IMG/VR virus record: IMGVR_UViG_3300013115_000353
Coordinates: 21,456 to 85,455 of that record
Origin: a virus
Direction: 5' to 3' (one strand)
Length of the DNA stretch: 64,000 nt
Below the pieces are notes generated by a model. That model was given only the letters and a program-made list of their open reading frames with translations. It was not told the origin of the DNA and made no database searches. The position numbers and the translations under genes are program-made. Below are positions 1 through 64,000 of this stretch, in pieces; position 1 is the stretch's first letter; every line of letters begins with the position of its first letter.

Positions 1-192
1 CGCCATGAACTTAGGGTTATACATTAGCTCAAACTGTGCACGTTCCTGGTTCACTCGCACGGCAGCAGTCGGAATAGACTCGGTGCGCGTCTTGTCGATG
101 CGCCGTGAGAGCGCAGCAAAAAACGGCTCGCGCATGAGCAAACGGGCAGTGTGCTTGTTGAGATCAAAATCGAGGGTTTTGTCATCGGACAT
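1..192 (-). CDS. N-terminus of a putative metallopeptidase/VWA (DUF2201-like) protein, partner of the MoxR ATPase; runs off the window start
   Basis: Not in the ORF track. ATG at 192 follows an AAGGAG RBS and a promoter repeat; reads MSDDKTLDFDLNKHTARLLMREPFFAALSRRIDK...IPTAAV...LMYNPKF, the usual N-terminal pattern of phage DUF2201/VWA proteins found next to MoxR ATPases. Confidence 0.6.
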   Translation of the reverse strand, partial: MSDDKTLDFDLNKHTARLLMREPFFAALSRRIDKTRTESIPTAAVRVNQERAQFELMYNPKFMA

Positions 193-200
193 AAAAGTTT

Positions 201-269
201 TCTCCTTACTCTATAAATATACACGCAAACGGGACAGAAGTCAATAGCCAAATGTCAAGAACTCGTCAA
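201..269 (-). promoter_or_regulatory. Early promoter repeat copy 1
   Basis: TTGACT (244-239), 17 bp, TATATT (221-216), then TATAGAGTAAGGAG RBS; two upstream TTGAC hexamers 11 bp apart. Confidence 0.8.
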
Positions 270-483
270 GAGTGATCCAGTCGATTCCGATCTTCATTTC
301 ATCCACCCATTCATTCTTTCGTGTGTCCTTTGCCCACACCTTATATTCCATTCGTTTTTCGATTGTTCCGTATCGTGGTTTGCGTGTGGGGCGCACTTCT
401 AAAACGATACCCGTCTCTGCGTTGCCTATAATGGGGGTGCGAAATAAAAGATCGCCCGTTCCTATGCCTTTGCGCTCCGTCAA
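241..483 (-). CDS. Small KOW/SH3-like protein
   Basis: 80 aa with GTGDLL...GIVLEV...YKVW pattern; TTG start overlaps upstream stop; stop codon lies in the promoter TTGAC. Confidence 0.6.
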   Translation of the reverse strand: MTERKGIGTGDLLFRTPIIGNAETGIVLEVRPTRKPRYGTIEKRMEYKVWAKDTRKNEWVDEMKIGIDWITLDEFLTFGY

Positions 484-707
484 CTTATAACTTCCAAGTC
501 TCGCGTATCGTATGCCAGCGTTCCAGCCTTCACGGCACGTGCAGGTTTAATAAACCGCAACAACACAAACCGTTCACGCTCATTAGGGATGGAACCATCC
601 CACTCTTCTGCGCCATCACGCCACCCGACAACAAGTGCCAGGTTAGGCGTATGCATCCGGGTAACCGTCACAAGGTTACCCGGCTTTGCGGATACGCTAC
701 TCATCAT
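480..707 (-). CDS. Small KOW/SH3-like protein
   Basis: KPGNLV start motif and DLEVIS end. Confidence 0.65.
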   Translation of the reverse strand: MMSSVSAKPGNLVTVTRMHTPNLALVVGWRDGAEEWDGSIPNERERFVLLRFIKPARAVKAGTLAYDTRDLEVIS

Positions 708-1780
708 CCACCCAAGATTTCCACAAGGTGCTCGCTCACCTTGGTGCCCGATGCCGTCTCAGCCTGGTGCAGTCGCACCACATTGTCAATGACATCAGCG
801 TCACCCAGCACCGTCCACAACTTCATTGCAACCTCTGACGGAAGCTGCACAAAGTAGTTAGCGAGGTTAGTGATACGCTCGTCTGACAACTCAGCCTTGA
901 ATACCTCTGATGCCTCAAACTTCTCGATCATCGCGCTGTGATCGTTGATGCCCCACTGCTCCGTCTTTTCAAGGGCACCATCATCAAGGATATCCTCAAT
1001 AGTCACCTGCCATTCGTACTTGTCAACGAAGTCACGCAATGCAACCGCAGCTTCAAAGCCCAGGAACGCACAAGCGAGGTTGTACAGCAGATCGGAATCG
1101 CCTTCCTTCTCGAAAACGCCCGTATCGGCTACGGTATCGTTAAACCGCTTCCACGAGCGACGAGACGGGTACACCTTGTTAGGCTCAAACTCGCCCTGAT
1201 GCTCCAGGTGGGCATGGTTGTGGTTAACAAAATCCCACACAACCACATTGACGTTACTCTTTGCCCACTTCAGCCAGTCTTCCACAGTCGGCTCGACATC
1301 GAACACCGCCCAGCGATCAAGCTCGGCAGGATCCATCTCACCCACTTGGTACTGCGCACCGTGTTCGCCACCGTTGACGGCAGCGATGATCAGCGTCTCA
1401 GGGTGCAGACGCCAGCCGTTGATCTTGCGGCTATCCGTCAACTCGAAGAGGCCCTGACGGACTTCCATCGTCGCGCGGTCCACCTCGTCAAGGAACAGCA
1501 CCACCGGCTGCTCACAGGCAGTCACGAGCCAGTCTGGAGCGTTCCACGTTGTCGCCTTGCGCCCATTGATCGAAGTCTCAGCGGTATCGGGCAGACCCAG
1601 AAGGTCACCCTCTGTCATCTGTGACGCTCGACGCTCGACAACGGGTAGCGTCATCTTGTCAGCGATCATGTAGACCACCTCAGATTTACCAAGTCCGTGC
1701 TTGCCGCGAATGAGTACGGGCAGCTTCGCTTTCAGAATGAAAGGAACGGAACCGAGAAAAGTGTTAAAGTCTACTGCCAT
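704..1780 (-). CDS. MoxR-type AAA+ ATPase
   Basis: Walker A GKHGLGKS, Walker B LFLDEVDRA, EGDLLGLP, MDPAELDRW and PSRRSW motifs. Confidence 0.88.
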   Translation of the reverse strand: MAVDFNTFLGSVPFILKAKLPVLIRGKHGLGKSEVVYMIADKMTLPVVERRASQMTEGDLLGLPDTAETSINGRKATTWNAPDWLVTACEQPVVLFLDEVDRATMEVRQGLFELTDSRKINGWRLHPETLIIAAVNGGEHGAQYQVGEMDPAELDRWAVFDVEPTVEDWLKWAKSNVNVVVWDFVNHNHAHLEHQGEFEPNKVYPSRRSWKRFNDTVADTGVFEKEGDSDLLYNLACAFLGFEAAVALRDFVDKYEWQVTIEDILDDGALEKTEQWGINDHSAMIEKFEASEVFKAELSDERITNLANYFVQLPSEVAMKLWTVLGDADVIDNVVRLHQAETASGTKVSEHLVEILGG

Positions 1781-1812
1781 GTGATTGTCTCCGGGGAGGA
1801 TGAAAAGTTTTG

Positions 1813-1878
1813 CTTACTCTATAAATATATACCCGATGGGCCTAAAAGTCAAGGTGTTTCTTGTCAAGTAAATGTCAA
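1813..1878 (-). promoter_or_regulatory. Early promoter repeat copy 2
   Basis: TTGACATTTACTTGACA, then TTGACT (1852-1847), 17 bp, TATATT (1829-1824). Confidence 0.85.
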
Positions 1879-2096
1879 TCGTTGCAAGGGGGGTGAGACC
1901 AGTTCTCACATTGCCAATCGCTGATCTGTCCGTCGCGACACAGATTGTCTGTCCAGTTGTTCCAGCACTCCCGACGAGCGGGATAGTCAGGCTCTCCGTC
2001 CTGCTCATAATCCTGCTGGATATAGGGCAGAAGATCAAGGGTGAAAATCTCGCACGCTTGTGCGAAAGTCATGACGGTGTCGAGGTTTGATGGCAT
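1875..2096 (-). CDS. Hypothetical phage protein
   Basis: 73 aa with AAGGAG RBS; D.PA.RE.WNNWTD.LC.DGQI...Q..NW pattern of small phage proteins; stop lies in the TTGACA of the repeat. Confidence 0.7.
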   Translation of the reverse strand: MPSNLDTVMTFAQACEIFTLDLLPYIQQDYEQDGEPDYPARRECWNNWTDNLCRDGQISDWQCENWSHPPCND

Positions 2097-2125
2097 CGGG
2101 GTAACTCCTTTCTTGATGATGTCTT

Positions 2126-2179
2126 ATTATCTCATATGCGAGAAGAAAGATCAAGGGTTTTTTGTCAAGTAAATGTCAA
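2126..2179 (-). promoter_or_regulatory. Early promoter repeat copy 3 (variant)
   Basis: TTGACATTTACTTGACA, then TTGATC, 17 bp, GATAAT. Confidence 0.7.
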
Positions 2180-2970
2180 CCCTTCTTGTCGTCAAAATGC
2201 CTGTCGGTAACCCTGGAAGAACCTGCGTAATAATCGGCAGGGATTTTATCCCACCCGTTCGCTGGCGCTCTTGTCACGAGCGTGCGAGCGTCGTAACCGT
2301 CTGGATCTCCATCGGTCGCCCAAGAGCCCATCTGTCGCCCACCAGAAATCTTAACACCTGTCTTGTCGTCTTCTTCGTAAAGGTGTGGCAGCGGAAAACT
2401 GGTTGTGCCTCGACTGCCCACCTTACACACTTGATCCAACCGGCGCACCATAAGCGGCTGCGGGTTTCGCACTTGATCAGTGATGTTGTCCCAGTTAATA
2501 GAAACAACCATATAGGGATAGTTACGTGCTTCATATACCTGATCGCCGTTACCATCGGGATAATAGCCATAGCTATTATAGCTAATGGTAGCGCCAACGC
2601 CAATACCTTCACGCTTCAGGGCAGCAACCACCTTCTTACGCACGATGCCATTTTGTTTTGCTGCTTCCTTTCGATCCTTCTTAAGTTGCTTGCACGTGCG
2701 GCGAGTGTGCCCGATGCCTTCATCACCCCACGAGCCATGCACAAACTTACAATAGGAGCAACGCCGAACGATACCCGCTCTGCGGTTCACCTTTGCGCCA
2801 GTGCGGGGATCGGTGCCGGTACGCTTGGCAAGTAGCTCACCCCAGTGATCGATAGAGGCTTGCTGCTTATCCTCAACTGCCATATCATAACGCTGTTGCA
2901 ACCTCTCAGTAATCTGAGGGCAGGTGCGCTTGTTGTGTCCATATTTCCAGCACGATGAGCATCGATTCAT
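2176..2970 (-). CDS. Zinc-knuckle (CCHC) containing protein
   Basis: CSSCWKYGHNKRTC at the N-terminus and a second CSYC...GHTRRTC motif. Confidence 0.7.
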   Translation of the reverse strand: MNRCSSCWKYGHNKRTCPQITERLQQRYDMAVEDKQQASIDHWGELLAKRTGTDPRTGAKVNRRAGIVRRCSYCKFVHGSWGDEGIGHTRRTCKQLKKDRKEAAKQNGIVRKKVVAALKREGIGVGATISYNSYGYYPDGNGDQVYEARNYPYMVVSINWDNITDQVRNPQPLMVRRLDQVCKVGSRGTTSFPLPHLYEEDDKTGVKISGGRQMGSWATDGDPDGYDARTLVTRAPANGWDKIPADYYAGSSRVTDRHFDDKKG

Positions 2971-3001
2971 GTTTTCTATCCTTTCTCAAAGGTTATGCTC
3001 T

Positions 3002-3055
3002 ATTCTCTCATAGATCAGAGGAGAAGTCAAGCGGTAAATGTCAAGTGAATGTCAA
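3002..3055 (-). promoter_or_regulatory. Early promoter repeat copy 4 (variant)
   Basis: TTGACATTCACTTGACA, then TTGACT, 17 bp, GAGAAT. Confidence 0.7.
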
Positions 3056-3861
3056 GCCTTCTTTGGGGCTTTGAAAGTTTTAATGTGTCGCTCCTCGATC
3101 TCGACTGGCGCAACAGCACCAACGGGGAGAACTTTGTAACGCTTCGCGCCGTTAGCTGCGGAAATGATGGGAAGATTAGACGCGATGACGATACCGCCCT
3201 TAGCGAGTGCTCGCTTTGCTGCCCAGCTTGCGCTTGCACGGTGAGATACCATCGAACCAGTCGAATACTTAGGCTCTGCATACCAAGCCGCCAGAACCTT
3301 CTGGGCGAACTTGTTAGTGTGTAGCTTCATAAAAAACCGCTTTGGAGGCACATAATCGCCATTATCTTGAACTTTGCGCACGAAATCGCGATAGTACGAG
3401 GTATGAGCGTAATAGTTAGCGAGCACAACAGCATCAGTCCGATACATATCTCGATAGACAGTTGGCCACTTCTCGCGTGCCGCAAGTGCCTCGTTAGTGT
3501 ACTCGCCGGCAATATCTTTCAACTTGCTCGTTTGCTTGTCAGTAAGCGTGTAACCGGACATAGCCTGTTCACGCAGCGAGCCAATAAAGCCCATATTCCA
3601 GCTTGAAGCATCGGATTCGGGCATACGAGCGATCAAAGCGTCGATTTCCTGCACGATTTCAGGCTTTTCTGTCTTTTCAAGGATCTGCCGCGTCTCGATC
3701 ATCTCTTCGAGCTTGTCAACCCAAACACGTCGGCCCTGCGTAAGCATGCGCTTGCGCTCATAAAACGCCAGAAGCGATTTAGCGAAGTTCAGCTTTGAAG
3801 CAGGCAGATACGGACTATCCACGATAGTTTGAAGTCTGTCACCAAGGGTGATGCGGGGCAT
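3052..3861 (-). CDS. Hypothetical protein with a C-terminal KOW/SH3-like domain
   Basis: 269 aa with RBS; ends KYSTGSMV...GGIVI...YKV...IEERHIK. Confidence 0.7.
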   Translation of the reverse strand: MPRITLGDRLQTIVDSPYLPASKLNFAKSLLAFYERKRMLTQGRRVWVDKLEEMIETRQILEKTEKPEIVQEIDALIARMPESDASSWNMGFIGSLREQAMSGYTLTDKQTSKLKDIAGEYTNEALAAREKWPTVYRDMYRTDAVVLANYYAHTSYYRDFVRKVQDNGDYVPPKRFFMKLHTNKFAQKVLAAWYAEPKYSTGSMVSHRASASWAAKRALAKGGIVIASNLPIISAANGAKRYKVLPVGAVAPVEIEERHIKTFKAPKKA

Positions 3862-3866
3862 GTTTT

Positions 3867-3936
3867 TCTCCTTACTCTCTAAATATACACCCGAACAGGG
3901 CAGAAGTCAAGTTCTTTCTTGTCAAGTAAATGTCAA
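3867..3936 (-). promoter_or_regulatory. Early promoter repeat copy 5
   Basis: TTGACATTTACTTGACA, then TTGACT (3910-3905), 17 bp, TATATT (3887-3882), then AGAGAGTAAGGAG. Confidence 0.85.
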
Positions 3937-4139
3937 GACTCTTCTGACTCGTAAACCGGCTCGAATCTGTCTGCTCGATCATAAACCTGAGACAGTTTAA
4001 CATCTCCGACAGGCTTAACAAACTTTACTTTGTACGCTCCCCAGTCAGCATCCCACATTATGTGTTCCATAACGAGCCCGATGCCACCGGTGCGTTTGTG
4101 TCGCACGAGCGATCCAACTGTAATACGTCTACGATTCAT
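3933..4139 (-). CDS. Small KOW/SH3-like protein (array member)
   Basis: Start moved to ATG 4139 after GGAGG; MNRRRITVGSLVRHK...GLV. Confidence 0.7.
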   Translation of the reverse strand: MNRRRITVGSLVRHKRTGGIGLVMEHIMWDADWGAYKVKFVKPVGDVKLSQVYDRADRFEPVYESEES

Positions 4140-4315
4140 TTTATAACCTCCAAGTTTTCCCCTAAACACGAGAAACTATGACCGTCGAGCGCATGACACT
4201 CGTAGATAAGGCGCGTTTCACCAGCGGAATCCTCCGCTGAATGACGGATCCGCACAATCAAAGCCATAATCATATCGGGGTGTGTTTTAACATAAACCAA
4301 ATCACCTACCTGCAT
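4136..4315 (-). CDS. Small KOW/SH3-like protein (array member, 59 aa, not in track)
   Basis: Hand translation MQVGDLVYVKTHPDMIMALIVRI...ENLEVIK*. Confidence 0.75.
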   Translation of the reverse strand: MQVGDLVYVKTHPDMIMALIVRIRHSAEDSAGETRLIYECHALDGHSFSCLGENLEVIK

Positions 4316-4484
4316 GCGTCACCACATAAGCTGATGCCTGCACCCATTCATTGCCTTCGTCCGCCAGCTTTATCCAGCCGGGTGCCGTGCGGACTACCAA
4401 ATATACCCTTCCTACACGCAGAGGCGGGGGCTTAGTATGTTCTACCAGATCGCCTATCTGTATTCTCGGATTACGCAGTCCCAC
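4302..4484 (-). CDS. Small KOW/SH3-like protein (array member)
   Basis: QIGDLVEH; GGAGG RBS; 14-nt overlaps on both sides. Confidence 0.7.
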   Translation of the reverse strand: MGLRNPRIQIGDLVEHTKPPPLRVGRVYLVVRTAPGWIKLADEGNEWVQASAYVVTHAGR

Positions 4485-4653
4485 TGATCACCTCCAAATC
4501 TCGTGATAGTAAGCGGACTGTACGTCCGTTTGTAAACTGTATTTCAAAGACCAAGGTGTTGCCGTGCGTGAAGTGACGCACAATCAAGCCAACCGAGCCT
4601 TTTGGTAGCCCGATAGATGCGCGTTTGATCTTTACTAAGTTACCGACTTGCAC
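4471..4653 (-). CDS. Small KOW/SH3-like protein (array member)
   Basis: MQVGNLVKI...GLIV...DLEVISG. Confidence 0.75.
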   Translation of the reverse strand: MQVGNLVKIKRASIGLPKGSVGLIVRHFTHGNTLVFEIQFTNGRTVRLLSRDLEVISGTA

Positions 4654-4807
4654 TTATAACCTCACACTTCCACGCTGTAAAGCCTGTTCTCACACGCCCT
4701 GTCTTTAAAAACCTTAAATCTACATATAGAAAGTTCCCGATCTGTACCCTATCGAGCACAATCGCAAGGTTACCCTTTTGGGTTTTTACCAAGTCACCGA
4801 CTTTCAT
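4640..4807 (-). CDS. Small KOW/SH3-like protein (array member, 55 aa, not in track)
   Basis: MKVGDLVKTQKGNLAIVLDR...FLKTGRVRTGF...CEVISASR*. Confidence 0.78.
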   Translation of the reverse strand: MKVGDLVKTQKGNLAIVLDRVQIGNFLYVDLRFLKTGRVRTGFTAWKCEVISASR

Positions 4808-4970
4808 TTATAACCTCCAGGTCACGCTTAGGGTTACTGGTACGCAAGTTGTTTTCTTTATTCCACTGAACAACTTGCGTCTCATCGGTCCCTGGTATTT
4901 GTTTAATCACAATACCGACCCAATGAGCCCAATCCTCGTGTTTATATTTTACCAGATCACCGACTTTCAC
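4794..4970 (-). CDS. Small KOW/SH3-like protein (array member, 58 aa, not in track)
   Basis: GTG start; MKVGDLVKYKHEDWAHWVGIVI...DLEVINESR*. Confidence 0.78.
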   Translation of the reverse strand: MKVGDLVKYKHEDWAHWVGIVIKQIPGTDETQVVQWNKENNLRTSNPKRDLEVINESR

Positions 4971-5124
4971 TGATCACCTCGCATTGAGCGCCCCAAAAGC
5001 CTGTTCTGAGGTATCCGGTTTTTAAGAACATTATATTCACATATAGCTGACCGGCAATCATATACCTCTCTACAACAATCGCAAGGTTACCCTTGTGAGT
5101 TTTTACCATATCACCGACTTTCAT
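4957..5124 (-). CDS. Small KOW/SH3-like protein (array member, 55 aa, paralog of 4640-4807, not in track)
   Basis: MKVGDMVKTHKGNLAIVVER...FLKTGYLRTGF...CEVISESR*. Confidence 0.78.
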   Translation of the reverse strand: MKVGDMVKTHKGNLAIVVERYMIAGQLYVNIMFLKTGYLRTGFWGAQCEVISESR

Positions 5125-5314
5125 TTATAACCTCGATCTCGTTAAGGGGCAACCACCCGAACCATTCGCCCGAACGCAGAAAGATACACCTGACACCCGC
5201 AAAGCAGATCGGCTCGTCTTCTCGCACCAGCTTGAACACCGGTCCATGCTCGCGCAAACGGTTACGTGTGCGGGAAGATGCGCGGGGTGCGGCCTTGATA
5301 GTAATCAACTTCAT
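5111..5314 (-). CDS. Small hypothetical protein, probably leaderless
   Basis: ATG 5314 lies 6 nt after the -10 box; MKLITIKAAPRAS...RTRNRLREHG...WFGWLP...IEVINESR*. Confidence 0.7.
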   Translation of the reverse strand: MKLITIKAAPRASSRTRNRLREHGPVFKLVREDEPICFAGVRCIFLRSGEWFGWLPLNEIEVINESR

Positions 5315-5320
5315 ACCAAT

Positions 5321-5375
5321 AATATACACCCGATAGCCCTAAAAGTCAAGTGCTGTCCTGTCAAGTAAATGTCAA
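5321..5375 (-). promoter_or_regulatory. Early promoter repeat copy 6
   Basis: TTGACATTTACTTGACA, then TTGACT (5349-5344), 17 bp, TATATT (5326-5321). Confidence 0.85.
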
Positions 5376-5578
5376 GACTCGTTTAATAACATCAGAGCCC
5401 TCGTATCTTCTCCGTCGTACACTTTTCCTTCGTCAAGCCAGTACACATCCACACTATGACCCCCGTGAGCGGTTGGGGTTTCGGGATAGGTGCGAGTAAT
5501 GACGCCCATAGGAATCTTATCCTCGCATTCTCGCAACCATTCAGGACTAATCCGAACCAGATCACCAACTTTAAACAT
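5372..5578 (-). CDS. Small KOW/SH3-like protein (array member)
   Basis: Start moved to ATG 5578; MFKVGDLVRI...MGVI...VYW...LLNES*. Confidence 0.72.
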   Translation of the reverse strand: MFKVGDLVRISPEWLRECEDKIPMGVITRTYPETPTAHGGHSVDVYWLDEGKVYDGEDTRALMLLNES

Positions 5579-5820
5579 TATCCTACTTTCTCCCACCTGA
5601 ACTCGTGTATTATTAAATATAACTGTCCGCGCCTCAAAACGCAAAGATCGCCTGTATTCAATGGAATAGATGCGGGTAGTGGCGCGCCGGCATCGTCTCC
5701 TAAACAATGCTGCATTACGTCATACCGGCTAAGATCACGCACCATGCCCTCACGAGCAACGATCACGATGCCGATGTCACCGCTCGGCAAATGTTTTAAT
5801 ATATCGCCAGCTTTAAACAT
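5578..5820 (-). CDS. Small KOW/SH3-like protein (array member)
   Basis: MFKAGDILKH...GIVI. Confidence 0.68.
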   Translation of the reverse strand: MFKAGDILKHLPSGDIGIVIVAREGMVRDLSRYDVMQHCLGDDAGAPLPASIPLNTGDLCVLRRGQLYLIIHEFRWEKVG

Positions 5821-6037
5821 CTTCGCTCCGTGCGCTCGATAGAATCCTTACAAAAGATGCTAAATGCCAGTCATGATCGATATATGGCGCTTTGATCTTT
5901 ACATATTTAATGTTTTTATGGAAAGAACCACGAAAACGCACATCTGTGATCAAGCCTATATATCCCGTTGGTAGCCCACCAGCATTATAAACCTCCACAA
6001 GATCGCCTACGTCTGCGTGATCGCCGTGATTGTTCAT
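5813..6037 (-). CDS. Small KOW/SH3-like protein (array member)
   Basis: DVGDLVEV...GLIT. Confidence 0.68.
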   Translation of the reverse strand: MNNHGDHADVGDLVEVYNAGGLPTGYIGLITDVRFRGSFHKNIKYVKIKAPYIDHDWHLASFVRILSSARSEDV

Positions 6038-6327
6038 CCTTCCACCTTTGTTTTGATCACTTCAGATTCATAGTTAAAGTGGTCCCAGGTGCGCTCGGAC
6101 CACAGTCTGTATACCTGTGTAAGCCGCTCGCTATCCATTTCGTCTAACTGTTCCTTTCTCCACGGTGGGTATTCCTTTTCGTCTCTGTCGTCATCAAAAT
6201 ACTCTTCGTAGATGCCAAGATAGTCGAGAACATCACCAACAGCCACGAGCAATGCACCCTTCAGTGTGAGATGGGTCGAAACAGATAGCTCGCCATCGTA
6301 TCTAACCACAAACGTCCAGATGTTCAT
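6034..6327 (-). CDS. Hypothetical protein
   Basis: 97 aa; GAGG RBS; translationally coupled on both sides. Confidence 0.65.
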   Translation of the reverse strand: MNIWTFVVRYDGELSVSTHLTLKGALLVAVGDVLDYLGIYEEYFDDDRDEKEYPPWRKEQLDEMDSERLTQVYRLWSERTWDHFNYESEVIKTKVEG

Positions 6328-6536
6328 GAAACCACCTCAAACTTGCTCGCCATGAAGTGCGATTCGCGGGCGGCGGATCCTGCATAGACGGGATGGGGTT
6401 TAAACCACTTCACTGCCAGGTGCAGCGCGCCCGTGTCGCGGTTTTTTGCGCACCTCAACACATACCCACAATGCCCCACAAACTCAGGATACTGATCATG
6501 AGAGCTATCAACAAATCTGACTATTTTTCCTATCAT
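6324..6536 (-). CDS. Small SH3-like protein, probably leaderless
   Basis: ATG 6536 lies 6 nt after the -10 box; MIGKIVRF...GYV...VKW...FEVVS*. Confidence 0.68.
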   Translation of the reverse strand: MIGKIVRFVDSSHDQYPEFVGHCGYVLRCAKNRDTGALHLAVKWFKPHPVYAGSAARESHFMASKFEVVS

Positions 6537-6542
6537 GACTAT

Positions 6543-6597
6543 AATATACACCCCGTGGCCCTAAAAGTCAAGGGCAACCGTGTTAAGAGAATGTCAA
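6543..6597 (-). promoter_or_regulatory. Early promoter repeat copy 7
   Basis: TTGACATTCTCTTAACA, then TTGACT (6571-6566), 17 bp, TATATT (6548-6543). Confidence 0.82.
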
Positions 6598-6794
6598 GAC
6601 TCGCTGATGACTTCCAGTTCTGGTTGGTATACCCAGCCCTGTGTGTTATTCGCCCAGCTAACATAATATACATTTTTCCCGTGCGGTGCATCCCGTTTAA
6701 TCTCTATCACAACGCCTATTTTGCCTCGTTTGTCAGTGTGTGGTTGTAACCACGCGGCTACTTTCCGTAACCTCACCATGTCACCCACTTTCAT
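6594..6794 (-). CDS. Small KOW/SH3-like protein (array member)
   Basis: MKVGDMVRL...GVVIEI...YYVSW...ELEVISES*. Confidence 0.75.
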   Translation of the reverse strand: MKVGDMVRLRKVAAWLQPHTDKRGKIGVVIEIKRDAPHGKNVYYVSWANNTQGWVYQPELEVISES

Positions 6795-7101
6795 CTTCAA
6801 ACCTCCTTAATCCAGTGTAACCTTCCTTGTATCCAATGATTTTACCATCTTTCCAAACCCTATTTAAAAGTTCGTGTTTCTCCTCTGGTGTGATATAATA
6901 ATATGATGGGTCTTCGATGATGCCCTCTATGGGATGGTGTACTTTATAAACTGGATAGTCGGCTTGTATCCAGCCCTTCGGGCTGGGGTTTTCTGCGTCC
7001 CACTCTATTACTTCAAGCACCACGCACCATCCACCTGGCATCCTTTCCTGCCAAATCACATCACCGGCATTTACAATGTGCATTGTGTCAACATACTTCA
7101 C
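6781..7101 (-). CDS. KOW/SH3-like protein (array member)
   Basis: NAGDVIW...VVLEV...YKV; GGAGG RBS. Confidence 0.65.
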   Translation of the reverse strand: MKYVDTMHIVNAGDVIWQERMPGGWCVVLEVIEWDAENPSPKGWIQADYPVYKVHHPIEGIIEDPSYYYITPEEKHELLNRVWKDGKIIGYKEGYTGLRRFEDESG

Positions 7102-7282
7102 TTACCACCTCCAGATTCGTCCAGTTGTGCAAGGTTTGTGTTCCATCGGGCGAAAGGTCGGGCCCATTATGGAGCAGAATCCACGTACTACCCTCGACTT
7201 TAACCACGAGAAACACCCCTTTCTCAGACTCACGGTATGGGTATCGGAATCTCACCAAATCGCCAGCTTTAAAGGGTGTCAT
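7088..7282 (-). CDS. Small KOW/SH3-like protein (array member)
   Basis: FKAGDLVRF...LEVVSE. Confidence 0.72.
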   Translation of the reverse strand: MTPFKAGDLVRFRYPYRESEKGVFLVVKVEGSTWILLHNGPDLSPDGTQTLHNWTNLEVVSEVC

Positions 7283-7470
7283 TTAGCACCTTTCCACGCC
7301 AATAGTTCATCTTCCACGCCAGCAACCAAAGTGTAATCCCATACCCACGTCAAACTACAGTCCATTCCCTGCCAGAGAACCAGCACACGTTGTGCGTGCG
7401 GCGAACCAAACTTAATAATGATACCATAACGAGAATCTCGCTTCTCGCGAACCCAATCACCTGCTTTCAC
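7279..7470 (-). CDS. Small KOW/SH3-like protein (array member)
   Basis: MKAGDWVRE...GIII...VLW. Confidence 0.72.
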   Translation of the reverse strand: MKAGDWVREKRDSRYGIIIKFGSPHAQRVLVLWQGMDCSLTWVWDYTLVAGVEDELLAWKGAK

Positions 7471-7645
7471 TTATCACCTCTATATCACTCGCTGCCATAT
7501 ATTCCATTTCGCCGTCACGCCATCGGACCTGATACATTGTCAGCGGTGCAACGCCTTCAATAGCCTCAATGATTATACCAACTTGCCCGTTTCCATTGTG
7601 AAACGACTCAGGCATCAGACTTTTAACCAGATCACCTAACTTCAC
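7457..7645 (-). CDS. Small KOW/SH3-like protein (array member)
   Basis: MKLGDLVKS...GIIIE...YQVRW...IEVISESR*. Confidence 0.78.
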   Translation of the reverse strand: MKLGDLVKSLMPESFHNGNGQVGIIIEAIEGVAPLTMYQVRWRDGEMEYMAASDIEVISESR

Positions 7646-7817
7646 TTACCACCTCAAACAGCCCCGCAAAGGCACTATCTTCAAGCCAATCATCAAGCCA
7701 CACAAAATCAATATAGTTATAAACAGATTCGTTAATGGTTCCTTTTGATATACGACTACGCAATACGATCCCTAAATGTCCACTCGATATATGTCTAATC
7801 AGATCACCGGGTTTCAT
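7632..7817 (-). CDS. Small KOW/SH3-like protein (array member)
   Basis: MKPGDLIRH...GIVL...FEVVSEVR*. Confidence 0.78.
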   Translation of the reverse strand: MKPGDLIRHISSGHLGIVLRSRISKGTINESVYNYIDFVWLDDWLEDSAFAGLFEVVSEVR

Positions 7818-7989
7818 TTAATAGCTCCAATACACCAGCGGTGCAACGACTTCTCCCCAGATGTGTGGGGATCCACTGCACGCTATATTCAGGTGCAAGT
7901 GTCGCGTTGAGAGGTAGATACTCTCTGACGATGACACCCATTAAATACGTGTCTTGTCTCTTGTGTTTCACCAAGTCACCGACTTTCAT
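7804..7989 (-). CDS. Small KOW/SH3-like protein (array member)
   Basis: MKVGDLVKH...GVIV...YSVQW...LELLNETR*. Confidence 0.78.
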   Translation of the reverse strand: MKVGDLVKHKRQDTYLMGVIVREYLPLNATLAPEYSVQWIPTHLGRSRCTAGVLELLNETR

Positions 7990-8159
7990 TTAACCACCTC
8001 TATCTTTGATACGCTCCAACTGCCTTTTCCGTGGCGCGTCATCACGGTAACATGATCAATAGTGAGCAGTGCCCCTGTTATTCTCGATGGTATCTCGATG
8101 ATCAGTGCCACCTCTTCGCGCCCGTTAATGGTGCGCTTTACCAGATCACCGATTTTCAT
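7986..8159 (-). CDS. Small KOW/SH3-like protein (array member, 57 aa, not in track)
   Basis: MKIGDLVKRTINGREEVALIIEI...KIEVVK*. Confidence 0.72.
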   Translation of the reverse strand: MKIGDLVKRTINGREEVALIIEIPSRITGALLTIDHVTVMTRHGKGSWSVSKIEVVK

Positions 8160-8304
8160 CTAACTGCCCCTTGTGCTTCACCTGACGGACGTAGCCGCGC
8201 TTGCTGTGGTATCCGGCGCCACGCCTACCCGTTAGCCCCTTGGAGTGAACCACGAGCCAGTTACGAGCCTTGGGGGGCTTGTTCTTGTTGCGCTTTCGAG
8301 CCAT
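8146..8304 (-). CDS. Small basic protein (52 aa) with an ArfA-like C-terminal motif (not in track)
   Basis: AAGGAG RBS directly after promoter repeat; MARKRNKNKPPKARNWLVVHSKGLTGRRGAGYHSKRGYVRQVKHKGQLDENR*. Confidence 0.65.
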   Translation of the reverse strand: MARKRNKNKPPKARNWLVVHSKGLTGRRGAGYHSKRGYVRQVKHKGQLDENR

Positions 8305-8309
8305 AATAT

Positions 8310-8377
8310 CTCCTTACTCTCTAAATATACACCCCAGAGAGCTAAAAGTCAAGGGGTAGATGTCAGGTAAATGTAAA
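8310..8377 (-). promoter_or_regulatory. Early promoter repeat copy 8
   Basis: TTTACATTTACCTGACA, then TTGACT (8352-8347), 17 bp, TATATT (8329-8324), then AGAGAGTAAGGAG. Confidence 0.82.
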
Positions 8378-8378
8378 A

Positions 8379-8454
8379 TGGAGCCCAAGATCAGAATCGA
8401 ACTGATGACCTTTTCCCTACCAAGGAAATGCTCTGCCAACTGAGCTACCTGGGC
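8379..8454 (-). tRNA. tRNA-Thr(GGT)
   Basis: Full cloverleaf GCCCAGG...TTTCC TT GGT AG GGAAA...TTCGATT...CTTGGGC T CCA, 76 nt. Confidence 0.93.
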
Positions 8455-8455
8455 G

Positions 8456-8572
8456 CTAATCTTTAAGTTTGTTTTTTAAGTTTTCAATCAGTTTTTGAAA
8501 ATGTTTAATAGCATTTTCATATGCTTCAATACTTTCTTCGACTTGTTTTGTTTCTTCTTTTGTTAATGACAT
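8456..8572 (-). CDS. Small coiled-coil peptide (38 aa, not in track)
   Basis: AAGGAGG RBS; MSLTKEETKQVEESIEAYENAIKHFQKLIENLKNKLKD*. Confidence 0.5.
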   Translation of the reverse strand: MSLTKEETKQVEESIEAYENAIKHFQKLIENLKNKLKD

Positions 8573-8601
8573 CTTTCCTCCTTTAAGTTATAAATGTAAA
8601 T

Positions 8602-8738
8602 AAGAGGATCCCCGTTGTGCGATCTTGCTCACACTGCTAACCTCCCTTTAACTGTTTGTTGCTGTCTCACTTCAGACATGCTTGTGGTTCGTAGGAGATA
8701 TTGAACCACTCCACTTATAAGTTATCGGGGATCCTCTT
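8602..8738 (-). ncRNA. Candidate structured ncRNA (multibranch, possible pseudoknot)
   Basis: Intergenic; perfect 13-bp closing stem AAGAGGATCCCCG/CGGGGATCCTCTT enclosing three hairpins. Confidence 0.6.
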
Positions 8739-8746
8739 TAAAATAG

Positions 8747-8968
8747 TCACTTTGTTACGGCTCCATTTATCACCTCAATCTCATAGTTGTTTTCGTTAAT
8801 AACACCCTGCACCGTGCCGGTCCTGGTGCATCGTCCAGGTATCAATATATCCCATAGTCCATCATCGGGGGGCGGATACTTACGCATTACCAGACAAGGC
8901 CCCACCCATAAATCATACGGCGGTGGCTGAAAGTTGGCCTTGTACCTAATCAAATCACCTACCTTCAC
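8747..8968 (-). CDS. Small KOW/SH3-like protein (array member)
   Basis: MKVGDLIRY...IEVIN. Confidence 0.75.
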   Translation of the reverse strand: MKVGDLIRYKANFQPPPYDLWVGPCLVMRKYPPPDDGLWDILIPGRCTRTGTVQGVINENNYEIEVINGAVTK

Positions 8969-9161
8969 TGATTACCTCCACCTCTGCTCTTTTAAACCAC
9001 ATCTCTCTCACCCATTTACTCTCAATGGTAATATGGGGTCTGTGGAAATGTACCAATATATAATCGCCCTGAACACTTGTTGCTCTTTCCCATTTAACTA
9101 TTACACCCACCATATGATGCCCAGTTCGTCTATATGGCCGCACCAGATCACCTATTTTCAC
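8955..9161 (-). CDS. Small KOW/SH3-like protein (array member)
   Basis: Start moved to GTG 9161; MKIGDLVRP...GVIV...VEVISEGR*. Confidence 0.75.
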   Translation of the reverse strand: MKIGDLVRPYRRTGHHMVGVIVKWERATSVQGDYILVHFHRPHITIESKWVREMWFKRAEVEVISEGR

Positions 9162-9363
9162 TAAGCACCTCCAAGAACTCATCATCGGACAGGTATTCAG
9201 CGGAAAATGTCCCGTGATCGGGACACGTCCAGTGAATCGTGATGACCTCGTTGTACGCATACTGTACGCATTTTGTTATAATACCTTTCCAGTCGCCACA
9301 ATACGCAAAACCGGGATCCAGCACGTGCTCTGTTGTAAACCTAACCAAATCACCTACTTTCAT
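9148..9363 (-). CDS. Small KOW/SH3-like protein (array member)
   Basis: MKVGDLVRF...GIIT...IHW...LEVLSENR*. Confidence 0.78.
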   Translation of the reverse strand: MKVGDLVRFTTEHVLDPGFAYCGDWKGIITKCVQYAYNEVITIHWTCPDHGTFSAEYLSDDEFLEVLSENR

Positions 9364-9529
9364 TTATAACCTCGTATTCATATGATGCCTTCGGAAAATG
9401 CAGTTCGATTCGCTTGGACTCATTCAAAATAATAAACTTGTTTGGACGATCTTCAACCAGATACCCGATGTGCTCTGAGTTGGAAAGGTTGTCTTTCAGT
9501 CTGATTCTAATCTTTGGAAAGTCTTTCAT
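9350..9529 (-). CDS. Small protein (59 aa, array member, not in track)
   Basis: MKDFPKIRIRLKDN...HIGYLVED...YEYEVINESR*. Confidence 0.68.
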   Translation of the reverse strand: MKDFPKIRIRLKDNLSNSEHIGYLVEDRPNKFIILNESKRIELHFPKASYEYEVINESR

Positions 9530-9723
9530 TTTATAACCTTTAGCTGATAGCTGTTTTGTTGTTTGATTCTACCCTGAAGAAAGTTCCACGATACCCAAAC
9601 GGGATAAGTTACACTAATAGGGCAGTTCTGCACATCGACAACTATTCCTAATGATAGCGGACACTTATGAGAGTCACGCGCTGCTCCATCCATCTTAAGA
9701 GTTACTAAATCACCCACCTTCAT
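9526..9723 (-). CDS. Small KOW/SH3-like protein (array member)
   Basis: MKVGDLVTL...GIVVDV...VWVSW...LKVIK*. Confidence 0.78.
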   Translation of the reverse strand: MKVGDLVTLKMDGAARDSHKCPLSLGIVVDVQNCPISVTYPVWVSWNFLQGRIKQQNSYQLKVIK

Positions 9724-9964
9724 TTATAACCTCCACATGAACCGCATACCGTCGAATCCTCTTTCCTTCTGTGGTTAGAATAAACATAGTACGAACAGGT
9801 GCCTCTGCAATCTGCTCTGCCGTATATGCTTCTGGAGAACGATTGTGTGTTTCAAGAACAATACCATATGTGTACGGAGGCATAACGCATCGCTTCTTCG
9901 TACACCATCCTTCTCGCACCAGATCGCCCACTTGTGCGCAGTGTCCCGGTTTAACTGCCTTCAT
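9710..9964 (-). CDS. Small KOW/SH3-like protein (array member)
   Basis: QVGDLVRE...GIVLE...VEVINEGG*. Confidence 0.72.
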   Translation of the reverse strand: MKAVKPGHCAQVGDLVREGWCTKKRCVMPPYTYGIVLETHNRSPEAYTAEQIAEAPVRTMFILTTEGKRIRRYAVHVEVINEGG

Positions 9965-10142
9965 TTATAACCTTCAATAACATTCTTTTAAACCAGCCCT
10001 TGTCTGCGTTTTTGTTTGCCCATATAATAAGACACTCATTCCCTCGACATTGAACAACCAAACCGGGACAAAAAATATCACGGCTCACGTCATTCAAATG
10101 AACGATTAGATCGCCTACACTGGGGGCACCGCTACTTTTCAC
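9951..10142 (-). CDS. Small KOW/SH3-like protein (array member)
   Basis: SVGDLIV...GLVV...IIW...LKVINEGS*. Confidence 0.72.
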   Translation of the reverse strand: MKSSGAPSVGDLIVHLNDVSRDIFCPGLVVQCRGNECLIIWANKNADKGWFKRMLLKVINEGS

Positions 10143-10329
10143 TTATAACCTCCACTTCGCTTTCATACGTCACAGATGTTCCATCTCTTAATGTCCATTT
10201 TGGGTTAGCCCATAAGACCGCCCATCTCGCATCGCCATCGTCGTCATCGAAAAGAAACTTAACCACCAGCCCAATACCAAAGTCCTGTCCAGGGCCCTCA
10301 ACACGCTGTACTAAATCACCCGGTTTCAT
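10132..10329 (-). CDS. Small KOW/SH3-like protein (array member)
   Basis: Start moved to ATG 10329; MKPGDLVQR...GLVV...VLW...VEVISEK*. Confidence 0.75.
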   Translation of the reverse strand: MKPGDLVQRVEGPGQDFGIGLVVKFLFDDDDGDARWAVLWANPKWTLRDGTSVTYESEVEVISEK

Positions 10330-10438
10330 CTGGCTGACTCCACAAGTATTTAATGTATGCGCCCAGAAAAGGCAGCGAAGAACCCCATAGAACGAGAAAC
10401 GATAGCTCCTGATGGCAGTTAGCAAACAAGTGTTCCAT
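10316..10438 (-). CDS. Small putative membrane peptide (40 aa, not in track)
   Basis: MEHLFANCHQELSFLVLWGSSLPFLGAYIKYLWSQPDETG*; fills the gap with coupled start/stop overlaps. Confidence 0.5.
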   Translation of the reverse strand: MEHLFANCHQELSFLVLWGSSLPFLGAYIKYLWSQPDETG

Positions 10439-10812
10439 TAAATAGCAATGCTCCGTTCAATATAAATATTTTCAAACCCCCAGCCGCGATGTACATTATC
10501 GTCTGAGTCCTCGCCTATGCGAACAAAACGATAAAAGTTAACAGCCTCGTGTTCGTCGCCATCGACATCGATATGTTCGCCATCGCACCAGTCCATAAAG
10601 TCAACGATAGCATCGATCTCTTCGTAGCCCTCAAACCATTTGATACTGGACCAGTTAAACAGGATGTTACCATCTCCGTCATAGTCTTTGATCATCCTAT
10701 CTGTCCCTGAAAAACACATCTCACGTGCTTCCGGCGACTTTGCCATTGTGGCTAAGAACTGTGGCATCACCTCTTTGGCGACGATAAAAACGACTTCTGA
10801 ACGATAGCCCAT
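10438..10812 (-). CDS. Hypothetical phage protein
   Basis: MGYRSEV...IKWFEGY...YRFVRIGED..D pattern typical of a phage early-protein family. Confidence 0.75.
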   Translation of the reverse strand: MGYRSEVVFIVAKEVMPQFLATMAKSPEAREMCFSGTDRMIKDYDGDGNILFNWSSIKWFEGYEEIDAIVDFMDWCDGEHIDVDGDEHEAVNFYRFVRIGEDSDDNVHRGWGFENIYIERSIAI

Positions 10813-10813
10813 T

Positions 10814-10978
10814 TTAAACCCCTGCTTCTTTATTAAGTTTTGTCAACAGTTCGTTGAGCGATTCGATCTCGCTTTCGAGGTAGTCGGCATCGCCATACAT
10901 AGCGCAGGTTTCCAGATCATCGATCCGATTGTTGACACAATCGATCAGCGAAATGATTTCATCGGTTGTCAGATTCAT
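10814..10978 (-). CDS. Small acidic helical protein (54 aa, not in track)
   Basis: AAGGAG RBS after promoter repeat; MNLTTDEIISLIDCVNNRIDDLE...LLTKLNKEAGV*. Confidence 0.65.
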   Translation of the reverse strand: MNLTTDEIISLIDCVNNRIDDLETCAMYGDADYLESEIESLNELLTKLNKEAGV

Positions 10979-10982
10979 TTTT

Positions 10983-11052
10983 TCTCCTTACTCTATAAAT
11001 ATAGCACCGGACGGCACCAAAGTCAATAGGGAAGTTGTTAAGTAGATGTCAA
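10983..11052 (-). promoter_or_regulatory. Early promoter repeat copy 9
   Basis: TTGACATCTACTTAACA, then TTGACT (11026-11021), 17 bp, TATATT (11003-10998), then TATAGAGTAAGGAG. Confidence 0.82.
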
Positions 11053-11309
11053 GCCTTGCTGACTAATACAAGTTCGTGTGAAAGGTATACCTGATGGAGA
11101 GATCCGAATAAAACTGTGATACGATACATATCATGCACGTTTTCTGTTATCATAACTATTCCTACAGGTTCCGGTGGCACCCAATCGCCTTGAGCGCGGT
11201 GTATTTCGATCAGTTTCGGATCCAAACGAACCAGATCCCCTATTTGGTAAACTCGTCCGATAACATTTCCTCTAACGAGACGTAAAATGCCCTGCTCTCT
11301 GGTGGGCAT
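11049..11309 (-). CDS. KOW/SH3-like protein (start uncertain)
   Basis: YQIGDLVRL...GIVM...ELVLVS. Confidence 0.55.
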   Translation of the reverse strand: MPTREQGILRLVRGNVIGRVYQIGDLVRLDPKLIEIHRAQGDWVPPEPVGIVMITENVHDMYRITVLFGSLHQVYLSHELVLVSKA

Positions 11310-11443
11310 TCATCTAAAATATCATTAACCAAATCTATTAACTTGGCTATTTCCTCCCTCTCTTTCTTCTGTCGGTATTCGTCTAAATCAACGACGTTAT
11401 CATCACCCGACCACCCTATCTTAATATCGAAATCGTAGCACAT
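11240..11443 (-). CDS. Hypothetical protein
   Basis: Contains the NVVDLDEYR(Q/K) motif common in small phage proteins. Confidence 0.55.
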   Translation of the reverse strand: MCYDFDIKIGWSGDDNVVDLDEYRQKKEREEIAKLIDLVNDILDECPPESRAFYVSLEEMLSDEFTK

Positions 11444-11482
11444 TAACGGTGTTTCCTTGTGTGTAAAAATGTTTTGTATACT

Positions 11483-11674
11483 CTAAGATGATGTAGCTTT
11501 TTTCAAGAACATCGCGTGAAACTTTAGCTCGGCACGATTGGGAAACAAAACGATATAACTGTTCTTATGGTTCCCTTCTCGCACAATGAGCCCCGTGCGA
11601 TGATCGGGGATCTCTTCTTGGTTTGTGCCGTCTGTAATGACAACCAAATCACCTGGCTTAAAAGTTTTCATCAC
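11483..11674 (-). CDS. Small KOW/SH3-like protein
   Basis: FKPGDLVVI...GLIV...YIVLF. Confidence 0.7.
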   Translation of the reverse strand: MMKTFKPGDLVVITDGTNQEEIPDHRTGLIVREGNHKNSYIVLFPNRAELKFHAMFLKKATSS

Positions 11675-11718
11675 TTATAAGTATGCCACTCTTTCTTAAA
11701 AGATGCAAGCAATATATG

Positions 11719-12021
11719 TCAAGTCGCTGTCAAGTATGGAATACCTGGAGGCAGTTCGCCTGACACGATACCTCCGTGTTTGGCAACCACGAGGGTGATC
11801 TGTGTTGCTGGCACATATCCATAAACCGTTTCGGTAGGTTTTTCGGGGCTTTCTGCCCATTCCATTAACAGATTCTCTTTCTGGTTTGGATACCCCACTT
11901 CCACCGCTGTGTATTTAGCGGCTTTGTCAATGCGTGGCGTACAGTACGCACCCTCATTAGCTTGGACGCTCATAGTGAAGCCATCCTTGCAGGTAACTTT
12001 TTTATTAAGTCTTCGTGTCAA
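11719..12021 (-). CDS. Hypothetical phage protein
   Basis: Start moved to TTG 12021 after GGAG; C.DGF.MSVQA...YC.PR...VEVG.P...VYGYVP...KHGG. Confidence 0.72.
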   Translation of the reverse strand: MTRRLNKKVTCKDGFTMSVQANEGAYCTPRIDKAAKYTAVEVGYPNQKENLLMEWAESPEKPTETVYGYVPATQITLVVAKHGGIVSGELPPGIPYLTAT

Positions 12022-12239
12022 AGCTCTCTCCTTTTTTCTTCTGACTTCGTTGATGCTGTCAACTCGTTGAGATACACTGGGTGATCGCCAGGTACGAGTG
12101 CCACCACATTTACGCCGGGTGGCCAAAAGCGCCCAAACTTCTCTTGAGCCTCCCTTAGTGCTTTTTGGCTATCGTTATCCCCATAAAATGTTTGTTTAAT
12201 GTACGTATCTCCATTGTATAAAATAGCTGTCCAAGTCAT
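12018..12239 (-). CDS. Hypothetical protein
   Basis: ATG 12239 after AAGGAG; coupled overlaps. Confidence 0.6.
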   Translation of the reverse strand: MTWTAILYNGDTYIKQTFYGDNDSQKALREAQEKFGRFWPPGVNVVALVPGDHPVYLNELTASTKSEEKRREL

Positions 12240-12466
12240 TTTTCTCTCCTTATGCAAATAACTTCTGATTCTGTTTCAATCCACACGCGCGCCCCACACG
12301 ATAACGGTTTGTCGGGCGAATATATCACTTTACATGGCCCATTTATCACAGCTTCGTGGCAGTAATCGTTTGATTTATAGGTTTTAACCGTCAATACTGC
12401 CTCTTGTTCTTTGTTCTTCCGATTGGATCGGATTTTGTGTTGATTTACGTGTATTCTTTTTTTCAT
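12236..12466 (-). CDS. Hypothetical phage protein
   Basis: Start moved to ATG 12466 (the track ORF runs into the tRNA-like gene); IHVNQH.IR.N...VKTYKSN.Y...PLSCGARVWIET. Confidence 0.75.
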   Translation of the reverse strand: MKKRIHVNQHKIRSNRKNKEQEAVLTVKTYKSNDYCHEAVINGPCKVIYSPDKPLSCGARVWIETESEVICIRREK

Positions 12467-12478
12467 TGTTTCTAAATA

Positions 12479-12563
12479 TGGTAGGGGCGGTGGGACTTGA
12501 ACCCACATGCACCAGTTACCCAAGTTTCATGCACCGCTTATAAGACGGCTGGGATACGCCCCC
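12479..12563 (-). tRNA. Atypical tRNA-like gene, anticodon TAT (Ile, AUA), no canonical D arm
   Basis: Acceptor GGGGGCG/CGCCCCT plus ACCA; T arm GTGGG TTCAAGT CCCAC; anticodon arm GCCGT CT-TAT-AA GCGGT; only TATCCCA between acceptor and anticodon arm; 26-nt extra region. Confidence 0.7.
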
Positions 12564-12564
12564 T

Positions 12565-12639
12565 TGGTAGGTCCACCAGGAATCGAACCTGGAACGAAAG
12601 ATTAGAAGTCTTTTGTGATATCCCTTTCACCATAGACCC
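12565..12639 (-). tRNA. tRNA-Arg(TCT)
   Basis: GGGTCTA...AAAGA CT TCT AA TCTTT...CCAGG TTCGATT CCTGG TGGACCT ACCA, 75 nt. Confidence 0.92.
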
Positions 12640-12642
12640 ATG

Positions 12643-13119
12643 TTATTGTTCCAGGTTTAAGGTGCCGTGTGGCGTTTTAACGCTCACGTCCCAACCACCC
12701 AGAAGGGGGGTATTATGAATAAGATTGGCTACCGGAATCTGCACAACGGCAGTAAGGGTGGTGAAGCCCCGTTTATGATCGTACCTCTCCGTTGAACTCT
12801 CAACGATTTCAGTATCATAGAAGTTTTCGTTAATAGTCTCGATAAGGTATTCAGCGAATGTATTATCGCGTTCGTAGTCTTCAAGGTAGCCATCCTCTCG
12901 CAAAGTATCTAAGATGCTGCTTCCACTCCAGCAGTCGCGCACGTCTAAACCAGGCGTGGCAAGCAGATTGCTCAAGTAATATACCACATCGGTTTCTGCC
13001 AGTGCGGTTTCTATCTCAGTTTCGTTGTGGATAAAAACATCAGTTCCCTCACTACATGTAAGGACTGCCATCGTATCTTCCGGCAGATTAAGTTGTTTCA
13101 AAGTATCATATACAGACAA
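12643..13119 (-). CDS. Acidic hypothetical protein
   Basis: 158 aa; TTG start with GAGGAGG RBS. Confidence 0.7.
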   Translation of the reverse strand: MSVYDTLKQLNLPEDTMAVLTCSEGTDVFIHNETEIETALAETDVVYYLSNLLATPGLDVRDCWSGSSILDTLREDGYLEDYERDNTFAEYLIETINENFYDTEIVESSTERYDHKRGFTTLTAVVQIPVANLIHNTPLLGGWDVSVKTPHGTLNLEQ

Positions 13120-13159
13120 GTTGCCTCCTCAAAAATTATTATTTTGTCTAACTTTTAAA

Positions 13160-13188
13160 ATAATAACACCCTTTTATGACGAAGTCAA
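13160..13188 (-). promoter_or_regulatory. Sigma70-type promoter
   Basis: TTGACT, 17 bp, TATTAT. Confidence 0.55.
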
Positions 13189-13203
13189 GAACTTTCTTAA
13201 AAA

Positions 13204-13349
13204 AACTGGAACCTTCCCAACACTATCTACACCACCCATCACATCATCGTGTTGACTATTACTCCTTGACGGGCATACCACACTGGTAGCTTGCAGTTGC
13301 AGGCGAACGCCACTTCGCCGCTGAGACGGAAGGCAGGCTATTTCCAGTT
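13204..13349 (-). ncRNA. Candidate structured ncRNA, about 146 nt
   Basis: Ends pair (AACTGGAA/TTCCAGTT, CCTTCC/GGAAGG); internal GCCCGTCA/TGATGGGT and GGCGAA/TTCGCC stems; followed by a T run. Confidence 0.45.
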
Positions 13350-13449
13350 ACTCCGTAGCAACGACATATGCAAAAAATATACCGCACGCTACAGCAGCGG
13401 CGAATGCAAATATCATCATGATTTATCTCCTTTAATAGTAGCAAATAGG

Positions 13450-13523
13450 TGGGCCTTCTGGGACTTGAACCCAGGACCATCCGGTTATGAGCCGGGTGCT
13501 CTGACCAACTGAGCTAAAAGCCC
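13450..13523 (-). tRNA. tRNA with CAT anticodon (probably Ile2, lysidine type; Met not excluded)
   Basis: GGGCTTT TAGCTCAGTTGGTCAGAGC A CCCGG CT CAT AA CCGGA...CTGGG TTCAAGT CCCAG AAGGCCC A; genomic 3' end reads CCT, not CCA. Confidence 0.9.
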
Positions 13524-13529
13524 ATTGAT

Positions 13530-13558
13530 AGTATAACATTTAGTATCAATGAAGTCAA
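13530..13558 (-). promoter_or_regulatory. Sigma70-type promoter for the tRNA operon
   Basis: TTGACT, 17 bp, TATACT with TGn extension; tRNA 5' end is 7 nt downstream. Confidence 0.75.
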
Positions 13559-13914
13559 TAACTTTTTAGCCATTCAATAGGATACCACGCCTCGGGTGCG
13601 AATACTGCTTTCATCGTGTAATCTGAAGGCTTTTTCATCCATTTTACATATGCAAACTTCAACTTAGGTTTGCTCGCCCATCCAGCATTATAATAAAATG
13701 CCTGATCAAGAAACTCCGTATCGCCGCAGCGTTGATAGGCGTTTTTAAATATCTGTGCTCTATCTGTGTAGCTTATGATGTCTTTTGTTTCCTCTAAGAT
13801 TTTCGTTATATTGACCCCGCCTTCCCTGGCTAAATCGTCAGAATATTTAATAACGATGCCTATACCCCGCTCTCGCCGTCGTGGCATGCACACCAAATCG
13901 CCCACCTTTATCAT
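13555..13914 (-). CDS. KOW/SH3-like protein with an insertion
   Basis: IKVGDLV...GIVI...YVKW...WYPIEWL. Confidence 0.7.
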   Translation of the reverse strand: MIKVGDLVCMPRRRERGIGIVIKYSDDLAREGGVNITKILEETKDIISYTDRAQIFKNAYQRCGDTEFLDQAFYYNAGWASKPKLKFAYVKWMKKPSDYTMKAVFAPEAWYPIEWLKSY

Positions 13915-13915
13915 A

Positions 13916-14200
13916 TCATACCTTTCCTTTTAATACGCTCACATAGCCAATAGGCACCTTCACAATAACAGAGCGCCAGCCCATGTATTTACCACGAAGT
14001 TCCAGAATCGGATGCTCTACGTCCATGGTATCGGAAGGATCATTAACCTCTACATTTACTTCTAATATCTGTCCCCCATCATCCGATGTAAACCGCGCAT
14101 GATAAACGATTGTAGGGCACCTTTCGTTAACGAATCTTTCAATGGTTTTTAGCACATCTGATCGAGACTCTTTTTTTCCACCGAAATGTATATTAGCCAT
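13916..14200 (-). CDS. Hypothetical protein
   Basis: 94 aa ORF with AAGGGG RBS. Confidence 0.65.
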   Translation of the reverse strand: MANIHFGGKKESRSDVLKTIERFVNERCPTIVYHARFTSDDGGQILEVNVEVNDPSDTMDVEHPILELRGKYMGWRSVIVKVPIGYVSVLKGKV

Positions 14201-14230
14201 TTTAAATTATCCCCTTAATGTATTTCATTT

Positions 14231-14467
14231 TCAATCTCCATTACTTAGTATCTCAAACTCTTCGTTTTTGATGTTTATCAATGTCCATTTGTAATCGGTA
14301 CAATCATAGCAAAAAACAATCATAGAGACAGGATCATCGCCGGTGGCTATCTCCATAACGATTCCATGACGGTATATAGGATGAAACCCAACAAGTCCAT
14401 CTGGATATGCTGCATATGTCTCATACTCACTAACCCACCTTATTAAACACCCCGGCTTTATCTCCAT
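14231..14467 (-). CDS. Small KOW/SH3-like protein
   Basis: IKPGCLIRW...GIVME...FEILS. Confidence 0.6.
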   Translation of the reverse strand: MEIKPGCLIRWVSEYETYAAYPDGLVGFHPIYRHGIVMEIATGDDPVSMIVFCYDCTDYKWTLINIKNEEFEILSNGD

Positions 14468-14474
14468 ATACTAA

Positions 14475-14708
14475 TTATGAAGCAAGATGGTGTACTAACT
14501 CCTTGTAACCGCCAATAATTTCTTCTTTTTCATTTATTATTATAACAATGATTGGGTAAGTTGTCCAGTCAAATTTTTGTTTGATCATTTCGCGGTAATC
14601 TTTGGCGAAATCCATTTCAATAAAAACATACTCTTTGTCTCTTTCCATCAGATCGGCGCATGCCCGCAGACAATGAGGACAATCGCTAACGCCATAGATT
14701 AAAAACAT
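14475..14708 (-). CDS. Glutaredoxin-like protein
   Basis: CPHC active site, TTYP cis-Pro motif, IGGY. Confidence 0.85.
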   Translation of the reverse strand: MFLIYGVSDCPHCLRACADLMERDKEYVFIEMDFAKDYREMIKQKFDWTTYPIIVIIINEKEEIIGGYKELVHHLAS

Positions 14709-14711
14709 TCA

Positions 14712-14981
14712 TTATTCCTTGAGCTTCATTTTAAGAATCTTCGCTACGTGCGAGCCGCATCTATAGAACACGCGCACATCGCATGCTCCTTTAAAAGCAT
14801 TCCGCAACCCTGTTAAGGTGGCTCGATCTGTCTTGTTCACGAAAGGCGCAACCATAGTTACCTCGGCGGTGCCTTTATTTGCCAACTTCAGGGCATCACG
14901 ATGAACGGCTTTTAAAGAGGAATATACGCCATAAAATGTATCCTGTCTATCAAAAAGACAGTAAATATAGATTTTTGTCAT
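14712..14981 (-). CDS. Hypothetical protein
   Basis: 89 aa coupled ORF. Confidence 0.6.
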   Translation of the reverse strand: MTKIYIYCLFDRQDTFYGVYSSLKAVHRDALKLANKGTAEVTMVAPFVNKTDRATLTGLRNAFKGACDVRVFYRCGSHVAKILKMKLKE

Positions 14982-15250
14982 GAAATTGAAGGTATAGTGC
15001 CAAAAGTAGTGATCAGGGTGGCATTAAAAGTGGAGCGCAACATATCTAATTCTTGTTTATAAAGCACCATATTTTCTTCATCATCTAATGCCAATGCGCT
15101 AAGATAAAGTTGCTCTAACTTCTTCTGTTTTTCCATAATCTCTAATATGGCATAAGACAAGTACATATTAGAACCAAAGTCTGCGATTGACTCTCGATAG
15201 GTAGCGAAAGGACCAATCTCAAAAAACTTTTTAGACGATTTAAATATCAT
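14978..15250 (-). CDS. Hypothetical protein
   Basis: 90 aa; GAGGTG RBS. Confidence 0.6.
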   Translation of the reverse strand: MIFKSSKKFFEIGPFATYRESIADFGSNMYLSYAILEIMEKQKKLEQLYLSALALDDEENMVLYKQELDMLRSTFNATLITTFGTIPSIS

Positions 15251-15290
15251 TATTCACCTCTTTTAATTAAATAGAATACTTCTCAAGATA

Positions 15291-15527
15291 TTACCCCTTA
15301 CATCCCTTACAACGTGATATCACCTTGTCCTTCTGTTCTTGAACTGATAATTTAATCTTTTTAAAATTTTCAATTCGATCTTCCATGAGGCGGCCGCGGG
15401 CCAATGCCTTAATAAAACCCTCCTTCCGATTGAACGCTCCACACAATACGATCTGTTGAGAAGGTTGATGTAGTATATATTCACCGGGGTGTACCTTAAG
15501 TTCGTCGCTAATCTCTTGAAACTCCAT
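15291..15527 (-). CDS. Hypothetical protein
   Basis: 78 aa ending in a CKGC motif. Confidence 0.6.
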   Translation of the reverse strand: MEFQEISDELKVHPGEYILHQPSQQIVLCGAFNRKEGFIKALARGRLMEDRIENFKKIKLSVQEQKDKVISRCKGCKG

Positions 15528-16464
15528 TTAAGGACATCTCCTCATCTTCTGCTTTTTGTTTAATTTTGTTGATTTCGCCCAATGTTCCTTCGCGTCTTAA
15601 AATCTTAAACGCAACATTCTCAGGAGAATATTCACTGCGGGGGCTTTTCAGCCCCGCCATTCTCATTCTGCGAATTTTATCTTTTATACTGTTAATGCTC
15701 GAAATAACTTTTTTATAATCACCGTCCATCATATACCGTTTAATTAAATTCACACGAGTGATGATATTGTCGCTTTTACGTCGAGCAGTGGCAACATCCA
15801 CCTTCTCTTCATAGCGAACTGGCTCTGCGAGCCATCTATCTTCGGTAAGAGAATATACGCCTGATGAAAGATGAGTCTCATTAGCGTCCTCCACATAAAT
15901 TTCCACCTCATATCCATGGACTTTAATGTTGTGTAGATCATTCCATAATGCACGCTTCGCATCAAAAAATCCTTTAATTATATCGGTAGGAGATTTAAAG
16001 CGAGAAAAATCTACTACCAAATGGAGATCGATATCTGAGTAATTAGACCAATTATAGTTTGCCAGTGAGCCAGTTATTCTCACATCCTCTACGTCTACTT
16101 CCACATCCAGATTGTCAATAAAACTATCAGCTATATCTTTTAGTCGGCGCATGACAGCAGGATCGAGCTTTCCGTTAGGCCAAATAAGAGGCTCTAAGGT
16201 TTCTTTTATGTCGAAACTTTCGGCTTCTACTTCCTCTTCCAGCGCGCCGCCGGCTCCAGCCACGCCACCGCCACCTGGGGCGCTTGGCGGGGCACTTACT
16301 TTGTCAATATCACGTGGAAGTTTCTTTCGCTTCTTTTTAAACGGAGGTCCAGGATCCTGGGGCCCTTGTCCCAACAAATCATCCATATCGCTATTTAAAC
16401 TTTTAATACGTTTCCGAAAGTTCTCTGCTTCTCTCAATTTTAATACATATTCATTCCAACTCAT
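15508..16464 (-). CDS. Pol-beta superfamily nucleotidyltransferase
   Basis: TGSLANYNWSNYSDIDLHL (GS...DxD) and VEIYVED third carboxylate. Confidence 0.8.
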   Translation of the reverse strand: MSWNEYVLKLREAENFRKRIKSLNSDMDDLLGQGPQDPGPPFKKKRKKLPRDIDKVSAPPSAPGGGGVAGAGGALEEEVEAESFDIKETLEPLIWPNGKLDPAVMRRLKDIADSFIDNLDVEVDVEDVRITGSLANYNWSNYSDIDLHLVVDFSRFKSPTDIIKGFFDAKRALWNDLHNIKVHGYEVEIYVEDANETHLSSGVYSLTEDRWLAEPVRYEEKVDVATARRKSDNIITRVNLIKRYMMDGDYKKVISSINSIKDKIRRMRMAGLKSPRSEYSPENVAFKILRREGTLGEINKIKQKAEDEEMSLNGVSRD

Positions 16465-16475
16465 AATACATTCCT

Positions 16476-17567
16476 TTAGTATGAACCATTGTTTGTCCCA
16501 GCACCAATCACATCACAGGCAATACAGCTAAGTTGACGAGTGGTGTTCGATGTTCGCACCGTCCAGGTGTCCCCGTCCGTGCTTGTTTGAATCATGCCAC
16601 TCGACCCTACCGCCACAATAGTTGTATGATCTGTAGCCACCGCTCTAAGAGCTTTCGTATCATCATATGACGATGCTTCTGTCCAGTTGAGCCCATCAGG
16701 ACTGTGATGTATTTGTCCCGCTGTAGTCACTATTATAAATTTGTTCACAGTTCCTTTCATATACACTGCACCATATACAGTGCCGGCACCAGATATGTTT
16801 CCTTCTGTGTTGTTGTCCCAATCATCAGTGCTATAATAAACATTGGACAAAGATAAGCCTGCCAACCATTTGCTGCTTCCATCGTAACATATGGCATTAA
16901 CATCTCTGGTTCCTTCTAATGTTGTCTTATCCGTCCAACCTATCCCGTCATTAGTAGATACCCACATATGAGATTGATGTCCCAATGACCATATTTGTCC
17001 TGTTCCCTTGTAGCAGATGGCTGCGGCATTATCATTAACAGTGCTTCCGTGATCTACGGATGTCCAAGTAATCGCCCCATCAGTTGATCGCATAATCGTT
17101 CTATATGAATCGCCGTCGTGGATACGTTTACCAGTAGACATCCATACGTTATTGCCCCAAGCCACTCCGGGGCCTCCGTTGACGCCAATATAGTTTGTGC
17201 CAAAGTTTACTGTTGTCCAGTTTCCTGCTGTTGTTAAATCGGCAGATGCGCTAATATAATTGATTTCGGCAGCATTAGTAGCCGCAAACACCACCCATCT
17301 TTTTTCGCCTAACTCATCTTTTCCAATAGCGACACCTCTAAAAGTTTCAGTACCAATATCAACCAACTCTTCCCATCCGGCCGAAGCATTTGAAGTAGTT
17401 GTATGATAAAGCTTGCCTGAATCCGCTCCAACTATCCATCTTGTAGCTGTGGTGGTTCCGCTAGGTTTATCTACGCCTGCCACGTTAGATATATTGGCTG
17501 CAGCCACGCCGCTCACACTATCGATACTTGCGTTGGCAACACCCGATACTTTACTAATATCTGCCAT
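16476..17567 (-). CDS. Beta-propeller (Asp-box/BNR repeat) tail-fibre or receptor-binding-like protein
   Basis: Repeated S.DG..W motifs (STDGAITW, STNDGIGW, SPDGLNW, STDGDTW); N-terminal I..V.GV repeats. Confidence 0.7.
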   Translation of the reverse strand: MADISKVSGVANASIDSVSGVAAANISNVAGVDKPSGTTTATRWIVGADSGKLYHTTTSNASAGWEELVDIGTETFRGVAIGKDELGEKRWVVFAATNAAEINYISASADLTTAGNWTTVNFGTNYIGVNGGPGVAWGNNVWMSTGKRIHDGDSYRTIMRSTDGAITWTSVDHGSTVNDNAAAICYKGTGQIWSLGHQSHMWVSTNDGIGWTDKTTLEGTRDVNAICYDGSSKWLAGLSLSNVYYSTDDWDNNTEGNISGAGTVYGAVYMKGTVNKFIIVTTAGQIHHSPDGLNWTEASSYDDTKALRAVATDHTTIVAVGSSGMIQTSTDGDTWTVRTSNTTRQLSCIACDVIGAGTNNGSY

Positions 17568-18391
17568 TATGCGATTTCCACCCAGTTTCCGCTGGGGTTA
17601 AAATAAATTACGTTAGCTACGTCGGTAGCCCACCCGACAACACGCACTACGTCGCCTGTTCCGCTGGGGGCGGTAAAGTCTATATCACCCGCGTTCTCTG
17701 AAACATAACACGTGGCTCCTTTGACAAACGTGCCTTGGATGGTTGCCGCATCAAAAAACCCACGCAACAAAATTCCATCGCTAACGCTTGTTCCCAGAGC
17801 TATTCCTAACAAAACCGCTCCACTGGTGGCAACTGCATCGGCATCAGCATATTTCCAATCCCCTCCCGAATGTAGATACATCAATTTGCCAGCCGCCAAT
17901 GAGTCACTCCCATCTTCACCCCCAAATGTAACAACTTCTCCACCACCCGTATTGTCTGCCAATCCAGTTGGATCGTGATGAACATCGAATGCATTTTTTG
18001 GAGCGCTTGTTCCAACGCCTATTTCGCCAGTACCCAATATGATCATCCGGTCGTCGTCTACTGTAAAGAAACGTAGCTCGCTGGTGTTGGCAGGCTGCCA
18101 AACCCACGCAGAATCGCCGGTACCTCCTTTTACATTAAGAGCGCCATAATATCCTGGTGCGCCCTGAACCCTTAAAGTTGTATTTCCCGAACCAGAAACG
18201 TGCAGGTTCTGGGTGGGAACTAGTGTGCCAATCCCGACTTTTGTAGCTTCGGCATATAAAATTGCACTTCCGCTGGGACGCAGGGTAATAGTATCCATTC
18301 CAAAATCAATATAAGTTGCCGCACCAGAGCGATCATCTTCAAAGTATATATCGCCGCGACGAACAGAGCCGGTACTATATTTATAACTCAT
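17567..18391 (-). CDS. Tail-fibre-like virion protein
   Basis: KVGIGT.P...LHV and IGVGT.P repeats; C-terminal ADADA...LLGIA...VRVVG...IYFNP domain. Confidence 0.7.
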   Translation of the reverse strand: MSYKYSTGSVRRGDIYFEDDRSGAATYIDFGMDTITLRPSGSAILYAEATKVGIGTLVPTQNLHVSGSGNTTLRVQGAPGYYGALNVKGGTGDSAWVWQPANTSELRFFTVDDDRMIILGTGEIGVGTSAPKNAFDVHHDPTGLADNTGGGEVVTFGGEDGSDSLAAGKLMYLHSGGDWKYADADAVATSGAVLLGIALGTSVSDGILLRGFFDAATIQGTFVKGATCYVSENAGDIDFTAPSGTGDVVRVVGWATDVANVIYFNPSGNWVEIA

Positions 18392-18397
18392 TATATA

Positions 18398-18763
18398 TTA
18401 TCCCATATCCTCATAAATAGTTTGCTCGCCATCGTCCCAAGTAATAATTGTATTATTTTTAGGATGAGGCTTGATGTGAATGCTAATGAAATCATTAAAG
18501 CTGTTAAAAATGGCTAACGACCCCAACGGGGCAGGCGTTAGCCAGTGAATAACTGTGTGTCCTGTCGCAAACATACATCCTTCAATAACAACACCATCAC
18601 CTGATATTCCTGTTTCGTCATTTTGACGGCAGACGGTAAATGTTCGTACACCTTCGGGCGCTTTGTTGGATATCTTTTTAGGCTTTAAGTCCTCTGGCTC
18701 AGTAGCCATTGGCTCTGCTAAATGTATGGTATCATCCGAATCGGTTTTCACTACCATAATCAT
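18398..18763 (-). CDS. Hypothetical phage protein
   Basis: F...R..DETGISG.GVV.EG..F..G..V..W pattern. Confidence 0.7.
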   Translation of the reverse strand: MIMVVKTDSDDTIHLAEPMATEPEDLKPKKISNKAPEGVRTFTVCRQNDETGISGDGVVIEGCMFATGHTVIHWLTPAPLGSLAIFNSFNDFISIHIKPHPKNNTIITWDDGEQTIYEDMG

Positions 18764-19015
18764 TTATGCCTCGCCTTTAGAATCGATTTCCAACAAACTC
18801 TCTAAACAAATATCTCGTACTGCTTCCATAGCTGCCGCGTCTGCATCAAGCTCATCTTGGCATATTTCTAGTTCCTCTAATTTTTCTTCGCTACTTGTTT
18901 CTAGAAACGTCTTTTTCAAATCTGCCAGTGAGTTTCTTATTTCTCCAATTTTTGTTTCAATCATATCTATTTGTTCCGTTAAGTTATTATAACATCCTTT
19001 TTGTTTTATTCCCAT
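18764..19015 (-). CDS. Coiled-coil hypothetical protein
   Basis: 83 aa; AAGGAG RBS. Confidence 0.6.
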   Translation of the reverse strand: MGIKQKGCYNNLTEQIDMIETKIGEIRNSLADLKKTFLETSSEEKLEELEICQDELDADAAAMEAVRDICLESLLEIDSKGEA

Positions 19016-19027
19016 GAGATTTCTCCT

Positions 19028-19828
19028 TTAATCAATAACACCCAAATCAATCTGATAAGAAGGGGCGACTATCAATATATTTTCCTGTACATCTTCTCCA
19101 AACTCGCTGTTTCCTATATCCACTGCTAATACATAGCCAATGATTTTACCATCGGGGGTAAAAATAGCACTCCCAGAGGATCCAGCCCAAGCATAAGAAC
19201 GAATATAAATCAAACCATCCGGCGCATACCCAATTATTTCTCCACTTAGACTTAAAGGGCCCACGTTATTAGGGTATCCAGTAAAATAAACAGGACTAAG
19301 GATTGCCAAAGCGTCTTTCCATTCGCTCCCTGTGGGGATGGTTGTTAAAATATCTATTGCCTCTCTAGTGGGAATTTCATTTACTTCTATGATAGCATAA
19401 TCTGAAATATAATTCAACTCAATAAACTCCATACAACGAAAAAATTTCCCGTCTACATTAATTTTGGTGTATTGACACTCGCCCGTTACTCCATGATTAA
19501 CTGTCAAAACGAAATATCTCCCATTATAAGTAAAATAAGTACCCGTTGCCACAGAAAATAACTGTTGCTCGGGTGCAAGGGACACCACTTTAACGGTGCT
19601 GGCGCGTGATTTATGAACTGTATCTTGCGTTCCAAAAGATAAATAAGAAGAAACATTGTCCATTGCTTTAATTTCTGCGAGGCTAGGGATAGTAGTGAGC
19701 CATTCTATTTTTTTGAATGTCCAAATGCCGGCGGCGCCCCCAACAAGCATACAGAACACAACAAGCAGAAAACTTTTAAACAGTTGTTTTGTTCTGTTAC
19801 TCATCTTCAGCTTATCTCTTAGTGACAT
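19028..19828 (-). CDS. Trypsin-like serine protease with an N-terminal membrane anchor
   Basis: Catalytic triad motifs LTVNH, DYAII and AGSSGS; hydrophobic N-terminal helix. Confidence 0.8.
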   Translation of the reverse strand: MSLRDKLKMSNRTKQLFKSFLLVVFCMLVGGAAGIWTFKKIEWLTTIPSLAEIKAMDNVSSYLSFGTQDTVHKSRASTVKVVSLAPEQQLFSVATGTYFTYNGRYFVLTVNHGVTGECQYTKINVDGKFFRCMEFIELNYISDYAIIEVNEIPTREAIDILTTIPTGSEWKDALAILSPVYFTGYPNNVGPLSLSGEIIGYAPDGLIYIRSYAWAGSSGSAIFTPDGKIIGYVLAVDIGNSEFGEDVQENILIVAPSYQIDLGVID

Positions 19829-19839
19829 CTTTTAATTCC

Positions 19840-22800
19840 TTAAACTTGTTTTTGATAACTTATAAACACAGGCAGTTGCTCCAAACCGGCTTTTTTGGCA
19901 AACCACACCAAGTCCTCGTTGCCGGTAATCTTAATTCTTCCATTCATTCCAAGTGCAATGTATACAGGCTGTAATGCTCCATCTCGGATAAATTCTTGAT
20001 AGGCGTTCATTTTATCATCAAAAACATCCTTGGGCGCCCTAAATTCGCGCGAAGCATAGCGCCATAATTCTTTAACCGACATCATGACATGATACCGCAT
20101 ATCGTTTGTGTTCATGGGCATATCATATACCTGCACCCCTCCGTCCATCCAGTCTTGAGCCACACTTTGTAAGCTCACTTCGGGGGTAACCATGGGACGC
20201 GTCTGAGGAGGAGCAGGCATCGCTTCTTTCAGGGTGCGCTCTACGGGTTCGGGGCGGCTCCAATCTTCTATTTCAATTCCCGGCATTCGTTTGATGGCAG
20301 GCAATAACTCAAATCTAATAAAGTCTTCTCGTGGAATAATGCCTTTCTGTTCGTACTTTAGCTCAAACACAATTCTCTGTGCATCCCCGATGCTGCGCTT
20401 CGTTAGCGTTCTCACTGTTGTGCAATGCTCAATACCTCGGATCCTGTTTTTAAGATCATCAGTTTCACGCCCTTCTATATCACGAACAACTAACTGAATC
20501 TGCATTTTATATAATCTTAGATCAAATATCTCATTAAGCATATTATCGACTTTTAAAATCTGTTCTTCCATCGGGCGGTCACCGCCTCTCGCTGCCTTAC
20601 GTGCTTTCGCAGCTTCTTTTGCGCGTTTATAAGCATCACCAGGCTTGTCTTCCTCCTCCGATGCTTGAACAATGCGTGTAAACTCTTCTCTGTCGCCAGC
20701 AACCAAAGCATCCATCGCAGCAGAACGTTCCGGTTCGCTTAGTCCTGCTAATGCATCTGCCCTATTTCTTGGTCTTTGTTGCGCGGGTTCTTCTGATTCT
20801 GCATCGGGGCCCCAAATCTCGCTTGCAGTCTCTATTGTTCCGCGTGCCTGTTCTATCTCGCGTGCTCTGCGACCTCTATCATAATATCCTACACCCTCGC
20901 CGGGTTGCCCCTCATGTCCCGGCTCATCAGCGAACCGCTCTAGATCAGGGATCTCAGTTATAACCAACTTCCAATCCGCATCAGACCATCCGGCTGGACG
21001 GATAGGTCCGCCGTGGTCTGGTCCGTGCTCGTTGCGATACAACCAAGCCAAGACTTTAGCGCGTTCTTTTTGTACATCACTTAGCCCAGCTTGATCAGAA
21101 TCAGGATGGTGTGTTGCCCACGAATAACCTCTCCAAACGCTTGGAGGGGCGCCGAACTCTGAGCCGCGCATCTTTGACTGTACAAGGCTGTTCCAGTTAA
21201 GAGGAAGATCCGACATAGCACTCCACGAGTTTCGTGGATGCAGACTGCCATTTATTAGTGGGCGCAGATAGCTATCAACTAAAGTATACTTCTCTACTTT
21301 ACTCATCTCCTCCCAGTTATCGCGTCCCCACATTGCGACTAGTATTGCTTGTTCTGCGTCAGTGTTTCCCAGATCGGATTGAGCCTCAAACTTACTTCGG
21401 ATCCGCTCATACATCCTCCAGAACGTAGTGCCATCTTCCATCTTTACGTTTCGTGCTTCTACGTATTCTGCATACTCGCTCATAAATACTTTAAAGTTGT
21501 CTCGGATACCTTTAATAATCTCATCAGGAAACTGATCAATGTATTTCATAAAAGTTAGAGCACCTTCGATCTCTTCTTTAGACTCTGTAGATTTAATATC
21601 AAGTTTTAAATACATCTCAACAGGCCTAGGTTTGCCCTCTTCTGCTGCTTGTGCCAATCTAAACCTTAACTGAGCGTTTTCCGCAAACTTAATACCCTCA
21701 AATGTAGGGCGAGAATATTTATCACCAAAGTTAAAATCCAATTGACTCTTGGCATATCCATTGGCTTGTTCTACTAAATCTGATAAAACAATATCTAGGC
21801 GCTGCATAAATGCTTCTCCTGGCCATACTTGCCCAGGTCCACTAAAGCCGGCGCCTCCACCTACACGCCCTTCATCTTTAAAAATCTTCTCCAACGCATA
21901 AGGAGTGTTTCCAAGTTCTGGGGGGAAGGAAACGCCCATTGGAATAACGCCGCTTTGTCTTCCCCCATCACCAACCGGCTCGAAGTAAAAAGTAACCTCG
22001 CCTTCGTATTCGTCTTCATCGAGTCCATATCCGCGCCAGTTTTCTAACTCTTCGTTGGATTCTTTGATGTCGTCAAACAGTGCGTCCCAATCGTTAGGGG
22101 GCAAGTATCCTTCATCCACTAACTCTCGACGGGTTTTTTCATATATCTCGTCATACTTATCATCGATTTCGTTCACAAGCTCATTAGCAAAGCTATCGAA
22201 ATAGTCTACATCATAGCCGCAGTCATCGCAATTAAACTGCATATGCACGCGCAACTCAAACCCTGAGCCAAGCGCAGGCTCAACGTTCCAATCGGTATCC
22301 TGGGAATAAAAATTGATATGCCTTTCAAGGATTGAGGAAAATGCTCTTCTAGATTGGTAGTCTGAGCCGCCATATACTTTGGGTATTGTTTTAACATCGC
22401 GCTCTTCATCAGGAAAATAATATCCCGTCTCCCTAGGTATCACATTTCCTTCCCATCCGACAGGGAAAGTAAAGGTAACCTCCCCAGAACCGTTAATATA
22501 AATATTTTCACCATAGTCATCTATTTCTGCTTCGCCATAAATCAATACGTGTTCGGCGCGATTACTAGTTGCCTGCACTATCTCTTCTACTACGTCTTGC
22601 ATCTCCTCAAGCTGTGCTTCCAGAGCGGCCATGCCGCCTTCCTCTTCTGTTCCCGTATTTTGGCGCATATTGGTGGCACTGTACTCTCTAAATTTGTCAT
22701 GGGTTTCATCTGGGCGCGCCTCATCAAAGAAATAGTTTAATATTGTTCCATCTTTCGTATCTTCGTATGAGCCGCCAAAGCGTGTTAAGTCTTGTGGGCG

Positions 22801-24165
22801 CGGCGGACTCAGTTCGCCATCGTCGTCTACAAATAAATCTTTTTGATTGTCCCAAGCCCAACTTGTTACCACATTAACAAACCCTGGCTGCTTAGCACCA
22901 TATGGAACACGCTCAGGTACCACAAAGTATTGATGGTTTGCTGCATCATAAAACTTTCTCATGCGCACACGCTCGTTAGCAATGATACCGGTAACATCCC
23001 GATCTGTGTCATGGAATATTTCTTGATCATCAAAGTCGGATAGAGGCTTTAACTCTGCATCGGGGTTTATGTCTGGTGCTGGCCATGGCTCGTCATCAAG
23101 TTTGGCGCGGATAGCCTCACGCACCATATCATAAGTTATAGCTGCTTTTACGTCTTTGTTTACACTGTACCACTGTCGCTTATTGGCATCCACCCCAAAC
23201 TCGAAAGCATCAGCATCATTGAGATGCTTGTGTAAAACATCAAAAACGTTTTTATTTCCCAATATATGCTTACGAACAATGGTTTGTGCTCTTTCTTTGA
23301 CTGGACCCTTGTCGCCTAAAAGCTTGTTCAACTCATCAGTATACAAACGATAAGCAACAATACCGTGCCCTCTGGCTTCTTCTCGGGCGCATTGAAAATA
23401 TTCCCCACCCTCTCTGTGGCAAGAAGTAATACTTCCAATGTCGCTCATTCGTAGGATATCTATAGGCGCACGGGAAACAATAATGGAGTATTTGTGTTCC
23501 GTGGAAGTCATATCAAACAACTCTTGAACGTCTTCCCATTTATTATCGTTAGTGTAATAGATCTGCTTCTGATTCCACCACTCTAAGAGTTCGTCATCTA
23601 TCTTGCCTTGTTTCGCGAGCTTGCCGATGGCGCGGGACATTGTGGTTTTATCCGTCTTTTTAATTTTTTCGCCTTTTCGCGGGCCAGCAGGTATAGTGAA
23701 GTCATAAGTCTTTTCTAGGTTCAACTCTGCTATCCATTTGTCCTCATAGTATTCCTCAACAGGACGCGGATCGGGGTTGGTTTGAGGATGTGGCATGCCA
23801 AAGTCGGGAGGTAACTCCCCAACACGGCGCTTGCCTTTTTGTTTGACTTCTTTTGTTTTAAATTTCTTGACGCCAGCGTTGTTTATGCGTGGAGGGTGCC
23901 AACTCTCACTCATCAGAGCACTAACAATCTGTGCTAGGTTGCGGCCGTCTTGTCCAGCCATAGGAAACGCAACGCGCATCTTGCCGCGTCCACCAAAGAG
24001 ATCATCCAACTCGGGATTGATATCTCCCTGGTTCATTATCCAGGTTGTTAGACTTTCGTGTTCCTCTCGGGAAATCTCGGTGAAAAGTGTCTTACATTTC
24101 GGCTTTTTCGGCTTTTCTTTACTCTCTCTAAGGTATTTAAACCACGTTCCAGTAGCAATGTCCAT
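19840..24165 (-). CDS. Large (1441 aa) acidic hypothetical protein, probably virion-associated
   Basis: Long uninterrupted ORF with GGAG RBS; C-terminus loosely ParB/Srx-like (PVYIALG...ITGNE...AKKAG...LPV). Confidence 0.75.
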   Translation of the reverse strand: MDIATGTWFKYLRESKEKPKKPKCKTLFTEISREEHESLTTWIMNQGDINPELDDLFGGRGKMRVAFPMAGQDGRNLAQIVSALMSESWHPPRINNAGVKKFKTKEVKQKGKRRVGELPPDFGMPHPQTNPDPRPVEEYYEDKWIAELNLEKTYDFTIPAGPRKGEKIKKTDKTTMSRAIGKLAKQGKIDDELLEWWNQKQIYYTNDNKWEDVQELFDMTSTEHKYSIIVSRAPIDILRMSDIGSITSCHREGGEYFQCAREEARGHGIVAYRLYTDELNKLLGDKGPVKERAQTIVRKHILGNKNVFDVLHKHLNDADAFEFGVDANKRQWYSVNKDVKAAITYDMVREAIRAKLDDEPWPAPDINPDAELKPLSDFDDQEIFHDTDRDVTGIIANERVRMRKFYDAANHQYFVVPERVPYGAKQPGFVNVVTSWAWDNQKDLFVDDDGELSPPRPQDLTRFGGSYEDTKDGTILNYFFDEARPDETHDKFREYSATNMRQNTGTEEEGGMAALEAQLEEMQDVVEEIVQATSNRAEHVLIYGEAEIDDYGENIYINGSGEVTFTFPVGWEGNVIPRETGYYFPDEERDVKTIPKVYGGSDYQSRRAFSSILERHINFYSQDTDWNVEPALGSGFELRVHMQFNCDDCGYDVDYFDSFANELVNEIDDKYDEIYEKTRRELVDEGYLPPNDWDALFDDIKESNEELENWRGYGLDEDEYEGEVTFYFEPVGDGGRQSGVIPMGVSFPPELGNTPYALEKIFKDEGRVGGGAGFSGPGQVWPGEAFMQRLDIVLSDLVEQANGYAKSQLDFNFGDKYSRPTFEGIKFAENAQLRFRLAQAAEEGKPRPVEMYLKLDIKSTESKEEIEGALTFMKYIDQFPDEIIKGIRDNFKVFMSEYAEYVEARNVKMEDGTTFWRMYERIRSKFEAQSDLGNTDAEQAILVAMWGRDNWEEMSKVEKYTLVDSYLRPLINGSLHPRNSWSAMSDLPLNWNSLVQSKMRGSEFGAPPSVWRGYSWATHHPDSDQAGLSDVQKERAKVLAWLYRNEHGPDHGGPIRPAGWSDADWKLVITEIPDLERFADEPGHEGQPGEGVGYYDRGRRAREIEQARGTIETASEIWGPDAESEEPAQQRPRNRADALAGLSEPERSAAMDALVAGDREEFTRIVQASEEEDKPGDAYKRAKEAAKARKAARGGDRPMEEQILKVDNMLNEIFDLRLYKMQIQLVVRDIEGRETDDLKNRIRGIEHCTTVRTLTKRSIGDAQRIVFELKYEQKGIIPREDFIRFELLPAIKRMPGIEIEDWSRPEPVERTLKEAMPAPPQTRPMVTPEVSLQSVAQDWMDGGVQVYDMPMNTNDMRYHVMMSVKELWRYASREFRAPKDVFDDKMNAYQEFIRDGALQPVYIALGMNGRIKITGNEDLVWFAKKAGLEQLPVFISYQKQV

Positions 24166-24209
24166 TTAAATTATACTCCAACACTATAAATAGTTAGTTA
24201 TTTCCTATT

Positions 24210-24560
24210 TCATCTCCAGAACAATTGGATGGAGGCAATTATAAAGGCTAAGAATACACATGTCATAGTTTTTGCGGTAAACATACTCTCACCTAGGAAA
24301 TGCCAAGTAAGCAAAGGAAAGGTAAGATAGGACAGGGCGAAGATTAAAAACCTAGGGCCCCATATTTCCCCCATCTCGGCATATGCTAACTGCATCCCAT
24401 ACCAAAAGCACAAAGAAGCTGGAAAGGTGAACACCACAATGGGCAAAATAGGCTTATCTCTCCACCACTCCCATACAAACTGAGAGTTGAGATGGAACCA
24501 TCCGAATAGCTGTCCGATAGTAAACAACAAACATGCTAATAATATCTTAGAAGTTGGCAA
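24210..24560 (-). CDS. Small multi-pass membrane protein (SMR/DMT-like size and topology)
   Basis: 116 aa with four hydrophobic segments. Confidence 0.65.
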   Translation of the reverse strand: MPTSKILLACLLFTIGQLFGWFHLNSQFVWEWWRDKPILPIVVFTFPASLCFWYGMQLAYAEMGEIWGPRFLIFALSYLTFPLLTWHFLGESMFTAKTMTCVFLAFIIASIQLFWR

Positions 24561-25311
24561 TTATCATTTCCTCGCACTGTTCTTTTTCTTGAGTTTCTCG
24601 TCCATACTTATCAATCATGCGGATGTTGCAATCTTTGTAGAGAGTGTGCGCTTGGGGATGGTATTTATAAAGTACAATCCACTTGTCTTTTACTTCTTCA
24701 AGCGCTTCTCTAAATCGTTTATGATAAACTCGTGTCATTTCTAGTCCTGTGTTTCTGCCGTATTCTAATAAGTTATAATTAAATTGTCCAATGGGGAAGA
24801 GCCTATAATCGCTCTGAGGGGAGCCTTGAGGGAGTGTCTCTATCAAGGTGGGACTATCATCAAAGGTAAGAAAAAAATTTTTAGGGGAAAACTTTTTCAA
24901 ATAGGAGAATGCGATAGGATTAAGATTTTCATCATTAAACCGTCCTGCCGAAATCCAACCGCTCTCCGAGCAGCGATTAAGTAAAAAAAACAATGCCGAT
25001 CTCGCGTATTCGTCTTTATAAGTGTGCCACTGAGCTTGAAAGGTGTGAAATGCTTCACTGGTGCCAATAGGATAAAGATATCGAGCCATAGCTTCTATTT
25101 TTACAGGATCCTCTAAAGCACATTTCCAAAATTCATACACCACATATTTGTTGGTGTGTCCAATAACAAATCGTTCCGCTTCAGCTAATTTAAACTCTAG
25201 CTCTCCTGAAAACAGAAAATAAGAGTCTATCACGCTTCCCTTGGGAATCAACTCTTTTAAAACAGCCAAAGATTTAAATCTATTAATATTTTCTTTAATC
25301 GGTGACTTCAT
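24547..25311 (-). CDS. Degenerate Dam (D12-class) adenine-methyltransferase-like protein
   Basis: ARSALFFLLNRCSESG...GRFN resembles Dam AA.F.YLNR..FNG; motif I degenerate and no DPPY. Confidence 0.55.
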   Translation of the reverse strand: MKSPIKENINRFKSLAVLKELIPKGSVIDSYFLFSGELEFKLAEAERFVIGHTNKYVVYEFWKCALEDPVKIEAMARYLYPIGTSEAFHTFQAQWHTYKDEYARSALFFLLNRCSESGWISAGRFNDENLNPIAFSYLKKFSPKNFFLTFDDSPTLIETLPQGSPQSDYRLFPIGQFNYNLLEYGRNTGLEMTRVYHKRFREALEEVKDKWIVLYKYHPQAHTLYKDCNIRMIDKYGRETQEKEQCEEMIIANF

Positions 25312-25690
25312 CGTAGGGATTTACATCGGCAACCGTGCTTTTAAAGTCTTCGATAGATTCATCTAGTGTGGGAGACGACTGCTCAGGATCCGAGTTAACC
25401 ACTGTATTGGGTACCGAGGGCGGTTGAGCCTGATATTGAACATAACTGGCAATAAGAGTGGATATATCTGTTAAAGAATGATCTACTTTTTCTAGCTTTT
25501 CTCTTGTGGCATATAACTCACGTACTGTATTCAAAGACAAAATGTCTCCATCGGCGTCTCTTCCAATAATATGTCTCAGCCATGCAGCCGTTTCCTCCAC
25601 ATTTTCTGCAGCCTGACTCACCAAACGCGATATCTCTAGCCCCAAATCGTCCAAATCAATTGAATATTGAATAGTAATTCTCTGTCCCAT
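25295..25690 (-). CDS. Hypothetical protein
   Basis: 131 aa ORF in operon. Confidence 0.65.
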   Translation of the reverse strand: MGQRITIQYSIDLDDLGLEISRLVSQAAENVEETAAWLRHIIGRDADGDILSLNTVRELYATREKLEKVDHSLTDISTLIASYVQYQAQPPSVPNTVVNSDPEQSSPTLDESIEDFKSTVADVNPYDEVTD

Positions 25691-25694
25691 TTTT

Positions 25695-25991
25695 TTAACC
25701 TCTTATTACTTGTTTTGTTTTAGTCTTATTTAGCGCCGTTTCAATAGTTTCTGGCGCGCCTACCACTACAATCTCAGAGCCGGTGTGGCCGCGATTAATG
25801 CTTAACTTCGAAAATCTGTGGTTTTTATTTAGCTCAGACGGTAGCTTTCCTTGTTCATTTAATTGTTTCATTCGTGATTCTTCACGGATCATTACTACAT
25901 GTTCGGGATTAATAAAAATCTCTCGTAAAGTATAAGTTTGCTGTGATGTAATAGCATTATTGTTACACACTTCGGTTAGCTTGATTAACAT
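25695..25991 (-). CDS. Hypothetical phage protein
   Basis: IKLTEV...IFINPEHVV...IVVVG.P..I pattern; GGAGG RBS. Confidence 0.65.
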   Translation of the reverse strand: MLIKLTEVCNNNAITSQQTYTLREIFINPEHVVMIREESRMKQLNEQGKLPSELNKNHRFSKLSINRGHTGSEIVVVGAPETIETALNKTKTKQVIRG

Positions 25992-26211
25992 TTACTTCCT
26001 CCACGTTCATTGGATACACTTGCTCTCTTGAAACATACCATTGTGAGCCTTGAAAAAATACTTTTATCCACGTGGGCGTCACGAAATCGTCAATGACAAT
26101 CGCCGCCTGTGGTTTTAAAGTTTTAATATATTCTGATGGAGCTTTTTCAAGCTCATTAAGCAATGTAACATCTTGTGGGATGTAGCATAAATCTCCTTTT
26201 GTTATTTTCAT
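25963..26211 (-). CDS. Small SH3/KOW-like protein
   Basis: TKGDLCYI...KVFF...WYV. Confidence 0.55.
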   Translation of the reverse strand: MKITKGDLCYIPQDVTLLNELEKAPSEYIKTLKPQAAIVIDDFVTPTWIKVFFQGSQWYVSREQVYPMNVEEVNVNQANRSV

Positions 26212-26214
26212 TTT

Positions 26215-27786
26215 TTATCCTGTTTGTATGATACCATAATTAGTTGTGATGAGAGTGCCAGCACAACTAGCGGCATTCTGTAAAGCAACTCTCGTTACTT
26301 TAACGGGATCTATAATACCGTCCACTAACATATCTGTCAATTTTCCATTTTTAAAATCCCAACCTTTTTCTTCTCCGGATTCCAATATCTTATTAATAAT
26401 CAAATCTGGAGATTCGTTAGCGTTCAGAGCCATCTGCCTGATGGGCTCTTTGCATGCAGCTTGTACAATGGCTGCGCCTATAGCGATGTCTCGTTCTTTA
26501 GCTGTAATCACTAAAGTATTAGAGGCGCGCAACAATGCACACCCTCCTCCTGCAATAATCCCCTCTTCCTGCGCAGAGCGTACTGCCTCCAGGGCATCTT
26601 CTATCCTATGTTTCTTTTCTGTCATTTCCACTTCGGTTGTGCCTCCAACACGAATCACTGCTACTCCCGATGCCAGGCGCACAATTCTTTCTTGAACTGC
26701 TGTACATTCTTTCAAATCTTCGGTGTCTTTAATTATGTTTTTCAACGTTTCTATGCGCTGCTCTACTATTTCAAAATCACATTTACCACCCACTACGGTA
26801 GTATTATATTTATTACTCTCAATAAATTTTGCACTGCCTAAATGAATCATTTTTACATCTTTAAGTTTGATGCCCGATTCACGAGTAATAAATGTGGCAC
26901 CAGTAGAAACGGCAAGATCCGAAAGAGTAGTTCGGCGCTCTTCGCCATAATGGGGAGCCTTAATCGCTGCCACCTTAAGAGTGCCACGCATTGCGTTCAT
27001 AATCATTGCTGCCAATGCTTGTCCGTCGATGTCTTCCGCTACCACCACCAGCGGCCTAGCCTCTCTAGCTGTCATTTCTAGCAAAGGGAGAATCTGTTCT
27101 ACTGCATCAATCTTGTAATCTGTTACCAGAAGCAACGGATCATCGTGGTGCATAGTAGCACGACGCTCGTCAGTGATGAAAGCATTAGCGCAATAACCAC
27201 TATTAAGCCGGAACCCCTCTGTAACATCTAATGAAGTCTCCAAAGATCGCGACTCTTCAATAGTAATAGATCCATCTTGACCCACACGATCAACAGCAAG
27301 AGCGATAAGTTTTCCGATTGATTCATCATTGTTGGCAGAAATGGTCGCAACATGAGCGATCTCATCTGAACTTCTAACTGGGCGCGCTTGTGTTCTAAGC
27401 TTTTCTGTAATTTCTTTAGTTGCAAGTTCTATTCCTTTTTGTAAATCGTAAGGCGAGACACCTGAAGCGACATATTTCTGTGATTCTCTTAAGATTGCTC
27501 TCGCCAGTACGGTGGACGTGGTCGTCCCGTCGCCAGCAGTGTTATTAGTTTCTACTGCTGCTTGTTTGATAATTTGTACTCCAGCATTTTCAAAGGGATC
27601 GTCTAACGCAACAAAGTGCGCCACAGTTACACCGTCCTTAGTAATAAATGGTGTCTTTCCTTTCTCCTGTAAAAGTACATTGCGCCCCTTGGGGCCTAGT
27701 GTGGAAGCTACGTTGTCAGCAAGAACGTTTACTCCCTTCATAATTTTCTGTTGTAGAGTTTGTTTGCTGTCATAATCTCTAGTCAA
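26215..27786 (-). CDS. groEL: Chaperonin GroEL
   Basis: TLGPKGRNV, ITKDGVTVA, AGDGTTT, GVAVIRVGG, GIIDPVKVTR; no GGM tail. Confidence 0.97.
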   Translation of the reverse strand: MTRDYDSKQTLQQKIMKGVNVLADNVASTLGPKGRNVLLQEKGKTPFITKDGVTVAHFVALDDPFENAGVQIIKQAAVETNNTAGDGTTTSTVLARAILRESQKYVASGVSPYDLQKGIELATKEITEKLRTQARPVRSSDEIAHVATISANNDESIGKLIALAVDRVGQDGSITIEESRSLETSLDVTEGFRLNSGYCANAFITDERRATMHHDDPLLLVTDYKIDAVEQILPLLEMTAREARPLVVVAEDIDGQALAAMIMNAMRGTLKVAAIKAPHYGEERRTTLSDLAVSTGATFITRESGIKLKDVKMIHLGSAKFIESNKYNTTVVGGKCDFEIVEQRIETLKNIIKDTEDLKECTAVQERIVRLASGVAVIRVGGTTEVEMTEKKHRIEDALEAVRSAQEEGIIAGGGCALLRASNTLVITAKERDIAIGAAIVQAACKEPIRQMALNANESPDLIINKILESGEEKGWDFKNGKLTDMLVDGIIDPVKVTRVALQNAASCAGTLITTNYGIIQTG

Positions 27787-27805
27787 TAATCACCTCTCTA
27801 GTAAT

Positions 27806-27834
27806 AGTATAATCTCTTTTTGATTATATGTCAA
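27806..27834 (-). promoter_or_regulatory. Sigma70-type promoter of groEL
   Basis: TTGACA, 17 bp, TATACT, then GAGGTG RBS. Confidence 0.75.
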
Positions 27835-27843
27835 GTCTTTATT

Positions 27844-29427
27844 TTATGCTTCGCGGGGATCCGCCTTCAAAGTTTTAACTATTTCTTCGCCTTGTTTTTG
27901 AGCCGTAGAATTAGCTGCGGTAGCCTCACTGCGTTCTTCAGTGCTATAGTATTTGCCAATATTTTCTGTAAATTCCTTTGTAAGCGTCAGTAAGGAGATT
28001 AAGTCTTTACCCAGTTTATCAGTATATATCTTTGCTATCTTTTTAATATTCTCTGACGACAAGTTTATTTCGCCATAATGCTCGGTGAGGAGAAGTCCCG
28101 TCATTGCAGTCATTTGTGTTCTACTTATCCCCCATTGACTTCCACCTTCACTTTTTCCCGCTTCCAATAGAAGCAACTCTTCTTTCATCATTCTTTTTTC
28201 ATCTTCATGAAAACACCCAAAGTAGCCCATAGATTCTGCTACGGGTTCTTGTGTGGCCCGGGCAGCGATGTCTTCAAGTCCCTTTGCATAGCCCTCTTCA
28301 TATCTCTTTCTTAGCACTCTCAATGCCTTCGGATCAACATCAGGCTCAGACTCAGGGGTAAACACAGATTCATCTGGAGCTTCCCCACTGAGTGCGGCTT
28401 GTCTTCCGACATTATAAGCTTCTACTTGACTGCCCTGCTGTAGTACACGAGCATAAGACTTTTTCTTTTGTGCGCTAGTGTCACGTTTGCTTCCGGCATC
28501 CTCATCAAATTCACCCGTCTCATCAACATTCTTATAAAACATGCCTTTGTTTTTGGTATAGCCTGGAACTCGCTGCAAGACATCGAACATATCTTGTCTC
28601 CACTTGCTAGCTAACTTGGGATCCTGTGGGTATGCTTTTATTTGTACCCTAAGATCCTCTGCCGCGTCACCTAGAAGATGGCCGTTCTTCGCACCCAACA
28701 TCGCATCAACGAAATTCTCGCGAGTAATTTCAAAAGCAAAGAGAGTCAACTTAGAAACATTGTCGCCTTCTGTGTCTTTAAGGGCAATCAAGTATTTAAT
28801 CGAAGGAACACCTCCTCCTCCTCGGAGGAAAAGATAGTCAATGAGATTAGTAAAGCTACCGTGAATAACCGTATCAGGGCTCAAAAGTTTTAAACTAACA
28901 TTTTCGCCGGCGCCGGTGATAAAATCTTCAATTGGGAGAGTGCCGCCAACGCGACCAGCTTCTTGTCTGCCTCCCGTAAGTGCTGCCATAAATGCTTCAA
29001 ATACAAATCCGGAAGATGCCTCGTTATAATCGTTGAGCGTTGCTTGTAGTGCTTCGATAATCATCATCATATTCAAGAGCGTGTTCGTCTGGCCGCCGGG
29101 CGCCTTGCGTTTAGCCGCCGCTGGGTCCAAAAAAGAATTAACGTGTGCAATTCGCGCTCTCATATTGCCACCGCCCGTAACAGAAGCAAAAATTCTCTCA
29201 ACTTCTTGACGGGACTGACTACCAGGGTCTCCCCAAGACTCAGTTGGAATCAACTTTGGAAGATCAATATCAACACTAAATCGATGGCCATCTTCCTCTG
29301 ATATCACCTCTGGCTCAATGGCATCATACAGCTGCTCAACCATTTCCATTAACATAGAAAAGTCAATAGGCTTCTTTTCTTCTTTCTTTTTATATTCTTT
29401 TCTCAAAATCTCAGATAGTTCAGACAT
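27844..29427 (-). CDS. Hypothetical protein (527 aa)
   Basis: Long ORF; SGFVFEAF...IED...SLKLL could be a PD-(D/E)XK-like core (weak). Confidence 0.7.
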   Translation of the reverse strand: MSELSEILRKEYKKKEEKKPIDFSMLMEMVEQLYDAIEPEVISEEDGHRFSVDIDLPKLIPTESWGDPGSQSRQEVERIFASVTGGGNMRARIAHVNSFLDPAAAKRKAPGGQTNTLLNMMMIIEALQATLNDYNEASSGFVFEAFMAALTGGRQEAGRVGGTLPIEDFITGAGENVSLKLLSPDTVIHGSFTNLIDYLFLRGGGGVPSIKYLIALKDTEGDNVSKLTLFAFEITRENFVDAMLGAKNGHLLGDAAEDLRVQIKAYPQDPKLASKWRQDMFDVLQRVPGYTKNKGMFYKNVDETGEFDEDAGSKRDTSAQKKKSYARVLQQGSQVEAYNVGRQAALSGEAPDESVFTPESEPDVDPKALRVLRKRYEEGYAKGLEDIAARATQEPVAESMGYFGCFHEDEKRMMKEELLLLEAGKSEGGSQWGISRTQMTAMTGLLLTEHYGEINLSSENIKKIAKIYTDKLGKDLISLLTLTKEFTENIGKYYSTEERSEATAANSTAQKQGEEIVKTLKADPREA

Positions 29428-29436
29428 ATGTTATCC

Positions 29437-30108
29437 TCATAATATTTCGTCAGCGATTCCTAACTTAATTGCTTGCTCTGCAGATAAATAGACATTCACT
29501 TTACGTTTTAACATTTTTTTAAGTTGAGATTCCGTCATTTTTGTTTCCTCTACTAAACAATTTATGTACATTTTTTGTAGTTCTTCGACCGCCTCTAATT
29601 CGTTAACGAGATCATGAATATTTCCCTGGTTGCCGGCACTTACTGAATGAATCATAATACGGCAGTTCTTTGCAATCCTACGCTTGCCCTTTGTTCCGCA
29701 AGCAAGCAGTGGTACGCCGGCCGACATAACCTTTCCAACACCTACGGTATGAATCTCTGTTGTCTTCTGGATATTTTTCATTATATCATATAATGCAAAC
29801 ATATCATCAGCAGAGCCACCGTAGGTAGACAGATAAAACTCAATAGACTCTTTGTCTTCTTCTTCTTTGCCTTTGTTCGTTTCATTCATATATAAAAGCG
29901 CATGAACTAATTCGGCTATGGGCTCCTCTAGTATGTCAGAGAACAAGCCGATTGTCCTCAAGTTAATCTCTGGCTCCCCTCCTTGCAACTTGGAAGGATC
30001 AACCAGCACTATTTTTTTCTCTTCAGGTTTTTCCTCAGTCGCTTCAAAAAAGTTTCGCAGCTTTTCTTTTAATATGTCTAATACATTACTCTTCAGCGAG
30101 GAATGCAT
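29437..30108 (-). CDS. clpP: ClpP-family protease
   Basis: YLSTYGGS, GKVMSAG (Ser), IMIH (His), YLSAEQAIKLGIADEI. Confidence 0.9.
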   Translation of the reverse strand: MHSSLKSNVLDILKEKLRNFFEATEEKPEEKKIVLVDPSKLQGGEPEINLRTIGLFSDILEEPIAELVHALLYMNETNKGKEEEDKESIEFYLSTYGGSADDMFALYDIMKNIQKTTEIHTVGVGKVMSAGVPLLACGTKGKRRIAKNCRIMIHSVSAGNQGNIHDLVNELEAVEELQKMYINCLVEETKMTESQLKKMLKRKVNVYLSAEQAIKLGIADEIL

Positions 30109-30484
30109 GAGCCACCTCCTTATGTTGTTCTAAAAAGTCCATCCCTGATTCCCAATCGTTAAAATCTAAAATCTCCTTAAAAAACTTGGAGTGCTGTTCC
30201 ACAATATGCTTTATTGCTTTTTTTTTATACGACTCGATAGCCAAATCAATGTTGATAGTATAAGCATTAATATTCTGTTCACTCGCGTTGCTTTCTTGGA
30301 GGGTGAGAATTTTGTAAGTTCGTGAGAAGGCAAAGTTTTCCATTGACTTTGCGAGGATGGCTAGGCTAATAACTTGGGCGCTTTTTACTATTACTATTCC
30401 AGTTCTATTAGCATGAAAAAAATAAAACGTCTTACACGTCAGATATCCAAAACCAAAAGCCAGAAAATATAAAAGCCACTCCAT
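30086..30484 (-). CDS. Hypothetical membrane-anchored protein
   Basis: 132 aa; hydrophobic N-terminus; AAGGTG RBS. Confidence 0.65.
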   Translation of the reverse strand: MEWLLYFLAFGFGYLTCKTFYFFHANRTGIVIVKSAQVISLAILAKSMENFAFSRTYKILTLQESNASEQNINAYTINIDLAIESYKKKAIKHIVEQHSKFFKEILDFNDWESGMDFLEQHKEVAHAFLAEE

Positions 30485-30498
30485 TCATCACCTTTCAC

Positions 30499-30528
30499 AA
30501 AATAACCACCAGTATTTCTACTGATGGC
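30499..30528 (-). terminator. Putative intrinsic terminator / stem-loop
   Basis: GCCATCAGTA GAAA TACTGGTGGT followed by TATTTT. Confidence 0.6.
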
Positions 30529-30531
30529 TTA

Positions 30532-30560
30532 ATTATAACAGCTTGTAGTTTTTTTGTCAA
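30532..30560 (-). promoter_or_regulatory. Consensus sigma70 promoter
   Basis: TTGACA, 17 bp, TATAAT with TGn extension. Confidence 0.8.
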
Positions 30561-31163
30561 CTACTTTACTAGCAATCTTTTCATAATTCGTTCTGTTAGT
30601 GTGTCAGCCATCTTTGCGCGACGAGACTCCCGCATCAAACGTGCAGCCACTCGCCGTGCCACTTCGGCTACCATCTCTTCTTCGTCCGCTACAACCTCTT
30701 CTCCACCTTCGGGAGATATGTCAGCGTCGATGTCCATTTCCATCTCTTCTCCCCCTGGCTCTTCGAGTTCAGCGTCCATCTCTAATTCTTCGTCGCCGCC
30801 TTCGGAGCGCTCAGCATCCATCACGACACCATATGGTTCTAAGGCACTTCCCATGGCATCAAGCATGGTTTCTAGTGCGTCTTCTACGGCAGAAACAGCT
30901 TCGGGAGCTAACTCTTCAGCACCCTCTTCATCCATACCCATATCCATCTCGCCTTCAGGCTCAACATCCATTTCCATTTCATCTTCGACAGCTACTTCTT
31001 CGTCGCCGCCCATATCAAATTCCTCTTCCGCTTCAACGGCTTCGTCATCCATCACAGGCTGCTCAGAAAGCGTGCCCATCCTATCGCTACCAATAGCAGG
31101 CATGCTAGCCAGCTTCATAAATCTCCGAATCTCGGATTCGGTTAGCAAAGTCTTTCGAGCCAT
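30561..31163 (-). CDS. Very acidic low-complexity protein, possibly head scaffold or internal protein
   Basis: AAGGAG RBS; MARKTLLTESEIRRFMKLA, then E/D/M-rich core, then VAEVARRVAARL. Confidence 0.7.
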   Translation of the reverse strand: MARKTLLTESEIRRFMKLASMPAIGSDRMGTLSEQPVMDDEAVEAEEEFDMGGDEEVAVEDEMEMDVEPEGEMDMGMDEEGAEELAPEAVSAVEDALETMLDAMGSALEPYGVVMDAERSEGGDEELEMDAELEEPGGEEMEMDIDADISPEGGEEVVADEEEMVAEVARRVAARLMRESRRAKMADTLTERIMKRLLVK

Positions 31164-31225
31164 TATCAAATCTCCTTAAAATATACAAACTCAAATATAA
31201 ATAGTGTTGTGTTTTAATAAAGGCA

Positions 31226-31486
31226 TTAAAAAAGCACATTTGCATTTGAGAGGCGTTTTTTGAGTTTTTCTAAAGCTTTAACTTCTATTTGTTTTACTCT
31301 TGCAAAAGATATACCCAAACGTTCCGCTGCCTCTCTGAGAGTCATTCTGCCATTTTCATAAACAGATATTAAACAACAATTGTGTTCCTTTTCATAATCT
31401 ACCCAAAGACGACACTCTGTTATAGGACACGCAACTTCCTTTTCTAAACAATACTTTGAGCACTCTAGTAATCCGTTTCCTTTCAT
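31226..31486 (-). CDS. Stand-alone sigma70 region 4 (HTH) protein with a Cys-rich N-terminus
   Basis: MTLREAAERLGISFARVKQIEVKALEKLK matches the sigma70 region 4.2 pattern TL.E.G....V(T/S)RERIRQIE.KAL.KL. Confidence 0.8.
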   Translation of the reverse strand: MKGNGLLECSKYCLEKEVACPITECRLWVDYEKEHNCCLISVYENGRMTLREAAERLGISFARVKQIEVKALEKLKKRLSNANVLF

Positions 31487-31815
31487 AGTTCTGGGTGCTC
31501 CTCTTCTAGCAAGTCAAAAATGTTTTCAATATCACCCTCGCTAAGCGCAAAATCTTTAAGGGTGTTTTTTCCTTTTTGGCGCAGCTGCGCAGATTTTGCC
31601 TTTTTGATTTTAGACTGATCTTTTACTTCATCAACATACCCTTGAATTCTATGATCGCCTGTGATATATGCAGTTATCATGTGGCGGAAAAAAGCAGACT
31701 GTGTAAGTCCGTCCTGTTTTAATCTAATTAAAAGTTGTGCTTGCCTGTGATCATTGTCTGTGAAAATTATTCGTTTTGTTAGGTTTCCATAATCTATATC
31801 CGTAGACATCACCAC
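31483..31815 (-). CDS. Hypothetical protein, possibly ribbon-helix-helix DNA-binding
   Basis: KRIIF...QLLIRL..DGLTQSAFFR..I. Confidence 0.6.
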   Translation of the reverse strand: MVMSTDIDYGNLTKRIIFTDNDHRQAQLLIRLKQDGLTQSAFFRHMITAYITGDHRIQGYVDEVKDQSKIKKAKSAQLRQKGKNTLKDFALSEGDIENIFDLLEEEHPEL

Positions 31816-32855
31816 TCCCTCGTTTTAATATGGGTATGGCTCTCTGACAAGCCAGAGTGTGTTTGTCGAACAAACCGCGATCTAGCATGCAATTCATTAA
31901 TGGAGCGACAGCCGCTATACGATAAACCGGATCGCATGCCTCGCTCTAAGTCTTCCAGGATGGATTTAACCGAACCTCGATAGGGCACCCTGGCGGCAAC
32001 ACCCTCAAAAGAACTATACCTACCACGCCAACTGACTTGAGCCTCTTTGCTTGCCATGCCGCGATACGACTTCCAATGCAAGCCATCAGAATCCTCAAGG
32101 ACTTTTCCTGGTGTTTCATCTGTGCCTGCTAGCAACGAACCACACATTACGGCGTGAGCGCCAGCAGCAAGAGCTTTTACGATATCACCGGAGTTTCTAA
32201 TGCCTCCGTCAGCAATAATAGCTACATCTCTGTCTGTCTGAGCACACTCCATAATGGTTTGAAGTCCCGGCATGCCATGTCCCGTCTGGATACGAGTCGA
32301 ACAAATAGAACCTCCTCCAATATTACAACGGACGCTATCGGCTCCCCAATCAGCCAAGTCATTTATACCCTGAAGCGTAGCTACATTACCTGCCATAATA
32401 TGAAAATTATCAGAACATAGCTTTCTTAATTCTTGGAGGGCTTCTTTCATAACGATATGATGGCCGTGTGCCACATCAATACATAAAAAATCTACGCCGG
32501 CATCTAATAGTTCAGCTGCGCGTTCAAGATAATCACCGGTGACGCCAATAGCTGCCCCTACGTTGTGCTCTATACGTGGCAAAAAAGTTAGACTCATAAC
32601 ACTGCAAACGTTCTTAACACACAGCGCCTGCTCATCAACGCTGTTATAACGATGAATAATCCCAGTACCGCCAAACGATGTCATGGCAATTGCCATCCTG
32701 CTTTCCGAAATGGTGTCCATGGGCGATGAAATAATGGGAAGCTGTAACGTTACCCCTTTTCCTAAATTAGACAAAATATCTACTTCGCTTCGGGTACGGA
32801 TATCTGAATACTGGGGCACTAATAATACATCATCATATGATAAAACTTCTTTCAT
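31809..32855 (-). CDS. guaB: IMP dehydrogenase / GMP reductase family protein (no CBS domains)
   Basis: LSYDDVLLVP, SSPMDT, DVAHGH, GGGSICSTR catalytic Cys, IIADGGI, YRGMAS. Confidence 0.88.
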   Translation of the reverse strand: MKEVLSYDDVLLVPQYSDIRTRSEVDILSNLGKGVTLQLPIISSPMDTISESRMAIAMTSFGGTGIIHRYNSVDEQALCVKNVCSVMSLTFLPRIEHNVGAAIGVTGDYLERAAELLDAGVDFLCIDVAHGHHIVMKEALQELRKLCSDNFHIMAGNVATLQGINDLADWGADSVRCNIGGGSICSTRIQTGHGMPGLQTIMECAQTDRDVAIIADGGIRNSGDIVKALAAGAHAVMCGSLLAGTDETPGKVLEDSDGLHWKSYRGMASKEAQVSWRGRYSSFEGVAARVPYRGSVKSILEDLERGMRSGLSYSGCRSINELHARSRFVRQTHSGLSESHTHIKTREW

Positions 32856-33220
32856 TTCTTCTCCTTTTCAATAAACTGTTCAATGTCCGACAGATGATAC
32901 CATGTATCTTTATTGGGCTCAGTCGGATCTTTTAAAATACGAATCTTAGGCTGTCGCACTCCCGTCTTCAACATGGTAATAGTGGGAACACCATCAAACC
33001 CCAATACCTTCTCTGCTTGAGGGTAATCGGCAATATTAAATGCAAAAAAATGAATATCCGAAAACTCTTTTTTATCAGCTATATCCTTGTAAGGAGCGCT
33101 CAACTTGTGGCACAAATGACATCCATTGGAATAAAACTTAATAACACATGTAGCTGCTTCTTTAACCTGTCCGGATAATAGCTTTTGCAATGCCGGCTTA
33201 GACAATCGATCAATCGACAT
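32852..33220 (-). CDS. Thioredoxin-like protein
   Basis: KFYSNGCHLC (CxxC) and GVPT. Confidence 0.8.
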   Translation of the reverse strand: MSIDRLSKPALQKLLSGQVKEAATCVIKFYSNGCHLCHKLSAPYKDIADKKEFSDIHFFAFNIADYPQAEKVLGFDGVPTITMLKTGVRQPKIRILKDPTEPNKDTWYHLSDIEQFIEKEKK

Positions 33221-33467
33221 TTTCTGTCTCCTTTAAGGCGTCTCTAGTTTTATCAATGCATTCGGGACAAAACAGACGTACAGTTTTATTAGCCTCGCGA
33301 ACCACGACTGACCACGATGATACCATCTCTCGATCTGTTTTGTCAAAATCCTTGTGGCAGGCAGTACACATACTCGGTAATTCTCCAAACATGGCAACCT
33401 TATTTGCCATGGCTTTTTCAGCAGGGGATGCCCTATCTAGGGCCCGTCTTTGTTTCCTGTTCATCAT
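33210..33467 (-). CDS. Small zinc-finger protein
   Basis: NRKQRRA N-terminus; CTAC...CPEC. Confidence 0.7.
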   Translation of the reverse strand: MMNRKQRRALDRASPAEKAMANKVAMFGELPSMCTACHKDFDKTDREMVSSWSVVVREANKTVRLFCPECIDKTRDALKETENVD

Positions 33468-33949
33468 CGCTCCATCGTGTATACTGAAGGGTATAAATTA
33501 CGTACATAAGAAGTACCCGGATTAAACACTACTACTGCAGATGGAAAGGGAGCAGAGTTCTTAGAGTCGCCAAACTTGAGGCGCCCCTTGATAAAGTGAA
33601 TCTCTGTGGCGCGCATTACATAATTGTGCCAGTACTTGGTGTCAGTTCTCGCAGGGATAAGCATTACTACCTTAGTATCATCCTTCTGGCTTTCTCTATA
33701 TCCCTTCTCTACCCACTCTGAGAGGTTGCTGTAGGGAGGATTAACGAAAACAGTTTCCCCTTTCCAGTCTTGTTCCAGTCCATTGTCTTCAAGAGTGTAG
33801 TACTTCTTCGTCTTATGGTTCTCCGACGTGGCACAGGGATCCAAAGTAAACTTTCCAAATCTCCAATCAAGTTTATTAAAAAACTCAGTTGGGGTTGCCC
33901 ATTCGCCTGTCTTGGAACTAAATAATGTTTTTTGTGTTGTTTTATTCAT
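33464..33949 (-). CDS. Phage N6-adenine DNA methyltransferase (small Dam-type family)
   Basis: EWATP...FTLDPCA...VFVNPPYS...LIPARTDT...IKGRLKFG...APFPS. Confidence 0.9.
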   Translation of the reverse strand: MNKTTQKTLFSSKTGEWATPTEFFNKLDWRFGKFTLDPCATSENHKTKKYYTLEDNGLEQDWKGETVFVNPPYSNLSEWVEKGYRESQKDDTKVVMLIPARTDTKYWHNYVMRATEIHFIKGRLKFGDSKNSAPFPSAVVVFNPGTSYVRNLYPSVYTMER

Positions 33950-34792
33950 TTAACTTGCTCTCTTTTTTTTTATCATTTCTAAACGTTCACGTGCAATATC
34001 ACAATAGTCTTGGGAAATATCAATCCCAACATAGTTTCTCTCATTCATAGCTGCCATCTTTGTAGTCGTTCCAGAGCCATTAAAAGGATCCAGAACCACA
34101 TCCCCTGGTTCAGTCCAGGTTAAGATATGATCAGCTGCTAGCTGTTCCGGAAAGATGGCTGGGTGACCAAATGCAATCTTGTCCTTCGTAGAATAGTTCT
34201 TCCCGGTGTTGTACTTCCAAATATTATTACGTGGAGAAAATTCCGGGATGGGCTTGATATTCCGCTCAATCAATTCGCCCTTCTTGTTACGAATGCTGCC
34301 CTTTCCAAAGTGGGTGTAACCTGCCCATCTGTTAGGTTTATCACAAATCAGATTTGCAGTCTTAGGCTTCGCGCCGTTACTGAATACAAACATATATTCA
34401 AAGAGTTGAGAGTAACGATTGCCGTCGCGACGAGCAGGGAAAGAACTTCCATTCTTTTCATAAATCATCGTGTCATGCAGCTTGAAACCCTTCTCCATGA
34501 AGTATAAAGCCTGTCGAAAAGAGGAGCCAGTTTCGCCACCTTTCATGACAGCATCCCCCACTACCCATACGACTACACCACCTTTCTTTACAACTCTGGC
34601 TAGCTCGCCAGCAATCTGTTCAAAAGGAAACGAATATCCGTTGTACTCTTCCTTCATATCATCAATTAAATCTTGATACGCTCTCAGATTATCATAAGGG
34701 GGCGATGTTACCACCATGTCCACTGAGTTGTCTGGTAGTCCTTTAAGCACTTCAATGCTGTCTCCACAGATGATTTGATTAAGCTGCTTCAA
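33950..34792 (-). CDS. Beta-class N4-cytosine/N6-adenine DNA methyltransferase
   Basis: VTSPPY motif IV first, then HPAIFP and VLDPFNGSGTT motif I. Confidence 0.92.
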   Translation of the reverse strand: MKQLNQIICGDSIEVLKGLPDNSVDMVVTSPPYDNLRAYQDLIDDMKEEYNGYSFPFEQIAGELARVVKKGGVVVWVVGDAVMKGGETGSSFRQALYFMEKGFKLHDTMIYEKNGSSFPARRDGNRYSQLFEYMFVFSNGAKPKTANLICDKPNRWAGYTHFGKGSIRNKKGELIERNIKPIPEFSPRNNIWKYNTGKNYSTKDKIAFGHPAIFPEQLAADHILTWTEPGDVVLDPFNGSGTTTKMAAMNERNYVGIDISQDYCDIARERLEMIKKKRAS

Positions 34793-35480
34793 TTTCTACT
34801 CCTCGGTATTGTGCGATGTCTTCTCTGAGACATTTACACCACTTCGTCTTTGGGTATACAGAGCCGAGAGAGATGGACTTGCGGTATTCATCAACAAAGT
34901 TGACGTGTATCTTGCCCGTGGTGCTGCTGTTGTTGTCTGTTGCCTCTCCGTTCCAAGCAACGGCACAGTTGTCCAATACTGAGAAATGGACTGCCTTGAT
35001 AACGTTGGCGAAGGAGAAGGTGTTCTTTGGGATGGGAAGTTCGTAATCAAGCTCGTAGCTGACTAAGACATAGCTTTCTGCCTTTCCTTTTCCCTTGGAA
35101 TGAGTTGAACCCGTCCAGCCGTCAGCGCTCTGGGTGGTTTTCACCTCAAATGGGATAATGCCGTCGTCTGACGTTATTACACGGAAGTCGTGTCCTGGTG
35201 CGTCACCTTCTTCTTTGCCGAGAACGGCAATGCCGAAGTCTTTACAGGCTCTGACGAGTGCGAACTCAAAGTCATAGGCAAAACGAACACTTACTGCTGA
35301 TGTCTGCTGACGCTTTCGCTCTTCGATGGCTTCTGCCCAGTCACGGATGGTGACGATGCTGTCGTCCATTAGGGCGGCAGGTGCGAAGTGTGCTGCTGCG
35401 GTTCTCTCGACGAGGTTGATGACGTGGAGTGCGAACTCCTTGCTTCTCAAAATTTCAAGTGATTCTTTAAGACTTTTCAT
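34779..35480 (-). CDS. Putative PD-(D/E)XK endonuclease (candidate restriction enzyme)
   Basis: PGHDF...FEVKTT motif; immediately upstream of two methyltransferases. Confidence 0.5.
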   Translation of the reverse strand: MKSLKESLEILRSKEFALHVINLVERTAAAHFAPAALMDDSIVTIRDWAEAIEERKRQQTSAVSVRFAYDFEFALVRACKDFGIAVLGKEEGDAPGHDFRVITSDDGIIPFEVKTTQSADGWTGSTHSKGKGKAESYVLVSYELDYELPIPKNTFSFANVIKAVHFSVLDNCAVAWNGEATDNNSSTTGKIHVNFVDEYRKSISLGSVYPKTKWCKCLREDIAQYRGVEIEAA

Positions 35481-35937
35481 CTGTGCTCCCTAGTGCTCCT
35501 GCGCCTCTGGCGCTCATTGTAATTGGATATTCATATAATTCGCCATCTCTTCGCCTGATGGCTCTAAAGTGGACCACAGGCACCATCACAACTTGTGCGA
35601 TCTTTGTGCCTGCTTCGATAGTTTGTGTCGTGTTTCCTACATTATGAAGATTGATAAACACCTCTCCATCATAACCTGAATCAACAACACACGCCCCCAC
35701 CAGCAAGCTACGCTTAGCTGCTACGCTAGAACGATTCTTTACTTCCAACATATAACCATGCGGGACTCCGAATCGTAAACCAGTAGAGAGAATCTTACTC
35801 TGTCCTGGGGCAATAGACACTGCCTTGTGTAAGTCGCCGGGCGGGGGTGAGTACCGCACGTCCAACCCGGCATCCGATGGATTGGCGCGGGCTGGTTCGT
35901 TAGCGGTTGGGTGGACTAATGCGTATTCAAGCAGCAT
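35467..35937 (-). CDS. dut: dUTPase
   Basis: AGLD, RSS, VVDSGYDGE, IAQ, RGAGALGST motifs. Confidence 0.93.
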   Translation of the reverse strand: MLLEYALVHPTANEPARANPSDAGLDVRYSPPPGDLHKAVSIAPGQSKILSTGLRFGVPHGYMLEVKNRSSVAAKRSLLVGACVVDSGYDGEVFINLHNVGNTTQTIEAGTKIAQVVMVPVVHFRAIRRRDGELYEYPITMSARGAGALGSTDEKS

Positions 35938-36190
35938 TGGTGTTCCTCTTCTTATTCAGAATAAGATTGTAAGCATCATAGAATTCATCGACGTTCAATT
36001 CGCTCTTCATAAAACGATATGCCTTTACGGCAGTGCGAATCTCATCGGTGGACAACCACCCGTTGTCACGAAACTCCTTGCGAAGTTCCCTCTTCTGCTC
36101 CTTGTATGGTTCCATCGCTTCTTCGATGGCGTTTAATGATCGAACATATTCCAAAATATAACGATCCTTGTCTGTGTTGTTTGTGGCCAT
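35927..36190 (-). CDS. Small coiled-coil protein (possibly dsDNA-binding)
   Basis: Start moved to ATG 36190 after GGAGG and a promoter. Confidence 0.65.
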   Translation of the reverse strand: MATNNTDKDRYILEYVRSLNAIEEAMEPYKEQKRELRKEFRDNGWLSTDEIRTAVKAYRFMKSELNVDEFYDAYNLILNKKRNTNAA

Positions 36191-36212
36191 ATATGCCTCC
36201 TTTTGTATTATT

Positions 36213-36241
36213 AATATATCAGACTGAAGCGCCTGTGTCAA
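36213..36241 (-). promoter_or_regulatory. Sigma70-type promoter
   Basis: TTGACA, 17 bp, TATATT. Confidence 0.7.
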
Positions 36242-36260
36242 GCTTTTTGTGAGGTTTTAT

Positions 36261-36953
36261 TTAAATTAACACTAATCCAAAAAGCTGATTCATAAAGCTT
36301 TTAATTACTTGATCTTTTTCATTGTCCGTCTCACACTCACCGAACAAATAATTGAACGTTCTCTTTTCATGGGCTACCTCTTGATAGAGTTTTTCGCTTT
36401 CCATCTTCATCCATCTTATTTGTTGTGCATAGTTCTTGGGGGTAGCAATATTATATCTGTCGGCATATTCCAACAGTACAAAATATTGTCTTTTCTCAAA
36501 TGCGGCATTAATCTTTTTAAAAGATCCTATCTTCTCATAATATTCTTTATGCGGGAGAGAGGCATCTATCTTATCGGGATGCAAGATCATTGCCAGTTTC
36601 TTATACAGCTTGGTAAACGCTTCACGAACTTCTAAATCATCCTGCGTACTTTGATATTCATTATCTAAGTTATCGTCGGTGTCCATGTAAATCGATAAAG
36701 AGCCCGTAACATCGGGAGGGGGCGCTTCAAAGGAAGATACATCTTTGACATTATAAACATCTTTGATTCTTTCACGATGTTCTTTATTGAGTTTTTTCAC
36801 ATCAATATCGTTCTTTGCACAATATTGGTGGTAATATATTTCAAAATCTGGGGCAGTCTCCTGATTTACTTCCTTAACCAGCTTAAGCTCCTCATGCAAA
36901 TATTTAAGAGTATGAATACTCCTCTTCCATTTAAGTTTATGCGCAACGCCCAC
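36261..36953 (-). CDS. J-domain (DnaJ-like) protein
   Basis: LYKKLAMILHPDK...FKKINAAFE. Confidence 0.75.
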   Translation of the reverse strand: MGVAHKLKWKRSIHTLKYLHEELKLVKEVNQETAPDFEIYYHQYCAKNDIDVKKLNKEHRERIKDVYNVKDVSSFEAPPPDVTGSLSIYMDTDDNLDNEYQSTQDDLEVREAFTKLYKKLAMILHPDKIDASLPHKEYYEKIGSFKKINAAFEKRQYFVLLEYADRYNIATPKNYAQQIRWMKMESEKLYQEVAHEKRTFNYLFGECETDNEKDQVIKSFMNQLFGLVLI

Positions 36954-36966
36954 ATTTTATTCCTCG

Positions 36967-37572
36967 TTATTTGAATTTAAATTCAACTTTTACGTTAATA
37001 TTTAGAGTAGGAACGTGTAAATGATTAACTAAATTATGACGCCTGCATTCGTGGGGCGCAAGATACCAGTCGGCATGCCCCCTCTGATGTATAATATCTA
37101 AAAAATGTTCTTCGGGCTTTCCGCAATTTTCTGCCATCATCAAAAAGATCTTTTTATTCAATCTTTCCGTTTCGGCGGCGTCTGATTTGATCTCTTCTAC
37201 TTTTCCGCCTACCATCGAACTAACATCGTGAATCATTACAGTGGCATCAGCATCCATATATCTTTTACCTTCGGCGCCAAAGCTTGCCAATACTGCGCCA
37301 CATGACATTGCTTTGCCTTGAATAATGGTGGCTACGGGGATTTTAGAATGTTTAATATCAGATATCATTGACATTAATGAATATACCTGCCCCCCATAAC
37401 TATCAATTATAATGGGTATAATTGGTTGTCCGGTATTCTGTGCCTTGCACATCTGTTTCGCAAACTCATTGGCGCTGCTTTCATCAAATTTTCTGACACG
37501 AATCACCACTGGCAAGTCTTCCACCAGTTCTTGATCTTTTATCAGTGGACTAAAGTATTTAATTATATTCAT
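36967..37572 (-). CDS. clpP: ClpP-family protease (second copy)
   Basis: IDSYGG, GKAMSCG (Ser), VMIH (His), ADWYL (Asp). Confidence 0.88.
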   Translation of the reverse strand: MNIIKYFSPLIKDQELVEDLPVVIRVRKFDESSANEFAKQMCKAQNTGQPIIPIIIDSYGGQVYSLMSMISDIKHSKIPVATIIQGKAMSCGAVLASFGAEGKRYMDADATVMIHDVSSMVGGKVEEIKSDAAETERLNKKIFLMMAENCGKPEEHFLDIIHQRGHADWYLAPHECRRHNLVNHLHVPTLNINVKVEFKFK

Positions 37573-37597
37573 TGCGTGTCCCTCCTTAAATAATTAG

Positions 37598-40500
37598 TCA
37601 ACTCAATCTCTTAAATGTTTTCCCAATAGCGTAAGTTGAGAAGCCCCACTGTTCATCATATTTCAGCTTTGCCATATATGGTTTATTAAGCAAGATCCTA
37701 TCTTTCTCGGGCTTGATTCCCCAGCATCGAATTCTTGTCTGTTCGTTGTTGCTATCGATAACTTCAACAATCCAATAATCTTTACCGTTCTTAGTCTTCT
37801 TCGGAACAATCTTGCGGGGAATAAACCAACACACATTCAATAAACTATCGAATTCTGAAATCGGTGGAATATATTTGTCGCTCAATTTCTTCAGCATTTT
37901 GTCGTCTACCACCAGATTCAAGGGAAAAACTCCCGTAAGATCGGTTCTAAACTGAATAATTTCTTCCTCTGTGAAGTGTCCTTCCGGACGATAAAGTTCG
38001 ATATTATCTGCGAGCTTCTTTGTTGTCTTTGGCCGTTCCACAATACAGGCAGACCAAAAGTGTTTCATGCCCGTAAATCTGTCATCAATTAAACCCTCCA
38101 ACGCTCCTCCTCGACAAAGAGCATCCAACGATTTCTTGTTCAGTTTGCTGTATTTAACGCCTTCTTTGAACAAGAGATCCTCTGCGTTCTCAAATGGACG
38201 GTTGTTTAAAATCTGATCAATAGCTGACATCCCCAAGCCTTTGATAGAGGTAAGCGGTTGAATCAATGTCTTTCCATCAGCGCTAATCTCCCAGATAACA
38301 CCCGACTTATTGATGTCGAGCGGTTCGATCTCATACCCATACTTCTTCGCAACGTTAATTGCTTTTTCTTTTCTACTCTCTGGTTCTTTGTCCAAGAACG
38401 CAGCTAGCCACTCTACGGGATAATATGCAAATAGGAAAGCGCACTGATAAGACAACACACTATAGGAAACAGCATGAGACTTATTAAAACCGTAGCCTGA
38501 AAAGTATTCAAAGTTATTCCATAGAGTTTGCGCGCTATCCTTGCTAATTCCTTTTTCTTCGCATCCTGCGATGAACTTGTTATAAATCTTTCTCTTTGCT
38601 GCATTTCCTTTACCTGTTCCTTTCTTTGTTAAAAGCTTGCGTAGTTTATTTCCCTCGTCCAAAGACAGATCCTTGCCCAACGTGTGGGCAATCTTGGCGA
38701 TCTGTTCTTGGAAGATCAGGAAACCATATGTTTCCTCCGTAATCTCCCGTACCTCATCTGTAAGATAAGAGATACGATGTGGATGCTCTCGTGCCTCCAT
38801 AAAGTCATCGTGCACATTGGCAGCTAGTGGCCCTGGACGGAAGATGGAAGTAACAGCGGAGATATCAATAATGTTTCTCGGCTTCACTCTCTTACAGAAC
38901 TTCTGCGATCCTGGCTCTGTGAACTGAAAGATTCCAGCCCACTTGCCTGCGTGGAAAATGTCTTCATACACCTTCTGATCATCCAAGTCAATAACATCTG
39001 GATGGAGGTGATTATTATAATACGCCTTCACATCTTCAAACGTGGGCTCTGCGATGTCATGATGACGCTTCAAGATGTGACGAATACACTCCTCAATCAT
39101 CTTAAGCGTGGAGAGTCCCAAGATATCGAACTTAATGAACCCCATAGGCTCCAAGTGTCGAACGTTCTGCCCTTCGCTCCAAGGCGTCTGTCTCACGCCA
39201 CCAGAGTTAATCAGCGGCATGTAACGGTCTAGATTCTCCGCGACCACCACACCCCCAGCATGACGGGAGCAAGAGCGCACCTGTCCCACCAATGCTTCAA
39301 CGTGAGTCTTGATGTTCGGATATGTTCTCAAAAATTCCTGAAGGGATGAACTAAACTCCATAACCTCTTCCCACGTCGGAGCGTATACTCCGGACTTAAT
39401 ACCATGGCGACGTTTGGCTTCGGGTGTTGCCTCGTAGATCATCTTACCTGTTACGTTATTAACTTCGGTGTATGGAATACCATACAACTTGGAGATATCC
39501 TTAATGAGCGAGCGCAACTGCAGCGTGTTCCAATTCGAGATAGGAGCAACAGTATCTTCTCCCCACTCCTCAATCAGTGCCTCCTTCAGAGCCATCGGAT
39601 CCGCTACATCATAGTCGATATCCGGATAATCCGTTGCGTCTGCTCGTAAGAAACGAGAGAACAGCAGTCCATATTTAATAGGATCGATCTGAGTAATGTT
39701 CAGCGCATACGCCACCAATGAGCCTGCAGCTGATCCTCGTCCTGGGCTCGTGAGCATCGTGCCCAACGCACGATCAGAGATCGCCTTCATGGTAAGGAAG
39801 TACTTAGAAAACCCGCGATCATCGATGACCTTGAGTTCGTGCTTAAGGCGGTTGAGATATTCGTTATTATAAATGAATCCCAACTCCTTTAATCCGTCCA
39901 TCGAAAGCTTTACCAACGCGTTGGTGGCTGTCATGCCAGCTGGCACAACAAAATCCGGCAATCGAACTGTATTATCTGGAAGAAACGCTTCAATCCGATC
40001 ATGGGCAATTCGATGAGTTTCGGTAATTGAATTTAAAACTAACTCGTCATCGTAATCATAGTCCTTAGAATACTCCTTGTATGACTCCCACATCTGATCG
40101 CCGTTCTTAGGATACAGTTCGTATCCAATCTCCTCTACGCCGGCAGGAAGCTCATTTCCATCTGCCCAGTCTGGCGTACCCTTACCAAGCCAACCAAGAC
40201 GCTTGTAAAGCTCGCGATCCTTCCAAGCGTCAGGGTTGGGGTAATGGCTATCGGCTGTCGAAATCAGTCCAATGCCAAACTCTTGTGCAGTCTGAATAAT
40301 ATATTGATTCAGTTGATGTTGTTCCTTAATGTTGTTCCATTGAAGCTCTGCGTACCAGCGATCTCCAAAGATGTCTACCATGCGCTTACTTGTGTCGCGC
40401 ATTGCAGCTAGCACGGCTTCGTCGCCCTCTTCTCGGTTCTCCCAGAAGTTGCCGGCATACACACCACCCAGACAAGCAGATGCAGCAATGATGCCTTCTC

Positions 40501-41014
40501 CATACTTCTCCAACAATGCGTAATCCACGCGAGGGTACCGATAAAAATTCTCGGCTTTATAACTCTCGGAGATCAATTTAAAGAGGTTATTTAAGCCCGT
40601 CTGGTTCATCGCTAACAGGACTAAATGTCTACGCCTACGTAGGATGTCCTGTGTCTTTTTGCTGGCGCCCTCGTCCTCTACAGTGGCGCCTGACGCCTTG
40701 TCTGCTTTAAGACTTCGGGCTTTCTTCTTATCTTCCATGGCATTGGTGTACTCTTCTTTCCACTCTGCGATGGAAGGGATAAAATACGCCTCACAACCAA
40801 AGATAGGTTTGAAGTCTTTACCTTCCGCCTGCATCTTCTTGGCGTGTAACACCTGATACGCCAGCCCGTTCATGTTCCCATGATCAGTTAGCGCTAAGGC
40901 ATCACTGCCATTCTCATACGCGAAGTCCATATGCGCTTGTGGATACCCAATGGCATCAAAAATTGAACCCGCTACACTATGGGCATGTAGCCCAACAAAT
41001 TTAATATTTTTCAT
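37598..41014 (-). CDS. dnaE: DNA polymerase III alpha subunit (family C)
   Basis: PHP domain LHAHS...ALTDHG, GRGSAAGSLVAY, PDIDYD, HAGGVV, KFDILGL, YGFNKSHA. Confidence 0.97.
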   Translation of the reverse strand: MKNIKFVGLHAHSVAGSIFDAIGYPQAHMDFAYENGSDALALTDHGNMNGLAYQVLHAKKMQAEGKDFKPIFGCEAYFIPSIAEWKEEYTNAMEDKKKARSLKADKASGATVEDEGASKKTQDILRRRRHLVLLAMNQTGLNNLFKLISESYKAENFYRYPRVDYALLEKYGEGIIAASACLGGVYAGNFWENREEGDEAVLAAMRDTSKRMVDIFGDRWYAELQWNNIKEQHQLNQYIIQTAQEFGIGLISTADSHYPNPDAWKDRELYKRLGWLGKGTPDWADGNELPAGVEEIGYELYPKNGDQMWESYKEYSKDYDYDDELVLNSITETHRIAHDRIEAFLPDNTVRLPDFVVPAGMTATNALVKLSMDGLKELGFIYNNEYLNRLKHELKVIDDRGFSKYFLTMKAISDRALGTMLTSPGRGSAAGSLVAYALNITQIDPIKYGLLFSRFLRADATDYPDIDYDVADPMALKEALIEEWGEDTVAPISNWNTLQLRSLIKDISKLYGIPYTEVNNVTGKMIYEATPEAKRRHGIKSGVYAPTWEEVMEFSSSLQEFLRTYPNIKTHVEALVGQVRSCSRHAGGVVVAENLDRYMPLINSGGVRQTPWSEGQNVRHLEPMGFIKFDILGLSTLKMIEECIRHILKRHHDIAEPTFEDVKAYYNNHLHPDVIDLDDQKVYEDIFHAGKWAGIFQFTEPGSQKFCKRVKPRNIIDISAVTSIFRPGPLAANVHDDFMEAREHPHRISYLTDEVREITEETYGFLIFQEQIAKIAHTLGKDLSLDEGNKLRKLLTKKGTGKGNAAKRKIYNKFIAGCEEKGISKDSAQTLWNNFEYFSGYGFNKSHAVSYSVLSYQCAFLFAYYPVEWLAAFLDKEPESRKEKAINVAKKYGYEIEPLDINKSGVIWEISADGKTLIQPLTSIKGLGMSAIDQILNNRPFENAEDLLFKEGVKYSKLNKKSLDALCRGGALEGLIDDRFTGMKHFWSACIVERPKTTKKLADNIELYRPEGHFTEEEIIQFRTDLTGVFPLNLVVDDKMLKKLSDKYIPPISEFDSLLNVCWFIPRKIVPKKTKNGKDYWIVEVIDSNNEQTRIRCWGIKPEKDRILLNKPYMAKLKYDEQWGFSTYAIGKTFKRLS

Positions 41015-41901
41015 TCCTTACCCTCATAAGCTATCTTACTATGTTTGTGTGTCTGTGTCAAGCCTTCTTCTGGCTTTTTTATAATATTTTTTGAACCTAA
41101 AAAGTCGCAGTATTCTCGCCACTTAGAGAGATCATAGAACCACTCCAATTCAAGGCGTGTTGCGTTCTTTTCCCCCACCTCACCGAACACATCTTTAAAA
41201 TCAAAATGCCGTGCTGACCATCGTTCTTCCAACGGTAGTTTCTCTGATGGCATTTCACCTGCCGGGGGGTTAACAAATGTCCTAGTTGTCTTTTTGTTTA
41301 CTGCAGTGCGGCAGGCTTTAAAATCATCTCCAAACATGGTGAAAGCAAGCGGCAAGTTGTCTTTTGCTGTCTTGCCATCGTGTGTTAGGAAAAAGTTTTC
41401 TTTCATACTGGAGATTTGGATCCTGTGCTCTCTCAAGTTATAAATGTCATACGCGGACATAGGGAAAGTAATATAATACTTATCAGGCAACAGCCACTTA
41501 GATATTTTATATGCCACCTTCCAAGCAGCAAGAATACCATATAATGCCCCCCACCCATACGAGTCGCGTCTATCACGATCCTTCGGATGGACAGGTACAT
41601 AATAAATAGGAATCTCTTTTCTCACACCTTGATAAAATTGAGTAAATTTTCGAGAATAATATACAGGATCATATACCCACTCTCCCACCCTCTTTCTGAC
41701 GATGGGCGCCAAATCATCGTTGGCAACAATCCAGATGGTTTGACATCCAGCGATGGCGCACTCGAATACTGCCTTTTGGATAGCTGTGTAGCCAGCATCC
41801 ACAGGCATCATGACGGCAGGAACATCCATATCGAAATCTGTCTTAAGGTTTGCCACTGGGATAATACCTGCCAAATGAGAATGGCGCGGAATAGTCGTCA
41901 A
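41011..41901 (-). CDS. Sugar-nucleotidyltransferase-like protein (degenerate)
   Basis: LAGIIPVA...MMPV...AIQKAV.EC..AGC.TIWIV resembles the NTP_transferase N-terminus; GxGxR signature missing. Confidence 0.5.
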   Translation of the reverse strand: MTTIPRHSHLAGIIPVANLKTDFDMDVPAVMMPVDAGYTAIQKAVFECAIAGCQTIWIVANDDLAPIVRKRVGEWVYDPVYYSRKFTQFYQGVRKEIPIYYVPVHPKDRDRRDSYGWGALYGILAAWKVAYKISKWLLPDKYYITFPMSAYDIYNLREHRIQISSMKENFFLTHDGKTAKDNLPLAFTMFGDDFKACRTAVNKKTTRTFVNPPAGEMPSEKLPLEERWSARHFDFKDVFGEVGEKNATRLELEWFYDLSKWREYCDFLGSKNIIKKPEEGLTQTHKHSKIAYEGKE

Positions 41902-42776
41902 AAATGCCTCAAAAATCTATCGTAGGCCATACTAGCCGAATGTAGATCTCTGAGTAGATCTTCTTCTTTAAGTTCTGGCATCTCGATAGAATTCTGCCTT
42001 TTCCACGACGGATCTTTCTCTTTGCGCTTTGTCCTTGTGATAGACGTTGTTCTAAATTTATAATATTTTGGTTTGCCATTTGGTCCGTACCCATTAAATA
42101 CTCCTTTCATACCTCGGGTTTCCATTTCGGAAATTAGTTTAAATCGCGCCATTGTTTCGGAAAAATCAAAATCGAGCAAATCTTCTTCCTTGATTCTCGA
42201 AACGACGCATGCATCCTTTACCGGGGTGTCTCCATCAATTCTGTCCGAAGGATAGAACCACACCTCGTTAACGAAGGGGTCTTCTAATTTGATGTAATCA
42301 ATGTCATGCTTCCCTCCTCGATTGAATGCTATCCAATCATAACATATATAATCTTGTTTCGCAAGTGTTTTTTCTTTCATTCCTGAACAATTTTGATCTC
42401 CGAAAAAATAGCAAGTTTCAAAATTTATTTGGGCAATTTTTGAGTACTCGTTTGAACATATAACTTTATTCTCGTGCAGTCTCATGCTTTTACATAAATT
42501 AGAAAAAGGAACTTTTCCATCGAGTGACAAGAAGAAAAGAAGACGTTCCCACAACTTTTCCTTGGGTATCCCAAAAGTCAAAATCTCGCCAAATGCTTGG
42601 AAAAAATTTTCAGCGTTTTCGAGTTTTAGAAAAGAAAAATCTAAATCAGGCTGGAAGTGATCAAATCTAAAGGGACGTTCTTCGTGGGAAAAAATCAAGG
42701 GCGCACGATTGTTAAAAGCAAAGAGTACTGCCCGTAAACTACTCCCAATAACTATTTTATCATATTCAAATATCAT
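41898..42776 (-). CDS. Hypothetical protein with a Rossmann/FAD-binding-like N-terminus
   Basis: YDKIVIGSSLRAVLFA resembles YD.IVIGxG.AG. Confidence 0.55.
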   Translation of the reverse strand: MIFEYDKIVIGSSLRAVLFAFNNRAPLIFSHEERPFRFDHFQPDLDFSFLKLENAENFFQAFGEILTFGIPKEKLWERLLFFLSLDGKVPFSNLCKSMRLHENKVICSNEYSKIAQINFETCYFFGDQNCSGMKEKTLAKQDYICYDWIAFNRGGKHDIDYIKLEDPFVNEVWFYPSDRIDGDTPVKDACVVSRIKEEDLLDFDFSETMARFKLISEMETRGMKGVFNGYGPNGKPKYYKFRTTSITRTKRKEKDPSWKRQNSIEMPELKEEDLLRDLHSASMAYDRFLRHF

Positions 42777-43102
42777 TAGAATGAAATTGATTCACCGCAC
42801 CCGCACGATCTCTGAGCTAAAGGAACATTAAATACTAATCCAGACTTCAGCAACTCTTCTTTGTAGTCGATCTCCATCCCATTCAATAGTATATAAGACT
42901 TCTTGGGGATACAGATCCTAACGTCATCAAATTCAAATATTTTATCGGAATCATTTGGCGCCTCAATAAATTCATAATTATACATAAACCCCGAACACCC
43001 TCCGCTTTGAACACTCACTTTCAAATAATGCTCAGGCGTTTGACGTTTCCTAAGAAGAGAACTCACCTTCTTTTTTGCGGCTTCAGTGATTGTTATAGGC
43101 AT
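42776..43102 (-). CDS. iscA: A-type Fe-S carrier (IscA/HesB family)
   Basis: ITITEAA...SGGCSGFMY...IDY...SCGCGESISF. Confidence 0.9.
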   Translation of the reverse strand: MPITITEAAKKKVSSLLRKRQTPEHYLKVSVQSGGCSGFMYNYEFIEAPNDSDKIFEFDDVRICIPKKSYILLNGMEIDYKEELLKSGLVFNVPLAQRSCGCGESISF

Positions 43103-43107
43103 TTTCT

Positions 43108-43647
43108 TTATATTCCTTTTTTTTCCATACCACCATTACTATACCCACCCTTTTCCCATTGGGGGTGCATGATATGCATACTCTGTGGATAGTGCTTCCA
43201 CCCCAGAGCGTGGCCCAATTCATGTTCCAAAACTCTGGGTCGGTTCACATCTTTTTGTCTAATAAAAATTTTTGATTTCACAATGTGTCCTGTTGTTATG
43301 TTTACCGATGTGCGAGTTACAGCAAGTAAATCTTCAGGCAAATCTTGGGTACCTCCAGTTATTATTATTCCATTTCCATAGTTTACGCCGAAGCATTCTG
43401 GAGAATCGTAATCATAAAGAACATCATGAAATTCATAGCCTACATTTCTCCAATATGCTATAGCTATTTGTACTCTCGTTCGAGAAATATTTAACTCTTT
43501 ACAAATCTTCACAAGGGGAGGAAGTTTCCAGGTACCTGTTTGCCTAGGCTTCCCCACAGCAAACACCTCAGAAGGGTTAATGGCACAATAATGTAAGGGA
43601 TAAGTGGTTGTATTCAAGCATCCCGCAAATAGGAGTATAAACAACAT
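43108..43647 (-). CDS. Zinc metallopeptidase (matrixin/metzincin-like), possible lipoprotein
   Basis: HELGHALGWKH plus Met-turn IMHP; FAGC lipobox-like N-terminus. Confidence 0.8.
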   Translation of the reverse strand: MLFILLFAGCLNTTTYPLHYCAINPSEVFAVGKPRQTGTWKLPPLVKICKELNISRTRVQIAIAYWRNVGYEFHDVLYDYDSPECFGVNYGNGIIITGGTQDLPEDLLAVTRTSVNITTGHIVKSKIFIRQKDVNRPRVLEHELGHALGWKHYPQSMHIMHPQWEKGGYSNGGMEKKGI

Positions 43648-43659
43648 ATTAATACATAG

Positions 43660-44568
43660 TTATTCTTCGTCGTTCTTTACCTCGTCCAACAATGCCACAA
43701 TGTCTAGCCCGGCACAATCAATCTTACGCTTGCTAACATGATAATGACTTACAAATCCTGTAAACTTTCCATAGGGAACATCTTGTTCATATTTTGTAGA
43801 AATCTTGCCGAACTGACTCTTCGGAGCCTCATAGGGTATCTCGGTAGCAGCATGAATGGCTTTCCATAAAGCCTTGAGGGCTTCAATTTGAACTGGATAA
43901 AATCCCAGAAAGGGATCCAATTTAGTTCCGTGTACCCAGGCGCCATCTATAATAGGACGCTCGCCATGACCCCGTTTGACATATGTATCTTGATATTTTA
44001 AATAATAAGCGTTAGATATTTCAACGCCCACTGACGCCCGATTGGCGCGAGAAGATCCCGCATGAAATGCAGCGTGTTGCATATCTAATGTCTGATAAAT
44101 AGTGCCGTCATTATCAATCATGAAATGAACTGAAATCCCTCTCTTATCTAACACTCTAGCGCAAGAAGCTGCCGACAAACATACGTCCCAATGATTTACA
44201 AAGTACCGTATGTTGCGCTTCGGGCGACCGGTGTAGTCATAGTAGGATCCTTTCTCTGCTTTGTGTCCTTCTCCTTCCGACCATAATACCATCTTCTCCC
44301 AGTCAATGGGAAAATATGAACCGTTGTAAACAATATAATTAGAGTATTTCACGTTGGGCGGCTTATGATCATCAACGTCTGCCTGTCTTTCTGTCCATAG
44401 ACGACGAAAAGTCATGGGCCCACAAAGCCCGTCCGGAGTTAGTTCTCTATTCCGTTGCCATTTTTTGATAGCTCTAACGAGTTTATCGTCAAAGTACTTT
44501 TCCCCAAACCATGAGGGTTCCCATCCAAGCTTTTTGGCAGAAGCTTCATTGTAAAAATCTTTGTCCAT
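43660..44568 (-). CDS. N-acetylmuramoyl-L-alanine amidase (endolysin) with an N-terminal peptidoglycan-binding domain
   Basis: AIKKWQ...LTPDGLCGPMT; VNHW, SVHFMIDNDGTIYQ, AFHAG, SVGVEI, SHYH...KIDC. Confidence 0.87.
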   Translation of the reverse strand: MDKDFYNEASAKKLGWEPSWFGEKYFDDKLVRAIKKWQRNRELTPDGLCGPMTFRRLWTERQADVDDHKPPNVKYSNYIVYNGSYFPIDWEKMVLWSEGEGHKAEKGSYYDYTGRPKRNIRYFVNHWDVCLSAASCARVLDKRGISVHFMIDNDGTIYQTLDMQHAAFHAGSSRANRASVGVEISNAYYLKYQDTYVKRGHGERPIIDGAWVHGTKLDPFLGFYPVQIEALKALWKAIHAATEIPYEAPKSQFGKISTKYEQDVPYGKFTGFVSHYHVSKRKIDCAGLDIVALLDEVKNDEE

Positions 44569-44582
44569 TCATTGTATGTCCT

Positions 44583-44876
44583 TTAAAATATTCCTATAAT
44601 ATAATTATCTAGTATAACATTATATAGCACACCATCTACACATATTTCCTCTAACATGGACTTGTCCACCACTAGAGTGGGATGTTTGCCAACATTTGCT
44701 ACCGCAGATAATGCGTCTTTAAACCTTACATCTTCTGCCCAGTCCAAAGCTACTACTGTGGCATGTCTTTCTTGAGTCGGCTTAAAGCTATCGGGAAGAA
44801 TGATTCCAGTATCAGTCTGATTTTCTTCTGTTTTGGTTCCTTCTACCAAAACATAACGATTAACCGGCTTAAACAT
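44583..44876 (-). CDS. groES: Co-chaperonin GroES
   Basis: FKPVNRYVLV...TDTGIILP...ATVVA...YNVILDNYIIG. Confidence 0.75.
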   Translation of the reverse strand: MFKPVNRYVLVEGTKTEENQTDTGIILPDSFKPTQERHATVVALDWAEDVRFKDALSAVANVGKHPTLVVDKSMLEEICVDGVLYNVILDNYIIGIF

Positions 44877-45093
44877 TTCCTACCTCATTTTCTAGCACTT
44901 TCTTATGAGTCTCAAACTCCTTCGATGTCAAAAAAATATCTTCGCGGCTGCCGCAGTGTTTACAATACATTGTAATATTTACTTTGCCTCCCACAAGAGC
45001 ACGGATGTGACCAGTGGGCGCCCAATAACATTCTGTTGGGCATCTTCCTGCCGTCTTGATTCTTTTTTGATCAAAAAGATGATTAAAATTCAT
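44869..45093 (-). CDS. Small zinc-binding hypothetical protein
   Basis: CPTEC...CKHC. Confidence 0.6.
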   Translation of the reverse strand: MNFNHLFDQKRIKTAGRCPTECYWAPTGHIRALVGGKVNITMYCKHCGSREDIFLTSKEFETHKKVLENEVGNV

Positions 45094-45105
45094 TTATACC
45101 TCCTA

Positions 45106-47073
45106 TTAAATAGTACATGAATCATTTGTACAAAACTTTGTCCCGCTTCCGCCTTCTTCATCTTCCACGCGCTGGAGTGGGGAGATGTTTTTTATCATAC
45201 GGTTGTAAGTACTCTTATCAATTGCTTCGTAGGGAGCTTGTTCGTATCCTGTCTCTTTATATCTCAAAAAAGAGACAGCTTTAAGGCGCGTTTCATACAT
45301 TTCTAGAGCATCTTTAATTTGGGGCGCCTCCTCGTCATTAAATGTAACCGTAATAGAAACAGAATTATCTGCCCAATAATGTTGATATTGGGCGGCGATC
45401 TCAAGCTGCTCCCACATACTTACATTGCGTTTGCCCTTTACAAAATAAGGCTCATGAATAGGAAACTCTACCACCTTAGTATTAGGAGAGTATTGATCAT
45501 CTTCTATCGTATAGCCAGCATTTTGAAGTGCAACCAACAATTGAGATTGATTTGAAAAACGAATGCGACGAATATAGTATTCGCTCTCAGGAAAATGAAT
45601 TCCTGGGGTGGATCCATTCAGCAACGAAACCGTACCGGATGGCTTGATAGAGGTTGTTCTAACAGACTTAGGGATGCACAGCCAATTAGAATATTCCTCA
45701 TCTAATTCGGCTACATGCTTATAGGCATTGTCGCACCATTGATACATTGTTCTTCTTCCAAACTTATTAAATGCCTGTACAACTCCAGACTGAGATAGTC
45801 CGATTCTTCTATTCTTCAACATCTTTGCGTTGGTTTCGGGCCATTGAGTGTTTGTAAGAGTAACAGTCTTGCCATAAAGATAGGCAATCTTAAGCGTCTT
45901 TAAATAATCTTCATAAGAATCGTGCTTGGCAGGATATGTCTCAACCAAACAACATAACTCTCCATCTTCAAGCTGTTGCTCAACACAAGGATTAAACCCT
46001 GCAACGTTAATGTCATCGTATCTTTCAGGATCCTTAAACCTTCCTCTGATGCGTGCATTATTGAGCCAGATATATCCTGGCTCGCCATTCTTCTGGCTCT
46101 GTTCTGCATGCCACGTATAGTCCATTCCTACTTCAGCCACAAAAGAATTATTGGAACCCCAACGATGATGATAAAGCTTCTCTTGATCGTTCTTCATCTG
46201 AAGATAATGCATGTCATCGTGGGTGCCCATCGCCAGAGCGGCTGACCGACGAACGTTTCCTGCCACAACACATCTACCGATCAGATTCTCAACATCAACG
46301 ATGTCAACTGAAGTGATTGGTTCGCCTACCTTGTCTAAAAACAATTCTGCTAAATTTTCGTGCAGTTCTTTAAGAGGAGCGGCACCACTCGAAGTGCCTC
46401 CAAATCCTTTAATGAGGGCACCTTCAGGACGGATGGCGGAATAATCAAACTTGGGTACCTTAGTCCCGAAGAAATATCCATCTAATAAGATATGAACTGA
46501 ATTCACCCAGCCTTCTCTAGAGTCATCAATAATATGAATGTCGTTGGTTTGTTCTGGCTCTTTGATAATGAGGCTACCGGCGCCCAGAGTGTCAAACCCC
46601 ACGCCAATACCCACCATCAAAGCGTCCATCATCCAAGAAAATAAATAACCTCCCTTGGAGGAGAGTTCTCTAGTAGATCGAAAGGCACAATTAAAAAGGC
46701 CGGCGCCTGTTTTTTCTTCAACAAACTTCGTGCCCATCATCCACAACCCACGTCCAGGTGGCGTCCATTTCAAATTAAACAAACGATCATATGCATCCTT
46801 GGCGGTTCGTTGTGCTTTTGCGTCATTCCATTCTAAGCCGTTATCAATGACATGTTGTTTCTGCATATTAAACATGCCCTCAACGACGCGGCGACATGTC
46901 TGCCACCACTCCTCAGTACCTACAGCATCGGAATCAAACTCGTTCAGTCGGCGCGCATAAGTACGCTTGAACGTGACATATCCCAGTGGGCCCCATGGTA
47001 TCTCTTGGGTTTTATACGGATCAATAAACACATCTGACAATCTAAATCTGCGGACATTTTGTGAAGTTCTCAT
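45106..47073 (-). CDS. nrdJ: Class II (adenosylcobalamin-dependent) monomeric ribonucleoside-triphosphate reductase
   Basis: PPGRGLW, FNCAF, GNVRRSA, NPCVEQ, KPSGTVS, C-terminal C...C. Confidence 0.93.
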   Translation of the reverse strand: MRTSQNVRRFRLSDVFIDPYKTQEIPWGPLGYVTFKRTYARRLNEFDSDAVGTEEWWQTCRRVVEGMFNMQKQHVIDNGLEWNDAKAQRTAKDAYDRLFNLKWTPPGRGLWMMGTKFVEEKTGAGLFNCAFRSTRELSSKGGYLFSWMMDALMVGIGVGFDTLGAGSLIIKEPEQTNDIHIIDDSREGWVNSVHILLDGYFFGTKVPKFDYSAIRPEGALIKGFGGTSSGAAPLKELHENLAELFLDKVGEPITSVDIVDVENLIGRCVVAGNVRRSAALAMGTHDDMHYLQMKNDQEKLYHHRWGSNNSFVAEVGMDYTWHAEQSQKNGEPGYIWLNNARIRGRFKDPERYDDINVAGFNPCVEQQLEDGELCCLVETYPAKHDSYEDYLKTLKIAYLYGKTVTLTNTQWPETNAKMLKNRRIGLSQSGVVQAFNKFGRRTMYQWCDNAYKHVAELDEEYSNWLCIPKSVRTTSIKPSGTVSLLNGSTPGIHFPESEYYIRRIRFSNQSQLLVALQNAGYTIEDDQYSPNTKVVEFPIHEPYFVKGKRNVSMWEQLEIAAQYQHYWADNSVSITVTFNDEEAPQIKDALEMYETRLKAVSFLRYKETGYEQAPYEAIDKSTYNRMIKNISPLQRVEDEEGGSGTKFCTNDSCTI

Positions 47074-47076
47074 AAA

Positions 47077-48447
47077 TTATTTTCTCCCTTTTCTGAACTT
47101 TTCATATCTTGTTTGTAATACTTGTTGTTGCTTTTTAGGATCAAGCGCCACGGGATTTAACTGTATCTGTGGCGTTGTTGCCTTTGGAAGTATTTTGATA
47201 TTAACATTTGATGTATCCATAAAAATATCATACACAATTCCATCAGGACCGTTCCGGTTTTTAGCAATAAAAATCTTTCCTTGGTTCTTCTTTTTATCTT
47301 CAATGGTGCGCGACACAGAAAAAATAAAATCTGCGACGAAACACTTATTAAAGGCTTCTGAAATTTGTTCCATTGTAATCACTTCTGCACTTAGCCCAGA
47401 TCTATTTGTTTGTGAAGCTGTCCATAAGGCACACTTAAATTCAGAAGCAATCGCTCTAAGCTCTTCATAAATAGATTCCAATTCGTTTCGTCTCTCTTTT
47501 CTAATAACAGTTGGGCGCAATAAATCTGCATAATCAACAATGATCATTCCAGGATCGATCCCTCGCTTGACGAGGCGAGACAAATGCGCTCGAATAGTAT
47601 TGGTGGAAGCAGACTTGGTGGGATATTCTTTCACGATTAGTTTACCATCAATCTGGTTGATTTGTTTATAAATATCTTCTTTAAAACTGGGTAAATTAGA
47701 AAGAGGATATCCAGTGATACAGCTATCATACCGATTTCCAATCACAGTGTCTGGCAACTCCAGCGTATAATGTACCACCACCTTCTTTTCTTTTAGCGCC
47801 TGGACGCCAAGATGTACAAGCACCATTGACTTGCCGGCGCCGGTGGGAGCAATAACAACCCCCATCTCTTTCTGTCCCAAGCCGCCTCCGCTTATGCCGT
47901 CGATGTCTTTCCAGCCCGTAGTCACGGGGCGTCGATGTTTGGGCTTATATCTCTCCTCAAAATCCTGAATAAAATCATGTCCAAAATCAGTCTCGGAACC
48001 AAGTCTTAATGAGTCATTGATGACTTTGGAAATCTCATCAAAAGAACACGTCTGAAGCAGTCCAACGGATTTCATCATAGCCTCTTTAAGATTTTGTTTC
48101 CGGCAGAAATCTAGGCTAGCCTCTTTAATGTATTCTATATCAGTGAGTTCTTTCTTGTGTATCTTTGCAAAATAATCACGTACCTGTTTTTGAACTATCT
48201 CATCTTCTTTCTCTAAGTCAGTTCGTAGGATACTAATAATAGCATCTACCGAAGGATGTTTATTATACTTCTGTCGATATGTGATAATGCGCTGTACAAA
48301 GACGCGCAAGTATTCTAACTCTAAAAAGTTTACATTAAACACTTCCATTATCTGATCGGCAAATGGCCGATCTTCGAAAATTAGTTGTACCAGTCCTTCT
48401 TGGAAAGCTTTTCCATACTTCCCAAAGCTTGCGCCCTCTCTTGTCAT
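47077..48447 (-). CDS. Replicative DNA helicase (DnaB / T4 gp41-like)
   Basis: APTGAGKS, YTLEL, IVKEYPT, IIVDYADL, TASQTNR, AKNRNG. Confidence 0.92.
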   Translation of the reverse strand: MTREGASFGKYGKAFQEGLVQLIFEDRPFADQIMEVFNVNFLELEYLRVFVQRIITYRQKYNKHPSVDAIISILRTDLEKEDEIVQKQVRDYFAKIHKKELTDIEYIKEASLDFCRKQNLKEAMMKSVGLLQTCSFDEISKVINDSLRLGSETDFGHDFIQDFEERYKPKHRRPVTTGWKDIDGISGGGLGQKEMGVVIAPTGAGKSMVLVHLGVQALKEKKVVVHYTLELPDTVIGNRYDSCITGYPLSNLPSFKEDIYKQINQIDGKLIVKEYPTKSASTNTIRAHLSRLVKRGIDPGMIIVDYADLLRPTVIRKERRNELESIYEELRAIASEFKCALWTASQTNRSGLSAEVITMEQISEAFNKCFVADFIFSVSRTIEDKKKNQGKIFIAKNRNGPDGIVYDIFMDTSNVNIKILPKATTPQIQLNPVALDPKKQQQVLQTRYEKFRKGRK

Positions 48448-48466
48448 TTATGCCCTCTTGTTTATT

Positions 48467-48494
48467 ATTATAACACGTTGACGGTAAAAGTCAA
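48467..48494 (-). promoter_or_regulatory. Sigma70-type promoter
   Basis: TTGACT, 16 bp, TATAAT with TGn. Confidence 0.6.
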
Positions 48495-49450
48495 CCACAT
48501 TCTCTCACGATCTTATTCATGTGCGTTTTTAAATCTTCTAGATTTAGTTCTCCAAATCCATCATCACGCATCATACGAATAATTTCAGTTTTATTAAATG
48601 TAAATTCAAAGTTCTCGACAGCTTCCTTCGTCACCATCTTAGATTGGAAAGACATCTGGGGAGCGTACAACTGCATCATTTTATAATTATGTTCGATTAT
48701 CTCCTTTCCCTCAATGATGTTAGGAAAAAATCTAAGTTTGCTTTCGGCGTGTTCACAATGTTCTATAACCTCTTCAATTGTATAAGCTTTTTCCTCCGAT
48801 AAAAAATCAAGCCTTTTTGCTACTGTTGCAAATCCAACACCTTTAATACCTGGAAGGTTATCAGAGGCGTCTCCAATGATTGCACGTGCTAGTGCCATGT
48901 TCGTGGGGTGAATTCCCGTTTGCTCGATGATACGATTTTTGTTTAACAATTCTTTTTTAACTGGCCGCATCAAAACAGTCTCATCATCACACAACTGAAA
49001 GAAGTCTTTGTCGTTTGAAACAATAACCTTCTGCCAGCCCTTGTAATAAGGCATCTGAGTGATGTAAGAGATAACGTCATCTGCTTCAATTTGAGGTAGC
49101 ATCGTCTGGATGATCGGCATCTCATTTAGATACTCAATCAAACGACTTTGTTGCCACACCTTGTTTGTAGTTTCCTCATCCTCTGATAAGTTATGAAAGG
49201 CGCGATTCAATCGAATAGGCTTGCGTCCCTCTTTGTAGTTCTTATCCATCGTCTTGCGCTTTCGAGAACCATCTGGGCCATCCCAAGCGATCACTACATG
49301 ATCTGGTTTCGTATCTCTCACAAGCTTCTGTAAAATCTTTAACGATCCTTTTAGCCCTCCAATAGGTTGCCCATTGGTAGAGATGGAGGGATCAACAATG
49401 TATGCCCTCAAATACATATTCAAAGCATCAATAATTAATACTCTTTTCAT
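48491..49450 (-). CDS. 5'-3' exonuclease / flap endonuclease (PolI N-terminal / T4 RNase H family)
   Basis: Start moved to ATG 49450; LIIDALN, YKEGR, EADDVI, SNDKDFFQL, GDASDNLPGIKGVG. Confidence 0.92.
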   Translation of the reverse strand: MKRVLIIDALNMYLRAYIVDPSISTNGQPIGGLKGSLKILQKLVRDTKPDHVVIAWDGPDGSRKRKTMDKNYKEGRKPIRLNRAFHNLSEDEETTNKVWQQSRLIEYLNEMPIIQTMLPQIEADDVISYITQMPYYKGWQKVIVSNDKDFFQLCDDETVLMRPVKKELLNKNRIIEQTGIHPTNMALARAIIGDASDNLPGIKGVGFATVAKRLDFLSEEKAYTIEEVIEHCEHAESKLRFFPNIIEGKEIIEHNYKMMQLYAPQMSFQSKMVTKEAVENFEFTFNKTEIIRMMRDDGFGELNLEDLKTHMNKIVRECG

Positions 49451-49668
49451 TCCTTTTCTCCTTTTAAATTTTGGATATGATGTTCCAGATACCACTTGGC
49501 TTTTTCTAAATCCTCAATACTGTGTTTAGTTTTCTTACCTGCTCGTGAAATATACTTAATCACATTTCCTAAACAAAAGCCCAGCCCCCATGCATCTATT
49601 ACTTTAATTGCCTCATAGGGATTCTCTTCGCCTCCATAGTGGCTAGGGTGGTTAATCTTCTCTGTCAT
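49447..49668 (-). CDS. DUF3310-type protein
   Basis: INHPSHY...FCLGNVIKYISRAGKK...EDLEKAKWYL. Confidence 0.85.
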   Translation of the reverse strand: MTEKINHPSHYGGEENPYEAIKVIDAWGLGFCLGNVIKYISRAGKKTKHSIEDLEKAKWYLEHHIQNLKGEKE

Positions 49669-49837
49669 CTTTATCGCCCGTGTCTTTGCAAATTATATGC
49701 CCGTCATCATCGAGTGGCGGCCGGTGTTCGTGTGCGGTATCGCCAGGGCACCAACAATTACTTCCCCCAGGACACTTACTATCGTTGGGGTAAAGTCCGT
49801 AGCTGCATGCCAGCAGCAATGGCAGAATAAAATTCAT
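49652..49837 (-). CDS. Small putative lipoprotein
   Basis: LLLAC lipobox-like; Cys-rich; GAGG RBS. Confidence 0.5.
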   Translation of the reverse strand: MNFILPLLLACSYGLYPNDSKCPGGSNCWCPGDTAHEHRPPLDDDGHIICKDTGDKDDRED

Positions 49838-50013
49838 CCTATCACCTCAACAATCTCACTTTCAAAAAATACATCTGGCGCCTTGTCTCCTACACACAGG
49901 ATTTCATAGGTACCTTCCTTCCAGTCGCCCACAATAAGCCCTACATAGTATCTGTTGGGAGGAGATACGTCGTCTATTATTTTTACTAACTGCCCTACTT
50001 TATATTTCTTCAT
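49834..50013 (-). CDS. Small KOW/SH3-like protein (59 aa, not in track)
   Basis: MKKYKVGQLVKII...GLIV...YEIL...IVEVIG*. Confidence 0.65.
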   Translation of the reverse strand: MKKYKVGQLVKIIDDVSPPNRYYVGLIVGDWKEGTYEILCVGDKAPDVFFESEIVEVIG

Positions 50014-50459
50014 AGTTTATAACTCCCCACAATCTTATCATCAATGGTATACACCACCTTCTTAATACCTACGTGCTTCATGGCAGCGTGACACATCGAA
50101 CACGGCTTACTCAGCCTGTATTCTCCGCACTTACCCACGCGTGCAACGTACACAGTTGCGCCGGTAGTAATAGATCGATCAAGTCCCAAAATAACCCCCA
50201 ATTCCGCATGCACCGTGGTGCGTCCGTTGTGCTCTTTTTGAAATCTTTTCCCGAAAGACGAAAAATTGTTTTTATTATATGCAGTATTTCTAATAGAACT
50301 ACCCTTAACCAGGACGGCGCCGTGTTTGTACTCTGGATAAACTGATTGGTTGGCTACTCTCTTAGCCAAGTCCATATATCGATTCACCTTACCCTTGTAC
50401 TTATGATATCTGTCTGCTGATTGCGTATTGTATTCTGCACATTGTCTGGGCTCAGACAA
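50010..50459 (-). CDS. Cytidine/dCMP deaminase-family zinc enzyme
   Basis: HGAVLV, VHAE, KPCSMC, GIKKVVY. Confidence 0.85.
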   Translation of the reverse strand: MSEPRQCAEYNTQSADRYHKYKGKVNRYMDLAKRVANQSVYPEYKHGAVLVKGSSIRNTAYNKNNFSSFGKRFQKEHNGRTTVHAELGVILGLDRSITTGATVYVARVGKCGEYRLSKPCSMCHAAMKHVGIKKVVYTIDDKIVGSYKL

Positions 50460-50463
50460 GAAA

Positions 50464-50511
50464 ACCTCCTAAACATATACCAAGTATACTAGCTTAGGAG
50501 GCTGAAGTCAA
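50464..50511 (-). promoter_or_regulatory. Sigma70-type promoter overlapped by an RBS-sequestering hairpin
   Basis: TTGACT (50511-50506), 17 bp, TATACT (50488-50483); stem GCCTCCTAAGC/GTTTAGGAGGT. Confidence 0.7.
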
Positions 50512-50524
50512 GTGTTTATTTGTT

Positions 50525-50767
50525 TTAAATAACTACTTTAACACCGAATGACCATCTTCCGCGAATCCAATGCCCATAAGGATCATAATGCCCTGGTGTC
50601 CAATTCCACCCTACAACACGGCGTGCGTGATGTCGGTGTCGTGGAGGAGGCGAGTGCCGGTGTGTCGTCGCATGATGTTTATGCTTCGGCGGTGGCGACT
50701 TATGTGCCTTGTGGTGTGCGTCTGCTGGTGCTGATAGGAGCACCATCAAAGATAGAATATTTAACAT
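50525..50767 (-). CDS. Small secreted His/Pro-rich protein
   Basis: Signal peptide ending ADA; His-rich tract; W.PGHY...W..G.W repeat. Confidence 0.6.
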   Translation of the reverse strand: MLNILSLMVLLSAPADAHHKAHKSPPPKHKHHATTHRHSPPPRHRHHARRVVGWNWTPGHYDPYGHWIRGRWSFGVKVVI

Positions 50768-50828
50768 GTTATTTCTCCTTCTATGTGGGAATATTCTTCC
50801 CAGTATTTAGACGGATGAACTTTATGTT

Positions 50829-51953
50829 TTATTCATTTTCTTCGTAAAAATCTTTCGCATTGCCCAATCTTTCATCGAACTTTCTCACCACTTCCTCATC
50901 CATCAGTTGGAGAATCTTTTCTCTAAATTCTGAATCTTCACGAATCAAACCACTCCACTTAGACGGTTGAAACTTCTTGGTATATCCATCGGGCATCGTG
51001 AGCGTATACCACGCACCAGCACTCGTCAAATAATCTGAACTCTTGATGGCATCAAACCAGCTTTCCTCATCGCGGATACCAATATCTTTTGTACCCCACA
51101 TAATACGGAAAGTACAGTTTCTGCCTTGTGTCCCAAAGCGAGACTTTTCTAGTTTACACCTCACCTCTGAGCCAATGCGAAATCCCTTTTCGTCTGTGAC
51201 AAAAGAACTCTTTGACTTGCGCCCTGTCAACCAGATACGCAAAGAGTATGCGTAATGCATAGCCTTACCACCAGGGGTAGTATACGGAGTTACCATAGCA
51301 ATCTGTCGTGCCATTGGCCCTGATGGAATGTTTGTCTTCAGCTGGTTCAAAACCAGAAAAGTAGCTTGCTGATCCGCAATCGGAATAGTAAGCTTTGACA
51401 TTCCCTTTGCCAGAATACGAGCCTTCACTGCCATCGATGATTGAGGATTAAAATCTCCTTCAATATCAGAAATAGCCGGCGTCAATGCCAACGAATCCCA
51501 GATGAAAACAAGCTGTTCATCAGTCGCTCCAAGCAACTCTTCAATCGTCTCCAAGACGAACTCAACAGACGTTGCCTGGATGTACATAAGACGCTCTAGG
51601 TCGCAGCCTGAGCGCTCCAAAAAGTCAGGATCGATAGCAGACTCGGAATCAAAATACACCACAAGCTTACCCTGTTTCTGGGCGTTTGCTGCTATCTGTG
51701 CTGCCATGTATGACTTGCCTGTGGACTCCAACCCTGCTAGCTCTGTGATCTTCCCAACGGGGATGCCGGCTACTTGTCCACGACACACAATGGAGTCCAG
51801 CCAGCGTGAGCCAGTAGGGATCCATTCCTTTACTTGCGTGGGATTTGAGCCAGTTAAATCATGGGCTACATTTCTGCCGGCCTTCTTGTTAACGATCTTC
51901 ATCAGATCTTGCATTGCTACTCGACCCGGCTTTGTTTGTGCTTTTCTAGCCAT
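50829..51953 (-). CDS. recA: RecA/UvsX-family recombinase
   Basis: Start moved to ATG 51953; IPTGS..LD, GLESTGKS, YFDSESA, VWDS-like FIWDSLA, LNQ, TPGGKA. Confidence 0.92.
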   Translation of the reverse strand: MARKAQTKPGRVAMQDLMKIVNKKAGRNVAHDLTGSNPTQVKEWIPTGSRWLDSIVCRGQVAGIPVGKITELAGLESTGKSYMAAQIAANAQKQGKLVVYFDSESAIDPDFLERSGCDLERLMYIQATSVEFVLETIEELLGATDEQLVFIWDSLALTPAISDIEGDFNPQSSMAVKARILAKGMSKLTIPIADQQATFLVLNQLKTNIPSGPMARQIAMVTPYTTPGGKAMHYAYSLRIWLTGRKSKSSFVTDEKGFRIGSEVRCKLEKSRFGTQGRNCTFRIMWGTKDIGIRDEESWFDAIKSSDYLTSAGAWYTLTMPDGYTKKFQPSKWSGLIREDSEFREKILQLMDEEVVRKFDERLGNAKDFYEENE

Positions 51954-53028
51954 CGCTGTCTGTGTCTCCTTTATCCACAAATGGATAAGATATTAATGAA
52001 TGTTGATTTTCTTTCTTTGGACCCTCCATGATCTGCGGAATGAATTTTATAACCTCAAAGTTTCTTCTAGAGAAAATATGAAGCGAGCTATCAATATATC
52101 TTTTTAATAGTTCTACATACTCATCCCGTTGATCAAGAATATCAGTTGGGTTTTTTTTATCAGAAAACCCCACAAAATGGACAGTCACATTCTCCAGATC
52201 TTTTTGAGGGATTTTACTAGTACCCGATTCTAATTCTATTAAAGTCGGGAGAAGAAGCCCAAAAGTTTTAGCGGCCAACTTAGCGGGAAAAACACATGGT
52301 ATGGAATTTGTTTCTCGACAATACTTCACGTTATTAAATTTCCCATTCTTAATAAACGTTTTAAACTCCGGAAAATCTCTCTCGATCAGCCACTGTTGAG
52401 CATCTGTCATCGCATAGCCATTCACTTTAAGAAGCGTCGGCCCTTTGCCAACTTCATTAAAAATTTGTCTTATCAACCTTCTCCTACTCACAGTAGTGTT
52501 TTGTGGTAGACTGTCGTTTACTAAAGTAGTAACATTTTCAACCTTCTTTTCGTCAGACAAACATTGCCAATCTTCTAGAAGACTTGCTTTTCCTACTTCT
52601 AATATGTCGGGCTCACTATTGCCTTGAATAGACCCCTTTACCTTATTAAGGGTAACTTGCAATCTTTTTAGTTTGGCTCCCGCTGGCCGTGCGTCCACCA
52701 GCATATATACAGGTACCGAAGTCCACCCCAGTCCACGTAACGCTGGATCTCTAGTGTATCCCTCAATCAAGTATGATGTTGAATCCACGAACAAAGGAGT
52801 CAAAAGGCCATCTGCGAGAATAGACAGTCTCTTTCTAGCAATTTCTTTGGATACAGTGCCAAAAACTCTAACCTGATTGTTCTTTTGATCCCGTTTGATG
52901 TCTTTCAGGCGCATTTCCGTCAAGGTAAATGTATAGGATCCATCCATAGTTTCAACAGTTACCTCAGATGGGTATGAGTTAATATCATAATTTTTCACTA
53001 CTTTTAATTTCGCTTGTTCTTGGTGCAT
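51946..53028 (-). CDS. Hypothetical protein with a ParB/Srx-like N-terminal domain
   Basis: NQVR...SILADGLLTPLFV...LIEGYTR..AL..LG...VPV. Confidence 0.55.
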   Translation of the reverse strand: MHQEQAKLKVVKNYDINSYPSEVTVETMDGSYTFTLTEMRLKDIKRDQKNNQVRVFGTVSKEIARKRLSILADGLLTPLFVDSTSYLIEGYTRDPALRGLGWTSVPVYMLVDARPAGAKLKRLQVTLNKVKGSIQGNSEPDILEVGKASLLEDWQCLSDEKKVENVTTLVNDSLPQNTTVSRRRLIRQIFNEVGKGPTLLKVNGYAMTDAQQWLIERDFPEFKTFIKNGKFNNVKYCRETNSIPCVFPAKLAAKTFGLLLPTLIELESGTSKIPQKDLENVTVHFVGFSDKKNPTDILDQRDEYVELLKRYIDSSLHIFSRRNFEVIKFIPQIMEGPKKENQHSLISYPFVDKGDTDSDG

Positions 53029-53162
53029 TTATTTCCTCCTAATAGTTTTTTATGCGCTTGACAATATTGATGCTCTGGATTACAGGACTTTGCTCTACAA
53101 GGGGCAGAGCTATAATAGCCGCCACAACATTTCTTATTGAGCGCCTTACACCACTTGTTCAT
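53004..53162 (-). CDS. Small Cys-rich protein (52 aa, not in track)
   Basis: AAGGAAGG RBS; MNKWCKALNKKCCGG...PCRAKSCNPEHQYCQAHKK, a C..C..C..H zinc-binding pattern. Confidence 0.45.
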   Translation of the reverse strand: MNKWCKALNKKCCGGYYSSAPCRAKSCNPEHQYCQAHKKLLGGNKCTKNKRN

Positions 53163-53222
53163 AACCTTCCTTAAAAATTAGAGGCATCTGTTCCCCATGC
53201 CTCCCTGCGGGACTAACCTCAA

Positions 53223-53990
53223 TTACTTACCAGTCATAAGCTCGTTAAAAGCCTTGTCAACGCTGTTGTTGGCGTTTCCATACTTGGCAGTTTCCGATGA
53301 GCGACTTTCAGCAGAGCCATCGCTCGCGAGTTGCTCATCAAGAATCGCGTCGATCTGTGCTGGAGTTTGACGCTCGAAAAGAGAATCAAAGTCAGGCATG
53401 CCATCAAGGAGGGCGGGGATCGCATCCTTGTCTTCCAGCAAAGCCGATGTGTTACGACGCATCTTGAGGTTTGTTTGGGGGTACGCACCGGGTTTCGTGG
53501 GCTTAGTATAAGTAAGAGTGATGTCCGTACCCTCTTGAATGTCTGTGACATCTCCATACTCCGGATCGAGAATATACCCTAAAAGAAGTTCATAAGCCTG
53601 CTTTCCGTAGCCATAGACCTTGATGCCTTCTTCCTCTCGACCCCTCACAACGACTGGCGAGAAATATCGAGTGCGAACAAAGAGTGACTTTGCCAGCTTC
53701 TTACTTTCCTCATCGTTGTTATCGCTGCCTTCGCGCCATAGCGAAGATGCGAATTCGCAAATGGGACAACCCTCTCCAAAGTTTCGCTTTGGACAAAGAA
53801 TGCCTCCACGATGATCCCCTACATTATAGTGGAAGAACATCTCCTTCAATGGATCTCCGTCGTTCGTTGGAACGATACGAATATCCGTATCACCCTCGTC
53901 TGGCTTAAACCAAACAGAGTTTCCGTTACCAGTGTTTTCGCCGCGCAATGTTGCGAGCTTTCGGCGCATTAGCTCCATATCAATTCCCAT
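53223..53990 (-). CDS. Single-stranded DNA-binding protein (T4 gp32-like)
   Basis: WFKP...IRIVP...HY...CP...CPICE...R.FSPVVVRG...YGK; acidic C-terminal tail with F. Confidence 0.82.
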   Translation of the reverse strand: MGIDMELMRRKLATLRGENTGNGNSVWFKPDEGDTDIRIVPTNDGDPLKEMFFHYNVGDHRGGILCPKRNFGEGCPICEFASSLWREGSDNNDEESKKLAKSLFVRTRYFSPVVVRGREEEGIKVYGYGKQAYELLLGYILDPEYGDVTDIQEGTDITLTYTKPTKPGAYPQTNLKMRRNTSALLEDKDAIPALLDGMPDFDSLFERQTPAQIDAILDEQLASDGSAESRSSETAKYGNANNSVDKAFNELMTGK

Positions 53991-54047
53991 AATTTATCTC
54001 CTTTTTTTGATGTTTATGAGTAAACAATAAGCGTTCCTTACTGTTCT

Positions 54048-54076
54048 AGTATAACACTCTCAACTAAGCAAGTCAA
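54048..54076 (-). promoter_or_regulatory. Sigma70-type promoter
   Basis: TTGACT, 17 bp, TATACT with TGn. Confidence 0.7.
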
Positions 54077-54915
54077 GAGTTTTTTTGGATTGCGTTAGTG
54101 TGGGCAACGCAGAACCCAAAGTCTTGTGGTAGAGGGGTTTCATAGATTGCATATGAAATTTTTCTAAAAGCATTTCTTGGTTTTTCCTTTAGTATATTTA
54201 CAATCTTTCTATGAAGACCGCCTTCTTCCTTTAATCTTTTTTCATTGATACACATATAATAACACAGTTCTCTCTCGGTGTCAATGTCAAAGATCCACTT
54301 TTCTTCAAGAGTTTTCATATCTAACATGCCAACTGTTCTGATTCGATTAATGTCAGCAGGCTTAGAAACTTGACCGATTTCCGGCTCTGAATGTTCAAAG
54401 TAATTTAAATAATGTATGGTTGAAAAAATTGACGTATTTAATGTTTCATAATATTCTTTCACCGGAATGTGTTGTAGAATATTTTCTAGATTTAAATTAG
54501 AAAAAATAGTCATGGAACGAAACAATCCCGAACGGGCATATTCTTGAAGAACTCCAAACGCTGTATTTTCCAATAACCGTGGGATTCCTGTAAGCAAATC
54601 AGTATCGGGCTTGATATAAAATATGTCCAACCTTTTATCTTTTAGTTGTTCTAATATTCCCAAAGCATAATTGGAACTGTAAGATGCCCCCACGATAATA
54701 AATTGAACATGCTCGTCTACATCTTTGAAAAACTTTTTTACATCCGGAATATTATGTTCATATTCTTCAGGTGTATCATACGTTTTTAATCTAAATTGGT
54801 ATTTAGAATTCCGCTTCACTTTGTTGTTCATTTTATACACGTGATAATTCGGCGTATCACCAAACTTCTCCGCAATAGCAGTGGCGGCATTTCCTAGGGC
54901 GACAATTGAAATCAC
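54073..54915 (-). CDS. Divergent FtsZ/tubulin-like protein
   Basis: N-terminal IVALGNAATAIAE (T1-loop-like), FYIKP, IFSN, Y...N spacing; GGGTG loop replaced by GASYSS. Confidence 0.45.
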   Translation of the reverse strand: MISIVALGNAATAIAEKFGDTPNYHVYKMNNKVKRNSKYQFRLKTYDTPEEYEHNIPDVKKFFKDVDEHVQFIIVGASYSSNYALGILEQLKDKRLDIFYIKPDTDLLTGIPRLLENTAFGVLQEYARSGLFRSMTIFSNLNLENILQHIPVKEYYETLNTSIFSTIHYLNYFEHSEPEIGQVSKPADINRIRTVGMLDMKTLEEKWIFDIDTERELCYYMCINEKRLKEEGGLHRKIVNILKEKPRNAFRKISYAIYETPLPQDFGFCVAHTNAIQKNS

Positions 54916-56102
54916 AGATTCAAATCCTCCAGATCACAATAATTCTTACCTGCCTTAAGGTTCACCATGTAGTCTCCGAACCGAGTCTCGGAGAATATCT
55001 TTTTAATATCTACAATCAATTCCCTTTCATCCTCTGCCATGTCCAATACAATCTCATCATGAACAACATGCGATACAAAAGATTTCTTTCCTTCCAAGAA
55101 CTCATCAATCACGACTGCTTTGTGTAAAACTAAATCTGCAGTTGTGCTCTGGACGACATAATTGAGCGCCTTTCTTTCGTCAACGATAATAGATCGATCA
55201 AACGGAGTCTTTACTTTTCCATCCACATACCATCTATCAAGTACTTCTTGTTTGTTGTATGTGCTGTCCTTTAATACATTCTGTGTGGTTCCGCCATAGA
55301 GCCAAGCAAAAAATATAGTTTTCATTTCATCACGTGATAAGTCTTTCTTCCGAATGACATTGATTTTATTCCATTCGTGAATATCTTCTTGGGGCTGTCT
55401 CTTTCCTGTTAGCCCCAAAAAGGTGCGCACTTCGGCACCATTATAATCCAACGATATAAACCATTCATTGTGAGGTTTCACTATCTTTCTCAAATCACGC
55501 ATCATTGTCAGAATCGGAAAAGAATTAGAATGGGTTGCCAATCTCCCTGTCACTGTGCCGAACAAATTATAATCAATATGCAATGGGCCCTTCAATAATT
55601 TGCGTGCGCGATCCCTCATGTGTGTCTGATAAAACAAAGCTTTACTGTTGGCTCCGCTAACATTAAGATCTCTATACTTAATCTTATACAATAATTTTTG
55701 AACCCGATCTAAATGATCATAATTTGCTGGCTTCTCGTAGTTATCAAATACATCTTGTGTGATTTTATTCTTAACATCACAAAACTCATGCAAGAAATCT
55801 TTAGGCACCAAATCAAAAAAACAATGCTCGCGCATACTAATCTTTCCGATTCTGAAAGATTTTAAATATGCTTCAAAACGTCGCTGTAATCGGCGCCAGT
55901 CCTCGATTAACTCTTCGGGGCATGCCTGTTTGAGAGACTGTCCCCCACAGCGCAGCCATGCATACTCCACATTAGGATCAGTAATGGATCCTGTATACTT
56001 CCATGTTCTGGTGAGATTGGACGGCAATGCATCAAAATGCAATTTGCCGTCTACATATATTCCCACACATTCGGACTTATCATCCAATGTCTGAAATATC
56101 AC
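54912..56102 (-). CDS. Family A DNA polymerase, polymerase domain only
   Basis: TVTGRL, motif A LDYNGAEVR, motif B R...K...F..LYG, NY.VQST.AD, motif C VHDEIV. Confidence 0.8.
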   Translation of the reverse strand: MIFQTLDDKSECVGIYVDGKLHFDALPSNLTRTWKYTGSITDPNVEYAWLRCGGQSLKQACPEELIEDWRRLQRRFEAYLKSFRIGKISMREHCFFDLVPKDFLHEFCDVKNKITQDVFDNYEKPANYDHLDRVQKLLYKIKYRDLNVSGANSKALFYQTHMRDRARKLLKGPLHIDYNLFGTVTGRLATHSNSFPILTMMRDLRKIVKPHNEWFISLDYNGAEVRTFLGLTGKRQPQEDIHEWNKINVIRKKDLSRDEMKTIFFAWLYGGTTQNVLKDSTYNKQEVLDRWYVDGKVKTPFDRSIIVDERKALNYVVQSTTADLVLHKAVVIDEFLEGKKSFVSHVVHDEIVLDMAEDERELIVDIKKIFSETRFGDYMVNLKAGKNYCDLEDLNL

Positions 56103-57313
56103 GGTCCCTCCGAGTCGCGAACTGCTCTTCTATGATCAACAATATAACTCATTGAGCCACTATAGTCAAATGTTTTATTAATAATTCTTTCAAATTTTTC
56201 CAAGGCTGCTCCGAGACTCTTACTATTATACAACGCTATGGTATCTTTAGTCAAGCTTATTTTTTTATATTCTGGAAACGATGATTCTTCCTCCAAAAAT
56301 CGAATACGACAATACAGTTCCAAAAAATAAGATTCAGAATATTTTTCCGTGAGTTCCTCCATGGAATAAGTTTTTGTCTGAATGCGTTTTTGAATAGTTC
56401 TACCTCCGCACTGTTCCTCAACTGTCACCATTTTTTTTCTCACATGATTATACATGTTTAGGAGATAATATTTAAAGTTACGATAGTATCTTCCATGAGT
56501 ATAACTGTATGCCAAGTCTATTATCTGTTGAGTGGATGTCACCCCGTACTTAGAAACATAATCTCGAATCATAGCCGGCGCGCCAATGTCCGCAACCAAG
56601 CGCCAGGGGTTCCATTGATCTACCATAAAGCCATATGAATTACAAGCATTAACATAAAAGCCCCAGTTAGGGCTCCGGACAAAAGCCACGATCTTATCAA
56701 AATCATTGGATGCATTTAGATTGGCAATTTCCACAGCCAATCCAGAAGTCTGAATAGAACATCTTCTACTTTTAGTAAATGCAGGCTGCGTAAAAGCGGT
56801 GGTGCCGGCTGTCTTGTTTAACACTATCATCAGTTCTTTAATAAACTCATCGAAATCTTTGACTTCCACATTGGCGCCTTTAAAAGCGGCGTCCACAACT
56901 GCCATATAGGCGCGCCATTGATCATTATAAGCTTGGTGAGGAGGCACATAAGCTCTAAACACCCGCAGAGTACTTAAATAGGGATCATCTTTTGAGATTT
57001 TTCCTTGCGTTGCACATTTGGCAAATTGCTGATTGAGTCCATTAAAAGCATCCACTACGAAATTAATAGCAGATATGCCGTCCCCCTGAGAGACAGACGC
57101 ATCAAACTGTTTTAATTGGAGAACGCTATTATTAAATGTGATAGGCGTGAACACTCTATTGACTCTGCCATAAAGTTGCTTTTCTGCAAAATTAAAATCT
57201 ATGATGTTAGGAAAACGTGCGGCTGCTCCGAGCATGCGGTTACGATAAATGTTTCTTTTAATAAAGAGTTTTCGCGTCGTTTCGCTATTTGATTCGGCAT
57301 AATATAATGACAT
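56099..57313 (-). CDS. Hypothetical phage protein
   Basis: 404 aa; LYGRVN...FVVDAF...GFMVD...PWRLVADI. Confidence 0.75.
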   Translation of the reverse strand: MSLYYAESNSETTRKLFIKRNIYRNRMLGAAARFPNIIDFNFAEKQLYGRVNRVFTPITFNNSVLQLKQFDASVSQGDGISAINFVVDAFNGLNQQFAKCATQGKISKDDPYLSTLRVFRAYVPPHQAYNDQWRAYMAVVDAAFKGANVEVKDFDEFIKELMIVLNKTAGTTAFTQPAFTKSRRCSIQTSGLAVEIANLNASNDFDKIVAFVRSPNWGFYVNACNSYGFMVDQWNPWRLVADIGAPAMIRDYVSKYGVTSTQQIIDLAYSYTHGRYYRNFKYYLLNMYNHVRKKMVTVEEQCGGRTIQKRIQTKTYSMEELTEKYSESYFLELYCRIRFLEEESSFPEYKKISLTKDTIALYNSKSLGAALEKFERIINKTFDYSGSMSYIVDHRRAVRDSEGP

Positions 57314-57328
57314 ATAATCTTTCTCCTA

Positions 57329-60300
57329 TTAGTCCGTTGTCGTGGGAGGGGTGGTATCGGTGCCGTCGCCTTCGGCAACTTCGGGATTTGCACCGCTCTT
57401 TAACATGTCGCCCATCTTCGTCACCATCCCGCTCCACCAATCAGTTCTTTTTGCCTCCGTACTGCGATTTGCTCTGCATTTCTGAGTATCGGTATTGGCG
57501 CCCCTGCCAGAATCAGGAAACTCCGATTTTTCATTAGCACCAATAGATGCCACCCATTTAGCCGTAATCTTAGAATTTGCCTTTCCGGCGCCAAAGGAGT
57601 GTTCTGAACGGATAATCATGCAATAGCCTCCTATTCCCAATCGAGTAAGCTCGAAATCTGTATTGGGCGCCCACCCTTTAGGGTTCACAAATATATATGT
57701 TCCCGGAAATGTTTTTACATTAGCATACGTCTCGATATCTACATCGTACACTTCTCTTAGTTGTTCAAGCCCATTGTAACCTTCTTGTTCAAAACGCACT
57801 TCACGCAGGAATTTAGCATCTGTACGAGTCAAATCAATCTTTTTAACGATGCCACGATCCTTTCCCAGCATATAATGAAAAATACCGCGACTTTCATCTC
57901 CCTTCTGAAGAACTCCATTTTTATCTACCCAATCTTTGCGCCTCCCTTTCATAATGTCGGCAGGCTGTGTTCTTCCTGCAAAAAATACCATATAATTAAT
58001 TTCCTGCGAGGGGCCCGGGTTAATCTCGGGATGACGATCTTTGCCCGAAATATTCAATATAGGCTGTGGCATGCCGGCGCCGGCGGGATTAATCATTCCG
58101 CGCGCAATGCCGGCATGGGCCCGATTGTCCACAATCCATTGAGTTACTTCATCATTTTTATTTTTACTACTTTTATAAGATGTGATAGCTGCCTGGTTCA
58201 CTCTGGTTTTTTGCTTAATAGAATAACCAAAACACGTGTTATCATTAAGGAACCCGCTCACTAAATGATTAAAGAAATCGCTTAAGAACTTACTTAAAGT
58301 ATAAATTGACTTCTCTTTGCGGACGAGCTTATCAGTGAGCCATTCCATAAAGTATTTTAATGAAATAGGCACATCTCCAAAATTAACAAACAGGCTAGCT
58401 ACATCATCTTTGGGGCTCACCAATTCAAGGGGGCCCAGCAATACTCTAAATTTCTCAAATTGCACACGAAATTTATTAATCTTAGCTATTTCTGCTTCGA
58501 TATCCAGCGGGTTTATTTTACCGTTTGAGGCAGCTTCCACCACTGGTGAGCCTGCGCCTGTAATTTTAGACGGCATATCTCTCAGATAGGCATCTATTCC
58601 CTCCAGGATAACATCTATTAAATCACTAACAAAGAAAAAGGCGATATTATAACTGTTCAAGTTAACAATTTTACGAGGTATCTCTTCCATTTCCTTCACG
58701 CCCGTGCCACTCTTTTCTTCTTCTGCTAAGGCTTTGTCCGCATCAGGCATCACATCCGCCACAAACTCGTCAGCCTGATTCTGAGTAAGCTCTTCCCCTG
58801 CATCATAAGTCCCATAGAGTGATGCGTCAGCGGCATATGCTTCGGCGGCCGCCGTGGCATCAACATCAACAAACCCTGGAAGTTCTGCTTCTATCGCTGC
58901 GGAGGCGATATCAGCGGCTGTTTGCTCGCCTGTCGCGACAGTGTTGGCATCACCTCCTGTCCAGGGTTCTGCCTGAACTAAATCTGCCACAGTGGTGGCT
59001 CCTACCGCATCTGCTTGCGCAGCAGTCGGTCCTCCGACGCCGACTTTGATGTCCGCGAGCTTCGTCTCAGCGGCGGTAACCGCGCCGGCGGCGGCGTAAA
59101 CGGCTGGAGTCATCGAGCCGCCGGCTTTATCGTCACTAGAAAATTTTCTCTCATCGTGATAGGCTTTCTTCGCTTCCTCTACTTCTTTTTTGGCTTCCTC
59201 TAGTGCGGCGCCGCCCGTACCTAGAGCATCCAACAGATCTTGGGTGGCAGTAATCCCCACGTTTGGGGCGATTTGTTCGTACAGTCCAGTTGCACGATTA
59301 TAAAAGGGGCCCTTTTCTAAAAAGGATAACTGCTCCTCAAAGGGTACAGACATATAACGTATTAATTTCTTCTTCATCAGTTGGCGAGCTAATGAGCGCA
59401 TGTTAATTTGGCGAGCTTCTTTTACAACATCCGCATATCCTTCTTCCTTCTTCATTTCCGCAATATCTGCAGCATTACAGTTAGGCGATTGCATTACTTT
59501 TTTATATCTCAGATCTCGGGTAAGCAATGTAAGTGCAGCGTTCTGATCAGAAAAAATATTGAAAGTCGGTTGATCATAAAAATCATCTACATATGCCAAA
59601 TAATTAATTGTTAATGTAGTGCGCCCAGTTTCATCAATACCAAATTCATGAATGGTCGGTGTCAAATTAAGCGTCACAAAGGAATCATAAATAGCTCTAA
59701 TAAGCTCTGTCTTTTTTATAACCTTACCGTTCGGTTTTTTCCAGCCTCCAAAATGTTCCAATTCGCCAGGAGGAAGTGCCCACCCCACCAACGCTTTTAG
59801 GCGGAAGTTTAATTTAGATAAATTAGCCTCTTGAAGTTCTGTCTTGGCGCCAGTCTTTGTTCCTGTTTTTAATGCTAAATCAATATATCTATACTTTTTA
59901 GAGGAGCGTCCACGTGGCTTTAACAGTTCGTCAAAATTATTTGCCACCAACGTTAATTTGGCTTTAATGCTTTTCTTAGCAGCAAAAGGCGTCGAGCCAT
60001 CATATGTAAAATTAAACTCTTTTATACCAACGCCTACTCCTCTTCTGCCCGAATCATCAAAAGCACTTTTTATTTCTTTATAAGTGGCGTTTGAAGAGAA
60101 GTTCATTTCTATTTCAGTTTCTGCGCCTGTCTCTTTATGAGTATTAACTTTGTAAAGACGGATCATGGGCTGTAAGGTGGCAATGTCTTTGGGTTCCATA
60201 TCAAAAAATACATTTTGAGTAGGACTTTGAGTAAGCTGGTTAATAAAGCCATATGACTCACCATCAATCATCAAGCACGCATTATTTCCATTGTCCACAT

Positions 60301-61288
60301 AAGGAAGCCTCTTTGTAACAAGCCCCCCTGATGCTGATTCTAGTTTAAACTTTTTATATCTCGCGAATTCTAAAATATTTGCCAGAAGAAAACACTGTTC
60401 TCGAAAGTGCTGAGAGGAAACTGTTCCTTGGACTAAAGCAATGTCGCCTGCCTTAGCCTTCTTTAGTTGCTCTAGGGCATGCCATGCTATGGGACCGCAT
60501 TCATCTTCTGTAAAGATGTCGTCGTTGTTTGCATCGGTGCACTTATTGTCCTGGATGTAAGCAATCGCATCATCAATAACAGCATGTAACTCTGCTTTCT
60601 TGTCCTTCAAGCAGGCGGCGCCATCTTTGCCTGCAATTGTGGCGGTGGAGGCTTTTAATGCAGCGATAGCAGCATTCATTTCGCCCAGCCATCCTTCACG
60701 CATCTGGGCGCCCTGGTCAACGCCGAGAAACTTGCTGAGCTTTTGGTTCCAGCCGTCCTCATCGATCAGATCTGTTAACACACTTTCATATGTTTTAAGT
60801 AGCTCTAAATCTGCTGTGGCTGTGCTTCCAAGCGCTGCGTTGGTGTCCCAAGTAGTTTGAAAATTGCTAAATTGTTCTACTCCCTCTTCGGGGATGGAAG
60901 ATGCGACAGGGGCATTAATGATATTGTTGTTGGAACTCAAAACTTTTGAGACATCTGCATATCTTTGAGCCTCATCGGGACTAGAGTTGGCTGGCAAAAG
61001 AGTTTGCGATACATACTTCTTCAACTCCCCTTTGGATTGGCTTGATCCAAGTACCGCCTGTAGTTCCTTTTCGAGCGCTTTTAACGTTGCCAATTGTTCT
61101 GGAATTTGAGCACTAGTATCGGCTACCGTCGCACTGCACTTATATAGGGCAGCACCATTGCCAGCCGCGTACCACTCCGAAACTACCGCTGGTACATCTG
61201 AACCATCTGGCGTTATAGTTTTTTCGCTCTTGGTGGGAGCATCGGTGGTTGCAGGCTCCTCGGCGGGTGCATCATCTTCTTCAAACAT
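57329..61288 (-). CDS. Large tail/baseplate (hub-like) structural protein
   Basis: 1319 aa inside the tail module; C-terminal Y.V.I....N....PG..I.V.P...LGIGGY..I....H resembles baseplate hub folds. Confidence 0.55.
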   Translation of the reverse strand: MFEEDDAPAEEPATTDAPTKSEKTITPDGSDVPAVVSEWYAAGNGAALYKCSATVADTSAQIPEQLATLKALEKELQAVLGSSQSKGELKKYVSQTLLPANSSPDEAQRYADVSKVLSSNNNIINAPVASSIPEEGVEQFSNFQTTWDTNAALGSTATADLELLKTYESVLTDLIDEDGWNQKLSKFLGVDQGAQMREGWLGEMNAAIAALKASTATIAGKDGAACLKDKKAELHAVIDDAIAYIQDNKCTDANNDDIFTEDECGPIAWHALEQLKKAKAGDIALVQGTVSSQHFREQCFLLANILEFARYKKFKLESASGGLVTKRLPYVDNGNNACLMIDGESYGFINQLTQSPTQNVFFDMEPKDIATLQPMIRLYKVNTHKETGAETEIEMNFSSNATYKEIKSAFDDSGRRGVGVGIKEFNFTYDGSTPFAAKKSIKAKLTLVANNFDELLKPRGRSSKKYRYIDLALKTGTKTGAKTELQEANLSKLNFRLKALVGWALPPGELEHFGGWKKPNGKVIKKTELIRAIYDSFVTLNLTPTIHEFGIDETGRTTLTINYLAYVDDFYDQPTFNIFSDQNAALTLLTRDLRYKKVMQSPNCNAADIAEMKKEEGYADVVKEARQINMRSLARQLMKKKLIRYMSVPFEEQLSFLEKGPFYNRATGLYEQIAPNVGITATQDLLDALGTGGAALEEAKKEVEEAKKAYHDERKFSSDDKAGGSMTPAVYAAAGAVTAAETKLADIKVGVGGPTAAQADAVGATTVADLVQAEPWTGGDANTVATGEQTAADIASAAIEAELPGFVDVDATAAAEAYAADASLYGTYDAGEELTQNQADEFVADVMPDADKALAEEEKSGTGVKEMEEIPRKIVNLNSYNIAFFFVSDLIDVILEGIDAYLRDMPSKITGAGSPVVEAASNGKINPLDIEAEIAKINKFRVQFEKFRVLLGPLELVSPKDDVASLFVNFGDVPISLKYFMEWLTDKLVRKEKSIYTLSKFLSDFFNHLVSGFLNDNTCFGYSIKQKTRVNQAAITSYKSSKNKNDEVTQWIVDNRAHAGIARGMINPAGAGMPQPILNISGKDRHPEINPGPSQEINYMVFFAGRTQPADIMKGRRKDWVDKNGVLQKGDESRGIFHYMLGKDRGIVKKIDLTRTDAKFLREVRFEQEGYNGLEQLREVYDVDIETYANVKTFPGTYIFVNPKGWAPNTDFELTRLGIGGYCMIIRSEHSFGAGKANSKITAKWVASIGANEKSEFPDSGRGANTDTQKCRANRSTEAKRTDWWSGMVTKMGDMLKSGANPEVAEGDGTDTTPPTTTD

Positions 61289-61296
61289 GTGTTATA

Positions 61297-61635
61297 TTAT
61301 ACCCCTAGGGATTTCAATGCCGATTCAAGGTTTAATGGAATCTGAATTAAATCGCCTGTTTTTAAATTAGCCTCGGTGGGTACGCTATTATACCATGCAA
61401 TCACCCACCAAAAGGTGACATCATTATAATATTGATTTGCCAACTTGTAAAACCTATCTCCATACGTCCATACATGTGTAGTGCTGCGAATAGCTGCGCG
61501 TGCTCTCACAGATGGGTTTGCCATCAAAGGAGTCTCGTAGTGTTGTATGTTCTTAAGCCCTCTGGATTTTCTCAATGGGGCATAATAATCACTAGCACAA
61601 TTTATTATTCGGTATTTGCTGTATCTTACTGACAT
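61297..61635 (-). CDS. LysM-like / baseplate wedge (gp53, tail X-like) protein
   Basis: HVW..GDRFYKLA..YY.D...WWVIA..N.......L..GD.I.IP. Confidence 0.8.
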   Translation of the reverse strand: MSVRYSKYRIINCASDYYAPLRKSRGLKNIQHYETPLMANPSVRARAAIRSTTHVWTYGDRFYKLANQYYNDVTFWWVIAWYNSVPTEANLKTGDLIQIPLNLESALKSLGV

Positions 61636-61646
61636 TTATTGTTTCC

Positions 61647-62861
61647 TTATTTTTGAGAGAGAGGATTGCCTTCCCCTATTTCAAATTCTTCGACTTCTAC
61701 CATATCGAAGACAGTGAGACGCTCATCGCCAAAGTCGAAGTCCTCGGCGTAGTTATCGAACTGGCTGCCTTCTTCCCAAATACTAGAATCTCCGTAGCCC
61801 TCGAAACCAGAATCTGCCGACTTTTTGCCTTTAAAGCCGTTAAGTAATCCAGCGAATTTCGCTTCAGTATTAGCCACGTTGGCTTCATTGGAGGTTTGTG
61901 GATCATCTTCGGGTTCGATTTGTCCTGTGGTTCCCAACGCCGCAAACTTGGCGGCTTCTCCTCCTACCATTCCACTGGTATCTTCTTCAAAAAGATCCAT
62001 AGCATCATCAATGTCTACTCCATAAGGAAAAAGCTTTGCATCCTTCTTAGATGTCTGAGGAGAGAACTTGTAGGTGTCTCCGTTGACCTTTTCCCACCCT
62101 AGAGGATGTTCGTGAATAGGAGCAAACGATAAATTAACATCAATAAATTTAGGCAAAATAGCACTTGGACCTATGACAAAAGCTCCGTCATCGCCTTCCA
62201 AGTTATGGTTAACTGTTATGTTTTCAATCGCCCCCAATAAACCATCATGAGATTGCCACGCCTGGATGTTAGCATAATTTGCAAAAACGCCCTTCGTTTC
62301 TTGGTAGGGTTCTGATTGAAGCCTATCTGCACCGAATTCATTTTTATTGCTTTTCCCAACATCATTAGTATTTTTAAGTAAGTTCATTACTTTTAGTCGT
62401 ACCATCGGAGACTGTGCGATTGTTTGAGCATTCGAAATCGTTTTATATACCGGATACAAAAACTGAATCAGCATTTGAAGCCTGCCGAGATTTTCATATG
62501 CCTCACTAGTAGAGGCGGCAGGTATTTTAAAAGCCAATGTAATCTTTCGCTGGGTTTGTTTAAACATGTACAAGGGATCCCCTCTACCATACACAGGCTC
62601 AGTTGTCCAATCGCTATTATATGTTTCGTTGAATGCCGTAATAAATGCCTTAAAGAATACTGCTTTTCCGGTGGGGGCATGTTGAAAAGAAATAAATAAT
62701 TTATTTTGATTTGCATACGCATCCGAGCCATCTACAAAATAGCTTACTTTTTCTGCGGGCCCTACTGTAACCTTATTATCAGTAAAATATTTAGTAGCAT
62801 TGAAATTACTATTATAGTAATCGTATACTTTACTCGGATCTAGTTTGTCGTCATCTGCCAT
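61647..62861 (-). CDS. Tail tube initiator / baseplate-associated protein
   Basis: V.FKAFIT.F..TY.S.W....VYGR.DP...F..T.RKI.L.F pattern; lies between tape measure and LysM genes. Confidence 0.65.
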   Translation of the reverse strand: MADDDKLDPSKVYDYYNSNFNATKYFTDNKVTVGPAEKVSYFVDGSDAYANQNKLFISFQHAPTGKAVFFKAFITAFNETYNSDWTTEPVYGRGDPLYMFKQTQRKITLAFKIPAASTSEAYENLGRLQMLIQFLYPVYKTISNAQTIAQSPMVRLKVMNLLKNTNDVGKSNKNEFGADRLQSEPYQETKGVFANYANIQAWQSHDGLLGAIENITVNHNLEGDDGAFVIGPSAILPKFIDVNLSFAPIHEHPLGWEKVNGDTYKFSPQTSKKDAKLFPYGVDIDDAMDLFEEDTSGMVGGEAAKFAALGTTGQIEPEDDPQTSNEANVANTEAKFAGLLNGFKGKKSADSGFEGYGDSSIWEEGSQFDNYAEDFDFGDERLTVFDMVEVEEFEIGEGNPLSQK

Positions 62862-62877
62862 TTATATATTCCTTGTC

Positions 62878-64000
62878 TTAGGTGCCCAGAAGGGCATCAC
62901 GGCATTCGCCGCCCGTACATTTAACTACCTTGTCACAAATTTTATCACCGTCAATTTCAAAGTTAATTGTCACTTCATAGGGTCGGTCCGGCTTTGAAGA
63001 AGTGGCGGGAGTGGTGGCTGCAAAAGCTTGGGCGCCGGTGGCTGCGGCCGCAGCAGTGGGTGCGGCAGTCATTGCCGCTCGTGCAGCAGTTGCCATCAAT
63101 ACTGACATGCTGACTGCTTTATTGTCTGGGATGCTTTTTACTGCTGCTGAAATACGCTCAAATTGTTCTGCAACTATAACCAATTCTGACGAAGATTCTA
63201 CTAGATTTGAAATACTTCCCATAAACTCAGCCAAAGTTTCTAACAGCGGGTGCATAATCATTAGCCCTAATCCTAGATACAACATTGCTGTGCCGAGAAC
63301 ACCCAATCCTAATGCCGCAAAGGGTGCAGCGGCGCCGAGAGCTATCATAACATAACCAAAAGCTCCCAAGGTAGCAACAAACAACATAAAATCAACTATA
63401 GGCATTACTTCAAACAAAGCAGCAAAAGATTTAACCAATTGTGCTAGTCCTAATGCTGCTAATGCTAAACCGCCACCCATCATCAGGGCAGCACCACCAA
63501 CTGCCAGCAAGACACCGACAGCGCCAGCAACCACAACAGCCTGGGGCCCAGCTACGAGCGCAACTATCGCTACCATCATTCCCATAAACGCCACTGTAAA
63601 GACACCTACGGCTATTGCTGCGGGAATTGCCCAAACACCTAAACCTTGGAAAGCTTTAACTAGCTCTGCCAAGCCTAAAGCGGCAATTGCGATGCCGCCA
63701 CCTACCATGAGTGCGGCTGCGCCGACTGCCAACAGGGGCTTAGCGGCTCCTCGTAGAGAGATAGCCAGCGTCCTAAAGGAAGTGCCTAGTAAACCAATAC
63801 CCATAAAAAATGTAGGAGAAGACTTACGTAAAAACAGCGCCCAATAAACCAAACCCACTGCAGCGGCAAAAGCTAAAAAGATGCCAACATTGGCGAGCGT
63901 GGCGGAAGCTAGTGCCCATTCACTTGTTGCAAGAAGTCCTTTCGCTATGGCTGCGGCCTTCGACTTTAGTGTTATCGCTGTCAGCCAGCCTGCATATGTG
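62878..64000 (-). CDS. Tail tape-measure protein, C-terminal part (runs off the window end)
   Basis: Frame open to the window end; Ala/Gly-rich hydrophobic repeats; C-terminal VTINFEIDG..I. Confidence 0.75.
   Translation of the reverse strand, partial: TYAGWLTAITLKSKAAAIAKGLLATSEWALASATLANVGIFLAFAAAVGLVYWALFLRKSSPTFFMGIGLLGTSFRTLAISLRGAAKPLLAVGAAALMVGGGIAIAALGLAELVKAFQGLGVWAIPAAIAVGVFTVAFMGMMVAIVALVAGPQAVVVAGAVGVLLAVGGAALMMGGGLALAALGLAQLVKSFAALFEVMPIVDFMLFVATLGAFGYVMIALGAAAPFAALGLGVLGTAMLYLGLGLMIMHPLLETLAEFMGSISNLVESSSELVIVAEQFERISAAVKSIPDNKAVSMSVLMATAARAAMTAAPTAAAAATGAQAFAATTPATSSKPDRPYEVTINFEIDGDKICDKVVKCTGGECRDALLGT

What the first reader, a model, noticed from the sequence alone, without database searches (positions are those of the whole stretch)
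12479..12563. Rearranged tRNA with UAU anticodon: D arm absent, D-loop-like sequence moved into the variable region
Seen: GGGGGCG-TA-TCCCA-GCCGT-CT[TAT]AA-GCGGT-GCATGAAACTTGGGTAACTGGTGCAT-GTGGG-TTCAAGT-CCCAC-CGCCCCT-A-CCA. Acceptor stem, U8-A9, anticodon arm, T arm and encoded CCA are intact, but only TCCCA sits where the D hairpin should be. The 26-nt extra region contains TGGG (complementary to that CCCA), followed by a D-loop-like TAACTGG, and is flanked by TGCA/TGCA. It lies 1 nt downstream of a canonical tRNA-Arg(TCT). Established: bacteria normally read AUA with lysidine-modified CAU tRNA and rarely encode UAU anticodons. Inference: the D stem is rebuilt as a long-range, pseudoknot-like pairing, giving a topologically permuted tRNA. 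It could decode AUA without TilS, or act as a decoy or nuclease-resistant tRNA. Standard scanners would probably miss it or call it a pseudogene.
Basis: partly seen in the sequence, partly recalled or inferred. Interest (0 to 1): 0.8.

Follow-up and report, generated by a model that had tools for sequence, protein, structure and literature searches.

The report
Phage tRNA(UAU) with permuted D-arm
This 85-base gene of a marine phage is very probably a working isoleucine tRNA for the codon AUA; it has all the standard tRNA parts, but half of the D-arm lies after the anticodon arm and pairs back across it, a non-cloverleaf layout shared by phages from the sea to Felix O1 that gene finders miss.

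Summary
The acceptor stem, U8-A9, anticodon arm (UAU), T arm, A73 and CCA are intact. There is no D hairpin, and a 26-nt region follows the anticodon arm.

It is not a one-off. I collected 90 distinct relatives, about 140 instances, from viral and metagenome contigs.

In these, the three bases CCC of the connector covary with the three bases just before a conserved UA(A/G) motif. They are 96-99% paired, with C-G, U-A, A-U and G-C at the same positions. A second helix crosses the first to form a pseudoknot. The canonical core signatures are kept: U8, A14, R15-Y48, G18G19 and the T loop.

The same layout carries GAU, UCU and CCU anticodons. It occurs unannotated in cultured phages: Felix O1 (UCU, the "missing" AGA tRNA), Streptomyces BK phages (GAU) and Rhodococcus phage Peregrin (UAU).

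A relative of this phage has an ordinary tRNA-Ile(UAU) in the same slot.

Charging and decoding are inferred, not shown.

I found no paper describing this layout. Earlier notes of this scan report the same family on other DNA.

The parts
12479..12563 (-). Whole gene: 85-nt permuted-core tRNA(UAU) including the encoded CCA
   Evidence: Sequence; R1 covariance model 102 bits; Rfam RF00005 33.5 bits in sensitive mode
12557..12563 (-). Acceptor stem, 5' strand GGGGGCG (pairs with 12483-12489)
   Evidence: 7 of 7 pairs show changes on both sides across the family, 96.8% paired
12555..12556 (-). U8 and the following A. Both are invariant. The A directly precedes the 22-25-like strand, so it may stand for A21 rather than A9 (inference).
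   Evidence: Invariant columns T8 and A9 in alignment A1
12550..12554 (-). Connector UCCCA. The CCC at 12551-12553 is the strand of the long-range D-stem-like helix that runs straight on into the anticodon stem, as positions 23-25 do in a cloverleaf. The flanking U and A behave like positions 22 and 26.
   Evidence: Anchor-based pairing 99%, against 57-59% with a 1-nt shift; 3 of 3 pairs with changes on both sides
12533..12549 (-). Anticodon arm GCCGU-CUUAUAA-GCGGU; anticodon UAU at 12540-12542, with U33 and A37
   Evidence: 5 of 5 stem pairs with changes on both sides; the loop is CUUAUA(A/U/C) in 86 of 90 members
12529..12532 (-). 5' strand of helix P (GCAU); GCA pairs with UGC at 12509-12511
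   Evidence: In 74 long-linker members, pair 1 is G-C 63 / C-G 11, pair 2 is C-G 70 / G-C 4, and pair 3 is 91% paired
12523..12528 (-). Variable linker GAAACU between helix P and the relocated D-stem strand
   Evidence: Length and sequence vary, 2-11 nt between the anticodon stem and the relocated strand
12519..12522 (-). Relocated D-stem strand UGGG. The GGG at 12519-12521 pairs with CCC at 12551-12553 and corresponds to positions 10-12.
12512..12518 (-). Relocated D-loop UAACUGG, read as U(13)-A14-A15-C-U-G18-G19
   Evidence: UA(A/G)...GG is conserved in all members. R15 covaries with the base before the T stem: A..U 81, G..C 5, G..G 1.
12507..12511 (-). UGCAU: 3' strand of helix P (UGC), a conserved A, and the U48-like Levitt partner
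   Evidence: the U43..A combination occurs in 72 of 74 long-linker members
12490..12506 (-). T arm GUGGG-UUCAAGU-CCCAC
   Evidence: 99.8% paired, 4 of 5 pairs with changes on both sides; GGTTC.A is invariant
12482..12489 (-). Acceptor stem 3' strand CGCCCCU and discriminator A73
   Evidence: Discriminator is A in 87 of 90 members
12479..12481 (-). Encoded CCA end
   Evidence: CCA is encoded in 64 of 90 members
12565..12639 (-). Canonical tRNA-Arg(UCU), 1 nt upstream; probably co-transcribed
   Evidence: ARAGORN; Rfam 60.9 bits. A tRNA-Arg(UCU) lies within 60 nt on the same strand in 33 of 133 UAU instances.

Best explanation
This is a functional phage tRNA gene with a non-cloverleaf, 'D-arm-permuted' core. 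The acceptor stem, T arm and anticodon arm are standard. Directly after U8 and one A comes the D-stem strand that normally lies 3' of the D loop (22-25-like, here UCCC), and it runs straight into the anticodon stem. The other D-stem strand (10-12-like, GGG) and the D loop (A14, R15, G18G19) are encoded after the anticodon arm, where a class II tRNA has its variable arm, and pair back across that arm. A short helix P (GCA/UGC) closes the inserted segment and makes the fold a pseudoknot. Shown: the two helices, and conservation of the bases that build the canonical elbow and core. Inferred: the RNA folds into an L shape like other tRNAs, is cut out of the Arg(UCU)-containing transcript, is charged (most likely with isoleucine by host IleRS, which reads A35, U36, A37 and A73), and reads AUA with U34, with no need for lysidine or TilS. 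On this reading it supplies, together with the neighbouring tRNA-Arg(UCU), decoders for two A-rich codons that the phage uses heavily.
For: STRUCTURE.
- 90 distinct homologues share the layout.
- The long-range helix is 96-99% paired. C-G, U-A, A-U and G-C occur at the same positions. Pairing drops to 57-59% when the register is shifted by one, and 0 of 500 shuffles reach the observed values.
- Helix P covaries: G-C/C-G at pair 1 and C-G/G-C at pair 2.
- U8, A14-like A, G18G19-like GG and the T loop are invariant. R15 covaries with position 48: A-U 81, G-C 5.
- The covariance model gives members 55-102 bits and ordinary tRNAs 37 bits or less.

TRANSLATION ROLE (all indirect).
- Members sit inside phage tRNA arrays, often 1-10 nt from a neighbouring tRNA. 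One example is a 20-tRNA array that has no other UAU tRNA.
- In L005 an 11-of-12 sigma-70-like promoter ends about 12 nt upstream of the member.
- None of 133 loci with a UAU member holds a separate canonical tRNA-Ile(UAU).
- In L251 a homologue of the window's upstream protein (51% identity) is followed by tRNA-Asn, Arg(UCU) and then a canonical tRNA-Ile(UAU). In the window and in L225 it is followed by Arg(UCU) and then the permuted UAU tRNA.
- The phage uses AUA for 22% of its Ile codons, and AGA is its commonest Arg codon.
- The same scaffold carries GAU (Ile), UCU and CCU (Arg) anticodons. The discriminator changes with them (A for Ile types, G or U for the Arg types found here). An A follows GG, the place of ArgRS determinant A20, in the CCU members and in Felix O1.
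- In Felix O1 the permuted UCU gene fills the gap that the genome paper noted: AGA is over-used but no tRNA for it was found (PMC3185647).
Against: - No RNA, processing, charging or decoding data exist for any member. No RNA run holding the sequence was found.
- Single-sequence folding is no better than shuffled sequence (z = -0.21) and does not predict the 3-bp long-range helix. That is expected for a tertiary-stabilised core, but it gives no support.
- Whether IleRS accepts a tRNA without a normal D arm is unknown.
- An unmodified U34 could also read AUG.
- The acceptor stem and T arm are identical (35 of 35 nt) to a phage tRNA-Leu(UAA). Because LeuRS ignores the anticodon, charging with Leu is not excluded.
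- The search patterns fixed either the UAU loop or the Ile-type variable motif. The share of UAU anticodons (86 of 90) is therefore biased.
- The loci are partial, so 'no other UAU tRNA' holds only within a few kb.
I could not see which part.
Confidence: 0.7

Rival explanations
1. It is a tRNA-like decoy or nuclease-resistant stand-in rather than an ordinary adaptor. On this view the rewired core lets the RNA escape, or soak up, host tRNA-targeting defence nucleases or toxins, or the phage's own host shut-off nuclease, aimed at Ile and Arg tRNAs. It might or might not also be used in translation.
For: The layout is confined to phages: in 185,579 species' genomes the variable-region pattern gave one true hit, on a MAG contig. 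No codon-supply argument explains why the architecture itself should be conserved. That phage tRNAs evade tRNA-targeting defences is an established theme (my own knowledge).
Against: No defence or nuclease gene was linked to it here. All features needed for aminoacylation and EF-Tu binding are kept: a 7/5 acceptor-T branch, A73, and CCA either encoded or supplied. The member replaces, rather than accompanies, the canonical UAU tRNA. A pure decoy would not need a discriminator and position-20 base that change with the anticodon.
Confidence: 0.15
2. It is a mis-charging tRNA. Derived from a class II tRNA-Leu(UAA) by one anticodon change, it would be charged by LeuRS (which ignores the anticodon) and insert Leu at AUA, as nematode nev-tRNA-Ile(UAU) does in vitro.
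For: The acceptor stem, T arm, A73 and CCA are identical to a phage tRNA-Leu(UAA) in L003 and nearly identical to a Leu(UAG) in L002. UAA differs from UAU by one base. Helix P sits where a class II variable arm sits. Many phages also carry class II tRNAs with a UAU anticodon. There are precedents: nev-tRNA (PMC4300185) and allo-tRNA, where UAU is the predominant anticodon (PMC5389517).
Against: Acceptor stems differ widely across the family, so the match to tRNA-Leu is lineage-specific. A GAU version exists in L084 and in 80+ Streptomyces phage records; charging that with Leu would mistranslate the main Ile codons. The phage uses AUA at 13.6 per 1000 codons in ordinary genes such as GroEL, RNR and RecA. 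E. coli LeuRS depends on the D-loop/core geometry, which is rewired here (my own knowledge).
Confidence: 0.07
3. It is a decaying tRNA pseudogene, or a gene whose transcript is spliced or rearranged into a normal cloverleaf (an intron or a permuted gene).
For: Gene finders skip it. An 8-nt direct repeat, GGUGCAUG, flanks part of the insert in this copy.
Against: There are 90 distinct sequences with compensatory changes in every helix, including the new one. The insert holds the only D-loop-like sequence, so removing it would leave a tRNA with no D arm at all. Restoring a cloverleaf would need two cuts and two ligations. No bulge-helix-bulge motif is apparent by eye, and 26 nt cannot hold a group I intron. 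The direct repeat is simply the two strands' surroundings of helix P and is not kept in other members.
Confidence: 0.03

Closest known systems
Canonical class I bacterial and phage tRNA-Ile(UAU) (Rfam RF00005), e.g. L251:3412-3487 in a relative of this phage, or Streptomyces phage Mildred21 gene 109
   Same: 7-bp acceptor stem, 5-bp T stem with a GGUUCRA loop, 5-bp anticodon stem with loop CUUAUAA, A73, CCA, position inside phage tRNA arrays next to tRNA-Arg(UCU).
   Different: There is no D hairpin between positions 9 and 26. One D-stem strand and the D loop lie 3' of the anticodon arm, and an extra helix P creates a pseudoknot. R1 scores the canonical gene only 32 bits, against 55-102 bits for members.
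Permuted-core phage tRNA-Arg(UCU), e.g. Salmonella phage Felix O1 NC_005282 25951-26032 (unannotated); reported repeatedly in earlier notes of this scan
   Same: Same architecture: UA, then U-CUC-A, the anticodon arm, a linker, GAG, then UAAGUGG. R1 gives 76 bits.
   Different: The anticodon is UCU. An A follows GG (A20-like). The tail is GAGUAU instead of UGCAU. It is common in cultured coliphages, whereas the UAU type is mostly uncultured marine, gut or soil, with Rhodococcus phage Peregrin as a cultured case.
Class II (long variable arm) tRNAs, including nematode nev-tRNA-Ile(UAU) (PMC4300185) and phage class II tRNA(UAU) such as L039:9370-9443
   Same: An extra helix emerges between the anticodon stem and the T stem. 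UAU anticodons occur on unusual scaffolds.
   Different: Class II tRNAs keep a normal D arm, and the loop of their variable arm is free. Here the loop of the extra arm supplies half of the D stem and the D loop.
D-arm-lacking mitochondrial tRNAs (e.g. metazoan mt-tRNA-Ser(AGY), nematode mt-tRNAs; review PMC7609411)
   Same: No D hairpin at the usual place, yet used (there) in translation.
   Different: Those tRNAs have lost the D arm and the G18G19/T-loop elbow contacts, and they work with adapted mitochondrial factors. Here every D-arm element is kept but re-ordered, and the T loop is canonical. The review mentions no pseudoknotted or permuted form and no phage case.
Circularly permuted tRNA genes of Cyanidioschyzon merolae (my own knowledge) and allo-tRNAs with 8/4 or 9/3 branches (PMC5389517)
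   Same: These are natural departures from the standard order or dimensions of tRNA parts. Allo-tRNAs also favour the UAU anticodon.
   Different: The permuted algal genes are processed back into a normal cloverleaf. Here the permutation is internal and would persist in the mature RNA. Allo-tRNAs change the acceptor/T stem lengths; this RNA has the standard 7/5.

Membership tests
tRNA (Rfam RF00005, cloverleaf) | 7-bp acceptor stem with discriminator base and CCA end | tested here: met
   GGGGGCG/CGCCCCU, A73 and CCA; 7 of 7 pairs covary
tRNA (Rfam RF00005, cloverleaf) | T arm: 5-bp stem and 7-nt loop with the T54-Psi55-C56 signature | tested here: met
   GUGGG-UUCAAGU-CCCAC; GGTTC.A invariant
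tRNA (Rfam RF00005, cloverleaf) | Anticodon arm: 5-bp stem, 7-nt loop, U33, purine 37 | tested here: met
   GCCGU-CUUAUAA-GCGGU; stem covaries
tRNA (Rfam RF00005, cloverleaf) | D arm as a hairpin between positions 9 and 26 | tested here: not met
   Only 5 nt (UCCCA) lie there. The Rfam alignment deletes the D arm and ARAGORN makes no call.
tRNA (Rfam RF00005, cloverleaf) | Score at or above the Rfam gathering threshold (29 bits) | tested here: inconclusive
   33.5 bits in sensitive mode, but not reported in the standard gathering-threshold scan of the window
tRNA (functional definition) | Aminoacylated and used by the ribosome | not testable with these tools
   Only indirect support: position in tRNA arrays, a syntenic swap with a canonical tRNA-Ile(UAU), and codon usage
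Permuted-core phage tRNA family (defined here by model R1) | 3-bp helix between the connector after U8-A and the 3 nt before UA(A/G)...GG located 3' of the anticodon arm | tested here: met
   CCC/GGG in the window; 99% paired family-wide with four pair types; R1 102 bits
Permuted-core phage tRNA family (defined here by model R1) | Helix P closing the inserted segment (long-linker subtype) | tested here: met
   GCA/UGC in the window; covaries in 74 members and is absent in 16 short-linker members
Class II tRNA (Leu/Ser/Tyr type) | Normal D arm plus a free-standing variable stem-loop | tested here: not met
   No D arm; the loop of the extra arm is engaged in the long-range helix
D-armless mitochondrial-type tRNA | D arm replaced by a short unpaired loop, with the elbow contacts lost | tested here: not met
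   The D-loop sequence and its partner T loop are conserved, and the D stem is rebuilt
tRNA-Ile identity (E. coli IleRS rules, my own knowledge: anticodon A35 U36, A37, A38, A73; C4-G69, U12-A23, C29-G41) | Anticodon-loop and discriminator determinants | tested here: met
   U34 A35 U36 A37 A38 and A73 in the window. A73 occurs in 87 of 90 members. Position 38 varies (A 60, U 20, C 6).
tRNA-Ile identity (E. coli IleRS rules, my own knowledge) | Stem-pair determinants C4-G69, U12-A23, C29-G41 | tested here: inconclusive
   The window has G4-C69 and C29-G41. Both positions vary freely in the family. The hosts are unknown and their rules may differ.

The most novel reading that the evidence does not exclude
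Bacterial ribosomes, EF-Tu, RNase P and at least two class I synthetases (IleRS and ArgRS) routinely use a natural tRNA that is not a cloverleaf. The rewiring would itself be adaptive. A covalent tether across the hinge between the D stem and the anticodon stem could change how the tRNA bends during decoding, so that U34 reads AUA but not AUG without lysidine. Alternatively, the rewiring could make the phage's Ile and Arg tRNAs invisible to host tRNA-targeting nucleases.
Probability: 0.3. Interest if true: 0.92.

Novelty: new variant of a known kind. Interest (0 to 1): 0.85.

Why it matters
The cloverleaf is treated as universal for tRNAs used by bacterial translation. A 2024 paper states that all known bacterial tRNAs adopt it (PMC11551756, abstract as listed). 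A conserved family with the same parts joined in a different order would show that the L shape can be reached by another topology.

It would also mean that tRNA counts, and analyses matching codons to tRNAs, are systematically incomplete for phages. Felix O1's "missing" AGA tRNA is one example.

It would offer a natural scaffold that may be orthogonal to some tRNA-binding enzymes. It would also give a TilS-independent route to AUA decoding that can be tested in cultured systems: Rhodococcus phage Peregrin, Streptomyces BK-cluster phages and Felix O1.

Tried and rejected
- RNA evidence: no RNA holder was listed. Laying four runs gave only contigs. One contig from a run guessed to be RNA carries a diverged copy in other flanks, which says nothing about expression.
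- TilS (PF01171) in the phage's own contig: no match, but the contig is only 44% complete, so nothing follows.
- Pfam on eight neighbouring small ORFs gave nothing useful.
- A GroEL tblastn for taxonomy gave only ~44% hits spread over unrelated phages. The host remains unknown. The habitat is marine, judging from the runs that hold the DNA.
- Single-sequence MFE folding: z = -0.21, and it predicts helix P but not the long-range helix. It is uninformative.
- blastn of a GC-rich member (L071) against GenBank phages: no match.
- An alternative register, CCAG/CUGG, was considered and dropped. Shifted registers pair far less well.
- Intron, pseudogene and class II readings were rejected (see the rival explanations).
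- 'Anticodon always UAU' was rejected: GAU, UCU and CCU versions exist. My patterns were biased towards UAU.
- Eight literature searches and targeted word searches within five papers found no description of this layout. That is not proof that none exists.
- tRNAscan-SE and 3-D RNA modelling were not available.
Full report
THE OBSERVATION

The feature lies on the minus strand of window 12479-12563. It begins 1 nt after the CCA of a canonical tRNA-Arg(UCU) at 12565-12639.

ARAGORN finds three tRNAs in the window (Thr, Arg, Met/CAU) but not this one. Rfam's tRNA model does not report it in the standard scan. In sensitive mode it gives 33.5 bits (gathering score 29), with the D arm deleted and a 23-nt insertion in the variable region. 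Folding the single sequence is no better than folding shuffled sequence (z = -0.21) and predicts only the acceptor, anticodon and T helices plus a UGCA/UGCA stem.

The window belongs to an 85-kb IMG/VR contig estimated to be 44% complete. The runs that hold the DNA are marine. The contig encodes a GroEL-type chaperonin, a class II ribonucleotide reductase, DnaB, RecA and a family A DNA polymerase.

IT IS A FAMILY, NOT A ONE-OFF

An exact search for part of the variable region found two more viral contigs with the same layout.

I then ran two kinds of pattern search. One left the connector free but fixed the anticodon loop. The other fixed only the variable-region motif and the T loop, leaving the anticodon free.

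Parsing these by fixed anchors gave 90 distinct sequences. Acceptor stems vary widely: GGGGGCG, AGGAGCG, GCCUCAG, CGGGGAG, CCCGCAG, CCGCGCG, ACUGGCA and others.

Of the 16 hits in one genome per 185,579 prokaryotic species, only one is a true member, on a 306-kb contig of a Candidatus Fimenecus MAG. The rest are chance matches in coding sequence. By this pattern the family is essentially viral.

A covariance model built from the alignment (R1) scores about 145 instances at 55-102 bits and every ordinary tRNA in the same 1.6 Mb at 37 bits or less.

THE STRUCTURE

I took the five nucleotides after U8-A (X1-X5, here UCCCA) and the four nucleotides immediately before the last UA(A/G)...GG motif (here UGGG). 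Both were defined by anchors, without using complementarity.
- X2, X3 and X4 pair with the three bases before the motif in 100%, 100% and 97% of 87 sequences.
- C-G, G-C, A-U and U-A all occur at these positions. Examples are CCC/GGG, CUC/GAG, CGU/ACG, CGG/CCG, CAG/CUG, CCU/AGG and AGG/CCU.
- Shifting the register by one base drops pairing to 57-59%.

On the MAFFT alignment, which was not fitted to any structure (A1), this helix is 96.3% paired and all three pairs show changes on both sides. For the whole structure, 96% of cells are paired, against 78% in shuffles (0 of 500 reach the observed value) and 40-47% for slid partners.

The U before CCC faces a U after GGG in 81 of 87.

A second helix, P, joins the first three bases after the anticodon stem (GCA) to UGC just before the T stem. 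In the 74 members with a long linker, pair 1 is G-C 63 / C-G 11, pair 2 is C-G 70 / G-C 4, and pair 3 is 91% paired. Helix P crosses the long-range helix, so the fold is a pseudoknot. Sixteen members with a short linker (AGAA, UGAA and the like) lack helix P but keep everything else.

READING THE STRUCTURE IN STANDARD tRNA NUMBERING (INFERENCE FROM THE ABOVE)

After the relocated strand comes U-A-R-Y-Y-G-G. This is the D-loop signature: A14, R15, G18, G19. R15 covaries with the last base before the T stem, as the R15-Y48 Levitt pair does (A..U 81, G..C 5, G..G 1). U8, the A14-like A, GG and the T-loop GGUUCRA are invariant or nearly so.

The strand after U8-A runs straight into the anticodon stem, as positions 22-26 do in a cloverleaf. 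So UCCCA maps to 22-23-24-25-26, GGG-U maps to 10-11-12-13, and the U.U is a 13.22 mismatch.

Relative to a cloverleaf, the segment of about positions 9/10 to 20 has been taken out from between U8 and A21. It has been re-inserted into the variable region, at the place where class II tRNAs carry their extra arm. All elements needed for the canonical core and elbow are present. Only the chain connectivity differs.

I could not model this in three dimensions.

FUNCTION

None of the following is direct evidence.

1. Members sit inside phage tRNA arrays, often 1-10 nt from a neighbouring tRNA. One example lies between tRNA-Lys and tRNA-His in a 20-tRNA array that otherwise has no UAU tRNA.
2. In L005 an 11-of-12 sigma-70-like promoter with an extended -10 ends about 12 nt upstream of the gene, and tRNA-Arg(UCU) follows it.
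3. None of 133 loci with a UAU member contains a separate canonical tRNA-Ile(UAU). The ten ARAGORN 'Ile(tat)' calls in those loci are the members themselves, with wrong ends.
4. The protein encoded just upstream in the window (12643-13119, minus strand) has 52 relatives. In L225 it is followed by Arg(UCU) and the permuted tRNA, as in the window. In L251 (51% identity) it is followed by tRNA-Asn, tRNA-Arg(UCU) and then an ordinary cloverleaf tRNA-Ile(UAU) with the same anticodon loop, a similar T arm, A73 and CCA. This looks like a swap within one slot.
5. The phage uses AUA for 22% of its Ile codons (13.6 per 1000). AGA is its commonest Arg codon (13.1 per 1000).
6. The same scaffold occurs with other anticodons.
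   - GAU is found in L084, next to a UAU member, and in more than 80 Streptomyces BK-cluster phage records such as Mildred21 and Jay2Jay. There the gene lies just downstream of a tRNA nucleotidyltransferase gene and has no encoded CCA.
   - CCU occurs with discriminator U, and UCU with discriminator G.
   - UCU occurs in more than 200 GenBank phage records: Felix O1 and other Felixounaviruses, Klebsiella and Proteus phages, and jumbo coliphages.
   - In the CCU members and in Felix O1 an A follows GG, the position of the ArgRS determinant A20. In the Ile types this base is U or G.

A scaffold whose discriminator and position-20 base change with the anticodon looks like a set of real, differently charged tRNAs.

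Felix O1 is an instructive case. Its genome paper lists 22 tRNAs without this gene. It remarks that a tRNA for the over-used AGA codon would have been expected (PMC3185647). The permuted UCU gene lies at 25951-26032, partly under an annotated HNH endonuclease ORF, and scores 76 bits with R1.

For the UAU type, a cultured carrier is Rhodococcus phage Peregrin (63 bits, unannotated).

WHICH AMINO ACID?

A35, U36, A37 and A73 fit IleRS rules as known from E. coli (my own knowledge). The GAU sibling argues for Ile as well.

One observation points elsewhere. The window's acceptor stem, T arm, A73 and CCA are identical, 35 of 35 nt, to a class II tRNA-Leu(UAA) of another large phage (L003), and UAA differs from UAU by one base. 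Many phages also carry class II tRNAs with a UAU anticodon. This recalls the nematode nev-tRNA-Ile(UAU), which is charged with Leu (PMC4300185), and allo-tRNAs, whose predominant anticodon is UAU (PMC5389517).

Charging with Leu is therefore a minority possibility. Against it, acceptor stems vary widely in the family, and AUA is used at normal frequency in conserved genes.

COMPARISON WITH WHAT IS KNOWN

The review of natural non-canonical tRNAs (PMC7609411) and the allo-tRNA paper contain nothing on a permuted or pseudoknotted D arm. A 2024 paper states that all known bacterial tRNAs are cloverleaves (PMC11551756, abstract as listed). Eight full-text searches found no description.

D-armless mitochondrial tRNAs have lost the D arm; here it is re-ordered. 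The permuted tRNA genes of red algae are processed back to a cloverleaf; here that would need two cuts and two ligations.

I therefore class this as a new variant of a known kind: a tRNA with a new topology.

EARLIER NOTES OF THIS SCAN

After I had reached this reading, I looked up the scan's earlier notes. They report the same family many times on other DNA. Most are arginine versions, several are isoleucine(UAU) versions, and some include the Felix O1 point.

They agree with what I found independently. They are not independent evidence.

Two of them carry the remark that a later check of the same claim on other DNA found that 'part of it fell'. The notes do not say which part. For that reason I keep the functional claims (charging, decoding, 'phage-only', 'in no paper') at moderate confidence.

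LIMITS

- The search patterns fixed either the UAU loop or the Ile-type variable motif. The anticodon tally (86 UAU of 90) is biased.
- The loci are a few kb long.
- No RNA data were found.
- The host is unknown.
- The tRNA(CAU) at 13448-13523 could be a lysidine-type tRNA-Ile2 rather than tRNA-Met. If so, the phage has two routes to AUA. I could not decide this.

Noticed in passing
window 13448-13523 (-): A tRNA(CAU) that ARAGORN calls Met, with a 10-of-12 sigma-70-like promoter just upstream (13530-13558). It has C4-G69 and a UGGUC variable loop, so it might be a lysidine-type tRNA-Ile2 rather than an elongator tRNA-Met. If so, the phage would have two AUA decoders. Not resolved.
   Followed up: partly
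L084 1-5000 (IMGVR_UViG_3300031521_000714): A phage tRNA array of about 30% GC with several 87-91-nt, class II-like tRNAs (long variable arm, an extra base at the foot of the acceptor stem). Their anticodons are GUU (Asn), GUC (Asp), UUC (Glu) and CAU. Two permuted-core tRNAs (UAU and GAU) lie beside them. It looks like a collection of non-canonical tRNAs.
   Followed up: no
L039-L046, L053, L054, L061, L062, L068, L072 (positions): Many phage contigs carry class II tRNAs (normal D arm plus long variable arm) with a UAU anticodon and A73. They are reminiscent of nematode nev-tRNA-Ile(UAU) and allo-tRNA(UAU), and their charging identity is an open question.
   Followed up: no
L003:3113-3197 and L002:402-484: Phage tRNA-Leu(UAA) and tRNA-Leu(UAG) have a T arm, 3' acceptor strand and A73 identical to the window's permuted tRNA. 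In L003 the whole acceptor stem and the CCA are identical too. This could mean common origin, recombination between tRNA genes, or chance.
   Followed up: partly
L005:6488-6823 (-); L226-L250, near position 20-1125: Relatives of this phage group encode their own tmRNA, with tag peptides such as ANNNLHFQQRLAA and ANNNNHFDSVRLAA, close to the tRNA genes.
   Followed up: no
L223:1964-2577 (Mildred21) and L277:665-1276 (Jay2Jay): In Streptomyces BK-cluster phages the permuted tRNA-Ile(GAU) has no encoded CCA and lies about 15 nt downstream of a phage tRNA nucleotidyltransferase gene. The same phages also have an ordinary tRNA-Ile(UAU).
   Followed up: partly
L224:1501-1582 (Felix O1 NC_005282 25951-26032): The start of the annotated HNH endonuclease ORF45 (26003) overlaps the 3' part of the unannotated permuted tRNA-Arg(UCU). 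In other Felixounavirus records the same stretch is labelled 'hypothetical protein', 'tRNA-OTHER' or nothing.
   Followed up: partly
window 26215-27786 (-), 45106-47073 (-), 50829-51980 (-): The phage encodes a GroEL-type chaperonin (Cpn60, E 4e-62), a class II (B12-type) ribonucleotide reductase and a RecA homologue.
   Followed up: no
all permuted-core members seen here: The architecture appeared only with isoleucine (UAU, GAU) and arginine (UCU, CCU) anticodons. Why these two amino acids is unexplained. Both are served by class I synthetases that read the anticodon and the D-loop region.
   Followed up: partly
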